From: a virus
Lineage: Duplodnaviria > Heunggongvirae > Uroviricota > Caudoviricetes
Reading direction: 5' to 3' (one strand)
Length of the DNA stretch: 5,383 bases
IMG/VR virus record: IMGVR_UViG_2684622670_000007
Span: 1 to 5,383 of that record
The translations under genes were made by a program, and so were the position numbers. Positions within the stretch are counted from its first letter, which is position 1. The number at the start of each line of letters is the position of its first letter. Positions 1 through 5,383 of this stretch are shown piece after piece. A model generated the notes under the pieces. The model was not told where the DNA came from, did no database searches, and saw only the letters and a list, made by a program, of their open reading frames with translations.

Positions 1-436
1 GTACCGGTTTAACCTCGTCACGGGGCTTTCTGATGGCTGAAAGACGCTTTACAAGTTCATCCATCGCCTGACTCGATGCGTCGATGGTTCCGCTTTGGAT
101 TGGTTCACGCATTTCATCCATGATTTCCAGCACCAGACGGCGGTGATAGTTATCCGCGACCATTCCGGCATATCCCTTCAGGTTTGCGGCACTCGGGCAG
201 TTTTTGCTGGTCATCAGGATTGACGTGAAATGCTCCTCTCCGCACGCCTCGGCAACCATCAGCGCGTCGATTAGGTTTCTGTTTCGCGCCTGCTTCCGGA
301 TAACCTCGAAGGCTTTCCGGTAGAGCGGAATTGAAAACGCTTCCGGCTCAAGCGTTGCCAGAACGTCACTGGCAGTTGGTGTTAATCCACCAATCAGCAG
401 GCCACCGATAACGCTCGCTTCGATATCCTGTTTCAT
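1..436 (-). CDS. Replicative DNA helicase, DnaB family (phage P22 gene 12-type), N-terminal ~145 codons only; gene continues past the left edge
   Basis: Manual minus-strand translation from ATG (revcomp 434-436) gives [17 protein letters not shown]...[18 protein letters not shown]..., matching the conserved DnaB N-terminal domain (E. coli DnaB ...EAEQSVLGGLML...NTPSAANISAYADIV...). The start overlaps the stop of the upstream O-like gene (ATGA), suggesting translational coupling. Not in the ORF track because it is truncated by the window edge. Confidence 0.7.
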
Positions 437-1380
437 GCAATCCCCCTGTCTGCAAACTTTCCTTCCCGTACTCCCGTTAACGAATCTTCCCTCAGCAGGT
501 AATCAAAATCTGCCGTCCAGCCCGTGTCGTTGTCTCCGAAGTAAAACGGCTTGGCCTGATGCACAAACGCCCTGACATACGCTCTGAAACCGTCCACGTT
601 TGGCGTTTTCAGTTGCGGGATAATTTTCTTCAGGCGGCGTTTGCGTTTCTCGTTGACCGCAACAGCGTGTGGAAGTCTGTCACCGACTTCGGTGTTGTAG
701 GCGTTCAGGAAGGATTCGTAGTCGATTCGTTCTGCCTTGCGACGTTCAGGTTTAACCTGCCAATCGCCTCCCCCATTGGGGGGTAGGGGGGTATTATTTA
801 TATTCTTGTTAATACCTTCTTGTTCATGATGTGCGGTTGTTTGTGCGGCTTCATGTGCGCTTTCATGTGCGGCATGTACTCTGAAAGCCGCGCCATTACT
901 GGCTTCGTCATGTGCGGCATCATGTGCGGTTGTTTGTGCGGCTTCATGTGCGGGTGAATCGTCCGTTTTTTGAGCATATTCATGGTAATTTGTGATGGTA
1001 ATCACACGACCTTTTTGCTTCTCTCCATCAATGGTGATCATCTCCTCTTTCACAAAAACCTGAAGCATCCGCTCAACCTGATCACGGCTTGCCGGCTTGC
1101 CATGCCTGTCGCATAACTGAAGACCTAAATCAGCTGCTGTCACAACCAGTTGACCGGGTTGCAGATGCCATTCATGACCTTTGAAATTCGCTTTGTATGG
1201 CTTTCTGGCGGCATTCAGGAGAAGGTTTTCCCACAGGGTGCGAAGATAAACATCTTTCGCCCATGACTGTTTCAGAATGCTCCGGTACAACGGAATGTAA
1301 CCAGTTTTCTGGTTCTCCATCCTGTTGCTCCTGCGCTCGTGTGCGGCGCTGAAATCGTAGATTTTTGCTGTATTGCTCAT
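433..1380 (-). CDS. Replication initiation protein, lambda O / P22 gp18-like (315 aa)
   Basis: N-terminus MSNTAKI... resembles lambda O (MTNTAKI...). Sits downstream of cII and upstream of the helicase, as in lambdoid replication modules. The central low-complexity linker ([17 protein letters not shown]...) is encoded by the iteron arrays. A Shine-Dalgarno-like AGGCAGGT precedes the ATG. Confidence 0.85.
790..953. repeat. Putative phage replication origin inside the O-like gene: two arrays of four 12-bp-spaced iterons (core TGTGCGG) plus a flanking AT-rich segment
   Basis: TGTGCGG cores (one TGTGCGC variant) start at 830, 842, 854, 866 and at 911, 923, 935, 947, giving an exact 12-bp period within each array. 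A 35-bp unit at 825-859 is repeated at 918-952 with 34/35 identity. The AT-rich stretch 790-824 lies immediately downstream in the O reading direction, the same iteron-then-AT-rich order as lambda ori. Confidence 0.6.
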
Positions 1381-1382
1381 AA

Positions 1383-1655
1383 CTACCTGCCTTGACGAAA
1401 GACCTTAAGAACATCGTTAAACTGACTTACGGATATGTCTTCTTTGAGCAGCTTTTCCAGAAATGCGTTTGGAATGAACGTATATCCCTCCTCTTTTGGT
1501 AGGGACGGGAGCAACGCCCTCGCCTCAGCCTTCAGAAGCTCAGTTCTGGCAACTTTCACAAAAGAGATTTGAGTTCTTTCATCAATGGAACGAAGGAAGC
1601 GCAAACGCTTAACTTCTTTGTGTGTATCAGGTGGATTAAAGCCTTTGTTTCGCAT
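1383..1655 (-). CDS. Hypothetical protein (90 aa) between cII and the O-like gene
   Basis: Internal ATG (revcomp 1653-1655) is preceded by GAGGTAA at good spacing. The 146-aa version in the ORF track would overlap the cII-like gene by about 145 bp in another frame, so the shorter start is preferred. The stop lies 2 nt before the O-like ATG. No homologue recognised by eye. Confidence 0.5.
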   Translation of the reverse strand: MRNKGFNPPDTHKEVKRLRFLRSIDERTQISFVKVARTELLKAEARALLPSLPKEEGYTFIPNAFLEKLLKEDISVSQFNDVLKVFRQGR

Positions 1656-1666
1656 ATAATTACCTC

Positions 1667-1735
1667 GTTGGATGTTATTAAAATTCCATTTGTATTTGAT
1701 CAGAACGCTCGGTCTTGCACACCGGGCTTTTTTTA
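1667..1735 (+). ncRNA. OOP-like antisense RNA (promoter pO-like plus intrinsic terminator), antisense to the 3' end of cII
   Basis: Perfect -10 TATAAT at 1655-1660 with a weak -35. Plus-strand hairpin 1707-1713/1721-1727 (7 bp, one G-U) followed by T7 (1728-1734) lies inside the cII 3' coding region. The predicted ~68-nt transcript would overlap cII by ~57 nt, as lambda OOP does. Confidence 0.45.
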
Positions 1736-1977
1736 TTGGTGAGTCCATCAAGCGCATACTTAAAAGCCCTGCTAATCGGACTGATGTCTGATGCCATTCC
1801 AAAAGCACACAAGACCGAAGCAATAAATCTCCAGTCCGTTCTGCTTATCTTCGATTCATGACAGCCAATCATCTTTGCCAGACCGCGCTGGGTAAGCGTT
1901 GACAGGTTGATGAGTAAATCTGTTTCTGCGCGATCAACGTCGCGCTGTGATAGTTTGCTGTAACTTGTTTGTTCCAT
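1678..1977 (-). CDS. cII: cII-like transcriptional activator (99 aa)
   Basis: The translation aligns with lambda CII from recall: HTH region ...ESKISRTDW... and C-terminus ...LTNKKSPVCKTERSDQIQMEF versus lambda ...LTNKKRPAATERSEQIQMEF. Position downstream of cro and nutR is as expected. Confidence 0.85.
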   Translation of the reverse strand: MEQTSYSKLSQRDVDRAETDLLINLSTLTQRGLAKMIGCHESKISRTDWRFIASVLCAFGMASDISPISRAFKYALDGLTNKKSPVCKTERSDQIQMEF

Positions 1978-1987
1978 TTCTTATGAT
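1955..1987 (+). promoter_or_regulatory. PRE-like cII-dependent promoter: TTGC-N6-TTGT (1955-1968) with candidate -10 TATGAT (1982-1987), directed toward cI and antisense to cro
   Basis: Lambda CII binds TTGC-N6-TTGC repeats flanking the -35 of PRE, located over the first codons of cII on the opposite strand. The same geometry is seen here (cII ATG = revcomp 1975-1977). The -10 is inferred from spacing. Confidence 0.5.
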
Positions 1988-2004
1988 TTCCAATAGTGAA
2001 TATT

Positions 2005-2027
2005 ACGCATCTGTTGATGCGTTTTTT
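2005..2027 (+). terminator. Intrinsic-terminator-like hairpin plus T-run on the plus strand in the cro-cII intergenic region
   Basis: ACGCATC (2005-2011), loop tgtt, GATGCGT (2016-2022), then a T-run through 2027. On the minus strand (cII leader) the same hairpin is preceded by an A-run and is not terminator-like. Function uncertain. Confidence 0.35.
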
Positions 2028-2028
2028 G

Positions 2029-2067
2029 TGGGGACGAATCATCCCCGACCTGATTGTTTAAAGAGCG
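2029..2067 (-). promoter_or_regulatory. nutR-like site: boxA (minus-strand CGCTCTTTAAACAA, plus coords 2054-2067) and boxB hairpin (plus coords 2029-2047)
   Basis: boxA is close to the recalled consensus CGCTCTTTAACAA. The hairpin GGGGA-ugauucg-UCCCC reads the same as the one downstream of PL (3761-3779). It lies between cro and cII, as lambda nutR does. Confidence 0.6.
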
Positions 2068-2074
2068 GTGTTAC

Positions 2075-2299
2075 TTATGCTGCCTGATTCGGTTTTGGAA
2101 ACAGGTGTGGCAAATCGGGGCGAATTTCGTAAGCCTTGATCTGCCCTCCAGTGGCGTTAACGATGGCGGTAACTTTCTCTGGAGAGACCAACCCGCCTTT
2201 CAGCCATTTGTGTACTGCTGGCTGCGTTACACCACACTTGTCGGCAAGGCGCTTTTGGCTACCGACAATTTTCAAGGCTCGTTGAATTACTAAATTCAT
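2075..2299 (-). CDS. cro: Cro-like repressor, HTH_XRE family (74 aa from the preferred start; ORF track extends to 2320)
   Basis: HTH segment GSQKRLADKCGVTQPAVHKW. First gene downstream of predicted PR. The ATG at 2297-2299 is preceded by AGAGGT at 7-nt spacing, whereas the ATG at 2318-2320 has no SD and lies about 6 nt from the predicted transcription start. Confidence 0.75.
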   Translation of the reverse strand: MNLVIQRALKIVGSQKRLADKCGVTQPAVHKWLKGGLVSPEKVTAIVNATGGQIKAYEIRPDLPHLFPKPNQAA

Positions 2300-2332
2300 G
2301 AGCATACCTCTTGTGGTCATTACTTATAACCA

Positions 2333-2361
2333 AAGATAACTCAAGTTATAAAAAATAGCAA
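2333..2361 (-). promoter_or_regulatory. PR-like promoter (minus strand): -35 TTGCTA (2356-2361), 17-bp spacer, -10 TATCTT (2333-2338)
   Basis: Sigma70-like hexamers overlapping OR2 and OR1. The same -10 hexamer and flanking AGTTATCTTT are found at the predicted PL. Confidence 0.55.
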
Positions 2362-2398
2362 TAACCTTTGTTATTTTACTTTGGATAACCGTAGTTAT
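2336..2398. promoter_or_regulatory. Tripartite right operator: OR1 2336-2349 (ATAACtcaaGTTAT), OR2 2361-2374 (ATAACctttGTTAT), OR3 2385-2398 (ATAACcgtaGTTAT)
   Basis: Three perfect 14-bp palindromes of form ATAAC-N4-GTTAT with 24-25 bp centre-to-centre spacing, between divergent cro and cI. Related sites occur in the OL region. Confidence 0.7.
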
Positions 2399-2401
2399 AG
2401 A
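2373..2401 (+). promoter_or_regulatory. PRM-like promoter for cI: -10 TATAGA (2396-2401), poor -35; the cI mRNA is probably leaderless or nearly so
   Basis: The -10 overlaps OR3 and the predicted start is 1-3 nt before the cI ATG (2411), as for lambda PRM. The weak -35 is consistent with an activator-dependent promoter. Inference only. Confidence 0.4.
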
Positions 2402-2410
2402 TTTGTGGGT

Positions 2411-3118
2411 ATGAAAACATTCGCAGAAAGACTAAATGCAGCCATGAGCTCAGCAGGTGTATCGCAATCACAGCTTGCTGACATGGTTGGAATATCTCAG
2501 CCAGCCATACAGAAGATGTCATCCGGTAAAACAAACGGATCTCGCAAGATGGTTGAATTAGCCAATGCTTTAAAAGTACGCCCTGAATGGCTTAGCTCTG
2601 GTATTGGTGAAATGAGGGATGGTACACATGAAGAACCATCCAATGTCCGTGAATCATCTTTAAAAGCTGTGGTATGGGAAGATATTAAAAGAAACGATGA
2701 CGAGTTTGTCGCGTTGCCTCTTCTTAACGTTTCGCTTTCAGCTGGAAGCGGTAGCTGCGAGCTAGAGGAATCATCAGAGTTCTCTTTGGTTTTCAGAAAG
2801 TACTATCTGAAAAAGATGGGGGTATCTGAAAGATCAGCCAAGCTAGTTAGGGTTGTAGGGCAAAGCATGGAACCAACGCTTCACGACGGAGATGTTGTTG
2901 GTGTTAACACACAAGATACCACAATCAGAGATGGTAAAACCTACGCTATTTGCCAGTCTGATTTGTTACGAGTAAAAACATTAATCGCCACCCCTACATC
3001 GGTGATAATCAGATCAATAAATCGCGAAGAGTACCCAGATGAAGTAATGGATAGAGATGAATTTCATGAAACCGTAAGGATTATTGGCAGAGTATTCTGG
3101 TCGTCTCATAGTTGGTAA
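2411..3118 (+). CDS. cI: CI-like prophage repressor: N-terminal HTH_XRE domain plus C-terminal S24 (LexA-type) autopeptidase domain
   Basis: HTH QSQLADMVGISQPAIQKM; S24 motifs GQSMEP (Ser nucleophile) and RVKTL (Lys); candidate Ala-Gly cleavage site in LSAGSG. The ORF track begins at TTG 2381, but the ATG at 2411 (MKTFAERL...) fits the promoter geometry. Confidence 0.9.
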   Translation: MKTFAERLNAAMSSAGVSQSQLADMVGISQPAIQKMSSGKTNGSRKMVELANALKVRPEWLSSGIGEMRDGTHEEPSNVRESSLKAVVWEDIKRNDDEFVALPLLNVSLSAGSGSCELEESSEFSLVFRKYYLKKMGVSERSAKLVRVVGQSMEPTLHDGDVVGVNTQDTTIRDGKTYAICQSDLLRVKTLIATPTSVIIRSINREEYPDEVMDRDEFHETVRIIGRVFWSSHSW

Positions 3119-3158
3119 CCGATAATCAGAAGAAGACTTACGGAAGTGCGGAGGGATA

Positions 3159-3455
3159 ATGGAATTTCTGATAGTTTTTGTTGTTGTTTTGGTCATCATT
3201 CTTTTTGTTTTGCTAAGCATTAGCAAAAAGCTATCTCAAACGATTGAACATAGCTCTAATCGCGCAAAAGAAGAAGACCATCTAATTGATATAAAAGAGA
3301 TTCTCTCTGATATAAAAATCACATTAGATGAAATAAAATACACAACAGATCTAATTGAACAGTATAAAATACCAACCCCAAACGAGAGAAAAGCAATAGA
3401 TCAATATCGTATTGACTTAGAAATCGACGAAATGCTAAGCAAAAGAAAAGACTAA
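3159..3455 (+). CDS. Small membrane protein (98 aa): one N-terminal transmembrane helix then a charged, probably coiled-coil domain; sits in the position of lambda rexAB and is probably co-transcribed with cI
   Basis: Strong SD GGAGG (3150-3154) before the ATG. Hydrophobic residues 3-21 (FLIVFVVVLVIILFVLLSI) are followed by a K/E/D-rich region. Markedly AT-rich compared with the flanking phage genes. Lies 41 bp downstream of cI and is followed by an intrinsic terminator. Confidence 0.6.
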   Translation: MEFLIVFVVVLVIILFVLLSISKKLSQTIEHSSNRAKEEDHLIDIKEILSDIKITLDEIKYTTDLIEQYKIPTPNERKAIDQYRIDLEIDEMLSKRKD

Positions 3456-3460
3456 AAACA

Positions 3461-3490
3461 CCCGGCCTCAGCGCCGGGTTTTCTTTTCCT
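3461..3490 (+). terminator. Rho-independent terminator ending the cI operon; possibly bidirectional
   Basis: Stem CCCGGC (3461-3466) / GCCGGG (3473-3478), 6-nt loop, then TTTTCTTTTCC. An A-run upstream (3454-3458) gives a U-run for the opposite strand. Confidence 0.75.
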
Positions 3491-3608
3491 GCCGTCCCCC
3501 CCCCAATCAACCATCCTCATCATAGACAAGCATCAAGCCAAAGGTAGCACTTTCACCCCGCACGCAAGCCCTCAAACACCAATCAATCAGCAACATTTAC
3601 AAAAATAA

Positions 3609-3691
3609 AATACCTTTGTTATCCATCACCTATAACTTATTTACCATAAAATATAAACTAAGTTATTGACCACACCTATAACCTAAGTTAT
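3609..3691. promoter_or_regulatory. Left operator region: OL1 3678-3691 (ATAACctaaGTTAT, perfect), OL2 3653-3666 (one mismatch), weaker OL3-like site 3609-3622
   Basis: Same 14-bp ATAAC-N4-GTTAT family as the OR sites. OL1 and OL2 are 25 bp apart and overlap the predicted PL hexamers. Confidence 0.6.
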
Positions 3692-3694
3692 CTT
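3666..3694 (+). promoter_or_regulatory. PL-like promoter: -35 TTGACC (3666-3671), 17-bp spacer, -10 TATCTT (3689-3694)
   Basis: Sigma70-like hexamers overlapping OL2 and OL1, directed toward nutL and the N-like gene. Confidence 0.55.
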
Positions 3695-3740
3695 TAAGCC
3701 ATCAGCAGGACGCAGGAAGCCAAACGGAACAGATTGGCAG

Positions 3741-3779
3741 GCTCTTTAACATTGATGGAATGGGGATGATTCGTCCCCA
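3741..3779 (+). promoter_or_regulatory. nutL-like site: boxA GCTCTTTAACA (3741-3751) and boxB hairpin (3761-3779)
   Basis: boxA-like motif followed 9 nt later by a hairpin, TGGGGA-tgattcg-TCCCCA, that matches the nutR hairpin at 18 of 19 positions. Lies between PL and the N-like gene. Confidence 0.6.
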
Positions 3780-3933
3780 CCAAAGAGAGGTTGGCTTTGG
3801 GATTTGATGAATGTGCAGGTCGATGCACTAACGCTTAGCGGTGAGCACCTGCCTTTGGGGCAGGATGGGTAGCCGCAATCAGGAGATCGACACCTGACAT
3901 CAAATCACCAAAGTCAATCATCGGAGGTATCCA

Positions 3934-4140
3934 GTGAAAGCAAGAGAGATTCGCAAACTCGAACGCGCTCGTAAGCACAAAGAGGCGACAGCAAAACGTA
4001 AAAATATTGACCGTGTTTCAATGGTGGTTTCGCTAGCAGGAGCGAATAGGAAGAAGGTTGAATGTGGTTCGTGCTGCCTGCCAAACGTAGCTCTTTACGC
4101 GGCAGGCTACCGGAAATCAAAACAACTGACGGCGAGGTGA
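3934..4140 (+). CDS. N: N-like transcription antitermination protein (68 aa, GTG start)
   Basis: First gene downstream of PL and nutL. Arginine/lysine-rich N-terminus (MKAREIRKLERARKHKEATAKRK). The C-terminal part resembles N proteins of P22-type phages from recall (unverified). Strong SD GGAGG (3923-3927) 6 nt before the GTG. Confidence 0.7.
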   Translation: MKAREIRKLERARKHKEATAKRKNIDRVSMVVSLAGANRKKVECGSCCLPNVALYAAGYRKSKQLTAR

Positions 4141-4161
4141 CGATCCCCCGCCGTCGAGGAA

Positions 4162-4701
4162 CTAAATTAGCTCATCAGCTTTACCAGCAAAGCGCATATA
4201 ACACTCATAGAACCAGACGTCAGGTATAACAAATTTCTCTTTACCTGACGCGCTGTAAGTCACACCTGAGCGATGGAGAAGGCCTTTTCTCATAAGAGAT
4301 AAAGCGACCGGATCGCCGTGCTTAAGTACGATTTTGTTATTTGCCATAACAGCAAATGCTAAAACCTCTTTTTCCTGAATACTCAGAGAATTGAACAGGC
4401 GCTCAGTCTCCACAATTACTTTAGCCTCATCTCTCTTACTGAGATATTTTTTATATCTGTCTGAAGATGCCAGAAATATAAACTCCATCACCCTGTTCAG
4501 AACATAACTGATACACAAAAGCATTGCGTAATACATCCAGTGATCTGGAAGTATTTCGGGGTTCCTTATATCTACCCACTCTTTAATTGATGCTGGGGTG
4601 ATTATTATCAAGGCAATTAAAATAATAAGCATATGAATTAACTGTTGTAGCGTAAGACCACGCAGGAAGAAACGTAATAGTTCCTGCCACCAGTTACTCA
4701 T
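4162..4701 (-). CDS. Membrane protein (179 aa), putative superinfection exclusion protein B (SieB)-like
   Basis: Convergent with and abutting the N-like gene, the arrangement I recall for lambda sieB and N. N-terminal hydrophobic segment (LIHMLIILIALIIITP) and soluble C-terminal domain. GGAG-type SD before the ATG. Low GC. The assignment rests on position, size and topology only. Confidence 0.5.
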   Translation of the reverse strand: MSNWWQELLRFFLRGLTLQQLIHMLIILIALIIITPASIKEWVDIRNPEILPDHWMYYAMLLCISYVLNRVMEFIFLASSDRYKKYLSKRDEAKVIVETERLFNSLSIQEKEVLAFAVMANNKIVLKHGDPVALSLMRKGLLHRSGVTYSASGKEKFVIPDVWFYECYMRFAGKADELI

Positions 4702-4720
4702 CGGTGAATCTCCATCATTC

Positions 4721-4768
4721 TCTCTGTAGGGGTGAATAGAGTTTATCCGATTTCTCGCTGTAGGGGTA
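4721..4768. repeat. Imperfect direct repeat with shared core CTGTAGGGGT in the divergent intergenic region
   Basis: TTCTCTCTGTAGGGGTGAATAGAG (about 4719-4742) and TTTCTCGCTGTAGGGGTACACGAG (about 4751-4774); the cores are ~35 bp apart, between the divergent SieB-like and 149-aa genes. Confidence 0.45.
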
Positions 4769-4846
4769 CACGAGAACCACCGAGCCTGATGTGGTTAAAA
4801 GACAGGCGCAATCTTTACAACCGCAATCCACTATTTAAGGTGATAT

Positions 4847-5296
4847 ATGGAAGAACAAGCAAACAAGATTCTCGTAGAACTACTGCAAAAAGCCAGTAAT
4901 GGAATAGACGCGGCTGTTTCATTTAGCCAGGCACAGATTCCTGATGTTGTTCATCAGTTGCTGCTATGGAATATGGTTGACAGTCTGATTAAAACATTAA
5001 TAGCCATTCTAACAATCCCACTGGTTTTCTGGTTTATGAAGAAGCAGTGCCAAAGAGTTGAGACAGGTAAAATCGGTGATGAAGGATACTCATGGGAAAG
5101 GGGAAATCCCAAATACAGGCCGACAATGGTTTGGGATAGCAAAGGAGATATTAACCTTCTTATCATGCCATTGGTTGGAGTTTTGACTCTGTGGGGGATT
5201 TTTATTATTGGTGTAGTAACCAATATGACTTGGTTAAAAATTTGGCTGGCCCCAAAACTTTACCTTATCGAATATGCAGCATCATTGGTTAAGTAA
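4847..5296 (+). CDS. Hypothetical membrane protein (149 aa, two predicted transmembrane helices)
   Basis: SD AAGG (4837-4840) 6 nt before the ATG. Hydrophobic segments LIKTLIAILTIPLVFWFM and LLIMPLVGVLTLWGIFIIGVV. Low-GC, divergent from the SieB-like gene. No homologue recognised. Confidence 0.55.
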   Translation: MEEQANKILVELLQKASNGIDAAVSFSQAQIPDVVHQLLLWNMVDSLIKTLIAILTIPLVFWFMKKQCQRVETGKIGDEGYSWERGNPKYRPTMVWDSKGDINLLIMPLVGVLTLWGIFIIGVVTNMTWLKIWLAPKLYLIEYAASLVK

Positions 5297-5383
5297 TTTC
5301 AGGCCGCATAATCGTCCTTTATTTTTGGCATAAACAACAGAATAAACACTGCACTGTGTATTCATTCCAACGAGTGAATACAC

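Follow-up and report, generated by a model that had tools for sequence, protein, structure and literature searches.

Introduction

The experimentally defined origin of phage lambda lies inside the gene of its own initiator, O, a Phage_rep_O protein, with the repeats placed mid-gene in the region that encodes the inter-domain linker. Four iterons, annotated at 18 bp, carry the dyad TCCCTC...GAGGGA, start 20-24 bp apart and bind O as a dimer. In the order of transcription, an AT-rich stretch and then an inverted repeat come after the iterons. Moreover, the N-terminal domain of O goes with the repeats and the C-terminal domain goes with the partner that delivers the helicase, in this case P. Iteron plasmids (pPS10 RepA, F RepE and R6K pi) also initiate from direct repeats, which are bound by winged-helix Rep monomers, the initiating form of the protein, and adjoin an AT-rich unwinding element. 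Their iterons are ~17-22 bp long, roughly in helical phase and located outside the rep gene, and each Rep monomer has two winged-helix domains.

For the Stx phages 933W and P27, a published study describes six lambda-like iterons in the O gene, which lengthen the protein linker, and the binding of O dimers by EMSA and footprinting (PMC7466680). Gene 18 of P22 contains four ~20-bp repeats, and gene 18 of Salmonella phage L contains six 11-bp repeats that were described as 'likely the origin' (PMC8022706). The phage L record (GenBank MW013503) carries a rep_origin feature at 31650-31726, an assignment made by inference. From the paper and the record it follows that a short-repeat kind of origin has already been recognised, by inference, in a distant homologue of the initiator described below. 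Papers on the non-lambda replication modules of Stx phages neither define their origins nor mention iterons, a search of the literature returned no experiment on this initiator family and no origin or iteron report specific to this module, and the records of CUS-3, Kapi1 and the Stx2a phages that carry it have no rep_origin annotation.

Here we analyse a viral DNA stretch of 5,383 nucleotides (IMGVR_UViG_2684622670_000007:1-5383, hereafter the window), which comprises the part of a lambdoid prophage that is devoted to immunity and replication (Table 1). Judging from the sequence and its relatives, positions 766-957, inside an O-like initiator gene, are probably the replication origin of this prophage. 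The module is very probably a lambda-type origin of known kind with its own short head-to-tail repeats.

The initiator gene and its repeats

The initiator gene has a single Pfam match, Phage_rep_O (PF04492), over aa 20-132 (E = 3.7e-15; 56.7 bits against a cutoff of 28.7), and also matches PHROG 345, 'replication initiation O-like' (E = 2.5e-97). Genes that carry the annotation replication protein O in ~50 Stx2a-converting phages, TL-2011a, Kapi1 and HF4s match it at 98% identity, and the CUS-3 protein shares 96.7% identity across the N-domain. A conserved internal start is found at 1320. The truncated gene downstream of the initiator is annotated as a DNA helicase in the records of its relatives.

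An AlphaFold2 model of aa 1-141 (mean pLDDT 75.8) contains a helix at 44-56, strands at 62-80, helices at 82-88 and 99-111 and a hairpin at 115-129. When this model was searched against the PDB with Foldseek, the best matches were all winged-helix DNA binders; these matches are weak (E of at least 0.026) and were therefore taken as a hint of the fold class only. A sequence search of the PDB with the initiator returned no match at E <= 1. The N-domain is thus presumed, from a model of medium confidence and weak Foldseek E-values, to be a winged-helix-like DNA-binding domain.

Table 1. Predicted features of the window, with strand and the evidence or remarks for each. Sense refers to the strand of the initiator gene.
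Feature	Position	Strand	Evidence or remark
cI-like repressor	2411-3118	+	
cro-like gene	2075-2320	-	
cII	1678-1977	-	
Small ORF	1383-1658	-	PHROG match with unknown function only
O-like replication initiator gene, 315 aa	433-1380	-	Pfam Phage_rep_O and PHROG 345
N-terminal winged-helix-like DNA-binding domain, aa 21-141, presumed iteron reader	958-1320	-	AlphaFold2 and Foldseek
Helix 82-88, beginning at residue 82	1117-1137		
Predicted recognition helix, aa 99-111	1048-1086	-	AlphaFold2 model and co-variation of Asp100 with core base 5
Iteron array I, four 12-bp head-to-tail units, sense core CCGCACA(T/A); sense units from 953 down to 906: CCGCACATGAAG, CCGCACAAACAA, CCGCACATGATG, CCGCACATGACG	906-953	-	In register in ~40 related loci
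Central spacer, 33 bp, sense AAGCCAGTAATGGCGCGGCTTTCAGAGTACATG	873-905	-	Conserved between specificity groups
Iteron array II, four 12-bp units, the second (849-860) with variant core GCGCACA; sense units from 872 down to 825: CCGCACATGAAA, GCGCACATGAAG, CCGCACAAACAA, CCGCACATCATG	825-872	-	
AT-rich block, 33 bp, 18% GC, A-rich on the sense strand, presumed DNA-unwinding element	792-824		Composition
G/C-rich element: CCCCCCTA/CCCCCCAA direct repeat and CCCCC-AAT-GGGGG inverted repeat	766-791		Sequence
C-terminal domain, aa 206-315, presumed helicase-recruiting module	436-765	-	95-97% identity to HK97/HK022-type O C-terminus
DnaB-like replicative helicase gene, 5' part, downstream of the initiator and running off the window	1-436	-	Pfam DnaB N-terminal domain, E = 4e-14

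A first-pass annotation of the window had reported eight TGTGCGG cores in two arrays of four within this gene. The layout stands, as do seven of the cores; the core at 854 reads TGTGCGC, a one-base variant that recurs at the same position in Klebsiella phage 2b. Exact copies of TGTGCGG are found on the + strand at 830, 842, 866, 911, 923, 935 and 947, with an outlier at 1340. The eight copies in the window compare with 0.61 expected, and none of 200 shuffles reached this number. The exact 12-bp periodicity that had been described was recovered within each array, and Tandem Repeats Finder independently returned a period of 12 at 842-873 and 908-953. The starts of the two arrays are 81 bp apart. 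The same annotation had pointed to a duplicated 35-bp unit, and 825-859 indeed matches 918-952 at 34 of 35 positions, in frame and at an offset of 93 bp. The conserved core reads CCGCACAT in the sense direction and ATGTGCGG on the + strand. All units have one orientation and the repeat finder gave no inverted repeat within or between them, so that internal dyad symmetry is lacking; moreover, a spacing of 12 bp does not keep them in phase with the helical repeat of DNA.

The arrays (825-953) encode aa 143-185, a linker with a 4-residue period of the pattern x-Ala-His/Gln-x, and fall between the modelled N-domain, which ends at ~aa 136, and the common C-module, which begins at ~aa 190-206. The view that the same DNA encodes the repetitive linker of the initiator is therefore correct, and so is the placing of an AT-rich block after the arrays in the direction of O. 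Within this block, 793-822 (30 bp, 20% GC) has the lowest GC content of the whole initiator gene. The G/C-rich element belongs to the HK97-type C-terminal module and is also present, with other iterons, in HK97 and in one of the related loci (L006); its position corresponds to an inverted repeat that can be read in the lambda sequence to the right of the AT-rich region.

In the mechanism that we propose, the eight 12-bp units would be binding sites (iterons) for the N-domain of the protein encoded by the same DNA. Each 8-bp core would be read by one N-domain, with the recognition helix in the major groove and Asp100 reading the A of CCGCACA. The bound protomers would assemble into a nucleoprotein complex comparable to the O-some of lambda, which would destabilise the adjacent AT-rich block, and the C-terminal domain would then recruit the phage DnaB-like helicase encoded immediately downstream. 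We infer binding and its stoichiometry (head-to-tail monomers rather than dimers), melting of the AT-rich block and the firing of an origin at this site.

Comparison with phage and plasmid origins

As in lambda, a Phage_rep_O initiator gene carries repeats in its middle, in the region between the two domains, and the order along transcription is repeats, AT-rich stretch, inverted repeat. The N-domain again goes with the repeats and the C-domain with the helicase-delivery partner. The lambda ori architecture proposed by the first-pass annotation thus applies to the layout, in the order of repeats, AT-rich block and G/C repeat. However, it does not extend to the binding site itself, which consists of head-to-tail units without the lambda dyad symmetry. 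Unlike lambda, the window has eight such units of 12 bp, in two arrays around a conserved 33-bp spacer, and the partner is a DnaB-like helicase instead of P. Given that the units have no internal dyad and that their spacing is out of helical phase, the dimer-per-iteron mode of lambda is not simply transferable. Rather, 12-bp head-to-tail units without dyad symmetry that are split by a spacer make one protomer per unit, as in direct-repeat winged-helix systems, more plausible than a lambda-like dimer per iteron, a conclusion that we draw from the arrangement of the repeats.

The closest functional analogy for such head-to-tail binding is provided by the iteron plasmids. The window differs from the Rep_3/RepA-RepE-pi plasmids in that its repeats are 12 bp long and intragenic, and Pfam and PDB searches gave no sequence relationship. 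The phages 933W and P27 are close relatives of lambda with lambda-type iterons, and the module in the window is unrelated to them in iteron sequence. Moreover, the 933W iterons have internal dyad symmetry, whereas the units in the window do not.

Phage L was compared over 31254-32153 (locus L053) with window 766-957. As in the window, its gene 18 contains direct repeats, a spacer, further direct repeats and an Asn/Ile-coding AT-rich run, and a DnaB-like helicase gene follows. The two spacers are homologous (CCAGTAATGACGCGGCT in phage L and CCAGTAATGGCGCGGCT in the window), and the motif CCAGTAATG(G/A)CGCGGCT of the window spacer is also found between the two arrays of gene 18. In contrast, the phage L core is TGTCCAACGGA, the period is 11 bp, the units are arranged 3+3 and not 4+4, and the N-domain is only remotely similar.

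HK97 O shares with the window the C-module from the AT-rich block onward (95-97% DNA identity) and a DnaB-like helicase partner, but has a lambda-like N-domain and, at the equivalent place, four ~20-bp dyad repeats (ATTAGCC-N5-GGCTAAT) that are 20-24 bp apart. DNA homology to HK97, to HK022-type phages and to many Salmonella and Stx phages covers the C-terminal part only and ends at ~809. This mosaic joint lies inside the AT-rich block, and two homology breakpoints both map there. At the same block, the N-domain and repeats of the window type are joined to either of two C-termini. An HK97-type C-terminus with a DnaB-like helicase gene is found in the window and in loci L034 and L049; a lambda-type C-terminus with a P-like gene downstream is found in Klebsiella and Yersinia phages and in 34 genome loci. 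Among the loci in which one of the two C-types was recognised there were no discordant pairs of C-terminus and helicase or loader gene (neither type was recognised in L043, L050 and L051, and nothing matched in L014 and L048). As read from these sequences, the initiator has the two-module structure that is classical for lambdoid phages, and the modules meet at the presumed unwinding element.

The sequence of the repeats is co-inherited with the N-domain, as all close N-domain relatives have the same core. HK97, with the same C-module, has another N-domain and four dyad-symmetric iterons, and relatives of the N-domain carry either the same or systematically altered cores. The suggestion that the specificity of initiator and origin is distinct is borne out by these comparisons. 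The small ORF upstream of the initiator was considered as a candidate for the repeat binder and rejected: Klebsiella and Yersinia phages have other genes at this place. Since the small ORF is not co-inherited with the repeats, the co-varying partner is the O N-domain itself.

The comparisons also bear on whether the repeats are protein-binding sites at which replication does not begin. They might serve titration or autoregulation, handcuffing or transcription pausing, or might bind another phage or host protein, with replication starting elsewhere. We regard this as unlikely, because the AT-rich block lies directly beside the arrays, on the side where it would be placed by analogy with lambda, because the position in the gene and the modular joint match those of the experimentally defined lambda origin and of the HK97 repeats, and because the co-inherited partner is the O N-domain and not the small ORF. 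A scan of 600-1450 for sigma-70 promoters found none in the spacer or the arrays, which likewise argues against this reading, although two arrays that flank a conserved spacer are reminiscent of regulatory or centromere-like sites such as parC of plasmid R1. No direct mapping of an origin was found for this family, a further point in favour of such a role. The spacer is conserved between groups with completely different cores, at several synonymous positions too, as might be expected of a site for a common factor. It could serve as such a site, meet a structural need of the complex or encode a conserved peptide, and its strong conservation is left unexplained by the origin model.

Constraint on the repeats at the level of DNA

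Each unit spans four codons, for x-Ala-His/Gln-x, and a peptide repeat therefore had to be excluded. The repeats could then be a feature of the protein only, a flexible His/Ala-rich linker with a 4-residue period that arose by in-frame slippage or duplication, with the origin elsewhere. The peptide (x-A-H-x)n is visibly repetitive, the 93-bp duplication is in frame and near-perfect, and the number of units varies among relatives (3+3 or 4+4), as is the case for slippage-prone repeats. The relatives of the N-domain used for the comparison were Klebsiella phage 2b, Yersinia phage 29.18, 43 Enterobacterales genome loci and three distant phages. Nearly all close relatives share the register of the window, with their units arranged 3+3 or 4+4 on the two sides of the same spacer and followed by the same AT-rich run, and the register, the 8-bp core and the 12-bp period are kept across Enterobacterales genera at 70-85% protein identity.

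Codon usage in the units argues against a peptide-level origin of this pattern. The residue encoded at the start of a unit varies, yet C occupies the wobble position before the core in 244 of 246 units from 38 related loci, whether the codon is for Pro, Ala, Ser, Thr or Gly. For the same amino acids in the N-domains of the same genes, C-ending codons account for 338 of 1187 (28%). The Ala codon of the units is only ever GCA or GCG, never GCC or GCT, and is uniform within a locus; in the N-domain the Ala codons are GCC (89), GCA (73), GCT (56) and GCG (51), such that GCC and GCT make up more than half. Where Glu replaces Ala in the units the codon is GAG, alternating with GCG, which leaves the DNA core intact. 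At positions 2-9 the 12-mer hardly varies.

Other genomes point in the same direction. All five CCGCACAT 8-mers in the 39.4-kb genome of Kapi1 lie inside the repeat region of the initiator. In the distant homologue, gene 18 of phage L, the 11-bp units are read in three frames and the peptide is non-repetitive, so that no peptide repeat is possible there. A purely peptide-level explanation fails to account for the codon, core, phage L and Kapi1 observations, and the co-variation of the core with residues of the DNA-binding helices (see below) speaks against it as well; we consider it very unlikely. Taken together, these data show that the repeats are under selection as DNA, at synonymous sites, and not only as peptide.

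Co-variation of the repeat core with residues of a predicted helix-turn-helix

The synonymous state of the units is concerted within each locus. Fifteen loci have CCGCACA throughout (A-type) and 23 have CCG(C/A)GCA throughout (G-type), and the consensus is CCGCACAT for the A-type loci (96 units) and CCG(C/A)GCAT for the G-type loci (168 units). Residue 100 of the initiator is Asp in all 15 A-type loci and His in all 23 G-type loci. Residue 82 is Ala in A-type loci and Ser or Thr in G-type loci, and this split also coincides with the core type without exception. In the AlphaFold2 model the two residues are at the starts of the second and third predicted helices. Helix-turn-helix proteins usually contact DNA at these positions.

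The helix-wing segment, with columns 82 and 100 masked, was used to build a neighbour-joining tree, which carries no support values. In this tree the G-type loci fall into two clades, each of which adjoins A-type loci. This arrangement implies that the paired change happened, or was assembled, at least twice. In pairwise comparison, the A-type locus L003 is 87% identical to the G-type locus L020 and 72% identical to the window. The helix-turn-helix segment and the repeats are only ~100-300 bp apart and therefore part of the co-variation may be due to linkage. Moreover, concerted evolution by unequal exchange could make a synonymous base uniform across the units of a locus even if no protein bound them.

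More distant relatives of the N-domain, at ~45% identity, have other cores and other starts of the recognition helix, and keep 3+3 units, the 12-bp period, the spacer and the AT-rich block. Two such groups have KSPQ with YCCGAT-like units and KSAK with GTCGAA-like units. A more specific proposal, which we put forward tentatively and hold to be possible but doubtful, is that one residue, at the second position of the recognition helix, would set one base, with Asp100 reading A and His100 reading G at core position 5. Recognition of the origin would also be unlike that in lambda, with single winged-helix protomers that form a head-to-tail polymer on 12-bp units spaced out of helical phase, in two arrays that flank a conserved spacer, perhaps the site of a common factor, and the specificity would have been switched at least twice in nature. 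If this is true, the Asp100/His100 rule could be used to re-programme the specificity of the origin.

That the repeats are instead a recombination scar or hot spot, accumulated at a module-exchange junction, homogenised by gene conversion and read by no protein, is most improbable, for although the HK97-type breakpoint adjoins the arrays and whole units have been shuffled between closely related phages (array II of Kapi1 versus that of the window), the breakpoint lies in the AT-rich block outside the repeats, the register, core and period persist across Enterobacterales genera, and the state of the core tracks residues of the DNA-binding domain in separate clades.

Other sequence matches and occurrence of the module

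Several further matches in the window were considered. The outlying TGTGCGG at 1340-1346 was rejected as a ninth, autoregulatory site, as it is absent from the other A-type loci examined (L002, L003, L009-L021, L042 and L043); the 'SAAH' leader at this site also occurs in loci with different iterons, which counts against such a role. DnaA boxes were considered too: a G-type unit, TTATGCGCGG, is only partially like TTATNCACA, and the units in the window are unlike it. Terminator-like matches at 843-860 and 950-966, on the antisense strand of the gene, are no more than shuffles give, and an Rfam scan of the whole window returned no RNA family.

The module offers a compact natural example of an initiator that co-evolves with an origin embedded in its own gene, and extends the lambda paradigm without overturning it. 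What is gained is a likely origin, an 8-bp recognition core and a candidate specificity residue. Replication proteins define the subtypes of Stx2a phages, and toxin production correlates with subtype (PMC4645166). The interest of the module lies mainly in its presence in Stx2a phages, given this correlation of replication type with toxin yield.

At a coverage of at least 80%, window 700-1100 is present in 272 of 5426 complete E. coli genomes. The module is carried by the P22-like phages CUS-3, Kapi1, HF4s and JEP4 and by ~50 Stx2a-converting phages of E. coli O157:H7 and O103:H25. Lastly, the N-domain and repeats, combined with a lambda-type C-terminus, occur in prophages of many Enterobacterales genera.

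Mosaicism and apparent repeat turnover in the initiator gene

Comparison with other phages placed a sharp mosaic breakpoint at about position 809 of the window, within the AT-rich block (792-824). To the left of it, HK97, mEp213, Stx1/Stx2 phages and Salmonella P22-like phages share the C-terminal part of the O-like initiator and the helicase gene with the window at 95-97% identity; to the right, matches are confined to a much smaller phage set. The order of iteron units also differs between the window and a close relative. In Kapi1, a 98%-identical phage, the array at 9899-9946 comprises, in order, CCGCACAAACAA, CCGCACATGATG, TCGCACAAACAA and CCGCACATCATG, and this order differs from that of array II in the window (825-872). 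Therefore, entire 12-bp units seem to have been shuffled or converted, with register and cores retained.

The spacer between the two arrays is kept, by sequence comparison, in three related initiator loci (L006, L007 and L051) despite their completely different iteron cores. Its counterpart in gene 18 of Salmonella phage L is ACCAGTAATGACGCGGCT, and the conservation extends to synonymous positions. No promoter-like site was found in the spacer. The annotated putative origin of phage L (31650-31726) consists of six 11-bp repeats, arranged 3+3 around a spacer. As 11 is not divisible by 3, the repeats encode the non-repetitive peptide CPTDVQRMSNA; here a putative origin is clearly overprinted on coding sequence. 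In the Xenorhabdus ehlersii locus (1501-1970) the initiator gene spans 156 codons, counted from MENQK, the residues that begin at the internal ATG, and terminates beyond the first array and the spacer; this gene is probably a decayed prophage copy.

A candidate internal start and a ninth core match

All of the 40+ related loci carry AGGAGCAAC(A/C)GG directly 5′ of an in-frame ATG (MENQK..., window 1320). This stretch contains the rare Arg codon AGG and resembles a Shine-Dalgarno site. The 20-residue leader preceding the ATG is highly variable among related loci, and the annotation of Klebsiella phage 2b places the start of the initiator at the matching ATG. Taken together, this retained site, the variable leader and the Klebsiella annotation suggest that the ATG at 1320 is an internal or alternative start for initiator translation.

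The same leader contains a ninth exact TGTGCGG (1340-1346), spanning Ala-Ala-His codons. We found no counterpart of it in the other relatives examined with CCGCACA-type iterons, and the surrounding leader peptide recurs in loci carrying other iterons. On these comparisons the match is probably incidental.

Flanking operator-like palindromes and genes

Five operator-like palindromes of the form ATAAC-N4-GTTAT were found in two clusters, against 0.2 expected by chance. The ORF between cII and O is also found in Kapi1 and Stx2a phages, and other genes take its place in the Klebsiella and Yersinia phages that share the iteron module of the window. The small ORF downstream of cI is followed by an apparent terminator hairpin, as judged by eye.

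Features of the window outside the iteron arrays
Feature	Position	Strand	Remarks
Inter-array spacer, 33 bp	873-905		sense strand contains GCCAGTAATGGCGCGGCTTTC
Shine-Dalgarno-like sequence before in-frame ATG	1318-1332	-	conserved in 40+ related loci
91-aa ORF between cII and O	1383-1658	-	PHROG 2519 (unknown function), E 2e-57
Three palindromes	2336-2398		between cro and cI; OR-like
Small ORF downstream of cI	3159-3455	+	hydrophobic N-terminus; PHROG 18389 (unknown function)
Two palindromes	3653-3691		~240-280 bp upstream of N-like gene; OL-like
N-like antiterminator ORF	3934-4140	+	
Superinfection-exclusion gene, SieB-related	4162-4701	-	PHROG 1301, E 2e-93
149-aa ORF	4847-5296	+	hydrophobic stretches

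Follow-up and report, generated by a model that had tools for sequence, protein, structure and literature searches.

OOP is among the oldest known antisense RNAs. In lambda it is 77 nt long, runs from the promoter pO to the terminator tO, and overlaps cII by 52–55 nt (PMC5869508, PMC3349717); its coordinates are 38675 to 38599, its start is the G of GTTG (38675), and the CAT of the pO -10 element is the start codon of O. Cleavage of the lambda cII mRNA is RNase III-dependent (cited in PMC2327240 and PMC5869508), with cuts lying in the spacer, outside cII (PMC5869508). Lying over the start codon of O, the promoter pO dampens the pR transcription that converges on it, and a point mutation in its -10 element, 2 bp from the O start, inactivates it (PMC3985674). 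A LexA site has been reported "within the oop-pO sequence" of lambda, with no finer position given (PMC5869508), and the role of OOP in lambda after SOS induction is a minor one only (PMC2327240). OOP transcripts have also been observed in the phages BTP1 and P22 (PMC7067206, PMC13397905), those of P22 as 63-nt reads (PMC13397905), and Hayes et al. used a 33-bp "high homology region", ACTGGATCaATCcACAGGAGTaATTATGaCAAA, to find oop in lambdoid phages (PMC3349717).

The stretch of viral DNA analyzed here (the window, 5,383 nt) is a lambdoid, P22-like immunity and replication region that reads in reverse, with the gene order cI / cro / cII / small ORF / O-like / DnaB-like. From its first position onward it carries a DnaB-like helicase gene (~1–435, minus strand), an O-like replication protein gene (433–1380, minus; PF04492), a 90-aa ORF lying between the O-like gene and cII (1383–1655, minus; phrog_2519, E 2e-57), cII itself (1678–1977, minus; 99 aa plus stop; PF05269 Phage_CII, E 1e-33; phrog_191), a cro-like gene (2075–2320, minus), a cI-like repressor gene (2381–3118, plus), a 98-aa membrane ORF (3159–3455, plus; phrog_18389), a gene for an N/gp24-like protein (3934–4140, plus), and SieB (4162–4701, minus; PF14163). 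The 90-aa ORF, for which a Pfam search returned no match, is labelled hypothetical in the records of Stx2a 981509 and Kapi1; its ATG occupies 1653–1655 (minus), and its ribosome-binding site GAGG is the complement of 1663–1666. The stretch from cII to the replication genes is ~98% identical to many Stx2a-converting phages. The window as a whole is a mosaic, the best single phage record covering at most 50% of it.

Several other elements of the region were observed in passing. The stretch 4698–4824 (plus) agrees with the P22 "sas" small-RNA read of PMC13397905 at 117 of its 127 bases; it begins at the 5′ end of the SieB gene and runs on upstream of it, and the window probably carries a P22-type sieB/sas superinfection-exclusion module. 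An identical 17-nt hairpin, GGGGATGATTCGTCCCC, occurs at 2030–2046 (minus) and 3762–3778 (plus), one copy downstream of cro and the other downstream of the leftward promoter region, both in the direction of early transcription; the two look like nutR and nutL boxB sites for the N/gp24-like protein (3934–4140). Adjoining the first of these, between cII and cro, a terminator-like hairpin, ACGCATCTGTTGATGCGT, is followed by TTTTTT at 2005–2022 (plus), the T-run extending to 2028; on the minus strand this is the position of the tR1 annotated in epsilon34, and on the plus strand the hairpin would face transcripts from a pRE-type promoter. Directly after the 98-aa membrane ORF, at 3460–3479, a G+C-rich hairpin has flanking T-runs on both strands and resembles a bidirectional terminator. 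Within the O-like gene, copies of a 12-nt unit (TCATGTGCGG-like) recur at 12-nt spacing over 823–965. The lambda ori sits within O, and these repeats are presumably origin iterons.

Between the 90-aa ORF and cII, and extending into both, lies a unit that we read, at a probability of roughly 0.8, as the oop gene of this prophage, made up of a pO-type promoter, a non-coding RNA of ~69 nt, and a tO-type terminator in the 3′ end of cII. The element is of an ordinary, long-known kind, one already noted in Stx phages (PMC5488031). A sensitive BLAST search with positions 1630–1745 as the query aligned 1682–1743 of the window with lambda 38592–38650 at 85.5% identity (E 2e-9), covering the 3′ two-thirds of the predicted RNA, and the same search matched HK629 and HK633 at features annotated "similar to lambda oop RNA". 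Window and lambda correspond base for base in the positions of their -10 element, G start site, and terminator, the window reading TATAAT-TACCTC-GTTGGATG and lambda CATAAT-GACTCCT-GTTGATAG; the longer reads in the same orientation are TATAAT TACCTC GTTGGATGTT ... CAGAACGCTCGGTCTTGCACACCGGGCTTTTTTTATT in the window and CATAAT GACTCCT GTTGATAGATCC ... CAGAACGCTCGGTTGCCGCCGGGCGTTTTTTATT in lambda. Searching all Rfam families at a permissive threshold gave no match at the oop site (elsewhere in the window, a chance snoRNA-like match, E 0.56). Because OOP is absent from Rfam as a family, we built our own covariance model, taking from each of 14 other phages and prophages the segment that runs from the stop codon to the T-run and leaving out sequences of the window type. 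Run with filters off, this model gave a sole significant match in the window, at 1678–1736 (plus; 51 bits, E 9e-9), the next match having E = 1. The first-pass annotation of this DNA had proposed an OOP-like antisense unit over the 3′ end of cII, and the lambda alignment, the collinearity, the family model, and the compensatory changes described below all support that proposal. It is because of homology and covariation, not motif counts, that the unit stands beyond chance, and it is a true homologue of lambda pO-oop-tO rather than a look-alike.

The predicted RNA (1667–1735, plus; ~69 nt) has ends set by homology to lambda. Its start is the G of GTTGGATG, whose counterpart is the lambda pppG in GUUGAUAG, and its 3′ end falls at about A1735, after the U-run. 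It is antisense to, and convergent with, the 3′ end of cII (1678–1977, minus) and overlaps the last 58 nt of that gene, stop codon included; the ~68-nt RNA with ~57 nt over cII that had been estimated earlier agrees with these figures to 1–2 nt. Folded whole, the predicted RNA has a minimum free energy of −13.6 kcal/mol (z −1.2, no better than shuffles) and a 5′ helix of 4 bp, whereas lambda OOP reaches −28.5 kcal/mol (z −4.3) with a 5′ helix of 10–13 bp. Since the strong 5′ stem-loop is absent, the window RNA may be unstable.

Lambda OOP and the predicted window RNA are alike in being antisense to the 3′ end of cII and convergent with transcription from pR, in ending at the same type of terminator inside cII, in having the -10 element over the start codon of the next gene, and in starting at the same G in GTTG, abutting the ribosome-binding site of that gene. 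They differ in length, the window RNA being ~8 nt shorter because the spacer between cII and the next gene is shorter, and in the gene under the promoter, which is the 90-aa ORF in the window and O in lambda; the window stem has 7 bp with a 7-nt loop and a T7 tail, and the LexA-like box CTGT-N8-CCAG found at the lambda start site is absent from that of the window. P22 oop and BTP1 OOP likewise run antisense to the end of a cII homologue (c1). Their replication gene is preceded, as in the window, by a small ORF, named orf48, whose start lies under the promoter. The RefSeq record of P22, NC_002371, annotates this arrangement, with an "oop" promoter over orf48 and an "oop" terminator; the P22 coordinates given in PMC13397905 disagree with NC_002371.2, and the P22 locus was placed by BLAST. 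Both P22 and BTP1, however, have a long-type 5′ end with the LexA-like box, which the window does not, and a different, longer terminator stem that begins 3–5 nt from the stop codon, unlike that of the window; their cII is only ~24% identical to the window cII. The architecture of the window, with its short spacer, no LexA-like box, and a -10 element over the next ATG, is shared by Stx2a phages (e.g., LC487996 and Stx2a_F451), CUS-3, Kapi1, epsilon34/SPN9CC, GF-2, and phiEt88, and the unit of Stx2a 981509 is 98% identical to that of the window. None of the five feature tables consulted (Stx2a 981509, CUS-3, Kapi1, epsilon34, and Stx2a_F451) marks an oop feature at this position.

Across the sequences compared, oop units appear to be of two types: in the long type a LexA-type box occupies the start site, and in the short type, whose spacer is ~10 nt shorter, this box is missing. 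The long type comprises lambda, HK022, VT1-Sakai, HK629, P22, L, BTP1, and prophages of Pectobacterium, Mixta, and Winslowiella; the short type comprises the window, Stx2a_F451, Stx2a 981509, CUS-3, Kapi1, epsilon34/SPN9CC, GF-2, and prophages of Pantoea and Edwardsiella. Among 68 IMG/VR loci, which were restricted to a cII of at least 95% identity and used for flank mosaicism rather than covariation, 32 were long with the box, 35 were short without it, and one was rearranged. The box, CTGT-N8-CCAG over the start site, differs from the LexA core CTGT-N8-ACAG by a single mismatch. In lambda it reads CTGTTGATAGATCCAG (38662–38677, or 663–678 of our locus L001; one mismatch), and it stands at the same place in L003, L091, L093, L095, L096, L099, L104, L106, L108, L110, L111, and L114. 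It is kept in 12 of 26 relatives and is absent from the start site of all short-type units. Prophages of Escherichia, Salmonella, Pectobacterium, Mixta, and Winslowiella all have the same half-sites but differ in the spacer between them, a pattern that would be expected of a LexA operator. The box falls inside the 33-bp region ACTGGATCaATCcACAGGAGTaATTATGaCAAA of PMC3349717, by which the long-type subgroup of lambda, 434, 21, 933W, HK022, HK97, and P22 is defined, and we infer that it is the LexA site reported for lambda.

In the window, no LexA-like box with two or fewer mismatches was found over 1561–1849, and the best candidate near pO has four mismatches; the strong 5′ stem-loop that characterizes long-type RNAs is absent as well. 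By its sequence, then, the window unit is a short variant, with neither a LexA-like box at the start site nor a strong 5′ stem-loop. The likeness to lambda OOP that had been drawn at first holds as homology, and what it missed is this difference in type. Having neither feature, window oop is probably not tied in its expression to the SOS response, and the short-type RNA is possibly less structured and less stable. Two further loci deserve mention. In one IMG/VR locus (L034), the oop body and terminator are kept and unrelated sequence replaces the -10 element and the start of the next gene, a rearrangement or insertion having probably removed pO. In a Rosenbergiella prophage (L109), a one-mismatch LexA-type box, CTGTGACGGTTTACAC, lies 54 nt upstream of the cII stop in the oop orientation and overlaps the candidate -35 element (TTTACA) of a short-type unit; it may be there by chance, or it may represent another route of SOS coupling.

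With the DNA anatomy of the unit, its homology to lambda oop, and the selection on its terminator hairpin established here, a mechanism can be proposed by analogy with lambda. RNA polymerase would start at about G1667 and stop after the U-run at ~1735, giving an RNA perfectly complementary to the cII message made from pR over the final 55 coding nucleotides, the stop codon, and 11 nt of the spacer beyond it. RNase III would cut the duplex, the cII part of the message would decay, and with less CII the lysis/lysogeny decision would be pushed to lysis (PMC5869508, PMC2327240, PMC12197685). The cut sites in the window may differ from those of lambda, since only 11 nt of the duplex lie outside cII. 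Because pO would fire head-on against rightward transcription exactly where the 90-aa ORF has its ribosome-binding site and start codon, it would be expected, as in lambda, to dampen the downstream replication genes as well.

This last effect could be the main job of the unit, with RNA polymerase bound at pO, or firing from it, colliding with transcription from pR and so tuning the 90-aa ORF and the replication genes, while the short RNA, halted quickly by tO, would be largely a by-product. Lambda bears on this possibility from both sides: its pO, when active, lowers transcription from pR, and replication is impaired in a pO− mutant (PMC3985674), yet its OOP abolishes CII function when supplied in trans (PMC5869508, PMC3349717). 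In the window the -10 element covers a start codon, the predicted RNA begins right beside the ribosome-binding site of the next gene, and the promoter stays at the head of whichever gene comes after cII; what argues the other way is that the RNA body and the position of the terminator in cII are conserved and that the unit overlaps cII in 26 of 26 relatives examined. We regard interference as unlikely to be the principal function, and antisense pairing and promoter interference are not exclusive roles.

The pO-type -10 element, TATAAT (6/6; 1655–1660, plus), is collinear with the CATAAT of lambda pO and is the sole copy of this hexamer on either strand of the window; with 3.1 copies expected by chance, its presence carries no significance by itself. 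T1655 is common to the -10 element and the ATG of the 90-aa ORF, being the complement of its A, and the promoter thus lies over the start of the 90-aa ORF in the same way as lambda pO lies over O. The first-pass annotation had placed both the consensus hexamer and this overlap correctly, and its suggestion that the promoter might interfere with the 90-aa ORF is in keeping with lambda; its account of the promoter did not raise the weakness of the other elements. The best candidate for a -35 element is TGGATT (3/6; 1632–1637, plus), inside the 90-aa ORF at a 17-bp spacer from the -10 element, and the extended -10 TG is absent. For these two reasons a promoter scan of the window did not call the site at 1655–1660; the same scan called lambda pO, which reads TTGAGT-17-CATAAT with the TG (-35 4/6, -10 5/6). 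A second promoter feeding the terminator was considered and rejected, the scan of the plus strand upstream having returned none.

In 21 of 24 relatives, whichever gene follows cII has a -10 element of at least 5/6 (CATAAT or TATAAT) over its start codon, a conservation that is confounded with the start codon of that gene and its AT-rich spacer; the element consists of the ATG and three spacer bases, so translation signals also constrain it. The predicted RNAs of these 24 loci are 59–84 nt long, and the -35 region is not conserved among relatives. In the IMG/VR loci the same -10 element is followed by at least five unrelated downstream sequences (lambda O, an HK97 gp53-like gene, a P22 orf48-like gene, the 90-aa ORF, and a gene for an HTH protein), which places a mosaic joint just upstream of the start codon.

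These properties of the promoter have to be weighed against the possibility that the unit is a relic or nearly silent, its terminator and homologous body inherited and its short-variant promoter too weak to make a useful amount of RNA, so that it would be inert or would serve only to terminate stray leftward (plus-strand) transcription. The 3/6 match at -35, the missing TG, and the uncalled site fit such a relic, and the -10 element could be explained by the ATG and the AT-rich spacer; the TATAAT is nevertheless perfect and is invariant in 35 of 35 short-type IMG/VR loci as well as in CUS-3, Kapi1, and Stx2a_F451, despite differing upstream sequence. Short-type units with a good -10 element also recur in Pantoea, Edwardsiella, and Erwinia phages, and the G of GTTG at the predicted start is kept as in lambda, all of which argues against a relic, although no transcript of this locus or of any short-type unit was found in the literature, where the OOPs detected outside lambda (P22 and BTP1) are both of the long type. 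On balance we consider a relic improbable and retain the reading of the unit as an oop gene.

The terminator scan placed the tO-type hairpin at 1707–1727 (plus), with 7 pairs (5 of them G-C) and a 7-nt loop. The arms are GCTCGGT and ACCGGGC, the loop is CTTGCAC, and the whole lies within the cII codons for P-V-C-K-T-E-R. The hairpin is followed by a T7 run (TTTTTTT, 1728–1734, plus), the complement of the cII Lys-Lys codons and one further base. A hairpin with a T7 tail inside cII had been claimed beforehand, and both the terminator scan and the covariation bear it out. Terminator-like sites number 12 in the window and 4.7 ± 2.5 in shuffles, and the local fold of the hairpin is −10.7 kcal/mol (z −2.6). 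At position 1728 the window has T and all other relatives compared (~100) have G, so that GGGC TTTTTTT stands against GGGCG TTTTTT; the change removes the outermost C-G pair of the stem, brings the U-run to 7, and turns Arg into Ser in the conserved KK(R)P motif of cII, a combination that the window alone shows among short-type relatives.

Covariation was assessed on an unfitted MAFFT alignment of 14 distinct sequences (alignment A4). Loci were drawn from annotated phages and from species-representative genomes, a narrow cII alignment scan of which gave 15 genome loci, among them Pantoea, Pectobacterium, Mixta, Rosenbergiella, Winslowiella, Atlantibacter, Edwardsiella, and Shimwellia; the identity of cII to that of the window ranges from 22% to 99% across loci. 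Stem pairing reaches 98% over these 14 divergent cII loci, with changes on both sides in six of the seven pairs. None of 500 shuffles was as good, and pairing fell to at most 54% when the partner was slid by 1–3 columns. In 22 of 22 loci folded, the 3′ end of cII contains, on the antisense strand, a hairpin with a T-run after it, the conservation of the T-run being confounded with the conserved Lys-Lys codons of cII. At one stem position, 8 of the 14 sequences have U-G pairs, which are A-C mismatches on the sense strand, and the sense-strand fold is the weaker of the two (−7.9 vs. −10.7 kcal/mol), with a z of −1.6 that is not unusual. The residues encoded over the stem vary while pairing is kept (PVCKTERS, PAATERS, PVAAGDS, PAVTEAD, and others). 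Selection therefore acts on the antisense-strand hairpin across Enterobacterales prophages. That the hairpin is instead kept for the sense strand, where it would serve to stabilize or process the cII mRNA, or merely for the amino-acid sequence is very improbable and was rejected: a DNA palindrome can indeed fold in the sense RNA too, and the T-run corresponds to AAA AAA, codons for an invariant and a near-invariant Lys, but neither circumstance accounts for the U-G pairs, the weaker sense fold, the freedom of the encoded residues, or a U-run that lies 3′ of the hairpin on the antisense strand only, and the lambda oop terminator is in use as a strong terminator in vitro (PMC6182141).

Recognizing an oop homologue in another lambdoid prophage is mainly a gain in annotation, the unit being unmarked in the close relatives Stx2a 981509, Stx2a_F451, CUS-3, and Kapi1, and Rfam having no model for it. 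A by-product is the clean covariation signal, which identifies a cII-embedded terminator under selection across Enterobacterales prophages. Beyond this, we tentatively suggest, at somewhat less than even odds, that the short-type oop units form a distinct subclass uncoupled from the SOS response. If so, its members would include the window, many Stx2a prophages, CUS-3, Kapi1, and epsilon34-like Salmonella phages, together with prophages of Pantoea, Edwardsiella, and Erwinia; a deletion of ~10 bp in the spacer between cII and the next gene would have taken the LexA operator and the 5′ stem-loop, with the consensus TATAAT offsetting the loss. In that case the antisense brake on cII would operate constitutively instead of being induced by DNA damage, and the lysis/lysogeny bias set by OOP would be deaf to LexA in short-type phages, toxin-converting ones included. 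Should the split between long and short types be confirmed, the coupling of DNA damage to the shut-off of cII would differ between otherwise similar phages, Shiga-toxin phages among them.

Follow-up and report, generated by a model that had tools for sequence, protein, structure and literature searches.

A conserved 90-codon gene between cII and the replication initiator of lambdoid phages

In phage lambda, cII ends at position 38653 and O starts at 38686, and the 32-nt spacer between them is gene-free. In the phage DNA analysed here, a stretch of 5,383 nucleotides that we refer to as the window, the corresponding interval is filled by an open reading frame of 90 codons (hereafter the ORF). 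What is this reading frame, and what might it do directly ahead of a replication initiator? A sequence-only reading of the window had stated that lambda lacks a gene at this place, that the ORF has a good ribosome-binding site and that its stop lies 2 nt from the ATG of an O-like gene. All three statements were correct, and the description as a whole was accurate, except that it left unmentioned that the ORF lies on the minus strand.

The ORF and the slot it occupies

The window is a lambdoid immunity and replication region that reads right to left. A cI-type repressor gene with HTH and Peptidase_S24 domains (2411-3118) lies on the plus strand. On the minus strand follow a Cro-like gene (2320-2078), a cII homologue (1678-1977; Pfam Phage_CII, E 1.1e-33), the ORF (1383-1655), a gene for an O-type replication initiator of 315 aa (433-1380; Pfam Phage_rep_O, 3.7e-15; phrog_345, 2.5e-97) and the 5' part of a DnaB-type helicase gene (2-436; Pfam DnaB N-terminal domain, 4e-14; phrog_19). 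The C-terminal domain of the initiator is of the P22 gp18 type, as judged by tblastn to the C-terminus of P22 gene 18, and the helicase ATG overlaps the initiator stop (ATGA, 436-433). Translation of the window places the ATG of the ORF at 1655-1653 and its TAG stop at 1385-1383, and the predicted product is net basic with a mass of about 10 kDa. A Shine-Dalgarno sequence, GAGG (1663-1666, minus strand), stands 7 nt before the ATG and is kept in all 10 loci surveyed. The ORF is separated from the cII stop at 1678 by a gap of 22 nt, and the initiator ATG at 1380 lies exactly 2 nt past the ORF stop. The longest mechanical reading frame in the same frame has 146 aa, begins at a TTG at 1823 and overlaps cII; the ribosome-binding site and all homologues support ATG 1655 as the likely start.

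The interval itself has been described before. Hayes et al. (2012, PMC3349717) recognised that lambdoid phages have an "orf" slot, bounded by oop and the O-like gene and occupied by orf48 in P22 and by gp53 in HK97, and wrote that lambda "is naturally missing" it. We confirmed that P22 orf48 (DUF2740/PF10872, phrog_1913) and mEp213_055, which is of the HK97 gp53 type (phrog_1331), occupy the same slot with the same overlaps. The ORF shares the positional properties of this class. It lies on the rightward strand between the cII/oop terminator and the O-like gene, its start falls on the oop/pO homology block and its stop abuts the initiator start. Like orf48 and gp53, it starts on a lambda-O-type initiation region that overlaps the oop promoter and encodes a small, basic, helical protein with a stop that abuts or overlaps the initiator start. 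Unlike them, it is about twice as long and carries an O-like C-terminal segment.

Homology to orf48/DUF2740 was considered on the strength of a shared HKxxxRxRFLxS motif and a weak local HMM match, and was rejected: hhalign returned 2% over 18 columns with a P of 0.02. None of 18 members of the ORF family matched PF10872 at E <= 1, and one matched phrog_1913 at E 0.21. As judged by these comparisons, the ORF is a third family in the slot, distinct from the orf48 and gp53 types. Our literature search returned no paper that names DUF2740 or gives any occupant of the slot a function, and a study of the replication regions of Stx phages (PMC8044961) does not discuss the ORF.

Family, selection and protein anatomy

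The ORF product matched phrog_2519, a family of unknown function, at E 2.2e-57, with residues 1-90 aligned to positions 1-90 of the 90-position profile; three diverged members (P0038, P0040 and P0042) match it too. Its RefSeq entry is WP_001244625.1, "hypothetical protein". The label "unassigned" given to the ORF by the sequence-only reading is apt for function. It does not hold for the family, which is represented by phrog_2519 and WP_001244625.1 and whose slot appears in PMC3349717. A word-index search of 5.8 billion proteins found 34 relatives, all from Enterobacteriaceae, among which the length of 90 aa is constant down to 71% identity. When 1.84 billion cluster representatives were searched exhaustively with a profile, only 15 proteins emerged. 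Among these 15, the diverged full-length members (about 51-63% identical) have 90-93 aa, and two short members of 62 and 72 aa keep only the C-terminal core. No long protein with the ORF as its N-terminus was present among the 1.84 billion representatives. NCBIfam gave nothing useful beyond a sub-threshold match to TIGR01610, discussed below.

The gene order is cII, ORF, initiator even where the homologue of the ORF is only 41% identical. The ORF is present in 57 phage records, mostly of Stx2a-converting phages; carriers that are not Stx phages include CUS-3, Kapi1, JEP4, HF4s, Gally and TL-2011a. Of 5,426 complete E. coli genomes, 279 (about 5%) contain it as well, always under the name "hypothetical protein". 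A lack of conservation in related phages had been named as an outcome that would count against the ORF, and we observed the opposite: it is kept in related and in quite distant prophages. One record stands apart. OR850084.1 (2.7 kb, "Staphylococcus phage SA 1298 Kay") holds a version of the ORF that is 75% identical, with an initiator that is 62% identical; carrying enterobacterial lambdoid genes, this record is probably mislabelled or a contaminant.

We compared the DNA of eight family members by Nei-Gojobori distances. Across homologues, pN was 0.14-0.45 and pS 0.57-0.96, with synonymous sites near saturation; restricted to full-length, unsaturated pairs, dN/dS was 0.11-0.16. The cII genes of the same loci gave higher values, 0.25-0.76, and conservation of the ORF exceeds that of both neighbouring genes. 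As a frame control, pN/pS in the same alignments was 0.24-0.54 in the ORF frame versus about 0.8-1.9 in the two shifted frames. Mean pairwise difference at codon positions 1, 2 and 3 was 0.34, 0.24 and 0.60, the ORF frame was the only one open in all seven full-length homologues, and 42 of the 90 columns were invariant in the core clade. Collectively, these patterns indicate purifying selection on the peptide that is strong and extends over its whole length, and make it very likely that the ORF is a real gene under selection.

Decayed prophages also contain copies of the ORF, which carry frameshifts or have lost DNA so that the 5' half is joined to other genes. The first 36-52 residues are kept across P0021, P0023, P0024 and P0030: in P0021 the N-terminus is frameshifted, while N-terminal residues are fused to the C-terminus of a DnaB helicase in P0023, to a fragment of the Dam-methylase family in P0024 and to PF09306-family sequence in P0030. 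P0043 is a fusion of P22 Cro residues 1-19 to the C-terminal core of the ORF. These frameshifted and fused copies show how the ORF looks when it is not under selection.

What kind of protein does the ORF encode? An AF2 model (m93e741013106, pLDDT 83) has a long basic helix, a hairpin and two helices. The helix is predicted to be a single, long, basic alpha-helix spanning codons 11-51 (1503-1625, minus strand), and its residues H12, K13, K16, R17 and R19 are invariant in the core clade. Codons 53-89 (1389-1499, minus strand) form the C-terminal third, the most conserved core of the family, and are similar to the opening ~35 residues of the winged-helix domain with which O-type initiators bind the origin. 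The judgement that the protein was not recognisable by eye therefore stands only in part, since its last third reproducibly resembles the start of that domain. Pfam Phage_rep_O was matched by 16 of 18 family members scanned independently, over profile positions ~6-39 of 95 and with a best E of 5e-5. The C-terminal core also matched phrog_678, "replication initiation O-like", and the family HMM scored 21 bits on residues 22-57 of the N-terminus of the HK97/mEp213-type O. Aligned to the initiator N-terminus with hhalign, residues 53-89 fell on initiator residues 23-59 (P 1.6e-4, probability 50%). The similarity is short, ~35 residues, and every O-like score of the segment lies below curated thresholds: the ORF reached 14.6 bits against Phage_rep_O, where the Pfam cut-off is 28.7 bits, and matched TIGR01610 at E 0.011, the member P0009 scoring 16.2 bits against a cut-off of 45.5. 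Fold searches with the model gave no match, and neither the profile of the ORF nor that of the initiator N-terminus had a hit among PDB sequences. Because the resemblance is consistent across the sequence searches, we consider it probable, on modest statistics, that residues 53-89 share descent with the first beta-hairpin and two helices of the O domain.

The likeness to the N-terminal domain of O-type initiators (PF04492, TIGR01610) consists of the pattern GYxxIPNxxLExLLxxDLSxxQFxVLxxxR and the predicted hairpin-helix-helix arrangement. The differences are as clear. The ORF product begins with an unrelated N-terminal helix of ~50 residues, and it ends at about initiator residue 59, at the point where the O domain continues with RKTYG..., the recognition helix and the wing. 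It has neither a complete DNA-binding domain nor the C-terminal domain that binds a helicase or loader. Since the recognition helix and the wing are absent, the product does not qualify as an initiator and is probably unable to read DNA as O does.

Partners in the replication module

We favour an explanation, with a probability of about 0.5 as a whole, in which the ORF is an early gene coupled to the initiator, has an O-derived core and encodes an accessory modulator of the replication module. The ORF is part of the rightward string of cro, cII and initiator genes, in a variable slot between cII/oop and the O-type initiator, and gene order and lambda biology suggest expression from the early rightward promoter pR. 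Ribosomes that finish the ORF would feed translation of the initiator, so that synthesis of the initiator would follow that of the ORF. As to origin, the ORF probably arose as a 5' fragment of an initiator gene at a mosaic junction that was retained and then kept by selection. The weakest step is the last, in which the product would be a non-essential accessory factor or modulator working through protein-protein contacts, for example with the initiator or with one of its host partners; contacts of this kind are proposed because the DNA-reading part is absent.

The sequence-only reading had suggested either a replication accessory factor or an early regulatory protein. Slot position and the O-like segment are the two observations that point toward replication, and a replication-modulating function can be proposed tentatively on that basis. 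A more specific version is an exapted initiator fragment in which the first strand and helices of the O domain, joined to the long basic helix, would modulate O-type initiators in trans. Such a protein would cap or mimic the N-terminal surface of the initiator, thereby timing assembly of the O-some or altering the exposure of the initiator to proteolysis. In this precise form the proposal is rather unlikely.

If the product acts on the replication module, which components does it accompany? The initiators downstream of the ORF are of at least four N-terminal types, and the clades of the ORF do not track them. The gene that follows the initiator specifies a DnaB-type helicase in the window and in four other loci (L003, L005, L006 and L008) and a lambda-P-type loader in two (L012 and L013). 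In the chromosome of E. coli MB53 (L019, 6001-8596), a nucleotide-identical ORF has a different set of repressor, cro and cII genes as neighbours. The helicase of MB53, WP_001248388.1, is the accession listed as Eru2B by Llarena et al. (2021, PMC8044961), and some ORF-bearing modules at least are therefore of the Eru2 replication type.

The initiator type of the window also occurs without the ORF, in Klebsiella and Yersinia phages. In Klebsiella phage 2b LV-2017 (L015, 1004-1801) the slot holds a ParB-like gene of 265 aa, and in Yersinia phage vB_YenM_210.17 (L016, 868-1801) it holds a 59-aa reading frame and a KilAC antirepressor gene. These genes are unrelated to the ORF, and their stops overlap the initiator start. 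An obligatory or specificity-matched partnership with one initiator was rejected on these grounds: the initiator types are several, two helicase-loading strategies are represented and an initiator type exists without the ORF. The mixed partners and the initiator type that lacks the ORF instead suggest an independently reassorting, non-essential unit. Because the slot carries unrelated cargo elsewhere, position in it is weak evidence for a role in replication.

A separate observation concerns the helicase of an Stx2a phage (L001, LC487996.1, 5065-7458). After the same initiator, this helicase is annotated with 797 aa, versus 455-466 aa in L003, L005, L006 and L008, which suggests that extra sequence has been inserted; an intein or a fused domain would be candidates.

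The main rival to a role in the replication module is that the ORF is accessory cargo unrelated to replication, expressed with the early right operon and acting in the lysis-lysogeny decision, on a host target or against a host defence. Such cargo would be at home in a slot that elsewhere holds the ParB-like gene, the KilAC antirepressor gene, orf48/DUF2740 or gp53. The free reassortment of the ORF relative to initiator, helicase or loader and cII/cI types points the same way, and conservation above that of both neighbours is what a conserved host target would lead one to expect. However, the core of the protein reproducibly resembles the start of O-type origin-binding domains, and every intact ORF is tightly and immediately joined to an O-type initiator. 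Moreover, the PADLOC models of anti-phage defence gave no accepted match, the only hit being JetB at E 0.02 for one of four members, and Pfam gave no match of the product to a regulator family. We regard accessory cargo as a real possibility, short of probable.

The junction with the initiator and the antisense promoter

The explanation we favour includes coupling between the ORF and the initiator, and the junction bears directly on this step. In the window, the 3' end of the ORF and the junction (CAAGGCAGG TAG TT; 1381-1394, minus strand) contain an SD-like AGG for the initiator and the 2-nt spacer between stop and start. The intact contexts (L002-L013 and MB53) consist of cII, a spacer of 19-28 nt, the ORF and an O-type initiator, and the ORF-initiator junctions read TAGnnATG, ATGA or an overlap of 8 nt. 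This tight arrangement of stop and start is kept in all 12 contexts examined, which fits the coupled expression suggested by the sequence-only reading. An apparent 62-nt gap before the initiator in some loci was discarded as a start choice of the gene caller; an in-frame start, MSNTA..., is present 2 nt past the ORF stop. Of 10 loci, 8 have an SD-like motif for the initiator within the last codons of the ORF, and the other two, L003 and L005, lack one. From this geometry, translation of the initiator is probably coupled to that of the ORF, and the coupling may be partial, since most initiators keep an SD of their own.

The initiation region of the ORF (GGAGTnAATTATATGCGAAA) is conserved across loci and aligns with the initiation region of lambda O. 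Homology to lambda covers the cII 3' end and the oop terminator, continues up to the start codon of the ORF and then ends, and the SD of the ORF is positionally homologous to that of lambda O. On this alignment, the ORF occupies the start site of lambda O, and the initiator has moved one cistron downstream. The same DNA reads as a promoter on the other strand. The complement of the conserved GGAGTnAATTATATG block is TATAAT (1655-1660, plus strand), the putative -10 element of a pO-like promoter that overlaps the ORF start codon; AATTATA, the complement of this element, is conserved in every locus. The P22 record annotates an oop promoter and terminator at the equivalent places, with the promoter over the start of orf48. 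A consensus promoter scan of the window did not call the pO-like promoter, and we attribute this to its weak -35.

Transcription from here would yield an oop-like antisense RNA (1667-1737, plus strand) that ends within the cII 3' end, as suggested by lambda homology and the predicted fold. The predicted +1, G1667, lies seven bases past TATAAT and is the counterpart of the lambda oop RNA 5' end. Inside the 3' end of cII, an intrinsic terminator (1707-1727) is followed by a T-run; it is homologous to the lambda oop terminator. Rfam contributed no oop model and no other RNA match in the window; with the promoter scan also negative, the assignments of pO and oop derive from homology to lambda and P22. 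A DnaA-box-like TTAATCCAC seen by eye inside the ORF was dropped as it is not conserved in L003 or L005.

In plasmid R1, translation of the initiator gene repA is coupled to that of the leader ORF tap and is under the control of the antisense RNA CopA. The window resembles tap-repA in having a short upstream ORF with a stop that abuts the initiator start, and an antisense promoter and RNA at the initiation region of that ORF. It differs from it in that the 5' end of the oop-like RNA lies 1 nt beyond the SD and the RNA complements the cII 3' end, not the SD or start codon of the ORF, and in that the peptide is strongly conserved (dN/dS about 0.12). Another reading is a purely cis-acting leader: the ORF would only bring ribosomes to the initiator, under an initiation region overlapped by oop/pO, and its peptide would have no function. 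Such a leader would explain why abutment or overlap of stop and start is kept in all contexts, why the ORF sits on the lambda O initiation region, how the L003 and L005 initiators manage without an SD and why unrelated small ORFs (orf48 and gp53) have the same position and the same overlap. But the peptide of a pure leader is expected to be unconstrained and to drift, whereas this one is under strong purifying selection along its whole length, with the dN/dS of 0.11-0.16 and the invariant columns given above, and 90 codons far exceed what coupling needs. We therefore consider a functionless leader peptide improbable.

Even less credible is the view that the ORF is an inert scar of recombination: a remnant of the 5' end of an initiator gene that was displaced, still open by chance. 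The similarity of the C-terminal third to initiator residues ~23-59, its end where a complete initiator begins, and the start of the ORF at the position and initiation region of lambda O would all suit a scar. Yet the protein is conserved although synonymous sites are close to saturated, the frame stays open and the length is retained at 41-51% identity with independent stop positions, no intact longer parent turned up among the cluster representatives, and copies that have truly decayed look different, with frameshifts and fusions. As a present state the scar is refuted by dN/dS and the frame controls, and it survives only as an account of origin. Finally, a role of the ORF as an N-terminal extension of the initiator, made as a long isoform by programmed frameshifting or readthrough, is very remote: relative to the ORF, the initiator is in the -1 frame in the window, L003, L005 and L006, but the offset varies among loci (+1 in L008, with its 8-nt overlap), we saw no slippery heptamer on reading the junction sequence, and a fused protein was never called in the databases searched.

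The ORF is thus a well-supported "conserved hypothetical" gene in a known slot. Family and slot had already been catalogued or described; what is new here is the evidence for strong selection and for a core that is probably initiator-derived. Many Stx2a-converting phages carry the gene in their replication-control region, as do P22-like coliphages such as CUS-3 and Kapi1, and a conserved protein encoded immediately before the initiator, with which it is perhaps coupled, could modulate the dosage or activity of that initiator. The classical lambda model has no counterpart of this gene, so lambda may not fully describe replication control in the phages that carry it. Llarena et al. (2021, PMC8044961) connect the stability of Stx prophages, and through it the output of toxin, with the type of their replication region. 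If the O-like segment truly derives from an initiator, the ORF would be a clean example of a gene fragment at a mosaic junction that was kept by selection. If, in addition, the fragment acts on initiators in trans, it would represent a previously unrecognised class of phage replication regulator that operates across initiator specificities and helicase-loading strategies.

Two further features of the window lie outside the ORF. Inside the initiator gene, positions 823-965 hold an array of ~12-nt repeats (TCATGTGCGG-type) that encode a repetitive linker and are probably origin iterons; the lambda ori likewise lies within O. The repressor gene is directly followed, in the same orientation, by a 98-aa ORF (3159-3455, plus strand) with a hydrophobic N-terminus and then by a GC-rich hairpin and T-run at ~3459-3487. 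This 98-aa ORF may encode a membrane protein expressed by the prophage, in a position like that of rexAB, the lysogen-expressed genes of lambda.

Follow-up and report, generated by a model that had tools for sequence, protein, structure and literature searches.

Gene map and early-regulation signals

The 5.4-kb window (the whole stretch of 5,383 nucleotides analysed here) is, from its open reading frames and Pfam matches, the region for immunity and early regulation in a lambdoid prophage of Escherichia coli. Along the window, the genes and one terminator of lambda type are arranged as follows.

433-1380, minus strand: O-like replication protein (open reading frame and Pfam)
Minus strand: DnaB-like fragment (open reading frame and Pfam)
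1678-1977, minus strand: cII gene (open reading frame; Pfam Phage_CII, E = 1e-33)
1707-1734, plus strand: oop-like terminator, a true homologue of that of lambda
2075-2299, minus strand: cro-like gene (Pfam YdaS_toxin, HTH_3 and P22_Cro; named 'transcriptional regulator' in RefSeq prophages)
2411-3118, plus strand: cI-like repressor (HTH plus Peptidase_S24, Pfam)
3934-4140, plus strand: N-like antiterminator open reading frame (Pfam N_peptide, E = 3e-16)
4162-4701, minus strand: SieB (open reading frame and Pfam)

It follows from this gene map that transcription from PR proceeds on the minus strand and that establishment transcription of cI, from PRE, proceeds on the plus strand. The segment joining nutR to cII (1940-2080) is 100% identical to a prophage in E. 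coli Z1323CEC0019, is present in 10 of 5426 complete E. coli genomes and is identical in five E. coli prophage copies (four RefSeq genomes and the window). Among sequenced phage isolates, no match was found to nutR together with the hairpin that follows it, the nearest isolates (SH2026Stx1 and Stx phages) having the cII and boxA flanks alone in common with the window. The signals of the cro-cII spacer, and their counterparts upstream of the N-like gene, are listed below.

1955-1968, plus strand: predicted direct repeats for CII binding, TTGC-N6-TTGT, on either side of the PRE -35 region and within cII codons 4-8
1975-1977: cII start codon (CAT on the plus strand)
1982-1987, plus strand: predicted PRE -10 hexamer TATGAT, 13 nt past the second repeat
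1987-1991, minus strand: Shine-Dalgarno-like GGAAA of cII, lambda-like
2005-2022, minus strand: stem-loop of the nutR-cII (tR1) region, PR-sense RNA ACGCAUC-AACA-GAUGCGU, 7 bp with a 4-nt loop
2005-2011, 2012-2015 and 2016-2022, plus strand: 5' arm ACGCATC, loop TGTT and 3' arm GATGCGT of the hairpin
2022-2027, plus strand: T6 run, the next bases being G and T
2030-2046, minus strand: nutR boxB hairpin, GGGGATGATTCGTCCCC
2058-2067, minus strand: nutR boxA, CGCTCTTTAA, 11 nt upstream of boxB
3741-3778, plus strand: nutL, with boxA GCTCTTTAAC at 3741-3750 and boxB at 3762-3778, 11 nt apart

The 17-nt boxB has a single further, exact copy in the window, on the plus strand at 3762-3778 and upstream of the N-like open reading frame, whereas none would be expected by chance. 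The location of nutL upstream of this open reading frame fixes both the direction of the early transcripts and the identity of boxB, and the boxA/boxB arrays at 2030-2067 and 3741-3778 are a standard nutR and nutL pair. The nutR boxA, whose first base (2067) lies 8 nt beyond the stop codon of the cro-like gene on the minus strand, is kept in every relative aligned. Read along the minus strand, the cro-cII spacer thus consists of boxA, 11 nt, boxB, the sequence ACAAAAA, the hairpin, 27 nt containing GGAAA and the cII ATG. As the two identical boxBs stand on opposite strands, they place the hairpin, together with the gene map, between nutR and cII on the PR transcript.

Regarding PRE, the predicted promoter reproduces the geometry of lambda pE base for base (repeat, 13 nt, -10 hexamer, same offset from the cII ATG), the lambda counterpart of TATGAT being AAGTAT at identical spacing. 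The CII repeats are invariant in close relatives and read TTGC-N6-TTGC in some. With a CII homologue encoded in the window, the locus has the sequence features of a CII-activated establishment promoter of the lambda pE/PRE type, and the original prediction, which had located PRE at these repeats and this hexamer, is borne out. On lambda geometry, where the PRE start is at position 38343, transcription in the window would start at about 1994/1995; counted from this start, the stem opens at about +11 and the last T of the run falls at about +33/34, so that a hairpin formerly placed about 10-35 nt past the PRE start comes to lie about 11-34 nt past it. In lambda, pE is likewise partly embedded in cII's first eight codons (PMC5869508).

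The stem-loop ahead of cII and its relatives

On the plus strand the hairpin reads ACGCATC-TGTT-GATGCGT (2005-2022) and runs into T6 (2022-2027). The same bases, 2005-2022, make the hairpin of the minus strand, on which the T6 run becomes the A-rich spacer ACAAAAA(A) leading from boxB to the hairpin. That a hairpin with a T-run occupies 2005-2027 of the plus strand, as had been noticed at the outset, agrees with the sequence itself, with a consensus terminator scan of that strand (7 pairs, of which 4 are G-C, a loop of 4 and the tail TTTTTGTGGG) and with RNA folding (-9.6 to -10.1 kcal/mol for the hairpin, and about -10 kcal/mol on either strand). A 31-nt piece carrying the hairpin has z = -4.4 on the plus strand and z = -6.7 on the minus strand, none of 200 shuffles being equally stable. 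A lenient terminator pattern is found 12 times in the window against 4.7 +/- 2.5 times per shuffled window and is hence not rare, which makes the motif by itself weak evidence; it is the conservation of the hairpin, with covariation, across related phages that raises it above chance. A search of Rfam returned no relevant family, the sole hit being a sub-threshold snoRNA match at 970-1055. A possible long-range interaction between the end of cro (GUUUCCAA) and the Shine-Dalgarno region of cII, taken from a 125-nt fold, was rejected, as the longest duplex averaged 6.1 nt against 5.9 nt after shuffling over 124 regions.

The conservation of the hairpin emerges from about 396 loci encoding CII relatives, taken from species genomes and viral contigs, which reduce to 125 distinct 90-nt upstream regions. 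In nearly all of these 125 regions, lambda's included, a stable hairpin ends 27-38 nt before the cII ATG, and its sequence falls into about 20 unrelated families. Among the types encountered are those of lambda, of 933W and the Stx phages (ACTCATC-GAAA-GATGAGT), of phi21 and PA28, a P22-nut-associated type (TATGCGT-TTCC-ACGCATA) and the type of the window; a Tatumella-type hairpin was left out of the tallies because its fuzzy pattern gave junk matches. The window and 933W-type hairpins form one family, [AG]C[TGC]CATC-N4-GATG[ACG]G[TC], in which the third pair occurs as G-C, U-A, C-G and U.G and in which covariation exceeds that of all 500 shuffles and of all slid controls. In the GTGGCAG family, one pair occurs as A-U, G.U and G-C. 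Covariation beyond shuffles and slid controls argues that the hairpin is a selected structure and not a chance palindrome. As far as sequence comparison reaches, the survey identifies a stem-loop of variable sequence, 27-38 nt ahead of cII, as a component of nearly every nutR-cII junction.

The T-run and the strand on which the hairpin acts

The same regions were compared for the bases that lie immediately 5' of the hairpin in the PR sense, where the window carries the A-run read as T6 on the plus strand. For the window and for loci related to it (given by their L numbers), these bases are as follows.

Window: A6
L016, L181 and L182: A5
L192 (the closest relative, with a similar boxB): CAACCA
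L017 and L189: AACAACTA
L188: AACAACC
L191: ACATAACC
L190: CTTAAA

The T-run is thus missing in L192, L017 and L188-L191 despite the same hairpin, and it is also missing in the 933W-type phages, in which the hairpin is followed in the PRE sense by GATTAATT or TCTTAATT. A terminator score d of the d'Aubenton-Carafa type, computed on both strands of the 125 regions, is positive in the PRE sense in only 4 of these 125 distinct regions. The window reaches d = +7.4 to +12.6 in this sense (tail score 4.0-4.5), which is the top of the 125 regions and lies below its own oop-like terminator (+20) and the 3460 terminator (17). In the PR sense, the hairpin of the window has d = -55.5, with the tail AAUAUUCAC and no U-tract, and d is positive in one of the 125 regions and negative in the other 124. 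Runs of at least 5 A's are again seen downstream of boxB in several unrelated hairpin families, separated from the hairpin by 0 to 15 nt, a variable distance which fits an A/C-rich, G-poor spacer and not a positioned U-tract. The comparison with related cro-cII regions that the original prediction had proposed as a check therefore finds conservation of the hairpin but not of the T-run.

In the PRE sense, the window has both elements of an intrinsic terminator, a stem-loop at the weak end of the range and a U-tract, without their joint conservation. Likewise, an antisense RNA of the OOP kind would have its components here, namely a promoter (PRE), an end resembling a terminator and complementarity to the cII leader, but most relatives lack the U-tract, so that the unit as a whole is not conserved. 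Judging from these comparisons, the T-run is most likely specific to the lineage of the window and gives the plus strand its terminator-like look, which would be a by-product of an A6 spacer that reads as U6 in the PRE transcript.

Position alone cannot designate the strand on which the hairpin acts, since an element lying at a constant distance from the cII ATG lies at a constant distance from the PRE start as well. Within the hairpin family of the window, pairing is retained at 90.2% in the PR sense versus 92.9% in the PRE sense, values so close that they do not pick the acting strand either. A test of folding energy, with hairpins selected symmetrically, showed no asymmetry between the strands, 9 families favouring PR and 10 favouring PRE (Wilcoxon p = 0.40). 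In several other hairpin families G.U pairs favour a PR-sense RNA, a tendency that we take as suggestive only: 4 G.U pairs of L186 are valid in the PR sense only (ddG of -10.6 to -13), the PR sense is more stable by 3.7 kcal/mol in the phi21/PA28-type hairpin and by 5-7 kcal/mol in the L015 and L342 hairpins, and, in the TATGCGT family, 3 internal G.U variants belong to the PR sense versus 1 terminal variant to the PRE sense. In a tally of G.U variant types curated by hand, about 17 belong to PR versus 5 to PRE. Regarding base composition, the C/G ratio of the minus strand is 1.9 over 2140-2063 (the end of cro and boxA), 1.29 in the intergenic region and 0.99 over the whole window, the ratio in the corresponding region of lambda being 2.0, and the spacer ACAAAAA contains no G; these values are in keeping with rut sequences around boxB, but the rise is modest. 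The locus L186 is also the sole relative with a U-tract in the PR sense.

These data bear on several readings of the element. According to one of them, the plus strand carries a working and physiologically meaningful intrinsic terminator or attenuator in the PRE leader, at which CII-activated RNAs initiated at about 1994/1995 would stop at about 2027-2029, limiting cI establishment and releasing an RNA of roughly 33 nt directed against the cII leader and tR1 hairpin, in a feedback comparable to that of OOP. Its shape is canonical (a stem of 7 bp and a loop of 4 nt, with U6 immediately behind), it is preceded by a promoter whose geometry is identical to that of lambda, and its d of 7-13, the best of 125, is in the same range as that of the oop-like (20) and 3460 (17) terminators; its stem, however, is on the weak side for a terminator (about -8 to -10 kcal/mol), the folds of the window reveal no alternative antiterminator structure, and the predicted RNA would be complementary to positions -18 to about -52 of the cII leader, sparing the Shine-Dalgarno sequence (1987-1991) and the start codon. 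The configuration is unchanged in five E. coli prophage copies and kept, as A5, in the L016/L181 group, but the five copies are near-identical, so that their agreement is uninformative on selection and has little weight, and the U-tract is missing in L192 (TGGTTGTAG), in L017/L189 (AGTTG), in L188-L191 and in all 933W-, P22-, phi21- and lambda-type regions. We hence regard this reading as unlikely; if true, it would make one hairpin serve the converging PR and PRE transcripts and would give the choice between lysis and lysogeny one more point of control. Whatever the origin of the element, a polymerase coming from PRE meets a 7-bp hairpin followed by U6, so that some termination is physically plausible: the hairpin and U6 probably stop a fraction of PRE transcripts at about +33, and because of the weak stem we would expect this termination to be weak to moderate. 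Nothing in the sequence appears to point to such termination as a selected function. The attenuator or antisense role suggested in the original prediction is thus physically possible in this lineage (d of +7 to +13) and is not supported as the reason for the element, the T-run being unconserved. The two activities could also have been combined by co-option, in the lineage of the window and independently in L016/L181, the tR1 hairpin being Rho-assisted for PR and serving as an intrinsic terminator that aborts PRE transcripts at about +33. We consider this quite improbable; it would imply that a stable RNA of about 33 nt with a U tail is released, antisense to the leader of cII, that cI establishment is tuned with feedback on cII, and that cII has at its 5' end a second control resembling OOP.

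The conserved hairpin might alternatively act near the 5' end of the cI establishment mRNA made from PRE, as a stem-loop by which this mRNA is stabilised or otherwise conditioned. Its distance from the predicted PRE start is indeed constant, at +10 to +21 across families, and in the family of the window the PRE sense pairs no less well than the PR sense. We find this very unlikely, as G.U pairs of the PR sense turn into A.C mismatches of the PRE sense in L186, the phi21 type, L015/L342 and L023, and at least 10 unpaired nt stand ahead of the stem, while 5' stem-loops of the ompA type are known to protect an mRNA solely within a few nt of its 5' end. A site acting at the DNA level, for IHF or a dimeric regulator for example, would account for a perfect 7-bp inverted repeat, and a palindrome bound by a dimer likewise predicts symmetric covariation; in lambda, an IHF site lies ahead of the cII ribosome-binding site (PMC5869508). 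The IHF consensus WATCAANNNNTTR, allowing up to 1 mismatch, does not occur near 1978-2030, and its 6 matches window-wide are no more than chance; moreover, sequence, stem length and loop length change completely from one family to another, and several hairpins have G.U pairs and are therefore not DNA palindromes, which leaves a DNA site highly improbable. That a hairpin and a T-run met by chance, functionless on both strands, would agree with the frequency of lenient terminator patterns in shuffled windows (about 4.7 each), but 0 of 200 shuffles fold as well and the position of the hairpin is kept across about 20 families with compensatory changes, so that we give this explanation next to no credence.

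Comparison with lambda tR1 and other systems

The reading that we favour, with moderate confidence, is that the hairpin corresponds, in this phage, to the stem-loop that lambda-like phages have between the nutR boxB and the cII ribosome-binding site (tR1), acting in the PR transcript. The hairpin is a new sequence variant of a known element. It has the position of a lambda-type tR1, following the nutR boxA and boxB on the PR transcript and preceding the ribosome-binding site of cII, and it has its form, a U-less stem-loop whose end is 27 nt from the cII ATG in the window and 33 nt from it in lambda. A hairpin that lacks a U-tract in the PR sense fits a Rho-dependent site. An element of tR1 or of the cII leader read on the other strand, which had initially been mentioned as an alternative, is therefore the better supported, since the hairpin is conserved and the T-run is not.

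By analogy with lambda, a polymerase moving past cro would transcribe boxA, boxB, the A/C-rich and G-poor spacer and then the hairpin, which may slow it by pausing. In the absence of N, Rho would load on C-rich, unstructured RNA near nutR and would free the PR transcript a few to a few tens of nt beyond the hairpin, before cII is translated; after 3' trimming, the hairpin would cap the cro mRNA and stabilise it. With N at boxB, the polymerase would read through into cII. In lambda, the main release sites reportedly lie about 10 nt past the hairpin, in work going back to Rosenberg et al. in 1978 and to Lau, Roberts and Wu in 1982-83. Termination at lambda tR1 is abolished in rho mutants (PMC4937328), the nutR/tR1 region of H-19B is Rho-dependent with overlapping nut and rut sites (PMC3526286) and, genome-wide, Rho-dependent transcripts end at stable, U-less stem-loops that block PNPase and RNase II (PMC6061677). 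A near-universal stem-loop ahead of cII agrees both with the classical picture of lambda tR1 and with such U-less Rho-dependent ends.

In lambda, the stem-loop of the tR1 region is located at 38302-38325 (GUGUAUGCAU-UUAUUU-GCAUACAU). The order of the parts is the same as in the window, from the cro stop through boxA, boxB, an A/C-rich spacer and a U-less hairpin to about 30 nt, the Shine-Dalgarno sequence and the ATG, the parts being named rutA/boxA, boxB and rutB before the hairpin; PRE also lies, with identical spacing, on the opposite strand of the first codons of cII. In contrast, the lambda hairpin is unrelated in sequence to that of the window, whose boxB is of a different specificity class, and Rho dependence in the window would hold by analogy. 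The spacer after boxB, just 7 nt in the window, is A6-rich, so that the opposite strand reads as a hairpin followed by U6, which that of lambda does not.

The window shares with intrinsic and bidirectional terminators, and with that of oop, a stem, a loop and U6 on the plus strand, as well as a location between converging PR and PRE. It differs from them by a U-tract that is not conserved, by a weak stem and by its PR-sense tail. For genome annotation, a hairpin beside an A-rich spacer of the rut type can hence mimic an intrinsic terminator on the opposite strand, and relatives should be checked first. With the 3' stem-loops of Rho-dependent transcripts (Dar and Sorek, 2018, PMC6061677), the hairpin has in common its stability, a size typical of intrinsic terminators and the lack of a U-tract; in that survey, rut lies just downstream of the stem-loops, whereas the presumed rut/nut is upstream in the window and in lambda.

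Among the Stx phages, the 933W-type regions of SH2026Stx1 and of Stx2a phages have cII and PRE segments near-identical to those of the window. Their hairpin is homologous, occupies the same place and differs at pair 3 by a compensatory change; these phages have another boxB and no A-run before the hairpin, hence no U-tract in the PRE sense. The likeness to H-19B is through its published Rho dependence (PMC3526286), the sequences compared being those of other phages. The phi21-like region of PA28 carries, at this junction, a different and longer hairpin.

Variation of the hairpin at the tR1 position among relatives

Among the 125 distinct cII-upstream regions compared, a single locus carries at the tR1 position a hairpin that, read in the sense of the rightward early (PR) transcript, resembles an intrinsic terminator.

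About 32-56 nt upstream of cII in L186 (IMG/VR UViG 3300011820_000001): hairpin GGCUAUGCGU-UCCU-GCGCGUGGCU

This hairpin is followed on its 3' side by UUUUCU and, as it includes four G.U pairs, it forms in the PR sense only. In 12 viral loci (L076, L079-L081 and others), another variant, ACTCATC-GAAA-GATGCGT, is mismatched (U.C) at pair 3. This variant has the appearance of a recombinant, with a 5' arm of the 933W type joined to a 3' arm of the window type, suggesting that mosaic junctions fall inside the hairpin itself.

Antitermination sites, PRE and the oop-like region

2030-2046, minus strand, and 3762-3778, plus strand: boxB copies, GGGGAUGAUUCGUCCCC
3934-4140, plus strand: N-like ORF
1650-1745, plus strand: OOP-like antisense RNA region within the 3' end of cII, with its terminator at 1707-1734

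The boxB of the window differs from the lambda, P22 and phi21 types, and the nutR segment had no match among the sequenced phage isolates in the collection searched; similar boxB sequences were found in the cII loci L192 (GGGATGTTTCGTCCC) and L012 (GGGTGATTCGCCC). Regarding the N-like ORF, its match to Pfam N_peptide is confined to the C-terminal part of the profile (positions 44-100).

When the predicted second CII half-site of PRE (1965-1968) was compared with L403-L405, it proved to read TTGT both in the window and in E2865, whereas the SJ2D, DEC9B and F2_407 prophages have the canonical TTGC, a possible source of difference in PRE strength. The OOP-like region shares 79% identity with the lambda oop strand over the aligned stretch, and contains the conserved TTCAGAACGCTCGGT motif as well as a terminator hairpin, GCTCGGT...ACCGGGC, followed by T7.

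Presumed operators and terminator-like hairpins beyond cII

2320-2400 and 3627-3691, on both sides of the cI gene: repeated ATAAC...GTTAT-type motifs
3460-3479: G+C-rich hairpin ACCCGGC...GCCGGGT
4128-4155, minus strand: 10-bp G+C-rich hairpin with the tail AGTTGTTTTG

The repeated motifs, exemplified by TATAAACTAAGTTAT and TATAACCTAAGTTAT spaced 25 nt, presumably correspond to the operators OL and OR. The hairpin at 3460-3479, with a d'Aubenton-Carafa-type score (d) of 17 on the plus strand and -1 on the minus strand, probably ends the cI operon as a timm-like terminator and possibly acts in both directions. It adjoins the end of a small membrane-protein ORF (3159-3455) and has T-rich tails on both sides. 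The hairpin at 4128-4155 lies directly downstream of sieB (4162-4701, minus strand) and reaches into the 3' end of the plus-strand N-like ORF.

The O-like gene and its neighbor

1383-1658, minus strand: 91-aa ORF, flanked by cII and the O-like gene
823-965, within the O-like replication gene: tandem repeats of 12-nt period, (T/C)TCATGTGCGG and TTGTTTGTGCGG

A Pfam search with the 91-aa ORF returned no match. The repeats, translated as a His/Ala-rich stretch, are probably origin iterons, comparable to the lambda ori located within O.

Follow-up and report, generated by a model that had tools for sequence, protein, structure and literature searches.

A putative 14-bp operator set for the immunity switch of a lambdoid prophage, shared with phage HK639 and several Shiga toxin-converting phages

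The repressor of phage 434 binds operators of 14 bp in which five outer bases on either side are contacted, and changes to the non-contacted center alter affinity by up to 50-fold (PMC1636474). Among Shiga toxin (Stx) phages, 933W has operators with a conserved C:G base pair at position 5 and a pyrimidine at position 6, and K46 of its repressor is essential for specific binding and has been modeled on the G of this position-5 pair (PMC3317979). 'Hair-trigger' spontaneous induction has been proposed for Stx phages (PMC5977221). Here we analyze a stretch of viral DNA of 5,383 nucleotides (hereafter the window) and propose, with considerable confidence, that its ATAAC-N4-GTTAT sites act as operators in an immunity switch of the lambda/434 type and are bound by both CI and Cro.

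The 5.4-kb window holds the region for immunity and early control of a lambdoid prophage and is inverted with respect to the lambda map. Pfam matches run in N-cI-cro-cII-O order (N_peptide, Peptidase_S24/HTH_3, P22_Cro/YdaS, Phage_CII and Phage_rep_O). On the minus strand lie the replication gene O (433-1380), a small ORF (1383-1658), cII (1678-1977) and cro (2075-2299, 74 aa), whose product is a helix-turn-helix protein of the P22_Cro/YdaS type (PF15943, 1.5e-17, and PF14549) and whose start agrees with the annotated Cro of Escherichia phage SH2026Stx1. The cI gene (2411-3118, plus strand, 235 aa) encodes an N-terminal helix-turn-helix domain (HTH_3) and a LexA-like S24 C-terminal domain (Peptidase_S24, 1.6e-17). 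The cleavage residues Ala111-Gly112, Ser152 and Lys189 are present in CI, with G112, S152 and K189 invariant in the CI alignment, and SOS-dependent self-cleavage is therefore expected. Beyond cI lie a gene for an N-like antiterminator (3934-4140, plus strand, 68 aa; PF25694 N_peptide, 2.7e-16; phrog_271) and sieB (4162-4701, minus strand).

Exact searching with ATAACNNNNGTTAT (ATAAC-N4-GTTAT) returned four matches in the window, starting at 2336, 2361, 2385 and 3678, where 0.01 are expected by chance; none of 200 shuffles gave four. Three of them occupy the 111-bp gap (2300-2410) between cro on the minus strand and cI on the plus strand. OR1 (2336-2349, ATAACTCAAGTTAT) is cro-proximal and overlaps the candidate PR -10, OR2 (2361-2374, ATAACCTTTGTTAT) lies between the candidate PR -35 and PRM -35 and adjoins both, and OR3 (2385-2398, ATAACCGTAGTTAT) is cI-proximal and overlaps the spacer and -10 of candidate PRM. 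The fourth, OL1 (3678-3691, ATAACCTAAGTTAT), overlaps the PL -10, and allowing one mismatch added OL2 (3653-3666, ATAAACTAAGTTAT), which has A rather than C at position 5 and is 25 bp from OL1; both OL sites are upstream of the N-like gene. An earlier note, made from this DNA alone, had described the OR sites as perfect 14-bp palindromes that differ only in the central 4 bp, OL1 as perfect, and OL2 as having one mismatch. The three exact OR matches confirm the half-sites, and the exact and one-mismatch searches bear out what was said of the OL pair. The word palindrome holds for the outer 5 + 5 bp, which are inverted repeats, and not for the center: the central tetranucleotides of the four exact sites (TCAA, CTTT, CGTA and CTAA) are asymmetric, none being self-complementary, and the sites are better described as 5-4-5 repeats.

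Matches with two mismatches start at 2326, 2936 and 3609. The first (2326-2339) overlaps OR1 and was not counted as an operator, its ATAAC half being absent in HK639-type lineages, and the second (2936-2949) falls inside cI and was taken as chance; the third is considered with the OL region below. A third full OL site was not found in the window, where there is at best a half-site.

We compared these sites with the corresponding regions of SH2026Stx1, PA28, the Stx1a-converting phage Stx1a_10051, HK639 and 933W, and with 80 viral (IMG/VR) contigs and 17 loci from bacterial genomes, all coding for proteins related to the CI N-terminal domain. All 87 loci at which CI has the recognition helix SQPAIQKM possess three OR sites, 25 and 24 bp apart, the last of which stops 11-12 bp short of the cI ATG, and none of the 16 loci without this helix does; the 16 include 933W and relatives of 37-63% identity. 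The helix and the OR1-3/OL1-2 motif occur together in the window, Stx1a_10051, SH2026Stx1, PA28, HK639, the 80 IMG/VR contigs and prophages of Enterobacter and Kluyvera. The 87 loci reduce to 28 distinct OR segments and about eight lineages, including prophages of Enterobacter bugandensis and Kluyvera, so the co-occurrence of helix and operator partly reflects inheritance.

Within these lineages, conservation is concentrated in the half-sites. Across eight lineage representatives, 27 of 30 half-site columns are invariant, against 4/12 in the centers and 7/21 in the spacers (Fisher p = 6e-6); OR2 holds all three of the variable half-site columns, and six of the seven invariant spacer columns make up the PRM -35, TTTACT. 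The half-site mismatches that do occur, in PA28 and in the lineages L046 and L076, are confined to OR2, and OR1 and OR3 are always perfect. Invariant half-sites amid drifting centers and spacers point to selection on the presumably contacted bases and not to recent common ancestry. The same pattern bears on whether the repeats have a regulatory role at all. A 10-mer, AGTTATCTTT, occurs at 2332-2341 (minus strand) and 3686-3695 (plus strand), once in each candidate promoter, where 0.02 are expected; it contains the TATCTT that the earlier note had rightly pointed out in both PR and PL. This sharing, in a region that is A/T-rich, would fit a duplicated promoter module, PL resembling PR, or a chance A/T-rich repeat. 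We consider the chance that this is the whole explanation to be negligible: OR2 and OR3 lie outside any PR/PL duplication, four exact sites stand against the 0.01 expected, and half-sites that stay invariant while centers and spacers diverge indicate selective constraint rather than recent duplication.

If the repeats are operators, they should lie over the promoters of the switch. Candidate PL (3666-3694, plus strand) consists of TTGACC, a 17-bp spacer and TATCTT, points toward nutL and N, was called by a simple promoter scan at 9/12, and has the position of the pL annotated in the HK639 GenBank record. Candidate PR (2333-2361, minus strand), read from the sequence as TTGCTA (2361-2356), a 17-bp spacer and TATCTT (2338-2333), leads leftward into cro and matches the sigma-70 consensus at 8/12, below the threshold of the scan, which did not list it. 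Candidate PRM (2375-2403, plus strand), with TTTACT (2375-2380), a 17-bp spacer and TAGATT (2398-2403), also has 8/12 and was not called. Conservation adds to these scores, as TATnnT of PR is kept in all lineages in the same layout as in PL, and its final T, which lies outside OR1, is invariant in the 28 distinct OR segments; for PRM, the -35 is invariant and the -10 is conserved as TAnATT in all lineages while adjacent bases vary. The promoter assignments of the earlier note gain some support from the scan for PL and from the conserved key bases, and are weakened for PR by its score. We regard PR, PL and PRM as plausible assignments at the level of consensus matching, with their critical bases conserved.

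The position of PR could be questioned further, in that the HK639 record annotates pR as TTGGGTTATCTTTTCATTAATCCAGTAAT, with a -35 (TTGGGT) inside OR1 and a -10 (AGTAAT). Transferred to the window, this would leave the operators as described and move PR one step downstream, its -35, TTGAGT, lying in the center of OR1 and its -10 nearer to cro, and the 8/12 score of the upstream candidate, together with its absence from the scan, would agree with such a move. However, the -35 that it needs in the window is poor, the equivalent -10 offers no hexamer having both A2 and T6 (TATAAG, 2328-2323, misses T6), and the region downstream of TATCTT is not conserved between lineages, whereas TATnnT is. We therefore consider the downstream PR unlikely and retain the upstream one; OR1 would repress a downstream PR too, so the operator interpretation is unaffected.

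On the other side of OR, transcription from PRM is predicted to begin on the first base of the cI start codon in PA28 and HK639, and in the window on that base (2411) or 1 nt ahead of it; no Shine-Dalgarno sequence was found before the cI ATG in any lineage. For these reasons the cI mRNA is probably leaderless, as in lambda. The center of OR2 lies ~43 bp upstream of the predicted start of the cI mRNA, as in lambda, and that of OR3 ~19 bp upstream, an arrangement that reproduces the lambda geometry of activation and autorepression.

Since all OR half-sites of the window are perfect, it may be the four non-contacted central base pairs that rank the OR sites by affinity, on the analogy of 434, which would make OR3, with its G/C-richer center, the weakest. 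Counted by lineage, the centers contain 2-3 G/C in OR3, 0-2 in OR1 and 0-1 in OR2, and the center of OR3 is the most G/C-rich of the OR sites or tied for it in all eight lineages (tied with OR1 in L046). In the OL region, the OL1+OL2 pair at 25-bp spacing is found downstream of cI at 82 of the 87 loci, and most of the five others end too soon after OR to show OL. The left half of OL2 is ATAAA, ATAAG or ATGAA, and never ATAAC, in 44 distinct OL segments, and the weakened half-site thus appears to be selected rather than accidental. Two weak candidate sites, at 3609-3622 (AATACCTTTGTTAT) and 3632-3645 (ATAACTTATTTACC), have one perfect half-site each, which places everted perfect halves, GTTAT (3618-3622) and ATAAC (3632-3636), 9 bp apart upstream of OL2. 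This GTTAT-N9-ATAAC element is kept in nearly all of the 44 segments, in some with single-base changes, and the outer halves are degenerate; the 3609-3645 sites may be a weak OL3/OL4 or a site for another factor.

A more tentative possibility, which we think rather doubtful, is that the ranking arises purely by indirect readout, with the ATAAA form of OL2 and the everted GTTAT-N9-ATAAC serving as auxiliary sites for a long-range CI complex. Were OR3 almost equal to OR1 in strength, PRM would limit itself tightly, which would give low repressor levels and 'hair-trigger' spontaneous induction in a group to which Stx1a and Stx2a phages belong.

Among repressors of solved structure, the closest relative of the CI N-terminal domain is that of 434 (1per/2or1), which a phmmer search against the PDB matched at E 3.6e-8, without gaps over residues 6-67. 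The two systems have in common the 14-bp, 5+4+5 operator geometry and three OR sites that overlap divergent PR and PRM; Q28 of 434, at the first position of the recognition helix, corresponds to Q30 and Arg43 to R45, and operator bases 1, 3 and 4 are A in both. The 434 half-site, however, is ACAA(G/T), in operators of the form ACAA-N6-TTGT read by Gln28, Gln29 and Gln33, and differs from ATAAC at positions 2 and 5, while the recognition helix reads QPAIQK in the window and QQSIEQ in 434 (Q29 to P31, Q33 to K35). There are also three OL sites in 434 and two strong ones evident in the window, and every OR half-site of the window is perfect, unlike those of 434. Given the differences in half-site and recognition helix, the two are predicted to be heteroimmune: the window would work like 434 but, with its ATAAC half-site and Q30/P31/K35 helix, is not imm434.

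The likeness to lambda lies in the architecture. The gene order N-PL/OL-cI-PRM/OR/PR-cro-cII-O, three OR sites at a center spacing of ~24 bp, the probably leaderless cI mRNA and a LexA-like CI C-terminal domain with Ala-Gly and Ser/Lys are common to both, and with OL 1.3 kb from OR in the window, lambda-like looping is conceivable. In contrast, lambda operators are 17 bp long with a TATCACCGCCAGTGGTA-type consensus, the lambda CI N-terminal domain gives only a marginal match to the CI of the window (E 0.76), and Cro is of a different type from lambda Cro. A paper on cross-binding by lambda CI proved not relevant to the window sites.

HK639 (NC_016158) is far closer. It has the helix SQPAIQKM, a CI that is ~85% identical to that of the window over residues 1-71 and a Cro that is 84% identical, and the same half-sites, three OR sites at 25/24 bp and OL1/OL2 layout. 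The two differ in that the CI C-terminal domain of HK639 has diverged strongly (whole-protein identity is 44%), put-like antiterminator RNAs take the place of the N and nut elements of the window, and the central 4 bp and spacers are not the same; the HK639 record annotates promoters only, with no operators and with pR placed elsewhere. HK639 and the window are predicted to share immunity specificity. As HK639 keeps the operators despite an unrelated CI C-terminal domain, the pairing of N-terminal domain and operator would be the specificity unit, and the sequence evidence indicates that the operators, Cro and this domain move as a single immunity module.

With 933W, the window has in common a CI/Cro switch of the Stx-phage kind, three OR and only two OL sites, and K35 of its CI aligns with K46 of 933W, position 5 of the operators being C:G in the window too. 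Nevertheless, the 933W operators are 15 bp long around a central base pair (e.g. CGTACTGAAAGTACG), against 14 bp here, the CI and Cro proteins are 23% and 36% identical, and no ATAAC-N4-GTTAT site was found in the 933W immunity region. PA28 Cro has been annotated as 933W-like, and 933W immunity was accordingly considered for the window; the 15-bp sites and the CI identity rule it out. Two further systems were set aside: the operators of BAA2326 (an O104:H4 Stx phage), which belong to a lambda-like CI, have weak symmetry and are unrelated (PMC5977221), and the PaaR2/YdaS switch of CP-933P, considered for the YdaS Pfam match of Cro, whose repeats (GTTTAGTAA) are unrelated.

Comparison with known lambdoid operator sets, which the earlier note had proposed, thus finds the ATAAC set in HK639 and Stx phages and not in imm434, imm-lambda or imm933W. 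The view of that note that these operators define the immunity specificity of the prophage gains support, as half-sites, number and spacing are kept wherever the recognition helix is shared; HK639 has the DNA-binding domain, Cro and operators in common with the window, and 933W is without the sites. Loci with more distant CI relatives, L088-L091 (prophages of Rahnella, Xenorhabdus and Mixta), have CI N-terminal domains that are 57-63% identical, with the helix SQP(A/S)IW(K/R) or SVPSIWKL. Their 14-bp sites keep the distances to the cI ATG but have altered half-sites, e.g. ATAACTTAAGGTAT and TTAACTAAAGGTAT; with the helix SQP(A/S)IW(K/R), shifted half-sites such as ATAAC...GGTAT are seen. In these loci, it looks as if recognition helix and operator co-vary.

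It could still be argued that conspicuous repeats need not be CI sites, in that the footprinted CI sites of BAA2326 show little rotational symmetry or mutual similarity (PMC5977221). By analogy, the repeats of the window would serve Cro alone, or another phage or host factor, and the sequences recognized by CI would be different and less obvious. Several observations speak against this and make it very improbable in our view: the motif tracks the CI recognition helix (87/87 versus 0/16), including in HK639 with its different CI C-terminal domain; the 5+4+5 geometry is that of 434; and the positions of the sites relative to PRM match the lambda layout. Cro co-varies as well, as would be expected if CI and Cro share the sites.

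Taking the sites as operators of both proteins, we propose that CI dimers would bind the 14-bp sites through the 434-like helix-turn-helix, reading ATAAC, the outer 5 bp on each side, with no contact to the central 4 bp, and that Cro would bind the same sites. CI at OR1 and OR2 would cover the PR -10 and adjoin the -35, turning off cro, cII and O, and CI at OL1 and OL2 would cover PL and turn off N. From OR2, beside the PRM -35, CI could activate transcription of cI, and as OR3 overlaps the PRM -10, its occupation would turn cI off. DNA damage would release the switch through RecA-stimulated self-cleavage of CI.

The window contains further elements around the switch. Candidate nutL (3741-3778, plus strand), read from the sequence, consists of boxA GCTCTTTAACA (3741-3751) and a boxB hairpin GGGGATGATTCGTCCCC (3762-3778), and candidate nutR (2030-2067, minus strand) of boxA CGCTCTTTAAACA (2055-2067) and a boxB at 2030-2046; the two boxBs (GGGGAUGAUUCGUCCCC) are identical, both fold as hairpins, and the boxAs are rrn-like. 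Between cI and OL, orf98 (3159-3455, plus strand, 98 aa) is a small membrane ORF with an N-terminal hydrophobic segment, in PHROG 18389, which has no assigned function. It directly follows cI and precedes a tM-like hairpin terminator (3460-3479, plus strand), found by scan with a 7-bp stem of which six pairs are G-C, followed by a T run and situated between orf98 and OL; in the lysogen, orf98 is probably cotranscribed with cI, and it could be a moron or exclusion gene expressed in that state.

In the cII 5' end, a candidate cII-dependent PRE (1955-1987, plus strand) is seen as TTGC (1955-1958)-TGTAAC-TTGT (1965-1968); it points toward cI and has TATGAT (1982-1987) as its -10. Right after it comes a terminator-like hairpin with a T run (2005-2028, plus strand), which is unexpected, as PRE must read through cro into cI. 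An oop-like antisense RNA candidate (1655-1735, plus strand) combines a perfect TATAAT (1655-1660) with an intrinsic terminator at 1707-1727 and the T run behind it, and overlaps the cII 3' end on the opposite strand; an Rfam scan of the window, this candidate included, gave no matches at E <= 0.1. Within O, CATGTGCGG-type units repeated at 820-960 encode a His/Ala-rich repeat of the O protein and are probably ori iterons; iterons are annotated inside O of 933W.

The segment from cro to OL (2075-3720) is 98% identical to that of Stx1a_10051, and within it the cro-cI portion shows 94.5% identity with SH2026Stx1 and 78% with PA28 and a group of Stx1a phages; Cro itself is 100% identical in SH2026Stx1, 85% in PA28 and, as given above, 84% in HK639. 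The 68-aa N of the window shows no similarity to N of SH2026Stx1, so the arm on the PL side of cI is mosaic, and the group is defined solely by its cro-OR-cI module and OL sites. Among 5,426 complete Escherichia coli genomes, 166 contain a match to the cro-to-OL segment, near full length in 98, many of them O26:H11 and other Stx-producing E. coli (STEC). A full-text literature search for the consensus and for each operator sequence gave nothing relevant, the King 2011 paper on HK639 being outside its reach, and the operator code shared with HK639 and several Stx phages has apparently not been described before.

The scheme brings no new principle beyond the lambda/434 paradigm, and its value is practical, in the immunity typing of Stx and other lambdoid prophages. 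The immunity type is a common one, extending over Stx1a-converting phages, SH2026Stx1, PA28, HK639 and prophages of Enterobacter and Kluyvera, and the operator code allows immunity groups to be assigned from sequence alone. Annotators could use it to predict which prophages are homoimmune, with mutual exclusion or cross-repression, and to place PR, PL and PRM, and with the operator set defined, the hierarchy of affinities can be tested directly. For Stx phages in particular, the architecture of repressor and operators governs spontaneous induction and hence toxin output.

Follow-up and report, generated by a model that had tools for sequence, protein, structure and literature searches.

The window analysed here, a 5,383-nt stretch of a Caudoviricetes virus (positions 1 to 5,383 of IMG/VR record IMGVR_UViG_2684622670_000007), is a lambdoid immunity region that runs in the orientation opposite to the standard lambda map. 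A small open reading frame of 98 codons, hereafter ORF98, lies in it between cI and OL/PL, on the strand shared with cI and N. The following features were assigned:

433–1380, minus strand: O-like replication gene (Pfam/PHROG scan)
about 1383–1658, minus strand: small PHROG 2519 ORF
1678–1977, minus strand: cII
2075–2320, minus strand: cro
2337–2350, 2361–2374 and 2387–2400, between cro and cI: OR operators (from the sequence; repeats common to OL)
2411–3118, plus strand: cI-type repressor gene, 235 aa from the ATG at 2411 (Pfam HTH_3, 8e-07, and Peptidase_S24, 1.8e-17; PHROG 4, "transcriptional repressor")
3119–3158, plus strand: cI-ORF98 spacer of 40 nt, with GGAGGG at 3150–3155
3121–3568, plus strand: variable-cargo segment (BLASTN of the window against loci L058, L059 and L057, and their annotations)
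3159–3455, plus strand: ORF98, 98 aa, PHROG 18389
3460–3488, plus strand: intrinsic terminator, a stem-loop (3460–3479) with a T-tract, scoring on the minus strand as well
3609–3622, 3653–3666 and 3678–3691, plus strand: OL operators (the OR palindromes repeated)
TTGACC (3666), 17-nt spacing, TATCTT (3694), plus strand: PL, facing N (promoter scan)
3934–4140, plus strand: N gene (Pfam N_peptide, 2.7e-16)
4162–4701, minus strand: SieB-like gene (PF14163, E = 2.8e-20)
4847–5296, plus strand: gene for a 149-aa membrane protein, PHROG 3054

The operators were recognized as ATAAC-N4/5-GTTAT palindromes, present in three copies between cro and cI and again at 3609–3691. The cI frame is annotated in RefSeq with the same ATG (2411), and an Rfam scan of the whole window returned no RNA family. 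An earlier note on this DNA had placed the small gene in the rex position, and the map agrees: ORF98 is flanked by cI (2411–3118) and OL/PL (3609–3694), as are rexA-rexB in lambda. By analogy with lambda, PRM at OR would be the source of the transcript that carries ORF98, with cI as the presumed upstream cistron of a common operon.

ORF98 starts with the ATG at 3159, the first start codon past the preceding in-frame stop, and a GGAGGG ribosome site is located 3–4 nt upstream of it. Directly 3′ of the gene lies a hairpin with a 7-bp stem, six pairs of which are G-C, followed by TTTTCTTTT. This terminator was called on both strands, its fold reaches −13.7 kcal/mol (z = −2.4 versus shuffles) and, by analogy, its role corresponds to that of lambda t_imm. 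The GC content of ORF98 is 30.6%, as opposed to 42.7% for cI, 49.7% for O and 44.4% for the whole window; cro, O and N all have about 49–50%. The strong Shine-Dalgarno sequence, the gene's own terminator and the GC content far below that of cI and the replication genes, all described in the earlier note, are thus borne out.

The comparison of ORF98 with three Citrobacter-type homologues gave dN values of 0.14–0.15 and dS values of 0.70–0.77. The resulting dN/dS is 0.18–0.20 overall, falling to 0.07–0.09 in residues 44–98 and rising to 0.25–0.48 in the linker. Judged from these rates, ORF98 is a real gene under purifying selection. Since dN/dS is low and the family is conserved down to 24–47% identity in other prophages, it is not a chance ORF. 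The view of ORF98 as a non-functional frame in AT-rich filler between cI and the terminator could draw on its shortness, its AT-richness and its missing annotation in the sole phage record that carries the gene, yet it is effectively refuted by a dN/dS well under 1 at dS of about 0.7–1.0, by a frame, length and motifs kept at 24–76% identity across genera, by the strong ribosome site and by RefSeq annotation as a hypothetical protein CDS in around 100 complete E. coli genomes.

A mobile cassette behind repressor genes

The ORF98 gene was found in 102 of the 5426 complete E. coli genomes, always on the chromosome, while around 113 genomes encode this cI at ≥90% identity. Within E. coli, ORF98 is always positioned 3′ of the same cI and cro, and the surrounding replication and PL-operon modules differ. 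In two prophage loci with the same cI and cro (L058 and L059), the slot is occupied not by ORF98 but by genes for a DUF3024 protein, which matches the PADLOC candidate PDC-S43 (E = 2e-41), and a protein of 173–177 aa. In a third locus (L057), possessing a 78%-identical cI variant, no gene is present on that strand. Homology of the window to prophages with other cargo ends at 3120 and returns at 3569–3601 (BLASTN). As prophages sharing cI and cro hold other cargo or none, the cI-OL slot represents a cargo hotspot. In one E. coli strain an IS3 element splits ORF98 and the prophage is nevertheless retained, so that the gene is dispensable for carrying the prophage.

The boundaries of the mobile unit are set by the Citrobacter-type loci, which share with the window only positions 3149–3482 (80–81% nucleotide identity) between unrelated flanks. 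This shared unit is made up of the ribosome site, the ORF and the terminator hairpin, and the same GC contrast between the homologue and its neighbors is seen in Citrobacter. In the lineages of the window, Citrobacter, L032/L051 and L041, the gene is followed by a terminator (hairpin plus T runs); yet, its ownership is ambiguous, since in L058 the alternative cargo ends in a related one. The conserved cassette begins only 10 nt 5′ of the ORF98 ATG, which leaves no room for a promoter. The only promoter-like site nearby is a weak 9-of-12 match inside the 3′ end of cI (3084–3112), and the promoter scan gave fewer sites than in shuffled sequences. This site may act as a separate source of transcription, but ORF98 appears to borrow the promoter of the repressor.

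Measured against the moron concept of Hendrix and Juhala (accessory gene cassettes of phages), ORF98 displays the presence/absence polymorphism (in the same immunity region of L057, L058 and L059), the deviating base composition and the terminator of its own, but not the promoter of its own. The suggestion of the earlier note that the gene looks like a moron is, in this form, upheld.

The repressor context of the family was surveyed in contigs of IMG/VR and in loci retrieved through exact protein look-up. Here, homologues were located behind CI-type repressor genes (HTH plus S24 domains) at distances of 1, 1, 12, 14, 15, 15, 23 and 40 nt. These repressors are mostly 18–64% identical to one another, which corresponds to at least six types. 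Divergence of the ORF98-like proteins does not track that of the repressors, as illustrated by the window and locus L006, whose ORF98 proteins are 76% and repressors 23% identical. In turn, in two P22-like contigs the homologue is found 36 nt behind a gene for an Arc+Mnt-domain repressor, between the genes encoding the tailspike and an SLT-domain ejection protein. In P22 itself, this interval is organized as mnt-orf59a-terminator, followed by sieA.

Taken together, and as far as gene order can tell, these contexts show that maintenance-repressor operons have time and again received, or kept, a promoter-less cassette as their last cistron. Co-transcription of ORF98 with the repressor, which the earlier note considered probable, is well supported by synteny: homologues follow at least six CI types, as well as Mnt, at 1–40 nt, in a cassette with no room for a promoter. 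The support is strong but indirect, and it is in this sense that we infer co-expression.

Protein family and predicted topology

ORF98 belongs to PHROG 18389, which it matches from end to end (E = 1.3e-60, 202.5 bits, residues 1–98 to positions 1–98 of the 98-position model). This group of unknown function has no functional annotation, so membership tells nothing about the role of the protein. In both profile and structure searches it was the sole family match, in accord with the earlier impression that no characterised family is represented here. Scans of ORF98 with Pfam, NCBIfam and PADLOC returned nothing above threshold, its profile retrieved only designed coiled coils from PDB sequences, and Foldseek of the ORF98 model against BFVD and PDB gave no fold match. 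The Pfam SieB model (PF14163) did not match ORF98 but rather the neighboring gene at 4162–4701. A literature search on the ORF98 RefSeq accessions and the PHROG identifier found nothing.

Sub-threshold matches to DUF5385, MscL and ZorB/MotB were discarded as driven by the transmembrane (TM) helix or by composition. The only PADLOC-DB v2 match of ORF98, to ZorB3 (E = 0.0082, 13.7 bits), is itself sub-threshold and runs across the TM helix. In the homologue from locus L041, a PADLOC ZorB1 match (E = 2.5e-4) extends from the TM helix into the helix after it. MotB-type stators require an acidic residue in the TM helix. Such a residue is missing from ORF98, as is a peptidoglycan-binding domain, and a MotB/ZorB-like stator subunit was therefore rejected.

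The family is rare. A word-indexed search of 5.8 billion proteins detected ORF98 relatives in E. coli and Citrobacter only, and a HMMER profile search of 1.84 billion cluster representatives yielded 13 proteins of 94–126 aa. Twelve of these 13 share one layout, in which a hydrophobic helix at the N-terminus is joined by a linker of differing length to a conserved C-terminal block with the approximate consensus (D/E)I(K/R)Y(T/V)TD(I/L)IE-Y-(K)LP---ER--(I/L)D----(D/N)-E(I/V). Among 50,697 phage records, tblastn found one match, in the Stx1a-converting phage Stx1a_10051, and among plasmids one weak match, on a 1.4-Mb E. coli record. Carriers include Stx1a prophages and O26/O111-type STEC prophages, and Yersinia frederiksenii is one named source outside E. 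coli. Among species-representative genomes, the search for related loci confirmed none, while a degenerate codon-pattern scan returned seven chance matches and one true homologue. The latter comes from a Streptomyces assembly, in which its contig measures 1.2 kb, and is near-identical to the version of a P22-like phage; judged from this identity, it is probably a contamination.

The most distant relatives are found away from repressor genes: on a Rep3 plasmid-like contig, in Pelagicoccus and 3′ of a gene for a SHOCT protein. One of the relatives of the conserved domain (P0035, E = 1.4e-5) is a 73-aa protein devoid of the TM helix, encoded 18 nt upstream of a PIN-domain gene. As these distant relatives occur in non-repressor contexts, the conserved domain is not intrinsically tied to prophage immunity.

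Three segments were distinguished in the protein:

3165–3221, plus strand: residues 3–21, FLIVFVVVLVIILFVLLSI, TM anchor (hydropathy; AlphaFold2 helix with pLDDT 87–92)
3222–3287, plus strand: residues 22–43, conserved juxtamembrane S-I-S/N-K-K-L-S motif, then variable linker (family alignment)
3288–3452, plus strand: residues 44–98, acidic helix, K(I/L)PxP loop and helix domain (family alignments; AlphaFold2)

Residues 3–21 are very hydrophobic (mean Kyte-Doolittle value of 3.67), and the other 77 residues are around 42% charged and predicted to be helical, which matches the single N-terminal TM helix and highly charged C-terminal region ascribed to the protein in the earlier note. The AlphaFold2 model is all-helical (mean pLDDT 78–80) and consists of the TM helix, a low-confidence linker, a helix at 45–68, a KIPTP loop and a helix at 74–96. 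The linker varies in sequence and length across the family and has the lowest pLDDT (53–56). Y69, P72, D81 and E88 are invariant throughout the family. The series L42, I45, L49, I52, L56, I59, T63 and I66, hydrophobic except for T63, follows a 3-4-3-4 heptad spacing, a pattern compatible with a coiled coil or with helical-hairpin packing.

All 19 family members examined lack K/R in the 0–8 residues N-terminal to the hydrophobic helix, while 1–4 K/R are present in the 15 residues C-terminal to it; the tail is net acidic. By the positive-inside rule, the predicted topology is N-out/C-in, which puts the conserved domain on the cytoplasmic side. Polar, acidic and channel-like residues are all missing from the purely aliphatic TM helix. 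As it has no polar residues, it looks like an anchor and not like a pore. A pore former or holin was rejected on the same property of the helix and on the position of the gene outside any lysis cassette.

The opposite arrangement, N-in/C-out or with a cleaved signal peptide, would place the helical domain in the periplasm, where it could block phage entry from outside the cytoplasmic membrane. T4 Spackle and proteins of the lactococcal Sie2009 type are small periplasmic exclusion proteins of similar size and layout, with which the roughly 20 hydrophobic and 75 helical residues of ORF98 compare well, and the S-I-S at 20–22 formally fits a −3/−1 signal-peptidase site. Yet, the N-flank is free of K/R in each of the 19 members and the K/R residues cluster directly past the helix, the aliphatic core of 19–20 residues has the length of a TM segment rather than that of a signal peptide, and the −1 position is taken in most homologues by N at position 22, a poor cleavage residue. 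Flank charges and core length likewise led us to reject a cleaved signal peptide with a periplasmic domain, which is disfavored because of the 19–20-residue aliphatic core, the missing basic n-region and Asn22. We consider a reversed topology very unlikely.

Comparison with known immunity-region systems

The cI-N interval is known as a mosaic hotspot that harbors rexAB and bstA and is driven by the highly transcribed repressor promoter (Owen et al., PMC8585504). Similar to ORF98, lambda rexA/rexB are located after cI and before OL/PL, on the strand of cI and N, and share with it the foreign base composition, the closing terminator and the presumed PRM/PRE expression (PMC8585504). The proteins themselves differ: Rex consists of two components, the sensor RexA and the multi-pass RexB, while ORF98 is one protein of 98 aa with a single aliphatic TM pass. 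The Rex family was absent from the Pfam hits of ORF98 at E ≤ 1. Only the map position is common to the two, and a RexB-like pore is disfavored since the TM helix of ORF98 is purely aliphatic.

BstA of the Salmonella prophage BTP1 is encoded by a single gene 3′ of the repressor, with a presumed shared promoter and its own terminator, an architecture kept across hosts (PMC8585504). In genetic organization ORF98 is of the same kind, being a single gene downstream of the repressor with its own terminator. BstA acts in the cytoplasm, where it localises to the places at which phage DNA is replicated. Soluble and around 300 aa long, the protein is equipped with a cognate self-immunity element, aba. 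ORF98, in contrast, consists of a small membrane anchor and a helical hairpin and exhibits no sequence relationship with BstA.

P22 SieA, a lysogen-expressed inner-membrane protein with a conserved motif predicted on the cytoplasmic side, is 162–164 aa long and has three predicted TM helices and the motif FxRYPxEAxxFNK (PMC10883804). ORF98 resembles it in the predicted inner-membrane location and in the predicted cytoplasmic side of the conserved part, and in the P22-like contigs genes of the ORF98 family fill the interval from mnt to the ejection-protein gene, that is, the place of P22 orf59a/sieA. However, ORF98 has one TM helix, the FxRYPxEAxxFNK motif is absent, and hhalign of the family profile against SieA gave a probability of 0.3% and against orf59a a null result; thus, it is not a SieA family member.

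Short phage- or prophage-encoded membrane proteins that block genome entry also include HK97 gp15, T4 Imm/Sp and lactococcal Sie2009. Genes of the Sie2009 type adjoin the repressor, and the active domains of small exclusion proteins are generally described as periplasmic. The corresponding domain of ORF98 is, unlike in HK97 gp15, T4 Imm/Sp and Sie2009, predicted to be cytoplasmic, and the Pfam, PHROG and Foldseek searches gave no sequence or fold match to them, the only Sie-like PHROG match having E = 0.075. In other E. coli prophages, the alternative cargo PDC-S43 (DUF3024) takes the site of ORF98, immediately 3′ of the same cI. It is unrelated to ORF98 and paired with a second gene, and is itself a candidate defence gene. 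ORF98 does not have the characteristics of a type II antitoxin (VapB-like) either: the gene is followed by a terminator, the N-terminus is a TM helix and no adjacent toxin gene was found in any of the ORF98 prophage loci. The sRNA svsR, considered as well, was set aside, as its paper concerns a different cI.

Possible functions and their implications

Read from its position only, a role in superinfection exclusion or defence, as put forward in the earlier note, is plausible and is the likeliest for ORF98: rexAB, bstA and the candidate PDC-S43 are all residents of the cI-N hotspot, and the second location of the family is the interval that P22 fills with orf59a and sieA. The protein may work like a Sie or Abi factor by analogy with these systems, without being a homologue of Rex, SieA or BstA; comparisons with known defence and exclusion proteins (PADLOC, hhalign with SieA and orf59a) revealed no significant similarity.

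The full reading that we tentatively favor, and that may well be right although we would stop short of calling it probable, is that of a promoter-less repressor-operon cassette for a single-pass inner-membrane protein that most likely protects the lysogen from superinfecting phages. Bringing along a single gene with its ribosome site and terminator, the cassette would form the last cistron of the repressor operon, so the protein would be made whenever CI is, in established lysogens as well as during establishment. ORF98 would be anchored in the inner membrane by a single pass, with an N-terminus of two residues facing outward, and the variable linker would hold the conserved acidic helix-loop-helix, probably self-associating, at the cytoplasmic face of the membrane. 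From there it might act at or near the inner membrane, hindering the delivery of the genome or some early step in the manner of SieA. Alternatively, it might trigger abortive infection. Of these steps, it is above all the anti-phage role that we infer. The distant relatives away from repressor genes, the PIN neighbor of P0035 and the IS3-split copy of the gene call for restraint here.

A different possibility, which has a modest chance of being correct, is that ORF98 regulates the cycle of its own prophage, the tethered acidic hairpin sequestering or modulating a protein of lysogeny, induction or lysis timing. In its favor, homologues accompany maintenance repressors of two kinds, CI and Mnt; constraint is strongest in the C-terminal domain, as would be expected of a specific binding module; and the arrangement of the TM-less P0035 in front of a PIN gene is antitoxin-like. 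On the other hand, prophages sharing cI and cro have the slot empty or filled with unrelated cargo, and one strain has an IS-disrupted copy; this polymorphism and the disruption indicate that ORF98 is not integral to this immunity switch. Moreover, its movement among unrelated repressors implies no co-evolution with a particular one, the PIN association stems from a single lineage (L064 and L065 share neighbors) and no toxin gene adjoins ORF98 in any prophage locus. Candidate targets for such a regulator include the FtsH/HflKC-type membrane protease complex, an antirepressor-type factor or, in the manner of a tethered antitoxin, a nuclease.

It is also conceivable, though unlikely, that ORF98 is a lysogenic-conversion factor which acts on host physiology (envelope stress, transport, motility or colonisation fitness) and has no anti-phage role. 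This would suit an AT-rich foreign cargo under a presumed lysogenic promoter, the occurrence in a Stx1a-converting phage and in O26/O111-type STEC prophages, and a membrane location from which a host membrane complex could be interfered with; the weak sub-threshold similarity to the N-terminus of MotB/ZorB, probably composition-driven, would be the sole hint. Yet, no virulence or fitness factor resembles ORF98, both of its genomic positions are known for exclusion and abortive-infection genes, and a defence candidate, PDC-S43, is what replaces it in the slot.

A more speculative idea, to which we assign little likelihood, treats the C-terminal helix-loop-helix (IKY(T/V)TD-IE-Y-LP-ER-(I/L)D) as a portable protein-capture module. 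Untethered, it would serve as an antitoxin-like partner of a PIN protein; in prophages, it would be membrane-tethered at the cytoplasmic face and co-expressed with CI or Mnt, trapping or neutralising a protein of the incoming phage or of its own prophage. If true, single-gene exclusion factors would gain a new class, that of the "tethered decoy", which hops between repressor operons as a promoter-less cassette.

To return to the favored exclusion or defence role, ORF98 is uncharacterised, yet its kind is well known: accessory genes of repressor operons in prophage immunity hotspots would not surprise a phage biologist. The cI-N and P22 immI intervals are classic homes of exclusion and abortive-infection genes (rexAB, bstA, sieA), and both of these repressor-driven slots have repeatedly been entered by one rare, uncharacterised family, in several enterobacterial genera and with unrelated immunity types. 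This makes ORF98 a compact candidate, encoded by one gene and easily testable, for an exclusion or defence activity that would be new; its conserved, predicted cytoplasmic hairpin offers specific mutation targets (Y69, P72, D81 and E88). Should no phage phenotype be seen, the strict linkage with repressors would point to an unrecognised accessory function in lysogeny. Its carriage by Stx1a and O26/O111-type STEC prophages could affect which phages, therapeutic or other Stx phages among them, can infect those strains.

The slot between cI and OL

The slot following cI, in which the window carries ORF98 (the gene for a 98-aa single-TM protein), holds different content in related loci, and the features that we assigned to it besides ORF98 are as follows:

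L058 3246-4310 and L059 4246-5260: alternative cargo after cI in two E. coli prophages sharing cI and cro with the window
L006 6324-6530 and L008/L010 6324-6548, minus strand: 68-74-aa ORF of the Citrobacter-type loci
L057 3361-3570, minus strand: weakly similar ORF (11/20 identities to the Citrobacter-type ORF)
window 3483-3600: non-coding spacer, strongly C-rich (GC skew about -0.6)

The alternative cargo encodes a DUF3024 protein matching the PADLOC candidate system PDC-S43 (E 2e-41) and, as its companion, a hypothetical protein of 173-177 aa, for which no match was found. The opposite-strand ORF of the Citrobacter-type loci is positioned between the repressor-operon terminator and OL; it has no match in PADLOC and no equivalent in the window. 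The weakly similar ORF in L057, an O157:H7 prophage, occupies an otherwise empty slot. The C-rich spacer, which includes a C9 homopolymer (3496-3504) and gave no Rfam match, is part of the E. coli variable segment, and the Citrobacter cassettes do not share it.

Insertional disruption of ORF98 and a promoter-like site upstream

Two further features concern ORF98 itself or its immediate upstream region:

L005 2767-4197: IS3-family element inserted in the ORF98 homologue of E. coli strain 3CM
window 3084-3112, plus strand: promoter-like site TTGGCA-17-CATAGT (9/12), within the 3' end of cI

In E. coli 3CM, a 75-aa 3' fragment is the remnant of the homologue split by the IS3 element, and ORF98 is therefore dispensable for prophage carriage. 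The promoter-like site, located inside cI just upstream of ORF98, is reminiscent of the internal promoter for rexB in lambda. Such sites are more frequent in shuffled sequence than in the window, so that this site alone constitutes no evidence.

Relatives outside the usual context

L064 5001-5822 and L065 1786-2607: P0035 (73 aa) and a PIN-domain protein (193 aa)
L015 68-418: ORF98 family member, Streptomyces sp. NPDC050659, 1257-bp contig

P0035 is a relative of the conserved C-terminal domain of ORF98 that lacks the TM helix. Its gene lies 18 nt upstream of that of the PIN-domain protein (Pfam E 3.7e-07), an arrangement which looks like a toxin-antitoxin pair; since L064 and L065 share common neighbours, it represents a single lineage. 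The L015 member is nearly identical to the version in the P22-like viral contig L031. That near-identity, together with its location on a 1.2-kb contig of a Streptomyces assembly, makes contamination the most likely explanation, in preference to genuine actinobacterial homology.

Other genes of the window

window 1383-1658, minus strand: conserved 90-aa ORF, PHROG 2519 (annotated 'unknown function'), E 9e-57
window 3934-4140, plus strand: N ORF, 68 aa only, GTG start, Pfam N_peptide
window 4162-4701, minus strand: SieB-like gene for superinfection exclusion, PHROG 1301 E 4e-93, Pfam PF14163 E 2.8e-20
window 4847-5296, plus strand: PHROG 3054 protein (annotated 'unknown function'), E 2.8e-64, 149 aa, containing hydrophobic segments

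The PHROG 2519 ORF is flanked by cII and the O-like replication gene. The N ORF covers only positions 44-100 of the N_peptide model, and the equivalent stretch of strain E2865 is labelled by PGAP as an incomplete 'regulator' pseudogene. The PHROG 3054 protein, encoded in the PL operon region, has no match in Pfam, NCBIfam or PADLOC. The SieB-like gene is found immediately beyond N, on the opposite strand to it; thus, the neighbourhood of ORF98 in this prophage already includes one recognised exclusion gene.

Follow-up and report, generated by a model that had tools for sequence, protein, structure and literature searches.

The interval 3491–3608 of the window, by which we mean the entire stretch of 5,383 nt analyzed here, is identified from its sequence as the spacer between the terminator T_IMM and the operator O_L of a lambdoid phage. 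It is the positional homologue of the T_IMM–O_L3 spacer of phage lambda (about 35,652–35,800), because it sits between a T_IMM identical to that of lambda and an O_L/P_L region. The transcript of this spacer on the repressor-sense strand resembles a rut site in composition, and comparison of mutually unalignable spacers suggests that this composition appears to be maintained across families. We therefore give close to an even chance to the reading that the T_IMM–O_L spacer would act as a Rho-loading fail-safe for read-through transcripts.

The window corresponds to the entire draft contig BBVP01000045.1 of assembly GCA_001514785.1 and comprises a lambdoid immunity and replication region, in reversed orientation with respect to the usual lambda map. 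The following features were located:

1–435, minus strand: fragment of a DnaB-type helicase
433–1380, minus strand: O-type initiator
between the O-type initiator and cII, minus strand: small ORF
1678–1977, minus strand: cII
2075–2299, minus strand: cro, of the P22-Cro/YdaS type
about 2411–3118, plus strand: cI repressor (S24 peptidase)
3159–3455, plus strand: membrane-anchored ORF of 98 residues (phrog_18389, unknown function), last gene of the cI operon (ORF list and PHROG match)
3460–3487, plus strand: T_IMM homologue, intrinsic terminator of the immunity operon (terminator scan and lambda match)
3488–3504, plus strand: GC-rich box just 3' of the T-tract, holding the C9 run (alignments)
3505–3590, plus strand: allele-specific C/A-rich, G-poor core, a candidate rut-like zone on T_IMM read-through transcripts (composition, unstructured RNA)
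3591–3610: conserved A-rich block CAACATTTACAAAAATAAAA, not C-rich, at −110 to −91 from the P_L start
3609–3691: O_L operator array (pattern search)
3609–3622: O_L copy with 2 mismatches
3632–3645: weak O_L copy, read by eye and above the mismatch limit of the pattern search
3653–3666: O_L copy with 1 mismatch
3678–3691: perfect O_L copy, ATAACCTAAGTTAT
3666–3712, plus strand: P_L promoter and transcript start (promoter scan)
3934–4140, plus strand: short N-like protein
4162–4701, minus strand: sieB

The terminator found by scanning both strands consists of a GC-rich stem of 7 bp (3460–3466/3473–3479) followed by the T-tract TTTTCTTTT at 3479–3487. Hairpin and T-tract are identical in 27 of 27 bases to T_IMM of lambda (35.8 kb, just downstream of rexB), described in bioRxiv 10.1101/2021.04.19.439022 as the immunity region's intrinsic terminator, and the same hairpin, annotated as tM, precedes the spacer of phage 933W. 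On the other side, the search for operator repeats of the form ATAAC-N4-GTTAT yielded 8 matches where 2.65 are expected, a number reached by none of 200 shuffles; O_R contributes three perfect copies, at 2336, 2361 and 2385. The P_L promoter has the layout of its lambda counterpart, with a −35 element TTGACC (3666–3671), a spacing of 17 nt, a −10 element TATCTT (3689–3694) and, 6 nt further on, the start at A3701; its transcript begins with ATCAGCAGGACG as does the P_L RNA of lambda, and the motif TCAGCAGGACG is common to the window, lambda, P22 and 933W. The original prediction had correctly placed the interval between the terminator of the cI operon and O_L, with the T_IMM match at 3460–3487, operators from 3609 onwards and a lambda-like P_L. 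The minus-strand scan likewise scores the T_IMM hairpin as a terminator, with the tail GTTTTTAGTC, and AAAAGAAAA (3441–3449) is the exact complement of the T-tract, the corresponding upstream flank in lambda being less A-rich; the T_IMM of this phage therefore looks bidirectional.

Among public sequences, the nearest relatives are Stx1a-converting prophages from E. coli O26:H11, that of strain H19 among them, which share 96.9% identity across 321 nt. Of 5,426 complete E. coli genomes, 118 contain the region, none of them identical to the window, and a pattern scan of the GTDB species-representative genomes gave no match. The site between cI and T_IMM behaves as a slot for variable cargo ("moron") genes, with a junction at 3459/3460 beyond which homology restarts at the first base of the T_IMM hairpin. 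Relatives matched in cI and O_L (loci L009–L013) hold other genes in this slot, namely a DUF3024 protein with an ORF of 173–177 residues, an SDH-family Clp-fold serine proteinase with a small ORF, or two small ORFs. Both nutL (3741–3778) and nutR (2030–2060) can be recognized, each on its own transcript, by a boxA-like sequence, GCTCTTTAA, and a boxB hairpin, GGGGATGATTCGTCCCC, that is identical in the two. The N-like protein, of only 68 residues and with an arginine-rich N-terminus, matches the Pfam entry N_peptide (PF25694), and its match to the PHROG "N-like antiterminator" covers only profile positions 105–157 of 176; it may be a short or truncated form. At the same position, genes of 90 and 120–130 residues or pseudogene fragments are annotated in relatives, and because these annotations differ the P_L-proximal genes can be described as mosaic. 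A strong terminator-like hairpin of 10 bp, 8 of them GC, lies on the minus strand 3' of sieB (4128–4155) and overlaps the N-like gene at its 3' end, which suggests a terminator of convergent transcription between sieB and the P_L operon. In the O-type gene, on the minus strand, GGGGGGTAGGGGGG with two G6 runs is found at 778–793, and tandem repeats of 12 nt resembling TCATGTGCGGCT (2.7 and 3.8 copies, 842–953) encode a His/Ala-rich repeated peptide and are probably the iterons of the origin.

Analysis of the base composition of the spacer (A43 C45 G12 T18 in 118 nt) bears out the C-rich, G-poor character originally described for it, and the run of nine C is indeed found at 3496–3504, where it forms the sole homopolymer of at least 8 bases in the window. 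The 80-nt stretch with the strongest excess of C over G in the whole contig is 3495–3574 (C35, G9). This skew is beyond chance, since an excess of C over G of at least 33 per 118 nt is reached by 0.033% of 3.0 million windows taken from both strands of 1.5 Mb of lambdoid prophage DNA, and anywhere at all in 8 of 2000 shuffles of the window. YC dimers are present at a density of 0.24, about twice the 0.11 of the window. The claim that the segment holds no ORF was likewise upheld: none of at least 30 residues lies within 3511–3693, a spurious antisense ORF (3319–3510) touches only the first 20 nt, and after the stop codon at 3453–3455 the plus strand offers neither an ATG or GTG nor an ORF of at least 30 residues until the N-like gene at 3934. 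The sense transcript of the spacer, about 110 nt with 38% C and 10% G, is predicted to be nearly devoid of structure (−4.7 kcal/mol over 126 nt), the core folding at −0.031 kcal/mol per nt where background windows average −0.206.

The textbook loading site of Rho is untranslated and unstructured RNA, rich in C and in YC dimers and poor in G. The spacer has a C-rich, G-poor RNA of about 80–110 nt with many YC dimers, which is largely unstructured and untranslated and closely follows both a stop codon and an intrinsic terminator. The back-up Rho-dependent terminator originally proposed is thus consistent with every sequence-level property examined, the case for it being one of composition and comparison. 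The Rfam 15 scan of the whole window (E ≤ 10) gave no real match; the one overlap, rnk_pseudo (19.5 bits against 55, E = 7.9), is at chance level and driven by the terminator hairpin. A relic of a gene or mobile element was considered and rejected, a distant blastn search against 50,697 phage records having matched only the same spacer in one Stx1a phage, and a minus-strand G-quadruplex was rejected by eye, some 50 nt separating the G runs. The core is flanked by a direct repeat of 8 nt, CCAATCAA (3503–3510 and 3579–3586), within an imperfect repeat of 18 nt with 78% identity; recombination that brought in this core may have left the repeat behind, or it may be a chance occurrence in sequence of low complexity.

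In order to compare the spacer with those of other phages, IMG/VR was scanned with a T_IMM pattern, which returned at least 120 loci; 117 of the listed loci had not been chosen for the window allele. Among these listed matches, 74 of 117 carry a spacer of the lambda/933W type, 9 the window type and 7 a third type (that of locus L062), 22 spacers are unclassified, and in 5 the operators follow T_IMM directly. Together with other fetched loci, the listed ones amount to about 18 spacer variants. No two of the cores from the window, lambda and L062 align better than composition-matched shuffles (z ≤ 1.2), whereas those of lambda, 933W and L077 align at z = 9–13. Between window and lambda, z is −0.7 and likeness is confined to the flanks, namely the post-terminator box, which reads GCCTCACGATCGCCCCC in lambda, and the A-rich block; by this alignment the window core is a distinct allele at the position homologous to that of lambda. 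As the same O_L type occurs with all three cores, these behave as interchangeable cassettes between conserved flanks.

Despite the lack of alignable sequence, all three core families are C-rich and G-poor on the repressor-sense strand (background tail fractions of 0.2%, 1.2% and 3.4%), and by RNA folding all three fall within the least-structured 5% of 90-nt background windows. The distance from the T-tract of T_IMM to the P_L start is 213–232 nt in 147 loci of several immunity types, among the matches listed and the fetched loci, and at 214 nt the window resembles most of its relatives. In the contigs L081, L101, L113, L149 and L158, which have no spacer, T_IMM abuts the operators and lies 101 nt from the P_L start motif; in P22 no more than 38 nt separate c2 from O_L3, and in HK022, a sparsely annotated record, no T_IMM-like hairpin was found in the 8 kb examined. 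Within lambda itself (32–41 kb, leftward-sense strand) the 80-nt window with the highest excess of C over G is precisely this spacer (35,660–35,739; C24, G4). As reference for a Rho terminator we used tR1 of lambda (annotated at 38,249–38,301), whose rutA/rutB window has C24 and G7 per 80 nt, so that the skew of the lambda spacer is at least equal to it. It took the place of the proven Rho terminator tR1 of H-19B, which was dropped because the cro–cII spacer of the window matches the Stx1 prophage of strain H19 for 44 nt (through boxA) and then diverges. Spacers of the lambda type contain a second C run, ATGCCCCCCTGCAAAAAATAAAT, just upstream of the A-rich block (about 35,690 in lambda). Its length is C5 in L066, C6 in lambda (L054) and C7 in L161 and L168, and because it differs between contigs, short slippage-prone C runs can be said to recur in these spacers.

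In the proposed model, the rare transcripts from P_RM or P_RE that escape T_IMM would contain a stretch of about 110 nt that is neither translated nor structured and is rich in C and poor in G. Rho would load on this RNA and free RNA polymerase within or just past O_L, stalling of the polymerase at repressor-bound operators, as potential roadblocks, probably aiding its release. Transcription in the lysogen would thereby be kept out of P_L, nutL, N and the downstream early-left genes, and there would be ample room for release before the N-like gene, since the operator roadblocks are followed by about 230 nt of untranslated leader. That meaningful amounts of read-through RNA are made, that Rho acts on them and that the composition has been kept for that reason is what we infer from these data.

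The proposal finds parallels in other prophages. A Rho-dependent terminator within the P_RM–racR unit of the rac prophage keeps the lethal kil gene silent (PMC4150792), and Rho is described as silencing toxic prophage genes and as able to reinforce weak intrinsic terminators (PMC12360218). Our search of the available literature found no paper describing an action of Rho at the T_IMM–O_L spacer. On the other hand, wild-type T_IMM of lambda was reported by Hayes and colleagues to block read-through into O_L and N even when pE-driven transcription was 30–100-fold higher, a minimal synthetic hairpin also being a powerful terminator in plasmids (PMC3640518). With a terminator reportedly so strong, the spacer may see little RNA, and a back-up could be under weak selection. 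Against a fail-safe it must also be held that, judged from the spacer-less T_IMM contigs (5 of 117 among the matches listed) and from P22, the spacer is dispensable in some phages.

The same arguments can be extended to the T_IMM–O_L spacer of the lambda family as a whole, including lambda and the Stx phages, as a loading zone for Rho selected for its composition, although we consider this wider claim rather doubtful. The sequence of the core would then be free to change, while the bias of C over G, the structure-free RNA and a length of at least 80 nt would be kept, and Rho would engage a polymerase that has escaped T_IMM before or while it meets repressor-bound O_L. Lysogenic and lytic transcription would then be insulated from each other by three layers (hairpin, Rho, roadblock). 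Since Rho binds poly-C very well, expansions from C9 to C12 would be tolerated or mildly favored within such a zone. Concerning the evidence from the three core families, these may go back to a very old common ancestor, in which case descent could account for part of the composition and length that they share.

The C tract itself has a more restricted history. In 38 relatives the nine bases that follow CCTGCCGT read TCACCACCC (25 loci), CCCCCACCC (12 loci) or CCCCCATCC (one locus), always 9 nt in length. Uninterrupted runs are found solely in the sublineage of the window, where six loci read 9 (the contig of the window and DRR017161), 10 (SRR25224797 and SRR25224795) and 12 (two ENA metagenome assemblies), and one further contig ends exactly at the tract. 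These lengths come from short-read and metagenome assemblies, in which homopolymer calls may err, each length being found in two samples. All indels of the set, over 1287 aligned columns, are confined to the C tract, no substitution separates the C10 from the C12 loci, and a single one separates the window from both. This pattern indicates replication slippage as the source of the length variation, at least as far as the assembled sequences can tell. The simplest history would involve two or three point substitutions, from TCACCACCC through CCCCCACCC to C9, and then slippage to C10 and C12. The slippage hotspot originally suspected, for which a comparison of tract length across relatives had been proposed, survives in altered form: the length does vary (C9, C10, C12), but only in a rare sublineage with an uninterrupted tract, the 38 interrupted relatives being constant at 9 nt, and C9 does not represent a conserved feature.

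An uninterrupted run of at least nine bases, with lengths of 9, 10 and 12 in near-identical relatives, is what a phase-variable switch turning a neighboring function on or off by tract length would display. We nevertheless regard such a switch as very improbable. Distances from the tract are 41 nt to the preceding stop codon, 9 nt to the preceding T-tract and 162 nt to the −35 element of P_L downstream. The tract is part of no ORF and no promoter-like site, nor is it placed between promoter hexamers; because it lies outside any ORF or promoter, a switching role is unsupported. Moreover, neither the 38 relatives nor any of the 118 complete E. coli genomes with the region show an uninterrupted run, and the longest C run in the post-terminator box of the 117 T_IMM contigs among the matches listed is 2–7 bases, never 8 or more. 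The sequence comparisons make C9 a recent, private by-product of one sublineage and no designed element, its slippage being most likely neutral; to a Rho-binding surface it would contribute at most poly-C.

Another explanation for the spacer as a whole would be that it is functionless filler, backbone left over between T_IMM and O_L and swapped by recombination at its conserved flanks, with skew and length either inherited or incidental and any action of Rho an unselected consequence of read-through RNA being untranslated. The exchange of cores among phages of the same immunity type fits this explanation, as do the contigs with no spacer, the short interval of P22 and the power attributed to T_IMM alone (PMC3640518). 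The conservation of the window allele is of little help here, since all its relatives are 95–99% identical and say little about selection. Neutral sequence, however, should drift towards a strand-symmetric composition, whereas three unalignable cores keep their bias of C over G and their minimal RNA structure, the length varies by no more than about 20 nt between immunity types, and the lambda spacer is the most skewed stretch of a 9-kb early region. For these reasons filler appears to us an unlikely account of the spacer, though one to be taken seriously.

A further explanation looks to the duplex, the whole spacer serving as upstream DNA for P_L and, via O_L–O_R looping, for P_RM, through UP-element contacts, bending or fixed spacing and with no role for the RNA. 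In lambda, an O_L-proximal UP element together with IHF stimulates P_L, and the same element activates P_RM through the O_L–O_R loop formed by CI (Giladi 1998 and Cui 2013, as relayed in PMC3708714 and PMC8053113). A block of the form CAAAAA(A)TAAA(T/A) is found at −100 to −112 from the P_L start in the window phage, in lambda, in 933W-type and in other immunity types, and at −95 in P22, and the T_IMM–P_L distance is constrained. By its position and type of sequence, the block at 3591–3610 is probably the counterpart of the distal UP element of lambda, as that element is presented in the citing papers. Such an architecture nevertheless fits only the last ~20 nt of the spacer. The C/A-rich core has no A-tracts, no IHF consensus (WATCARNNNNTTR with at most one mismatch gave no site in 3480–3700, and its count over the window is that of chance) and no sequence conservation between families, and nothing obvious in promoter architecture demands a fixed distance to a terminator. 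A role of duplex DNA also predicts no bias of C over G on one particular strand, which the unalignable cores share; this favors a role at the level of RNA and makes promoter architecture an improbable explanation for the spacer as a whole. A G/U-rich small RNA of the minus strand, starting near O_L and ending at the minus-strand face of the T_IMM hairpin, is scarcely credible. The hairpin does score as a terminator in that direction, but the minus strand showed no promoter-like site in 3100–4200, Rfam gave no match, and neither a conserved structure nor sequence conservation between the spacer families was seen.

If true, a Rho fail-safe would add a small and unrecognized layer to the best-studied of genetic switches. 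It would explain how lambda-type prophages, including those of Shiga-toxin phages, stop leakage of the repressor operon into the early-left operon, and repressor-bound O_L would be spared disturbance by transcription of the repressor operon. The idea is directly testable in lambda itself. Without a fail-safe, the C-rich spacer would be ordinary backbone of the lambda family and C9 a private, unstable allele rather than a regulatory device, and the 3' end of the interval would still be part of a conserved A-rich element upstream of P_L.

Comparison with known systems places the interval closest to the T_IMM–O_L3 spacer of lambda (NC_001416) and the tM–O_L spacer of 933W. Shared with both are the position in the immunity region, the terminator hairpin with its T-tract, a GC-rich post-terminator box with a C run, a C-rich and G-poor repressor-sense strand, the A-rich block about 100 nt 5' of the P_L start and a T_IMM–P_L distance of about 214–221 nt. 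On the other hand, the ~85 nt in the middle defy alignment, an AT-rich block CCAATTGTATTTATTGAAAAATAAATAG of the lambda type is missing from the window allele, the C content of the window allele is higher (45 per 120 nt, compared with about 36), and the post-terminator run is C5 in lambda and C9 in the window. The distal UP element of lambda, GCAAAAAATAAAT at −102, has the same type of sequence and the same distance to P_L as the block at 3591–3610. This likeness covers only the 3' end of the interval, and the lambda site is assigned through the citing papers and positional conservation; the block of the window has no adjoining IHF consensus, a fourth operator-like site being found there instead. 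With homopolymeric contingency tracts the C tract shares an uninterrupted poly-C run of at least 9 bases and length polymorphism among near-identical genomes, but it is associated with no reading frame, promoter spacer or known linked phenotype and is absent from almost all relatives.

Concerning Rho terminators, the rutA/rutB region of lambda tR1 likewise gives, after a stop codon, untranslated RNA with much C, little G and weak structure, and its skew per 80 nt (C24/G7) compares with C35/G9 in the window spacer. tR1 is experimentally proven, interleaved with boxA and boxB of nutR and overridden by N, whereas the spacer of the window, rut-like by its sequence only, follows an intrinsic terminator and has no nut site upstream on its transcript. 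The terminator trac, in the P_RM–racR unit of rac, follows the same logic, as Rho stops transcription of a repressor unit short of kil on the P_L side; there, however, Rho loads in the 5' untranslated leader and termination takes place inside racR, with a strong dependence on NusG and a weak rut site (PMC4150792).

Follow-up and report, generated by a model that had tools for sequence, protein, structure and literature searches.

This locus raises the question of whether a hairpin present once on each strand is the boxB element of paired nut sites and, if so, which N protein would recognise it. The window (the whole stretch of DNA analysed, 5383 bases) contains two exact copies of the 17-mer GGGGATGATTCGTCCCC, at positions 3762-3778 on the plus strand and 2030-2046 on the minus strand. 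No third copy was found in the window, even with up to two mismatches allowed, and matches to the 17-mer were absent from dinucleotide-preserving shuffles (0/200). As an inverted repeat, the likeness between the two copies extends over 23 nt at 96% identity. The initial annotation had described the same hairpin in both early operons, identical at 18 of 19 positions (3761-3779 on the plus strand, 2029-2047 on the minus strand); this was confirmed, the sole mismatch being the first base (U vs. C). An Rfam covariance-model scan of the window returned nothing relevant, its only match with E < 1 being a chance snoRNA located elsewhere in the window.

The window is a lambdoid immunity region. On its minus strand lie an O-like replication gene (433-1380), cII (1678-1977), a cro-like gene (2075-2299) and sieB (4162-4701). 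Its plus strand has a cI-type repressor gene (2411-3118), whose product includes an S24 peptidase domain, followed by a small membrane ORF (3159-3455) and then a terminator. The 74-aa product of the cro-like gene matched the Pfam families YdaS_toxin, HTH_3 and P22_Cro, and an identical 74-aa protein is annotated by RefSeq in E. coli E2865. The location of this gene on the minus strand places the nutR hairpin in the PR transcript. Between cro and cII, the order is the cro stop codon, 9 nt, the nutR boxA GCUCUUUAAAC (2056-2066, minus strand), the nutR boxB hairpin GGGGAUGAUUCGUCCCC (2030-2046, minus strand, starting 28 nt past the cro stop codon and an exact copy of that at nutL) and then cII. 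Operator-like repeats of the form TATAAxCTAAGTTAT, found at 3652 and 3677, are common to the cro-cI gap (OR, 2332-2350) and to the interval 3652-3695, where they surround a PL-like promoter identified by a promoter scan (TTGACC-17-TATCTT, 3666-3694, plus strand).

The PL transcript would start at approximately position 3701 (AUCAGCAGGACGC...), and the 5' nucleotide annotated for the P22 PL RNA falls at the same place in the alignment. From there on, P22, Gally, Stx1a_10051 and Enterobacter prophages have PL leaders that align base for base with that of the window, to which the lambda leader is also similar. On this transcript, boxA lies at about +41, the hairpin at about +62 (155 nt upstream of N) and the start of N at about +234. 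The nutL boxA GCUCUUUAACA (3741-3751, plus strand) contains an exact GCTCTTTAA and is invariant in the leaders of Stx1a_10051, Gally, Enterobacter and P22; the corresponding feature of the P22 record is annotated as nutL/nutR (boxA). A second exact GCTCTTTAA lies at 2066 on the minus strand, and the boxA-like motif that had been noted before each hairpin is therefore an exact match upstream of both copies. The 9-mer by itself is not significant, unlike its spacing to boxB, which is fixed at 11–13 nt in 103 sites and is 12–13 nt at both copies in the window. Both the PL and the PR transcripts thus carry a CGCUCUUUAACAA-like boxA that aligns with those of P22, Gally and Enterobacter, and a stable hairpin 3' of boxA occurs once per early operon. 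Positions of the nutL and nutR type are annotated or readable in the P22 and lambda records, and the presence of boxA, PL, cro and the N position, with spacing as in the lambda and P22 nut sites, supports the proposal that the duplicated element functions as nutL and nutR, as far as sequence comparison can indicate. Directly 3' of the nutL boxB is a small hairpin, CCAAAG-N9-CUUUGG (3780-3800, plus strand), which was found in the window and in the Enterobacter, Gally, 933W, Erwinia phage and lambda leaders, and which in P22 shows compensatory changes (CCAAAC...GUUUGG). It is part of the N leader and distinct from boxB.

The gene downstream of nutL (3934-4140, plus strand) encodes 68 aa from a GTG start codon located 6 nt after a Shine–Dalgarno sequence, GGAGG (3923-3927), and its product is an N protein. 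It scored 60.3 bits against the Pfam family N_peptide (PF25694; gathering cut-off 27.9), with residues 12-68 matching profile positions 44-100 of 100 and the arginine-rich motif (ARM) part of the model left unmatched. Codons 21-68 specify a module resembling P22 gp24, a member of the same Pfam family, with 67% identity to gp24 residues 53-100. Codons 1-20 specify the ARM, MKAREIRKLERARKHKEATA, which is unlike that of P22; the first 17 residues include four arginines, four lysines and one histidine. Residues 1-20 showed no statistically significant similarity to characterised ARMs, and a PDB sequence search with the protein gave no meaningful match. As BLASTP against lambda N also gave no significant alignment, the following resemblance is a visual observation only: by eye, the ARM of lambda N is in register with that of the window at M1, A3, R7, R11, A12 and K14. 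Some databases label relatives as 'transcriptional antitermination N peptide', so the family membership of the C-terminal part has already been recognised automatically. Among 28 distinct DNA versions of the gene, almost all keep the Shine–Dalgarno sequence at 6–8 nt from the start codon, the few exceptions reading GGAGA or having another distance.

The hairpin had initially been read as a 5-bp stem with a 7-nt loop. The 5-bp stem, GGGGA/UCCCC, was confirmed; a loop of 7 nt is simply the minimal interpretation, since U6·G12 and G7-C11 can pair. ViennaRNA gave −11.2 kcal/mol for 7 bp with an AUU triloop, −9.8 kcal/mol for 6 bp with a 5-nt loop and −7.9 kcal/mol for 5 bp with a 7-nt loop, with pair probabilities of 0.99 for U6·G12 and 0.90 for G7-C11. 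The minimum free energy (MFE) and centroid structures concurred for both sites and for all natural variants. The free RNA probably favours a 7-bp stem, including the U·G wobble and the G-C pair, with a 3-nt loop, and the general pattern G/A-GGGAUG-N-UUCGUCCC-C/U is most simply modelled as a 7-bp stem capped by an N-U-U triloop. If the stem instead ended at five base pairs, the ARM would read an open loop, UGAUUCG. The sequence alone permits this structure, the invariance of U6, G7, U9, U10, C11 and G12 is what direct reading would lead one to expect, and the U·G and G-C pairs, being weak, could give way when N binds. However, the nearest-neighbour energies and pair probabilities favour the triloop form (by 3.3 kcal/mol), the MFE and centroid structures agree on it throughout, and base invariance fails to separate the two loop models, so we regard a true 7-nt loop as unlikely, if worth bearing in mind.

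A difference from the lambda boxB had also been claimed, and here the initial annotation was right. A boxB of the lambda/P22 type has a 5-bp stem closed by a U-A pair and a purine-rich 5-nt loop, G-A-x-A-A, which extrudes one base and otherwise adopts a GNRA-tetraloop-like fold. In the window, the arms enclose UGAUUCG, which is U-rich and without a G...A closing mismatch. On any reading, this sequence cannot adopt the sheared G·A, GNRA-like fold of lambda (GAAAA/GAAGA) and P22 (GACAA), and we rejected assignment of the hairpin, with its MFE structure of 7 bp and AUU, to the class with GNRA-like pentaloops.

Variation among the hairpins was assessed in 103 boxA-linked sites representing 59 distinct contexts. 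All 49 nutL sites of the related loci read GGGGAUGAUUCGUCCCC. The remaining sites occupy the nutR position where the flank shows, with a few satellite or unclassified copies among them; they read AGGGAUGUUUCGUCCCU (32 sites), GGGGAUGAUUCGUCCCC as at nutL (12 sites), AGGGAUGCUUCGUCCCU (4 sites), GGGGAUGUUUCGUCCCU (3 sites), CGGGAUGGUUCGUCCCG (2 sites) and GGGGAUGGUUCGUCCCC (1 site). In 23 distinct sites, the outer base pair was GC in 10, AU in nine, GU in three and CG in one, and it was never unpaired; shifting its partner by one column abolished pairing. The inner 15 nt are constant save for one loop base, an invariance that is partly forced by the search pattern, although retrieval based on the ARM returned the same core. 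Because of this invariance, no covariation is seen within the inner stem and the outer pair alone covaries. The inner invariance is mute on pairing and fits direct read-out by a protein. The variable loop base, which opens the triloop on one reading and is second in a G-N-U-U-C pentaloop on the other, takes all four values: each nutL has A there, and most nutR sites have U. By analogy with lambda, in which the variable loop base is extruded and unread, this single base may be one that the protein does not read.

Next, we examined whether the hairpin and the ARM occur together, using 51 prophage loci from E. coli, Enterobacter, Erwinia and IMG/VR; those from IMG/VR are partly redundant, and many of them were retrieved by the hairpin motif. 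A protein search found N proteins of 68 aa in E. coli and of 80–82 aa in Enterobacter. These share exactly MKAREIRKLERAR[KQ]HKE, and the remainder is only ~59% identical. In the Enterobacter loci, the nutL hairpin equals that of the window and the nutR hairpin is AGGGAUGUUUCGUCCCU, with a compensatory G-C to A-U change in the outer pair and one loop change. Two independent scans of IMG/VR were made, one with the hairpin core GGGATGNTTCGTCCC and one with a degenerate back-translation of the ARM. The ARM scan yielded 42 matches, 33 of which had already been recovered by the hairpin scan; four of the 42 were unrelated proteins, and the remaining 38 were all N-like, all with the hairpin core upstream. 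When the ARM pattern was applied to one genome per species, one of the 10 matches was genuine, Erwinia sp. P6884, which has both nut sites; the other nine were rejected as unrelated proteins, such as a ribosomal protein L29-like sequence, MKASELRK. The core lay within 450 nt upstream of an N starting with MKARE[ILV]RK in 50 of the 51 loci, and ~900 nt upstream in the other (L059). Where the flank extended to 3.2 kb or more, which was the case for 30 loci, an opposite-strand copy of the hairpin was always present, 1.3–3.2 kb away. One single-hairpin locus (L028) was read through as a possible counter-example, and its contig ends before the expected second site. ARM and boxB types therefore change together (50/51, 30/30 and the reciprocal scans). 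Of 5426 complete E. coli genomes, 10 carried the full nutL-N module.

The ARM is shared by 35 distinct N proteins, whose C-termini are P22-like (40 loci), lambda-like, ending in ...PLI (nine loci), or of another kind (two loci). The joining of one ARM to differing C-termini indicates that it behaves as an exchangeable module. Within it, K2, R4, R7, K8, R11 and H15 are invariant and are specified by two to four synonymous codons each (for example, CGC, CGT, AGG and CGA for R7, and CGC, CGT and CGG for R11), which points to purifying selection on the protein. From the spacing at positions 4, 7/8, 11 and 15, we infer that the basic residues lie on one face of a helix.

Comparison with known systems showed a common frame with differing specificity elements. 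P22 shares the operon layout, and its leader start, boxA and post-boxB small hairpin align with those of the window. In gp24, however, the ARM occupies residues 14-33, whereas the window ARM is at the very N-terminus of a protein 32 residues shorter and is unrelated in sequence; the P22 boxB GCGCUGACAAAGCGC is unlike that of the window in stem and loop, the window having no G-A-C-A-A GNRA-like pentaloop. Lambda, like the window, has boxA, a short spacer and a hairpin in both early operons, an ARM that begins at residue 1, and nutL and nutR hairpins that differ at one loop base, a property of the window class as well. A lambda-like C-terminus (...IPLI) is found in some relatives of the window N. 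Lambda N Trp18 has no equivalent in the window N, which has the invariant His15 instead, and the lambda boxB, GCCCUGAA[A/G]AAGGGC, has 5 bp and a 5-nt purine-rich loop compared to the predicted 7 bp and 3-nt loop of the window. Phage 21/Kapi1, with an almost identical PL leader, provides a precedent for a 7-bp stem with a non-GNRA loop (CUCUCAAC-CUAACC-GUUGAGA), although its stem, loop and ARM (GTAKSRYKARRAELIAERR) are all unlike those of the window.

The initial annotation had called for an alignment with the nut sites of other phages, and the alignment with P22, phage 21 and Stx1a_10051 revealed a common leader in which each phage has its own boxB. In this frame, phi21/Kapi1 combines CUCUCAACCUAACCGUUGAGA with GTAKSRYKARRAELIAERR, P22 and 933W have the boxB GCGCUGACAAAGCGC, and Erwinia phage Midgardsormr38 has the boxB CUACCGCCGCUUGCGGUAG and a different ARM. 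The closest PL leader is that of Stx1a_10051/Gally, where the match to the window ends 10 nt before boxB and resumes 1 nt after it. These phages have the boxB UCCCGCCGAAAUGCGGGA and the ARM DDNARNRRRARRQAQREQ (DDNARNRRRARRQAQ), with the N-terminal two thirds of N replaced, and the last ~25 residues of the Stx1a_10051 N are near-identical to those of the window N. By sequence, the pair can be regarded as a natural 'swap control'. More generally, BLAST homology to database phages ends at window positions 3759-3761 and resumes at 3779. The break in leader homology at the hairpin, together with the different ARM in those phages, shows that hairpin and ARM are exchanged together as a specificity cassette. 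Joint exchange of N/nut specificity is known behaviour (PMC8022706), and a novel boxB specificity was proposed for epsilon34 on similar grounds (PMC2629481). Another N-like ARM protein, Gp17 of mEp021, has recently been described; it too has a boxB class of its own, recognised mainly from conserved arginines and boxB loops. This system belongs to a non-lambdoid phage group with three nut sites and A-rich boxB loops and was experimentally tested, whereas the window class is computational (PMC11893012). The leader swaps and the co-occurrence of ARM and hairpin support the earlier suggestion of an N-boxB specificity unlike that of lambda and matched to this short N-like protein.

Taken together, we consider it highly probable (roughly 85%) that the two hairpins serve as boxB, one at nutL and the other at nutR of a P22-like, mosaic lambdoid prophage, and operate by the standard N/nut mechanism with a new recognition pair. 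RNA polymerase starting from PL (plus strand) or PR (minus strand) would transcribe boxA, the expected target of host NusB/NusE, and then, 12–13 nt further on, the hairpin. N proteins are disordered when free; here, the first ~18–20 residues of the 68-aa N would form a helix and lay a basic face (R4, R7/K8, R11 and H15) on the hairpin, while the C-terminal part, which resembles P22 gp24, would attach firmly to NusA and RNA polymerase and bring about readthrough of downstream terminators. In this scheme, we infer the binding of N, the dependence on Nus factors and the structure of the bound hairpin.

Other explanations were weighed against this one. The sites might be relics, with N a truncated pseudogene, the hairpins left over from a former nut system and early transcription proceeding without N or through another factor. 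The protein has 68 aa vs. ~100 for P22 and lambda N, its start codon is GTG, and in E. coli E2865 and Z1323CEC0019 the PGAP/RefSeq annotation is confined to the final 90 nt, labelled a pseudogene ('regulator, missing N-terminus'). Because 12 residues of the closest, 80-aa Enterobacter relatives are missing from the E. coli protein, the activity that we assume for the 68-aa allele may be reduced or lost. The pseudogene call, though, is explained by a model derived from P22-type proteins, the first 43 positions of which have no counterpart here, and comparison with the relatives marks it as an artefact of expecting a P22-type N-terminus. Moreover, conservation of the frame, the Shine–Dalgarno sequence and the first 17 residues spans E. 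coli, Enterobacter and Erwinia, the key basic residues show synonymous changes only, and the 68-aa allele, or its single-residue variant L54I, recurs in 10 complete E. coli genomes and ~9 IMG/VR contigs; decay of the system is improbable on these grounds.

It is very improbable that the hairpins bind no protein and act as an intrinsic terminator, as a put-like cis-acting RNA or as a DNA inverted repeat at the recombination joints of the immunity region. The two copies do flank the immunity region as an inverted repeat, and, on either side, BLAST homology to other phages is interrupted precisely where the hairpin lies; such breaks are, however, also predicted by the exchange of a specificity cassette, and a role in DNA only would leave the strict link to one ARM unexplained. 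An intrinsic terminator was rejected, as the nutL hairpin is followed by ACCAAAGAG and the nutR hairpin by ACAAAAAAC, neither with a U-run, and the terminator scan lists neither. The put RNAs of HK022 are two-stem structures of ~70 nt in a phage without N, unlike the 17-nt hairpin here, which stands beside boxA and a cognate N gene. HK022 also has Nun, an ARM protein that targets the nut sites of other phages in a phage that itself uses put RNAs and has no cognate nut. Nun is a precedent for an ARM exclusion factor (PMC4124055), and the window protein, being short, located at the N position and endowed with an ARM, could by the same token act at the boxB of competing phages to arrest their transcription, instead of promoting antitermination. 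This we deem the most remote of the alternatives, since the phage's own PL and PR operons carry cognate hairpins with boxA, as in all relatives, and the C-terminal module is of the P22 gp24 type or, in relatives, of the lambda N type, and not that of Nun; a Nun-type assignment was accordingly rejected.

The ARM/boxB class assembled here appears to be undescribed, adding a new specificity class to the known N/nut system. A literal search of 8 million papers and preprints, in which subscription journals were possibly beyond reach, found no paper with the hairpin sequence, whether written as DNA or as RNA. Among 50,697 phage records, none with the hairpin was found by comparison with the E. coli leader and the 5' half of N or with the Enterobacter leader and N, and none encodes this ARM when compared with the peptide of ARM and linker. 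The best match to the ARM peptide, in Erwinia phage Midgardsormr38, was rejected, as both its ARM and its boxB differ. N/boxB pairs are textbook cases of RNA recognition by arginine-rich peptides, and lambda N-boxB is a standard tethering tool. To our knowledge, only a few such pairs (lambda, P22 and phi21) have been studied structurally. The present pair is well defined, with 35 distinct proteins and 59 distinct site contexts, and its loop, unable to form a GNRA-like fold, makes it a good candidate for use in tethering, as a new and orthogonal pair, and for a novel geometry of recognition. In addition, the analysis corrects the PGAP pseudogene annotation of N, and the 68-aa allele sets a minimum for the part of N required in addition to the ARM.

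Some hairpin matches did not belong to prophage nut sites. In two loci (L041 and L122), the match lies in a non-coding gap of ~620 nt between a tyrosine integrase gene and an AlpA-family gene, downstream of which are genes for AntA, DUF4222, ash, Icd-like and TOPRIM/DUF927 primase proteins; the element adjoins tRNA-Thr and proA. The AlpA protein (WP_000035054.1) and the gene order are those of EcCIMP1, the PICI found in E. coli MP1 (PMC11773190). Downstream of a promoter-like site, the gap consists of an array of nut-like modules, each with the same orientation as alpA. The modules comprise a lambda-like boxB GCCCUGGAGAAGGGC with boxA; a boxA with CUUUCCUGAUGCAGGAAAG; two copies of the P22/933W boxB, one an exact GCGCUGACAAAGCGC and the other exact in L041 and with U as its first base in L122; a window-class hairpin CGGGAUGGUUCGUCCCG; an exact lambda nutR boxB GCCCUGAAAAAGGGC abutting boxA; CACGCCUAAUAGCGUG; and a Gally-class hairpin CCUGCCGAAAUGCAGG. 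The presence of the window-class hairpin beside exact lambda and P22 boxB sequences provides independent evidence for its identity as a boxB. Shorter arrays, that of EcCIMP1 itself included, have three or four modules. Satellite boxB motifs were found only upstream of alpA and on the alpA strand, with a few boxA-like matches on the opposite strand.

A reporter of EcCIMP1 alpA spanning -449 to +50 responds to induction of the helper Kapi1 (PMC11773190), and this span is exactly the array gap. The N of Kapi1 is of the phi21 type. The helper-encoded activator of alpA in Gram-negative PICIs 'remains to be identified' (Fillol-Salom et al. 2018, PMC6092414), and a literature search for papers joining PICIs and alpA with antitermination returned none. 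We hypothesise that the satellites may sense helper N proteins through a nut array of multiple specificities, placed upstream of alpA, their master activator gene. If true, the alpA-inducing helper signal would be the helper's N antiterminator acting on the satellite nut array, a directly testable hypothesis for helper sensing. Tentatively, and with a chance that we place clearly short of even, all the strands may hold jointly: that the ARM MKAREIRKLxRAxxH and GGGAUGNUUCGUCCC form a pair structurally distinct from and orthogonal to those of lambda, P22 and phi21; that a 7-bp stem with a U·G pair and a triloop is read by a helix that uses the invariant histidine; that the 68-aa protein is the shortest N so far seen; that the hairpin is an entry in a boxB 'library' of EcCIMP1-type satellites; and that the helper N is the inducing signal.

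We estimated how widespread such arrays are among 80 AlpA relatives in IMG/VR. Arrays were present only in the six loci with an identical AlpA and in L175. A nut array as a general property of AlpA-family loci was rejected, as 69 of the 80 relatives (73–83% identical) lacked an upstream boxA or known boxB, and four further relatives had a lone boxA-like match only. The restriction of the arrays to the identical-AlpA loci and L175 indicates a lineage-specific feature. L175 is a different AlpA satellite with its own array, which includes the window class, a Midgardsormr38-like hairpin and a P22-like variant. Part of the EcCIMP1-type gap was matched in 663 of 5426 complete E. coli genomes.

Arrays of boxA and boxB hairpins of several N-specificity classes were found in phage satellites of the EcCIMP1 type. 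The arrays lie between int and alpA, the satellite's master activator gene, on the strand of alpA, and the number of modules varies from island to island. The class of the window is among the boxB classes represented, alongside CACGCCUAAUAGCGUG, a Gally-type and a lambda-like class, and exact copies of the lambda nutR and P22/933W hairpins. Among the loci compared with the window, such arrays occupy, all on the alpA strand, positions 4690–5310 of L122 (identical in sequence to 6001–6621 of L158, from E. coli 510016), 1400–2100 of L041, 1771–2197 of L156, 1771–2162 of L157, 2358–2784 of L161 (EcCIMP1 itself, from E. coli MP1), and about 1535–2333 of L175. These arrays suggest that alpA would be switched on through antitermination by the N proteins of helper phages. 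The helper-phage inducer of the satellites was stated as still to be identified (PMC6092414), and no paper linking alpA of PICIs with antitermination was found in the searchable literature.

Directly 3' of the nutL boxB, the window carries a small hairpin, CCAAAG-N9-CUUUGG (3780–3800), which was detected at the equivalent place in the compared loci L003, L010, L011, L012, L153, L154, and L159. Hairpins of this type are common to the nutL leaders of very different phages, namely lambda, P22, 933W, Gally, an Erwinia phage and the phage of the window, and are kept whatever boxB class precedes them; the P22 version shows compensatory changes (CCAAAC...GUUUGG). Just 3' of this hairpin, positions 3796–3809 are complementary over a long range (14 nt, 86%) to positions 3898–3911, located just 5' of the Shine–Dalgarno sequence of N. 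The lambda counterpart of this complementarity is CUUUGGGGUGUGUG/CACACACCACCAAAG, and this is the site of the RNase III-sensitive N-leader stem controlling N translation.

Another hairpin, ACGCAUCAACAGAUGCGU, is located on the minus strand just downstream of nutR (2005–2022) and is retained, with compensatory changes, in the Enterobacter, P22 and Gally relatives. Its plus-strand reading resembles an intrinsic terminator with a T-run. Candidate roles are a tR1-related one or one within the PRE transcript.

In complete E. coli genomes, the PGAP annotation reduces the N gene (3934–4140 in the window) to a pseudogene of 90 nt, labelled "regulator, incomplete, missing N-terminus" (L001 4492–4581 and L002 4484–4573). 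Despite this label, the complete 68-aa frame is conserved, with its Shine–Dalgarno sequence and arginine-rich motif (ARM). The most divergent ARM, MKAREIRKLMRAVSHQRA, is that of the relative L059 (3685–4625), in which the nutL hairpin lies ~900 nt upstream of N, compared to 113–409 nt elsewhere; an additional gene may therefore be present between nutL and N.

Four or more 12-nt-phased repeats (CATGTGCGG...) were observed at 820–965, inside the O-like replication gene, and are typical of iteron or ori repeats within lambdoid O genes. Between cI and PL, at the position of rexA and rexB in lambda, lies a 98-aa ORF (3159–3455) with one predicted membrane helix, for which a Pfam search returned no above-threshold family match. 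Downstream of this ORF, positions 3460–3479 form a strong bidirectional terminator.

Follow-up and report, generated by a model that had tools for sequence, protein, structure and literature searches.

Phages P22 and lambda encode a superinfection exclusion protein, SieB, which lysogens express from a dedicated promoter and which causes lytic growth to abort when a heteroimmune relative superinfects (PMC10883804, PMC7380047). During exclusion, the synthesis of DNA, RNA and protein stops midway through the lytic cycle (PMC10883804). For its own lytic growth to escape, the phage needs Esc and the antisense RNA sas, which redirects translation of the sieB mRNA away from SieB and towards Esc (PMC12197685). 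The phage's own growth is spared because the product to which translation is turned, Esc, is an inhibitor of SieB. In the GenBank record of P22 (NC_002371), the sieB promoter is placed at 29690-29720 with the RNA start at 29727, and esc is an in-frame internal product that begins at SieB codon 25. The sequence of the P22 sas RNA, which is 127 nt long, is also available (PMC13397905).

Two other exclusion systems of these phages are useful for comparison. P22 SieA, like SieB, is a prophage-encoded exclusion protein, and it resides in the inner membrane (PMC10883804). It differs from SieB, whose block falls midway through the lytic cycle, in preventing DNA injection at an early stage, and it belongs to another protein family and lies at another position in the genome. 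RexA/RexB of lambda form a prophage-expressed exclusion system that is linked to the immunity region, has a membrane component and aborts infection after entry. SieB resembles Rex by functional analogy, but the two have no sequence relation, and Rex consists of two proteins encoded beside cI.

The lambdoid immunity region

The DNA analysed here is a stretch of 5,383 nucleotides (the window; positions 1 to 5,383 of IMG/VR record IMGVR_UViG_2684622670_000007, Caudoviricetes). It is a lambdoid immunity region that runs in the direction opposite to that of the usual lambda map. On the minus strand are an O-like replication gene (433-1380), a cII-like gene (1678-1977) and cro (2075-2320), followed on the plus strand by a gene for a cI/LexA-type repressor with Peptidase_S24 and HTH domains (2381-3118). 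A repetitive stretch at 798-1000 in the O-like gene, which also has repetitive ORFs in other frames, probably represents origin iterons of the kind located within lambda O. The slot beside cI that holds rexA and rexB in lambda is occupied, directly past the repressor gene, by an ORF for a 98-aa membrane protein (3159-3455, plus strand; GC 0.306) with an N-terminal hydrophobic helix. It matches phrog_18389, a family with no assigned function, and is followed by a bidirectional hairpin terminator (3460-3479); we consider this ORF a candidate for a moron or exclusion gene that is expressed in the lysogen.

Operator-like palindromes and a pL-like promoter are found on the plus strand near 3627-3694. 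The repeats TATAAyCTAAGTTAT at 3652-3666 and 3677-3691 are also present beside cro, and the predicted promoter itself (TTGACC-17-TATCTT) lies at 3666-3694; it is the putative source of a transcript antisense through sieB. Downstream of it, the N antiterminator gene (3934-4140, plus strand) encodes 68 residues with an arginine-rich N-terminus and scores 60.3 bits against the Pfam N_peptide model, for which the cut-off is 27.9. Its GTG start is preceded by GGAGG at a distance of 6 nt, with an in-frame stop upstream at 3895-3897. The N module is of a specificity type unlike that of P22: the N protein has MKAREIRKLERARKHKE in its N-terminus, and the hairpin GGGGATGATTCGTCCCC (3762-3778) comes after a boxA-like sequence GCTCTTTAAC (3741-3750). 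In the E. coli prophages that are closest to the window among those sharing its sieB or its flanks, the boxB sequences and the N-termini of N are different.

The order cI (plus), oL/pL, N (plus), sieB (minus) and the ral-region slot is the same in the P22 and lambda records. An interpretation of this locus made from the sequence alone had compared the convergent arrangement of N and sieB with that in both phages, and the two annotated records agree with it. In P22 the gene shares its position and orientation with the window gene and is convergent with gene 24/N. The stop codons of N and sieB are 21 nt apart in the window; the gap is likewise about 20 nt in P22, while lambda sieB, which is also convergent with N, abuts it with no gap. 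Just past sieB in the pL operon is a plus-strand ORF of 149 aa (4847-5296) with hydrophobic stretches. It matches phrog_3054, a family with no assigned function, and neither Pfam nor NCBIfam nor PADLOC gave a match. At its ATG and first codons it corresponds to the beginning of lambda orf28, at a position that is kept in P22, and the sequences are divergent thereafter.

The sieB gene and its protein

The sieB coding sequence (4162-4701, minus strand) is an ATG-initiated ORF of 179 codons plus stop, as the sequence-only reading had described it. A Shine-Dalgarno sequence, GGAG (4710-4713, minus strand), is located 8 nt 5' of the start codon (AGAATGATGGAGATTCACCG-ATG). Beginning 6 nt past the stop codon there is a terminator-like hairpin for the sieB transcript (4128-4155, minus strand) that overlaps the last codons of N and has a 10-pair stem with 8 G-C pairs and the U-rich tail AGTTGTTTTG. 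The GC content of sieB is 0.394, compared with 0.444 for the window. This had been read as a sign of horizontal acquisition, which is a weak argument: P22 sieB (0.392) and lambda sieB (0.386) have the same composition, so that low GC is a trait of the SieB family, and recent horizontal acquisition was rejected as its explanation.

The protein matches the Pfam SieB model (PF14163) over residues 23-154 with 72.8 bits (gathering cut-off 26, E=2.9e-20), and over its full length (residues 1-179) it matches phrog_1301, a superinfection exclusion family (E=2.2e-93). P22 SieB falls in the same Pfam and PHROG families, and lambda SieB (NP_597779, encoded at lambda 34482-35036) is a member of the same family. 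RefSeq contains a protein of the same length, 179 aa, that differs from the window protein only by Y165H (WP_000073666.1, given the PGAP name 'super-infection exclusion protein B'). Given the Pfam and PHROG matches and the RefSeq annotation, the ORF is not due to chance. Of 5,426 complete E. coli genomes, 70 contain the window allele at ∼99% DNA identity, and the window sequence, in contrast to P22, matches E. coli prophages and not Salmonella phages.

Among phage records, tblastn ranks sieB of P22-like and lambda-like phages highest, with 46–51% identity, and no phage record exceeds 60%. P22 sieB aligns over residues 2-179 with 48.9% identity (E=4e-42), and in a three-way MAFFT alignment the identity of the window protein is 49% to P22 SieB and only 21% to lambda SieB. 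It is 13 aa shorter than the P22 protein and lacks the C-terminal 12 residues of the latter. When 1.84 billion cluster representatives were searched with a profile, 149 clusters proved related at E≤1e-3, of which 55 reached E≤1e-10; the SieB family is small and clearly delimited. No NCBIfam model matched the protein, PADLOC-DB v2 yielded no family match at E≤0.1, and a sequence profile search of the PDB found no relative of solved structure (best E=0.46). The assignment to the SieB family, which had been made on gene position, is thus borne out by the Pfam search, and the sequence-only interpretation of the gene as sieB is supported. Of its proviso that the gene might encode a divergent or distinct exclusion protein, the first part stands, given the low identity to the P22 and lambda proteins, and the second does not, as the protein is within the family. 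By homology, window SieB is a diverged allele inside this family and one that is already annotated in E. coli genomes.

One PHROG family, phrog_37662 (108 aa), is nearly identical to SieB residues 72-179 (window 4162-4488, E=1e-72). A second internal product starting at M72 was considered and rejected, since M72 is absent in P22 and lambda and sits inside the second hydrophobic helix; phrog_37662 probably consists of truncated gene calls of the window sieB allele in prophage data sets.

Kyte-Doolittle analysis of SieB shows two hydrophobic segments, of which the first (about residues 16-38) is strong and the second (about 55-79) weaker. An AlphaFold2 (AF2) model, built from an alignment of 25 sequences (mean pLDDT 78.9, pTM 0.47), has a short N-terminal helix (4-13), a membrane helix (18-34), another short helix (37-46), a very long helix (55-104), the first part of which is the second hydrophobic segment, and a compact mixed alpha/beta C-terminal domain (105-179). 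Hydropathy and model both match the N-terminal transmembrane region and soluble C-terminal domain that had been proposed for the protein. The loop at residues 39-54 contains two basic and four acidic residues, and residues 80-100 contain six basic residues. Together, hydropathy and charge distribution suggest a two-helix topology in which the N- and C-termini are both cytoplasmic. The C-terminal domain is accordingly predicted to be cytoplasmic and, with moderate confidence in the fold assignment, to be winged-helix-like. Identity to P22 SieB is unevenly distributed along the chain: it is 78% in residues 1-23, 16% in the linker helix (residues 80-104) and 45% in the C-terminal domain.

Predicted promoter, Esc start and sas

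All 31 nucleotides of the mapped P22 sieB promoter are identical in the window, where they occupy 4740-4770 on the minus strand and predict an RNA start at about 4733. The identity extends well beyond the promoter, with 60 of 60 bases shared across 4721-4780 and 115 of 120 (96%) across 4721-4840. Relative to P22, the promoter is unchanged and the leader nearly so, and the Esc methionine and the sas-encoding sequence are kept. The predicted Esc-like ORF is internal to sieB and in frame with it (4162-4632, minus strand), encodes 156 aa and starts at M24 (codon 4632-4630). This residue aligns with M25 of P22 SieB, the annotated esc start (position 2567 in the P22 extract), and lambda SieB also has a methionine at the Esc position. 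Within the 25-sequence family alignment the Esc-start methionine belongs to a small number of nearly invariant residues, and several family representatives have been called from it (profile position 20-22). Such an internal start is what an Esc-like product would require, and its presence in the window agrees with the reading of the gene as sieB.

In P22, sas is antisense to the 5' end of sieB (2373-2499 in the P22 extract). Alignment of this RNA to the window places a predicted homologue at 4697-4824 on the plus strand, with 103 of 106 matches in its 3' part and a diverged 5' part. The sas region covers the sieB leader, Shine-Dalgarno sequence and start codon, overlapping the sieB transcript at 4697-4733, and does not reach the Esc AUG. 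This position, over the SieB AUG and clear of the Esc AUG, fits the published model of a sas-directed switch of translation to Esc (PMC12197685). The least conserved stretch of sas is the 5' part that pairs with the sieB mRNA, in which the leader and the sas 5' end differ from those of P22 (19/30 in 4693-4720), while the remainder is 96–100% identical. The pairing could be allele-specific, and drift may equally account for the difference. When the plus strand upstream of 4697 was scanned in the window, P22 and lambda, no sigma-70-like sas promoter with at least 8 of 12 matches was found; sas may derive either from a promoter of its own or from processing of the pL transcript. In Rfam at E≤1 nothing matched in the sieB/sas region, the sole match being a chance snoRNA-like one elsewhere. 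The predicted fold of sas does not exceed shuffled sequence in stability (z=−0.02), and for this reason we make no structural claim for the RNA.

A conserved intergenic control element of ∼135 nt (4721-4855), located between sieB and the leftward gene, contains the promoter of sieB and the greater part of the sas region. The element is 95–100% identical in P22 and lambda even though the SieB proteins share only 49% and 21% identity, respectively; in lambda the conserved upstream stretch is about 125 nt long and about 95% identical. Inside it, a direct repeat, CTGTAGGGGT, is found at 4724-4733 and 4758-4767. The conservation ends on one side at the sieB leader, where lambda is 18 nt shorter from the element to the ATG, and on the other side three codons into the leftward gene (orf28 in lambda, the 149-aa ORF in the window), these two genes having Met-Glu-Glu as their shared first codons. 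On these comparisons, module exchange is better indicated by the sharp breaks in identity that flank the control region than by low GC. E. coli 09-00049 covers 82% of the window at 96.7% identity. Coverage of 80% or more is reached by a single complete E. coli genome, and over 3100-5383 the coverage by any phage record is 37% or less. In E. coli 09-00049, a plus-strand hypothetical gene of 150 aa (4511-4963 in the extract from this genome) lies between N and the homologue of the 149-aa ORF, in place of sieB. Since another gene is found there, the sieB slot is a variable cargo site.

Proposed exclusion role and alternative explanations

We propose that the gene is sieB from the immunity region of a lambdoid prophage or phage and that it probably serves, together with Esc and sas, the same exclusion role in E. 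coli as its counterparts serve in P22 and lambda. In the lysogen, sieB would be transcribed from its own promoter, against the direction of the repressed pL. SieB would then be anchored in the inner membrane, probably by two helices, and would abort infection by heteroimmune lambdoid phages. During the phage's own lytic growth, transcription in the pL direction would supply sas, which would mask the SieB start, and the truncated Esc made instead would neutralise SieB. Lacking residues 1-23 and some of the first membrane helix, Esc may act as a dominant-negative partner. The winged-helix-like domain may be the sensor of a component of the infecting phage, or a coupler to it, and the membrane part may be the effector, possibly collapsing membrane energetics in the manner of RexB-type abortive systems. 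We infer such a membrane-depolarisation step from the published arrest of all macromolecular synthesis.

It could be argued that the protein does not act by abortive infection at all and instead prevents entry of phage DNA, as P22 SieA does. SieA itself stops injection at the inner membrane (PMC10883804), a block of this kind is common among small prophage membrane proteins, and window SieB has two predicted membrane helices. However, its homology is to SieB, which acts after entry, midway through the lytic cycle (PMC10883804), and the protein is predicted to be mostly cytoplasmic, with a periplasmic loop of only ∼16 residues, so we regard a block of entry as very unlikely. The variability of the slot, seen in the 150-aa plus-strand gene of E. 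coli 09-00049, and the occurrence of truncated SieB family members in databases might also be taken to mean that sieB is an inactive remnant carried passively in a mosaic prophage. Against this, the ORF is intact and, at 179 aa, as long as the RefSeq allele; the promoter, Shine-Dalgarno sequence, terminator and Esc start are all intact as well; and the allele is kept at ∼99% identity in the 70 complete genomes. A passive remnant is therefore very unlikely.

A further possibility is that the window allele, although a member of the SieB family, has a trigger or target range unlike that of P22 and a self-protection that is specific to the allele through the diverged part of sas. With the linker and C-terminal domain diverged from P22 to 16% and 45% identity, in contrast to the 78% of residues 1-23, the target range of window SieB, and even its trigger, could differ from those of the P22 protein. 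Furthermore, sas overlaps the sieB mRNA by its 5' ∼37 nt (4697-4733), which fall in its least conserved stretch, and the lambda leader lacks the 18 nt. The two members of a cis-antisense pair are, however, perfectly complementary by construction, and divergence of the leader may therefore be neutral drift. Allele specificity would in any case be a refinement of the proposed SieB/Esc/sas role and not a replacement for it, and we hold it to be possible, though short of probable.

The window sieB is real but ordinary. The P22 SieB/Esc/sas system was reportedly described by Ranade and Poteete in 1993, and the family, the gene position, the promoter and the Esc/sas self-protection have been known for P22 and lambda since that year; the allele itself is named in RefSeq. 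The SieB system has nevertheless been called 'less well-understood' (PMC10883804). Three alleles with 21–49% protein identity behind a nearly identical control region would make up a set suited to domain-swap and specificity work, and the predicted membrane-anchored, winged-helix-like domain provides a testable hypothesis for the sensing part of SieB. More speculatively, and as a rather doubtful proposal, SieB alleles may be specificity types in which the linker and C-terminal domain set the phages that trigger exclusion, while the sas 5' end and Esc protect only their own allele. If this is true, the sieB slot would be a self/non-self recognition module among lambdoid phages, and the window allele would be a natural third type for swaps that could identify the SieB trigger.

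Follow-up and report, generated by a model that had tools for sequence, protein, structure and literature searches.

The closest described system is the sieB/esc/sas locus of phage P22 with the promoter PsieB and the antisense RNA sas, reportedly worked out by Ranade and Poteete in 1993. Other systems offer partial parallels. In the RNA-IN/RNA-OUT pair of IS10, the loop of an antisense hairpin captures the 5' end of an mRNA, and the duplex can then grow along the 5' strand of the hairpin stem. In the type I toxin-antitoxin loci tisB/istR-1, zorO/orzO and shoB/ohsC the sRNAs are divergently encoded, and in the c4 antisense RNA of P1 and P7 repeated a and b elements set heteroimmunity.

The stretch of DNA analysed here (the window, 5,383 nucleotides) was identified by ORF and domain annotation as the immunity and early region of a lambdoid phage. 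An O-like replication gene, a cII-like ORF and a cro-like gene lie on the - strand; a cI-type repressor gene (HTH and S24 peptidase domains) lies on the + strand, as does an N-like ORF (3934-4140), which matches PF25694 and ends at 4140. This ORF is only 68 aa long and has a GTG start and an arginine-rich N-terminus; its match to the Pfam N_peptide profile is confined to the C-terminal portion (positions 44-100). The sieB gene (4162-4701, - strand, 179 aa, PF14163, E = 2.9e-20) is the immediate neighbour on the side of the N-like ORF, is oriented against the pL operon and has the repeats studied here directly upstream. A terminator-like hairpin followed by a T-run is located just past its stop codon (4128-4155, - strand), and gene and hairpin together form a self-contained reverse-oriented unit within the pL operon. 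On the other side of the repeats, a 149-aa ORF (4847-5296, + strand; phrog_3054, function unknown) begins with ATGGAAGAA, a start common to orf28 of lambda and P22. Given this gene arrangement, the + strand is the pL (early-left) direction. The original prediction placed the repeats between the SieB-like and the 149-aa genes, which is confirmed, and took the two genes for a divergent promoter pair, which is not: the 149-aa gene follows N in the pL direction, where lambda and P22 have orf28-ral, and therefore needs no promoter of its own.

The sieB reading frame contains an internal Met24 codon (4632-4630, - strand; HMLIILI) that aligns with the Esc start of P22, showing in the protein alignment that the Esc start Met is kept in the SieB protein of the window; in the P22 GenBank record, sieB exceeds the esc CDS in length by 72 nt. 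Codons 5-13 of sieB, which lie between the two start codons, contain an inverted repeat (GCAGGAA/TTCCTGC at 4662-4668 and 4681-4687). P22 has a shorter one (CAGGA/TCCTG), and this sieB-internal inverted repeat could have a role in the switch between SieB and Esc translation.

The repeats consist of an exact 10-mer, CTGTAGGGGT, which occurs twice on the + strand, at 4724-4733 (the proximal box, box 1) and at 4758-4767 (the distal box, box 2), 34 bp apart from start to start. When one mismatch to CTGTAGGGGT is allowed, the whole window holds three matches against 0.17 expected, a number reached in 0 of 200 shuffles. The two direct repeats with an exact core are real. Their length had been put at roughly 24 bp; the wider likeness covers only 16 nt, TTCTC[T/G]CTGTAGGGGT, of which 15 are identical, and fades beyond.

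Comparison with P22 and lambda showed where these repeats are located. Positions 4604-4858 of the window are 84% identical to P22, and the intergenic DNA is near-identical to that of P22 and SPN9CC (alignment 4718-4850) and 94.5% identical to that of lambda over 127 nt. Upstream of sieB, identity to P22 and lambda is about 91-94%, and DNA homology at 84-94% identity runs through the sieB start and the whole intergenic region. Shared with the P22 locus and its lambda homologue are the boxes, the -10 sequence, the predicted RNA start and the Esc start Met, and the locus likewise lies between N and the genes on the ral side. The locus differs in its SieB protein, which is 49% identical to SieB of P22 and 18-19% identical to those of lambda and Rac, and in the downstream gene, which is the 149-aa ORF and not orf28/ral. 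GenBank records of P22 annotate the PsieB promoter and a 'sieB RNA start site', and both map onto the repeats. The annotated start is the A of ACCCCTACAG, which in the window corresponds to the A opposite T4733.

In P22, sas is a 127-nt RNA of the + strand, for which small-RNA sequencing reads were found only in infected cells (PMC13397905, Table 2; 2026). A review lists sas with 105 nt in its table and describes a translational switch from SieB to Esc (PMC12197685). The 127-nt sequence holds both boxes, at nt 27-36 and 61-70 (sequence from PMC13397905), and aligns with 4697-4824 of the window (+ strand), where we place the sas equivalent; the 105-nt form would fit the span from the complement of the start codon to the end of the pseudoknot described below, at 4807. 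The transcript ends used here rest on P22 homology; for sas, both its ends and its origin (from a promoter of its own or by processing of the pL transcript) are taken from the 2026 sRNA-seq table and the review (PMC13397905, PMC12197685). By homology, by the mapped P22 annotations and by the sas alignment, the repeats are assigned to the already known PsieB/sas control region of P22/lambda-type phages. Rfam covariance models gave no match in 4697-4824 at E <= 1, and seven related loci likewise had no match on the element that reached the gathering score; in full-text literature searches the 10-mer was found only in the P22 sas sequence of the 2026 sRNA paper (PMC13397905). The architecture of box and pseudoknot appears to be undescribed in the searchable literature.

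On the - strand, box 1 reads ACCCCUACAG, which according to the P22 alignment and start annotation would form nt +1 to +10 of the sieB mRNA. With A4733 as start by homology with P22, the 5' UTR would span 4702-4733 (32 nt, - strand), with GGAG before the ATG at 4701. The -10 element of PsieB, TAAACT (4740-4745, - strand), is located between the two boxes, inside the P22 promoter annotation and 6 nt upstream of the RNA start. Box 2 lies at about -34 to -25 of PsieB and overlaps the -35 region; TGTACC (4765-4770, - strand), at the upstream end of the 31-bp P22 PsieB annotation and inside box 2/hairpin HP2, is a poor match to a -35 element. Earlier, no convincing sigma70 hexamers had been found for either gene, and a simple generic scan of 4100-5383 likewise finds no sigma-70 promoter; hexamers do exist, however, and the P22 annotation and the conserved TAAACT -10 were given precedence over the scan. 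This -10 and the start A of ACCCCTACAG are conserved in sequence.

Searches for related loci and for proteins similar to SieB yielded near-identical or very few relatives. A double-core pattern search of viral contigs yielded 60 distinct versions, and 39 diverged copies were aligned; the set was chosen for intact cores and is thus no measure of core conservation, and the only unselected invariant positions between the boxes were A4740, T4744 and A4745, which are positions 6, 2 and 1 of the -10 element. Each of the 66 unique two-box elements, a set retrieved without using TAnnnT as a criterion, has this motif on the - strand, 4-8 nt (mostly 6 nt) ahead of the predicted start, which lies opposite the end of box 1. 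A promoter on the + strand between the boxes was also considered and rejected; judged by eye, no TAnnnT occurs at a fixed + strand position across the types.

A search for the motif in related phages, which the original prediction had called for as a check, showed conserved cores and variable flanks. The loci compared came from P22, lambda, HK620, HK446, Hafnia, Klebsiella and other phages and were fetched by overall similarity or by the SieB protein. With one exception, each of these loci had both cores exact, spaced by 34 bp and set in variable flanks. The exception, ECO95, has exact cores 35 bp apart; Klebsiella phage Kp4882-1, which matched only the pseudoknot part of the query, has no cores. 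Because the cores are conserved across phages, the repeats are conserved elements and not chance occurrences, and they appear to be functional.

On the + strand, the repeats are part of a predicted RNA structure. Box 1 lies in the 14-nt loop of a hairpin, HP1 (4720-4741), in which CUCU (4720-4723) pairs with AGAG (4738-4741). HP1 is weak and its register, as read from the sequences, varies between phages (ACUCU/AGAGU in P22, CUCUUA/UAAGAG in HK620, AAACU/AGUUU in lambda). Box 2 reaches from the upper 5' arm of a second hairpin, HP2 (4752-4776; UUCUCG-C-UGUA[GGGG]UACA-CGAGAA), across its GGGG loop to the first nucleotide of the 3' arm. HP2 was found both in the MFE fold and in the RNAalifold consensus. 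Directly 3' of HP2 lies an H-type pseudoknot (4777-4807) with an A-rich loop 3, in which stem S1 pairs CCAC (4777-4780) with GUGG (4791-4794) and stem S2 pairs GCCUG (4784-4788) with CAGGC (4803-4807).

In 45 distinct sequences, which are kin and from which the structure itself was derived, 91.9% of the cells of HP2 and pseudoknot were paired compared to 83.4% in shuffled sequences (reached in 0 of 500 shuffles); controls with slid partners on the same sequences gave 28-44%. S1 was paired in 97.8% and S2 in 99.6% of cells. Changes on both sides were found in 14 of 21 pairs (in HP2, 9 of 11), and none of the 500 shuffles reached any of the five measures. Compensatory stem variants of the pseudoknot include CCACG/CGUGG together with GCCGGG/CCCGGC, CCUC/GAGG and ACGGG/CCCGU. 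Judged against these controls, the pairs of HP2 and pseudoknot appear to be maintained by compensatory changes. Since G-U pairs (50) outnumber A-C pairs (18), a moderate asymmetry, the + strand is favoured as the structured RNA strand. Folding of the region as a single sequence was no better than for shuffles (z = -0.56), and this held for both strands. On a longer alignment RNAalifold recovered HP2 only, with indels blurring the pseudoknot, and the trimmed set was re-aligned for the pair counts.

Viral contigs were then searched with the pseudoknot alone as anchor, without any box sequence in the query, which yielded 76 further distinct elements. Many of them bear other boxes, TTGTTGGGGA, (TT)GACTGTGGAA, GCATTGGGG and TTGTGGGGG. 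Five or more different boxes were found, each recurring 33-36 nt upstream with 9-10 of 10 positions identical, and in the other box types too the distal copy forms the top of a G-rich-loop hairpin adjoining the pseudoknot. Since each different box is duplicated at the same spacing, the two copies change together. Where stem positions of box 2 drift, the 3' arm of HP2 compensates, and the 3 nt plus GGGG common to box 1 stay fixed; these compensation results come from ungapped cases only, as the automatic hairpin finder mis-called the bulged hairpins of type A. In every box type, the mRNA of the reverse-oriented gene is predicted to begin with the complement of the box. Other relatives have one hairpin only, whose loop would be antisense in cis to the mRNA start predicted there, with the -10 located between hairpin and pseudoknot.

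Three viral contigs (L202, L260 and L190) keep the -10, HP2 with box 2 and the pseudoknot and have lost box 1 and the reverse gene, in place of which another gene end and a terminator-like hairpin are found; they are either decay remnants or 'seed-only' carriers. The module of hairpin and pseudoknot (CCACC..GCCUGA.GUGG.UAAAAG.CAGGC) is widespread in the early-left regions of enterobacterial phages (L159-L263). It always adjoins the 5' end of a reverse-oriented gene, occurs with at least five box types and in single-hairpin forms, and corresponds to no Rfam family.

The box does not follow a particular gene or immunity region. Type A boxes are located upstream of SieB proteins that are 18-49% identical to each other and belong to three very different lineages, and also upstream of unrelated genes of the hkaP-like zinc-ribbon family. 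Boxes of type E as well as type A are found with hkaP-like genes. Carriers of the same box differ in repressors, N proteins and immunity regions, and types A and B are both present in phages of E. coli and Shigella. An operator would be expected to track its cognate DNA-binding protein, which the repeat does not. The presence of the same box with different genes and immunity regions, and of different boxes in one host, argues against an operator, whether for a phage regulator, for the product of the gene itself or for any one host factor. The original interpretation stands in part: the repeats are conserved elements in a regulatory region for sieB. Its reading of them as binding sites is not supported, and a regulator protein is unlikely.

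In a megablast search with positions 4690-4850 of the window, related sequence, counted irrespective of box type, was found in 988 of 5426 complete E. coli genomes, at no more than three places each. Type A elements are also present in Salmonella, Klebsiella, Hafnia, Yersinia, Serratia, Moellerella, Phytobacter and Symbiopectobacterium. In the Rac prophage of E. coli K-12, the element is located upstream of sieB with one mismatch in box 1. The K-12 sRNA KilS (L264, 3906-4003), which lies on the same strand as the Rac pseudoknot and has its own terminator, was considered and rejected; it is an RNA distinct from the element and starts about 60 nt past the pseudoknot, on its downstream side. In Shigella phage SfIV (L265, about 2600-3400), the pseudoknot is followed by about 700 conserved nucleotides with only implausible overlapping ORFs (gp34/gp35) and then by a DUF2303 gene. 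The same stretch is present downstream of the pseudoknot in L187, L160, L191 and L263 and gave no Rfam match at gathering score; it may be a large non-coding RNA or leader. In a Qin-like contig (L164, 1671-1722), a single-hairpin element with pseudoknot precedes DicF (RF00039, 72.5 bits) by about 215 nt, both on one strand. Many matches in genome contigs were discarded as coding tandem repeats or contaminant contigs identical to lambda. The short lambda-identical contigs, several of them with low coverage, came from assemblies of Pseudoxanthomonas, Nocardioides, Vibrio, Paenibacillus, Enterococcus and others (L284, L286, L287, L293, L304-L306 and about 15 more) and most likely represent contamination with lambda control DNA.

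We propose, with a probability of about 60%, that the distal box is an antisense seed and the proximal box its target, the 5' end of the sieB mRNA. During lytic growth or superinfection the + strand would be transcribed from pL, and box 2, as apical 5' side and GGGG loop of HP2, would display a sequence complementary to the 5'-terminal 7-10 nt of the sieB mRNA. The sas RNA or the pL transcript would then nucleate on this 5' end, in cis or, on the mRNA of a resident prophage, in trans. The pairing would block translation of SieB but not access to the internal Esc start, as is reported for P22. The two copies of the box would stay identical because one serves as target and the other as seed. The predicted energies are consistent with such a role: duplexes of HP2 with the cognate mRNA 5' end (14 nt) reach -18 to -23 kcal/mol, compared to -5 to -17 kcal/mol for non-cognate pairs and -7 to -13 for the self-folding of HP2.

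A second seed is not strictly needed, as sas already holds box 1 and is itself fully complementary to the sieB leader in cis. The first 10 nt are the only part of the sieB leaders shared among the mosaic phages. Because only the box is common to otherwise different 5' UTRs, it could serve as a shared handle for recognition in trans, with which a superinfecting phage could disarm the SieB of any prophage that has the same box type. Trans recognition is what we infer here; it is during such superinfection that sas is reported to act. The weakest step of the scheme concerns the pseudoknot, which would probably stabilise or delimit the antisense RNA. Since box 2 overlaps the -35 region, a constraint at the DNA level contributes to its conservation as well.

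Beyond this locus, we tentatively suggest a modular RNA device of lambdoid early-left operons that would be undescribed so far, an extension that we hold to be possible and less probable than the seed-and-target pairing at sieB. It would consist of a G-rich-loop hairpin and an H-type pseudoknot beside reverse-oriented accessory genes (sieB, hkaP-like genes and many small ORFs), and the box in the loop would be a seed that can be programmed to match the mRNA 5' end of the reverse gene. In the two-box forms, the seed hairpin would have moved 34 bp away from its target and the boxes would co-evolve.

Other readings of the repeats have to be weighed against the pairing of seed and target. Box 1 and box 2 might compete for the 3' arm of HP2 and thereby toggle HP2 and pseudoknot, a switch that would affect RNA stability, processing or downstream expression and would leave no role for pairing with the sieB mRNA. 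We consider it unlikely. It is true that in the window and in P22 the repeat extends to 16 nt and includes most of the 5' arm of HP2, and that in every variant inspected box 1 can pair with the 3' arm if wobbles are allowed, in L186, L180 and L250 with a changed 3' arm via G-U pairs. However, the GGGG loop, which is unpaired within HP2, is conserved in box 1 too, the HK620-type and lambda copies show no likeness beyond the 10-mer, and the single-hairpin relatives keep hairpin and pseudoknot without a second box. A little less probable still are operator sites at about -34 and +1, as originally suggested, through which a DNA-binding regulator of phage or host would control PsieB. Repeats that flank the -10 and overlap -35 and +1 are in the classic place for an activator or repressor, and with a -35 as poor as TGTACC/TACCCC an activator is conceivable; the - strand sequence TACCCCT presumably fits the NarL heptamer TACYYMT, which we take as a lead only. 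Against operators stand the association of one box with different repressors, N proteins and reverse genes and the occurrence of different boxes in phages of one host, which fit neither a shared phage protein nor one host factor. In addition, the part of the box that is identical between the copies is centred on an RNA loop, HP2 covaries as RNA, and no candidate regulator gene travels with the box.

That a common RNA-binding protein, for instance a host chaperone or a nuclease that frees sas from the pL transcript, binds the two boxes as loops seems to us less probable again. Two similar G-rich hairpin loops lie 34 nt apart in one RNA, and sas must be released from, or stabilised in, a long antiterminated transcript; the (A/U)CCACC that follows HP2 is similar to the 3' end of a tRNA and, as we speculate, might attract RNase P. 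A single host protein, however, would not tolerate a box that differs between families in the same host, the candidate protein is purely hypothetical, and the type A box is without the GGA motif that CsrA presumably needs. A chance repeat or a neutral remnant of a duplication has a negligible probability. Only the short length of the repeat speaks for it, and the shuffling result, the exact cores across phages of Enterobacterales with diverging flanks and the joint change of the box pairs in five types speak against it; the chance reading is refuted by the conservation.

The seed-and-target pairing proposed here resembles that of IS10, where the 5' end of the mRNA likewise meets the loop of an antisense hairpin. 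The IS10 partners, however, are strictly cis-antisense, whereas the seed hairpin HP2 lies upstream of the mRNA start and is matched to it only via the duplicated 10-mer. As in type I toxin-antitoxin loci, translation of a small membrane or abortive-infection protein would be blocked by an RNA of the opposite strand, and the short complementarity is a direct repeat in the DNA. Unlike those loci, this one has no conserved + strand promoter of its own between the boxes, as judged by eye, and the RNA would probably come from pL; moreover, SieB is an exclusion protein and not a classical toxin, and a pseudoknot is attached. With c4 of P1 and P7 the locus would share short repeated recognition sequences in an early transcript that differ between related phages and define specificity groups, as well as an antisense RNA processed from a longer transcript. 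In contrast to c4, there is no match to the Rfam C4 model, and the target would be the 5' end of the mRNA of the reverse gene and not a ribosome binding site in the same transcript.

For the window, the result is mainly a correct annotation: what looked like orphan intergenic repeats are PsieB and sas of the P22/lambda type, known since 1993. For the lambdoid phages, the box may be a code by which an antisense hairpin recognises the mRNA 5' end of the exclusion gene; mosaic phages would have this code in common, and other lineages would have exchanged both copies for another. If this is true, the code would predict which phages escape the SieB-type exclusion of which prophage, and the hairpin with its pseudoknot would be a new structured RNA family for the annotation of prophage early regions. 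If the modular device proves true, its at least five specificity types (A-E) could set which superinfecting phages silence which prophage exclusion genes.

Follow-up and report, generated by a model that had tools for sequence, protein, structure and literature searches.

A membrane protein gene in the ral slot of a lambdoid prophage is independent of the adjacent sieB and belongs to a widespread, uncharacterised phage family

The open reading frame at 4847–5296 of the window (the whole 5,383-nt stretch of DNA analysed here) encodes a two-helix membrane protein of phrog_3054, a catalogued, uncharacterised family, and is an ordinary phage accessory membrane gene. It lies divergently beside the exclusion gene sieB and is independent of it; the adjacency is an accident of prophage mosaicism. 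For its function we offer, tentatively, a role as an accessory factor that acts on the Gram-negative envelope in the lytic cycle and is linked to the lysis pathway, either through lysis timing or in association with spanins.

The target reading frame is a real gene, far beyond chance expectation. It begins with ATG on the plus strand, encodes 149 amino acids and ends with a TAA stop at 5294–5296. Kyte–Doolittle hydropathy in 19-residue windows peaks at residues 46–64 (2.0) and 104–124 (2.4). The 149-aa frame, the two hydrophobic helices and the good ribosome-binding site (RBS) described in the initial annotation were all confirmed, by the sequence, the hydropathy profile and an AlphaFold2 model, and the low GC content reported there is 39.8% (GC3 38.7%), under the window average. 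Homologues number 516 in a 90%-identity database, every one labelled hypothetical or "phage transmembrane protein"; a profile search retrieved 2,595 cluster representatives (50% identity), of which 1,162 score E ≤ 1e-10. Public assemblies contain the identical protein in 5,275 indexed blocks. Among 149-aa relatives (52 pairs, dS ~0.86), dN/dS was 0.14, indicating purifying selection.

The window is the immunity region of a lambdoid prophage, with the early-left (PL) direction on the plus strand, and contains the following features.

433–1380, minus strand: O-type replication gene
Between the O-type gene and cro in window order: cII-type gene
2075–2320, minus strand: cro
2381–3118, plus strand: cI
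3159–3455, plus strand: small ORF of 98 aa with a single transmembrane (TM) segment, phrog_18389 (unknown function), GC ~0.31
3460–3490: hairpin and T-run directly after the 98-aa ORF, resembling an intrinsic terminator
~3627–3696: probable OL/PL operator region
3934–4140, plus strand: N-type antiterminator, the first PL gene (PF25694, E 2.7e-16)
4128–4155, minus strand: GC-rich hairpin terminator with a 10-bp stem, between the convergent N and sieB (terminator scan)
4162–4701, minus strand: sieB, 179 aa, convergent with N (PF14163, E 2.9e-20; phrog_1301, E 2e-93)
4697–4824, plus strand: copy of the sas antisense RNA (alignment with P22, Oslo and SPN9CC)
4837–4842, plus strand: RBS AAGGTG, 4 nt 5′ of the target ATG, conserved in P22, Oslo and SPN9CC
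4847–5296, plus strand: target ORF, phrog_3054 membrane protein (ORF list, profile match, dN/dS)

The 98-aa ORF lies directly 3′ of cI, in the position of rexAB in lambda, and is therefore a better candidate than the target gene for a lysogen-expressed exclusion gene or moron. Repeated operator-like sites at 3627–3691, TATAAC(C/T)TAAGTTAT and CACCTATAAC, flank a TTGACC hexamer that resembles a −35 element; these sites and the hexamer are probably OL/PL. The hairpin at 4128–4155 is the sieB terminator and, on the opposite strand, possibly a tL1-like barrier for N to overcome. Inside the O-type gene, imperfect 12-nt tandem repeats at 823–965 (consensus TCATGTGCGGCT) form four overlapping copies of a 50-nt unit, encode an odd His/Ala-rich protein repeat and are probably origin iterons. 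Sixty nucleotides past the target ORF, at 5356–5383, stands an inverted repeat with 12-nt arms and a 4-nt loop (GTGTATTCATTC/GAGTGAATACAC), which is cut by the window end. An Rfam scan of the window returned no match. A sigma-70 scan of 3900–5383 returned no promoter, but it overlooked the known sieB promoter too and is therefore uninformative.

Judged from alignment with P22, the target is the first PL accessory gene after a sieB/esc/sas unit, in the slot held by ral in that phage. According to the P22 annotation, sieB has a promoter of its own and is read against PL, and the next PL gene, divergent from it, is ral. The 145-nt spacer between sieB and the target is almost base for base identical to the P22 sieB–ral spacer, and also to the corresponding spacers of the Salmonella phages Oslo and SPN9CC. 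In P22, sas is a 127-nt antisense RNA (PMC13397905) that switches sieB translation from SieB to Esc (PMC12197685). The sas copy in the window, identified by alignment to P22 because sas has no Rfam model, is near-identical to that of P22 and runs antisense to the start codon, 5′ UTR and promoter of sieB. It carries a 16-nt direct repeat, TTCTC(T/G)CTGTAGGGGT, at 4718–4733 and 4752–4767, and ends 22 nt ahead of the target ATG. Identity to P22 takes in the RBS and codons 1–3 (ATGGAAGAA), beyond which ral and the target diverge completely; this places a mosaic joint at the start of the ORF (4843–4855): ral follows it in P22, the membrane protein here. The initial annotation had assigned the gene to the accessory zone of the PL operon; its place can now be given as the exact P22 ral slot, behind a near-invariant segment of sieB promoter and sas.

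The target thus resembles P22 ral in position, in the sas/RBS segment that precedes it, in its opening codons and in being an early PL accessory gene, whereas the Ral proteins of P22 and lambda are soluble 66-aa anti-restriction proteins with no sequence similarity to it. The target has no Pfam match to Ral (PF11058), and Ral is a separate upstream gene in several contexts. Many prophages carry both genes, arranged as N-(sieB)-ral-target, which rules the target out as a substitute for Ral. On the other side of the spacer, sieB has an internal in-frame methionine, Met24 (codon 4630–4632, minus strand), whose position matches the P22 esc start (codon 25), and the prophage probably makes its own Esc self-protection product. 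With this start retained, the sieB/esc/sas unit is self-contained and needs no extra partner. The divergent sieB–target pair is a case of P22-type module shuffling, in which N, sieB/esc and sas are followed by an interchangeable first accessory gene.

The neighbour described in the initial annotation as SieB-like is a true SieB by both of its profile matches, upstream of the target on the opposite strand. The same annotation had raised the idea that the divergent genes might be partners, to be checked by their co-occurrence across prophages, and here it failed. Among 5,426 complete E. coli genomes, 244 carry the target gene, 130 of them at full length; a query made of sieB plus the target was matched in 1,137, and the number of places covering at least 80% of that pair query was zero. 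Three E. coli prophages that we inspected have N, then the target 8–58 nt further on, and no sieB; phage HF4s likewise has N followed by the target without sieB. For 77 usable close relatives in IMG/VR (75–100% identity), N lies directly upstream in 49 and a divergent SieB in seven; two show the order N-sieB-ral-target, and ral or other PL genes intervene in the remaining 19. The identical protein, in ten contexts, follows N directly in four, N, SieB and Ral in two, Ral in one, a Ral fragment only in one and other genes in two. More broadly, SieB was absent within 5–6 kb of the gene at 37 loci in species-representative genomes and at 46 further diverse viral loci.

That the target works with SieB, as a partner or as a second part of the exclusion system, is consequently very improbable. 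In its favour is the divergent adjacency seen here, in Oslo and SPN9CC, and in the seven close relatives just mentioned, yet co-occurrence does not extend beyond that sub-lineage: N is directly upstream in most relatives, and the identical protein occurs with N directly upstream and without sieB. In P22 this slot, preceded by the same sas segment, belongs to ral, and sieB already has its own Esc start and sas regulator. The family occurs in virulent phages as well, and in the three that we inspected no sieB is annotated near it. SieB resembles the target in being a two-TM protein, physically adjacent here, but it is unrelated in sequence, lies on the opposite strand under its own promoter and is expressed in the lysogen. 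As a SieB homologue the target was rejected by the absence of a Pfam match (PF14163) and an hhalign probability of 0.4%.

The only family matched by the target is phrog_3054 ("unknown function"), at E 2.8e-64, with residues 1–149 aligned to profile positions 1–137 of 137; all 94 of 94 diverse relatives match the same PHROG. UniProt labels its members "Phage transmembrane protein", examples being HK639 gp44, HF4s_0037 and Oslo gp47, which are homologous to the target over their full length and share its length, termini and two-helix layout. We found no paper that mentions phrog_3054. Scans of the target against Pfam, NCBIfam and PADLOC gave no match, a PDB sequence profile search gave nothing meaningful, and a Pfam scan of the 94 relatives gave only scattered membrane-family noise. 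Comparison of the fold with solved and viral predicted structures returned only generic long helices. The protein can still be called unassigned, as it was in the initial annotation, remote homology having led no further than this orphan family.

Two alignments show an N-terminal signature, F..AQIPDV..QLL.W, and a C-terminal signature, WLKIW.APK.YL.EYA.SL.K, bracketing the two hydrophobic helices. Across the family the N-terminal 41 and C-terminal 22 residues are near-invariant, and the membrane hairpin and loop are hypervariable; the EY of the C-terminal signature is followed by exactly six more residues in 110 of 129 representatives. The loop ranges from ~10 to 75 aa and falls into several sequence classes, that of the target's subfamily having the motif YSW.RG.PKY.PT..W. 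The parts of the target are as follows.

4847–4969, plus strand: residues 1–41, acidic helical N-terminal segment, with near-invariant F26, P32, V34, Q37, L38, L39 and W41
4970–5038, plus strand: residues 42–64, TM helix 1, variable in sequence (hydropathy, AlphaFold2, alignment)
5039–5152, plus strand: residues 65–102, loop, rich in K/R directly behind TM1 and acidic ahead of TM2
5153–5221, plus strand: residues 103–125, TM helix 2, the least constrained part (dN/dS 0.59)
5222–5293, plus strand: residues 126–149, amphipathic C-terminal helices with the C-terminal signature (dN/dS 0.05)

Calculated by part, dN/dS was 0.07 for the N-terminus (dS ~1.15), 0.05 for the C-terminus, 0.20 for the loop and 0.59 for TM2. 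Values of 0.05–0.07 at the termini against 0.59 in TM2, at dS ~1, indicate that conservation acts on the protein and is not the outcome of DNA homogenisation. AlphaFold2, run with the 94-sequence alignment, gave a model with pLDDT 88, which replaced an earlier run with 22 close sequences (pLDDT 67). The model has a helix at 2–68 that runs from the N-terminus through TM1 without a break (pLDDT ~90), a poorly ordered loop, TM2 at 106–125 and two short C-terminal helices. Two membrane passes place both conserved ends on the same face of the membrane, and we read these ends, in the model, as a small invariant head at the membrane surface, with the hairpin as a generic anchor. The N-terminal tail has a K+R of 2.4 against a D+E of ~6, and a K/R cluster follows directly after TM1; this charge distribution suggests a periplasmic head and a cytoplasmic loop, a charge rule that is ambiguous in short-loop variants.

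Variation in the middle of the gene takes several forms. In Salmonella phage SPN9CC (3221–3586 of its locus, L003) and in E. coli hits H112–H116, the gene is a 121-aa short-loop variant whose termini are near-identical to those of the 149-aa form, in DNA as well as protein, and whose middle is unrelated, which points to recombination inside the gene. The Ralstonia jumbo phage RsoM2USA (MG752970; L181, 2169–3903) has three family paralogues in tandem; the conserved termini are common to all three, and the membrane hairpins and loop lengths differ. In the N4-like Salmonella phage FSL SP-058 (L006, 3741–4004), the family member overlaps by 4 nt an upstream 87-aa ORF with an N-terminal signal or anchor sequence, and the two may form a coupled pair.

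The family spans temperate and virulent phages, the latter including N4-like Salmonella and Vibrio phages, phi92-like coliphages and the Ralstonia jumbo phage. Its genes were found in PL early operons, in late lysis cassettes and in early/middle clusters of virulent phages. All of these are lytic-cycle transcription units, so an immunity role expressed from the prophage in the lysogen is unlikely. The neighbourhood survey found no conserved partner gene; only Rz, N and Kil recur. Ral is directly upstream of the target in several contexts; elsewhere the neighbours are Lar, a DNA methylase or an Acb2/Tad1-type protein, and anti-RecBCD, Gam and Kil genes occur downstream.

About one-quarter of the diverse family members abut spanin genes. 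Of the 37 loci in species-representative genomes, 10 have an Rz/Rz1 spanin pair immediately upstream, mostly overlapping the family gene or within ~10 nt of it, with holins and endolysins further upstream; at the further viral loci, a spanin gene is abutted in 8 of 46. The sampled loci are related and not phylogenetically independent. Two relatives fill the slot between endolysin and i-spanin; in the window, by contrast, the target follows N/sieB. The first, in a lambdoid cassette (IMGVR_UViG_2874434233_000003, L148), stands in the order Q, holin/antiholin, lysozyme, family gene, Rz-like spanin. The other, in a P2-like late operon (IMGVR_UViG_2924479673_000010, L162), stands in the order X, two membrane ORFs, a 140-aa ORF, family gene, lysB-like spanin, a 145-aa ORF, R, S, where X, the spanin, R and S alone were identified by similarity. 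There the family gene stands where P2 has lysA, whose annotation reads non-essential and "affects timing of lysis". All identified hosts of the family are diderm, the same phyletic range as that of spanins.

It is this repeated linkage to spanin genes, the lysA slot of the P2-like operon and the diderm hosts that lead us to guess at the lysis pathway. From the operon structure, transcription would start at PL, pass N and read antisense through sieB, so that the protein would be made on infection or induction and not in a repressed lysogen. It would act as a stand-alone inner-membrane protein, independently of SieB, in which the variable two-helix hairpin anchors the near-invariant head (residues 1–41 and 126–149) and is nothing but an anchor; what the head engages would be conserved in Proteobacteria, or else the head would self-assemble. 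The topology, the target of the head and any role in lysis are the parts of this scheme that we infer.

Our confidence in a lysis-linked role stays low for several reasons. The window and its close relatives have it as an early PL gene that lies far from the lysis cassette; in virulent phages its neighbours are early/middle genes and not those for lysis. Both the post-N and the post-Rz site are known accessory-gene hot spots, and insertion preference may thus explain the adjacency to spanins; moreover, the loci counted are not independent. Lambda-type lysis requires only holin, endolysin and spanin. The three jumbo phage paralogues with different middles fit an arms race better. Finally, neither in sequence nor in fold does the target resemble any holin, antiholin, spanin, releasin or P2 LysA.

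Specific identities among lysis proteins were rejected one by one. P2 LysA resembles the two slot-filling relatives in being a small multi-TM protein between endolysin and an Rz-like spanin, but it has four hydrophobic stretches (by eye, from the translation), lacks the conserved termini and aligned with an hhalign probability of 0.1%. The target matches no holin family in Pfam or PHROG, and cassettes that contain the family gene have a recognised holin as well. Like a holin it has TM helices, yet in place of a highly charged tail its C-terminus forms a hydrophobic amphipathic helix that ends in ASLVK (3 K and 1 E in 24 residues). Neither the target nor the 94 relatives match the Mu releasin family (DUF2730) in Pfam. 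The CSP1 antiholin set and actinophage LysZ offer precedents without being related. A stronger version of the lysis reading, that phrog_3054 is an unrecognised and widespread component of the lysis pathway, whose probably periplasmic invariant head works with spanins or regulates them or lysis timing, and which moved into early operons in some phages, we consider doubtful.

The early placement that weakens a role in lysis would suit superinfection exclusion during lytic growth, by which an early inner-membrane protein would block entry of a secondary phage genome, as T4 Imm does, with the loop or hairpin setting specificity. Like the target, T4 Imm and P22 SieA are small phage inner-membrane proteins, and Imm is an early lytic product of a virulent phage. 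The family gene comes early, right after N, in lambdoid phages of E. coli and Salmonella, and early/middle in N4-like and phi92-like phages; its middle is hypervariable, with several loop classes, the jumbo phage RsoM2USA has diversified it into three tandem paralogues, and its hosts are exclusively diderm. Set against this, the quarter of diverse members that are expressed with late lysis genes would come too late to exclude much, the strongest constraint falls on the invariant head and not on the variable middle, and TM2, at dN/dS 0.59, looks relaxed and not positively selected. There is no similarity to P22 SieA (hhalign probability 0.2%) or SieB and no PADLOC match; P22 gp17, which allows growth on Fels-2 lysogens, is unrelated, and the Gnarl accessory genes (40–90 aa, O-antigen) encode different proteins. 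We regard such an exclusion role as unlikely.

An invariant head implies a conserved target, which could belong to the host: membrane-anchored, the head might neutralise a conserved membrane-associated function such as an abortive-infection pore, an envelope stress sensor or a division protein, in counter-defence or host takeover. The gene does occupy accessory hot spots among anti-defence genes, with Ral, Lar, methylase, Acb2/Tad1-type, anti-RecBCD, Gam and Kil neighbours. This is guilt by association only, however, and the neighbourhood holds no conserved partner or target gene. The main text of the Silas accessory-gene screen mentions no such protein, and we know of no membrane-anchored anti-defence protein of this kind. 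Counter-defence, too, seems to us improbable, and an accessory role on the envelope with a link to lysis is the reading that we tentatively put forward.

For the window, these results remove a tempting link and place the target gene outside the SieB exclusion system. For the family, they describe a very common phage protein, with ~2,600 clusters at 50% identity and without domain annotation, in which, unusually, invariant termini enclose a membrane hairpin that varies freely. That its genes recur next to spanin genes, once in the lysA slot of P2, gives a concrete and testable lysis hypothesis to a family that had been blank.
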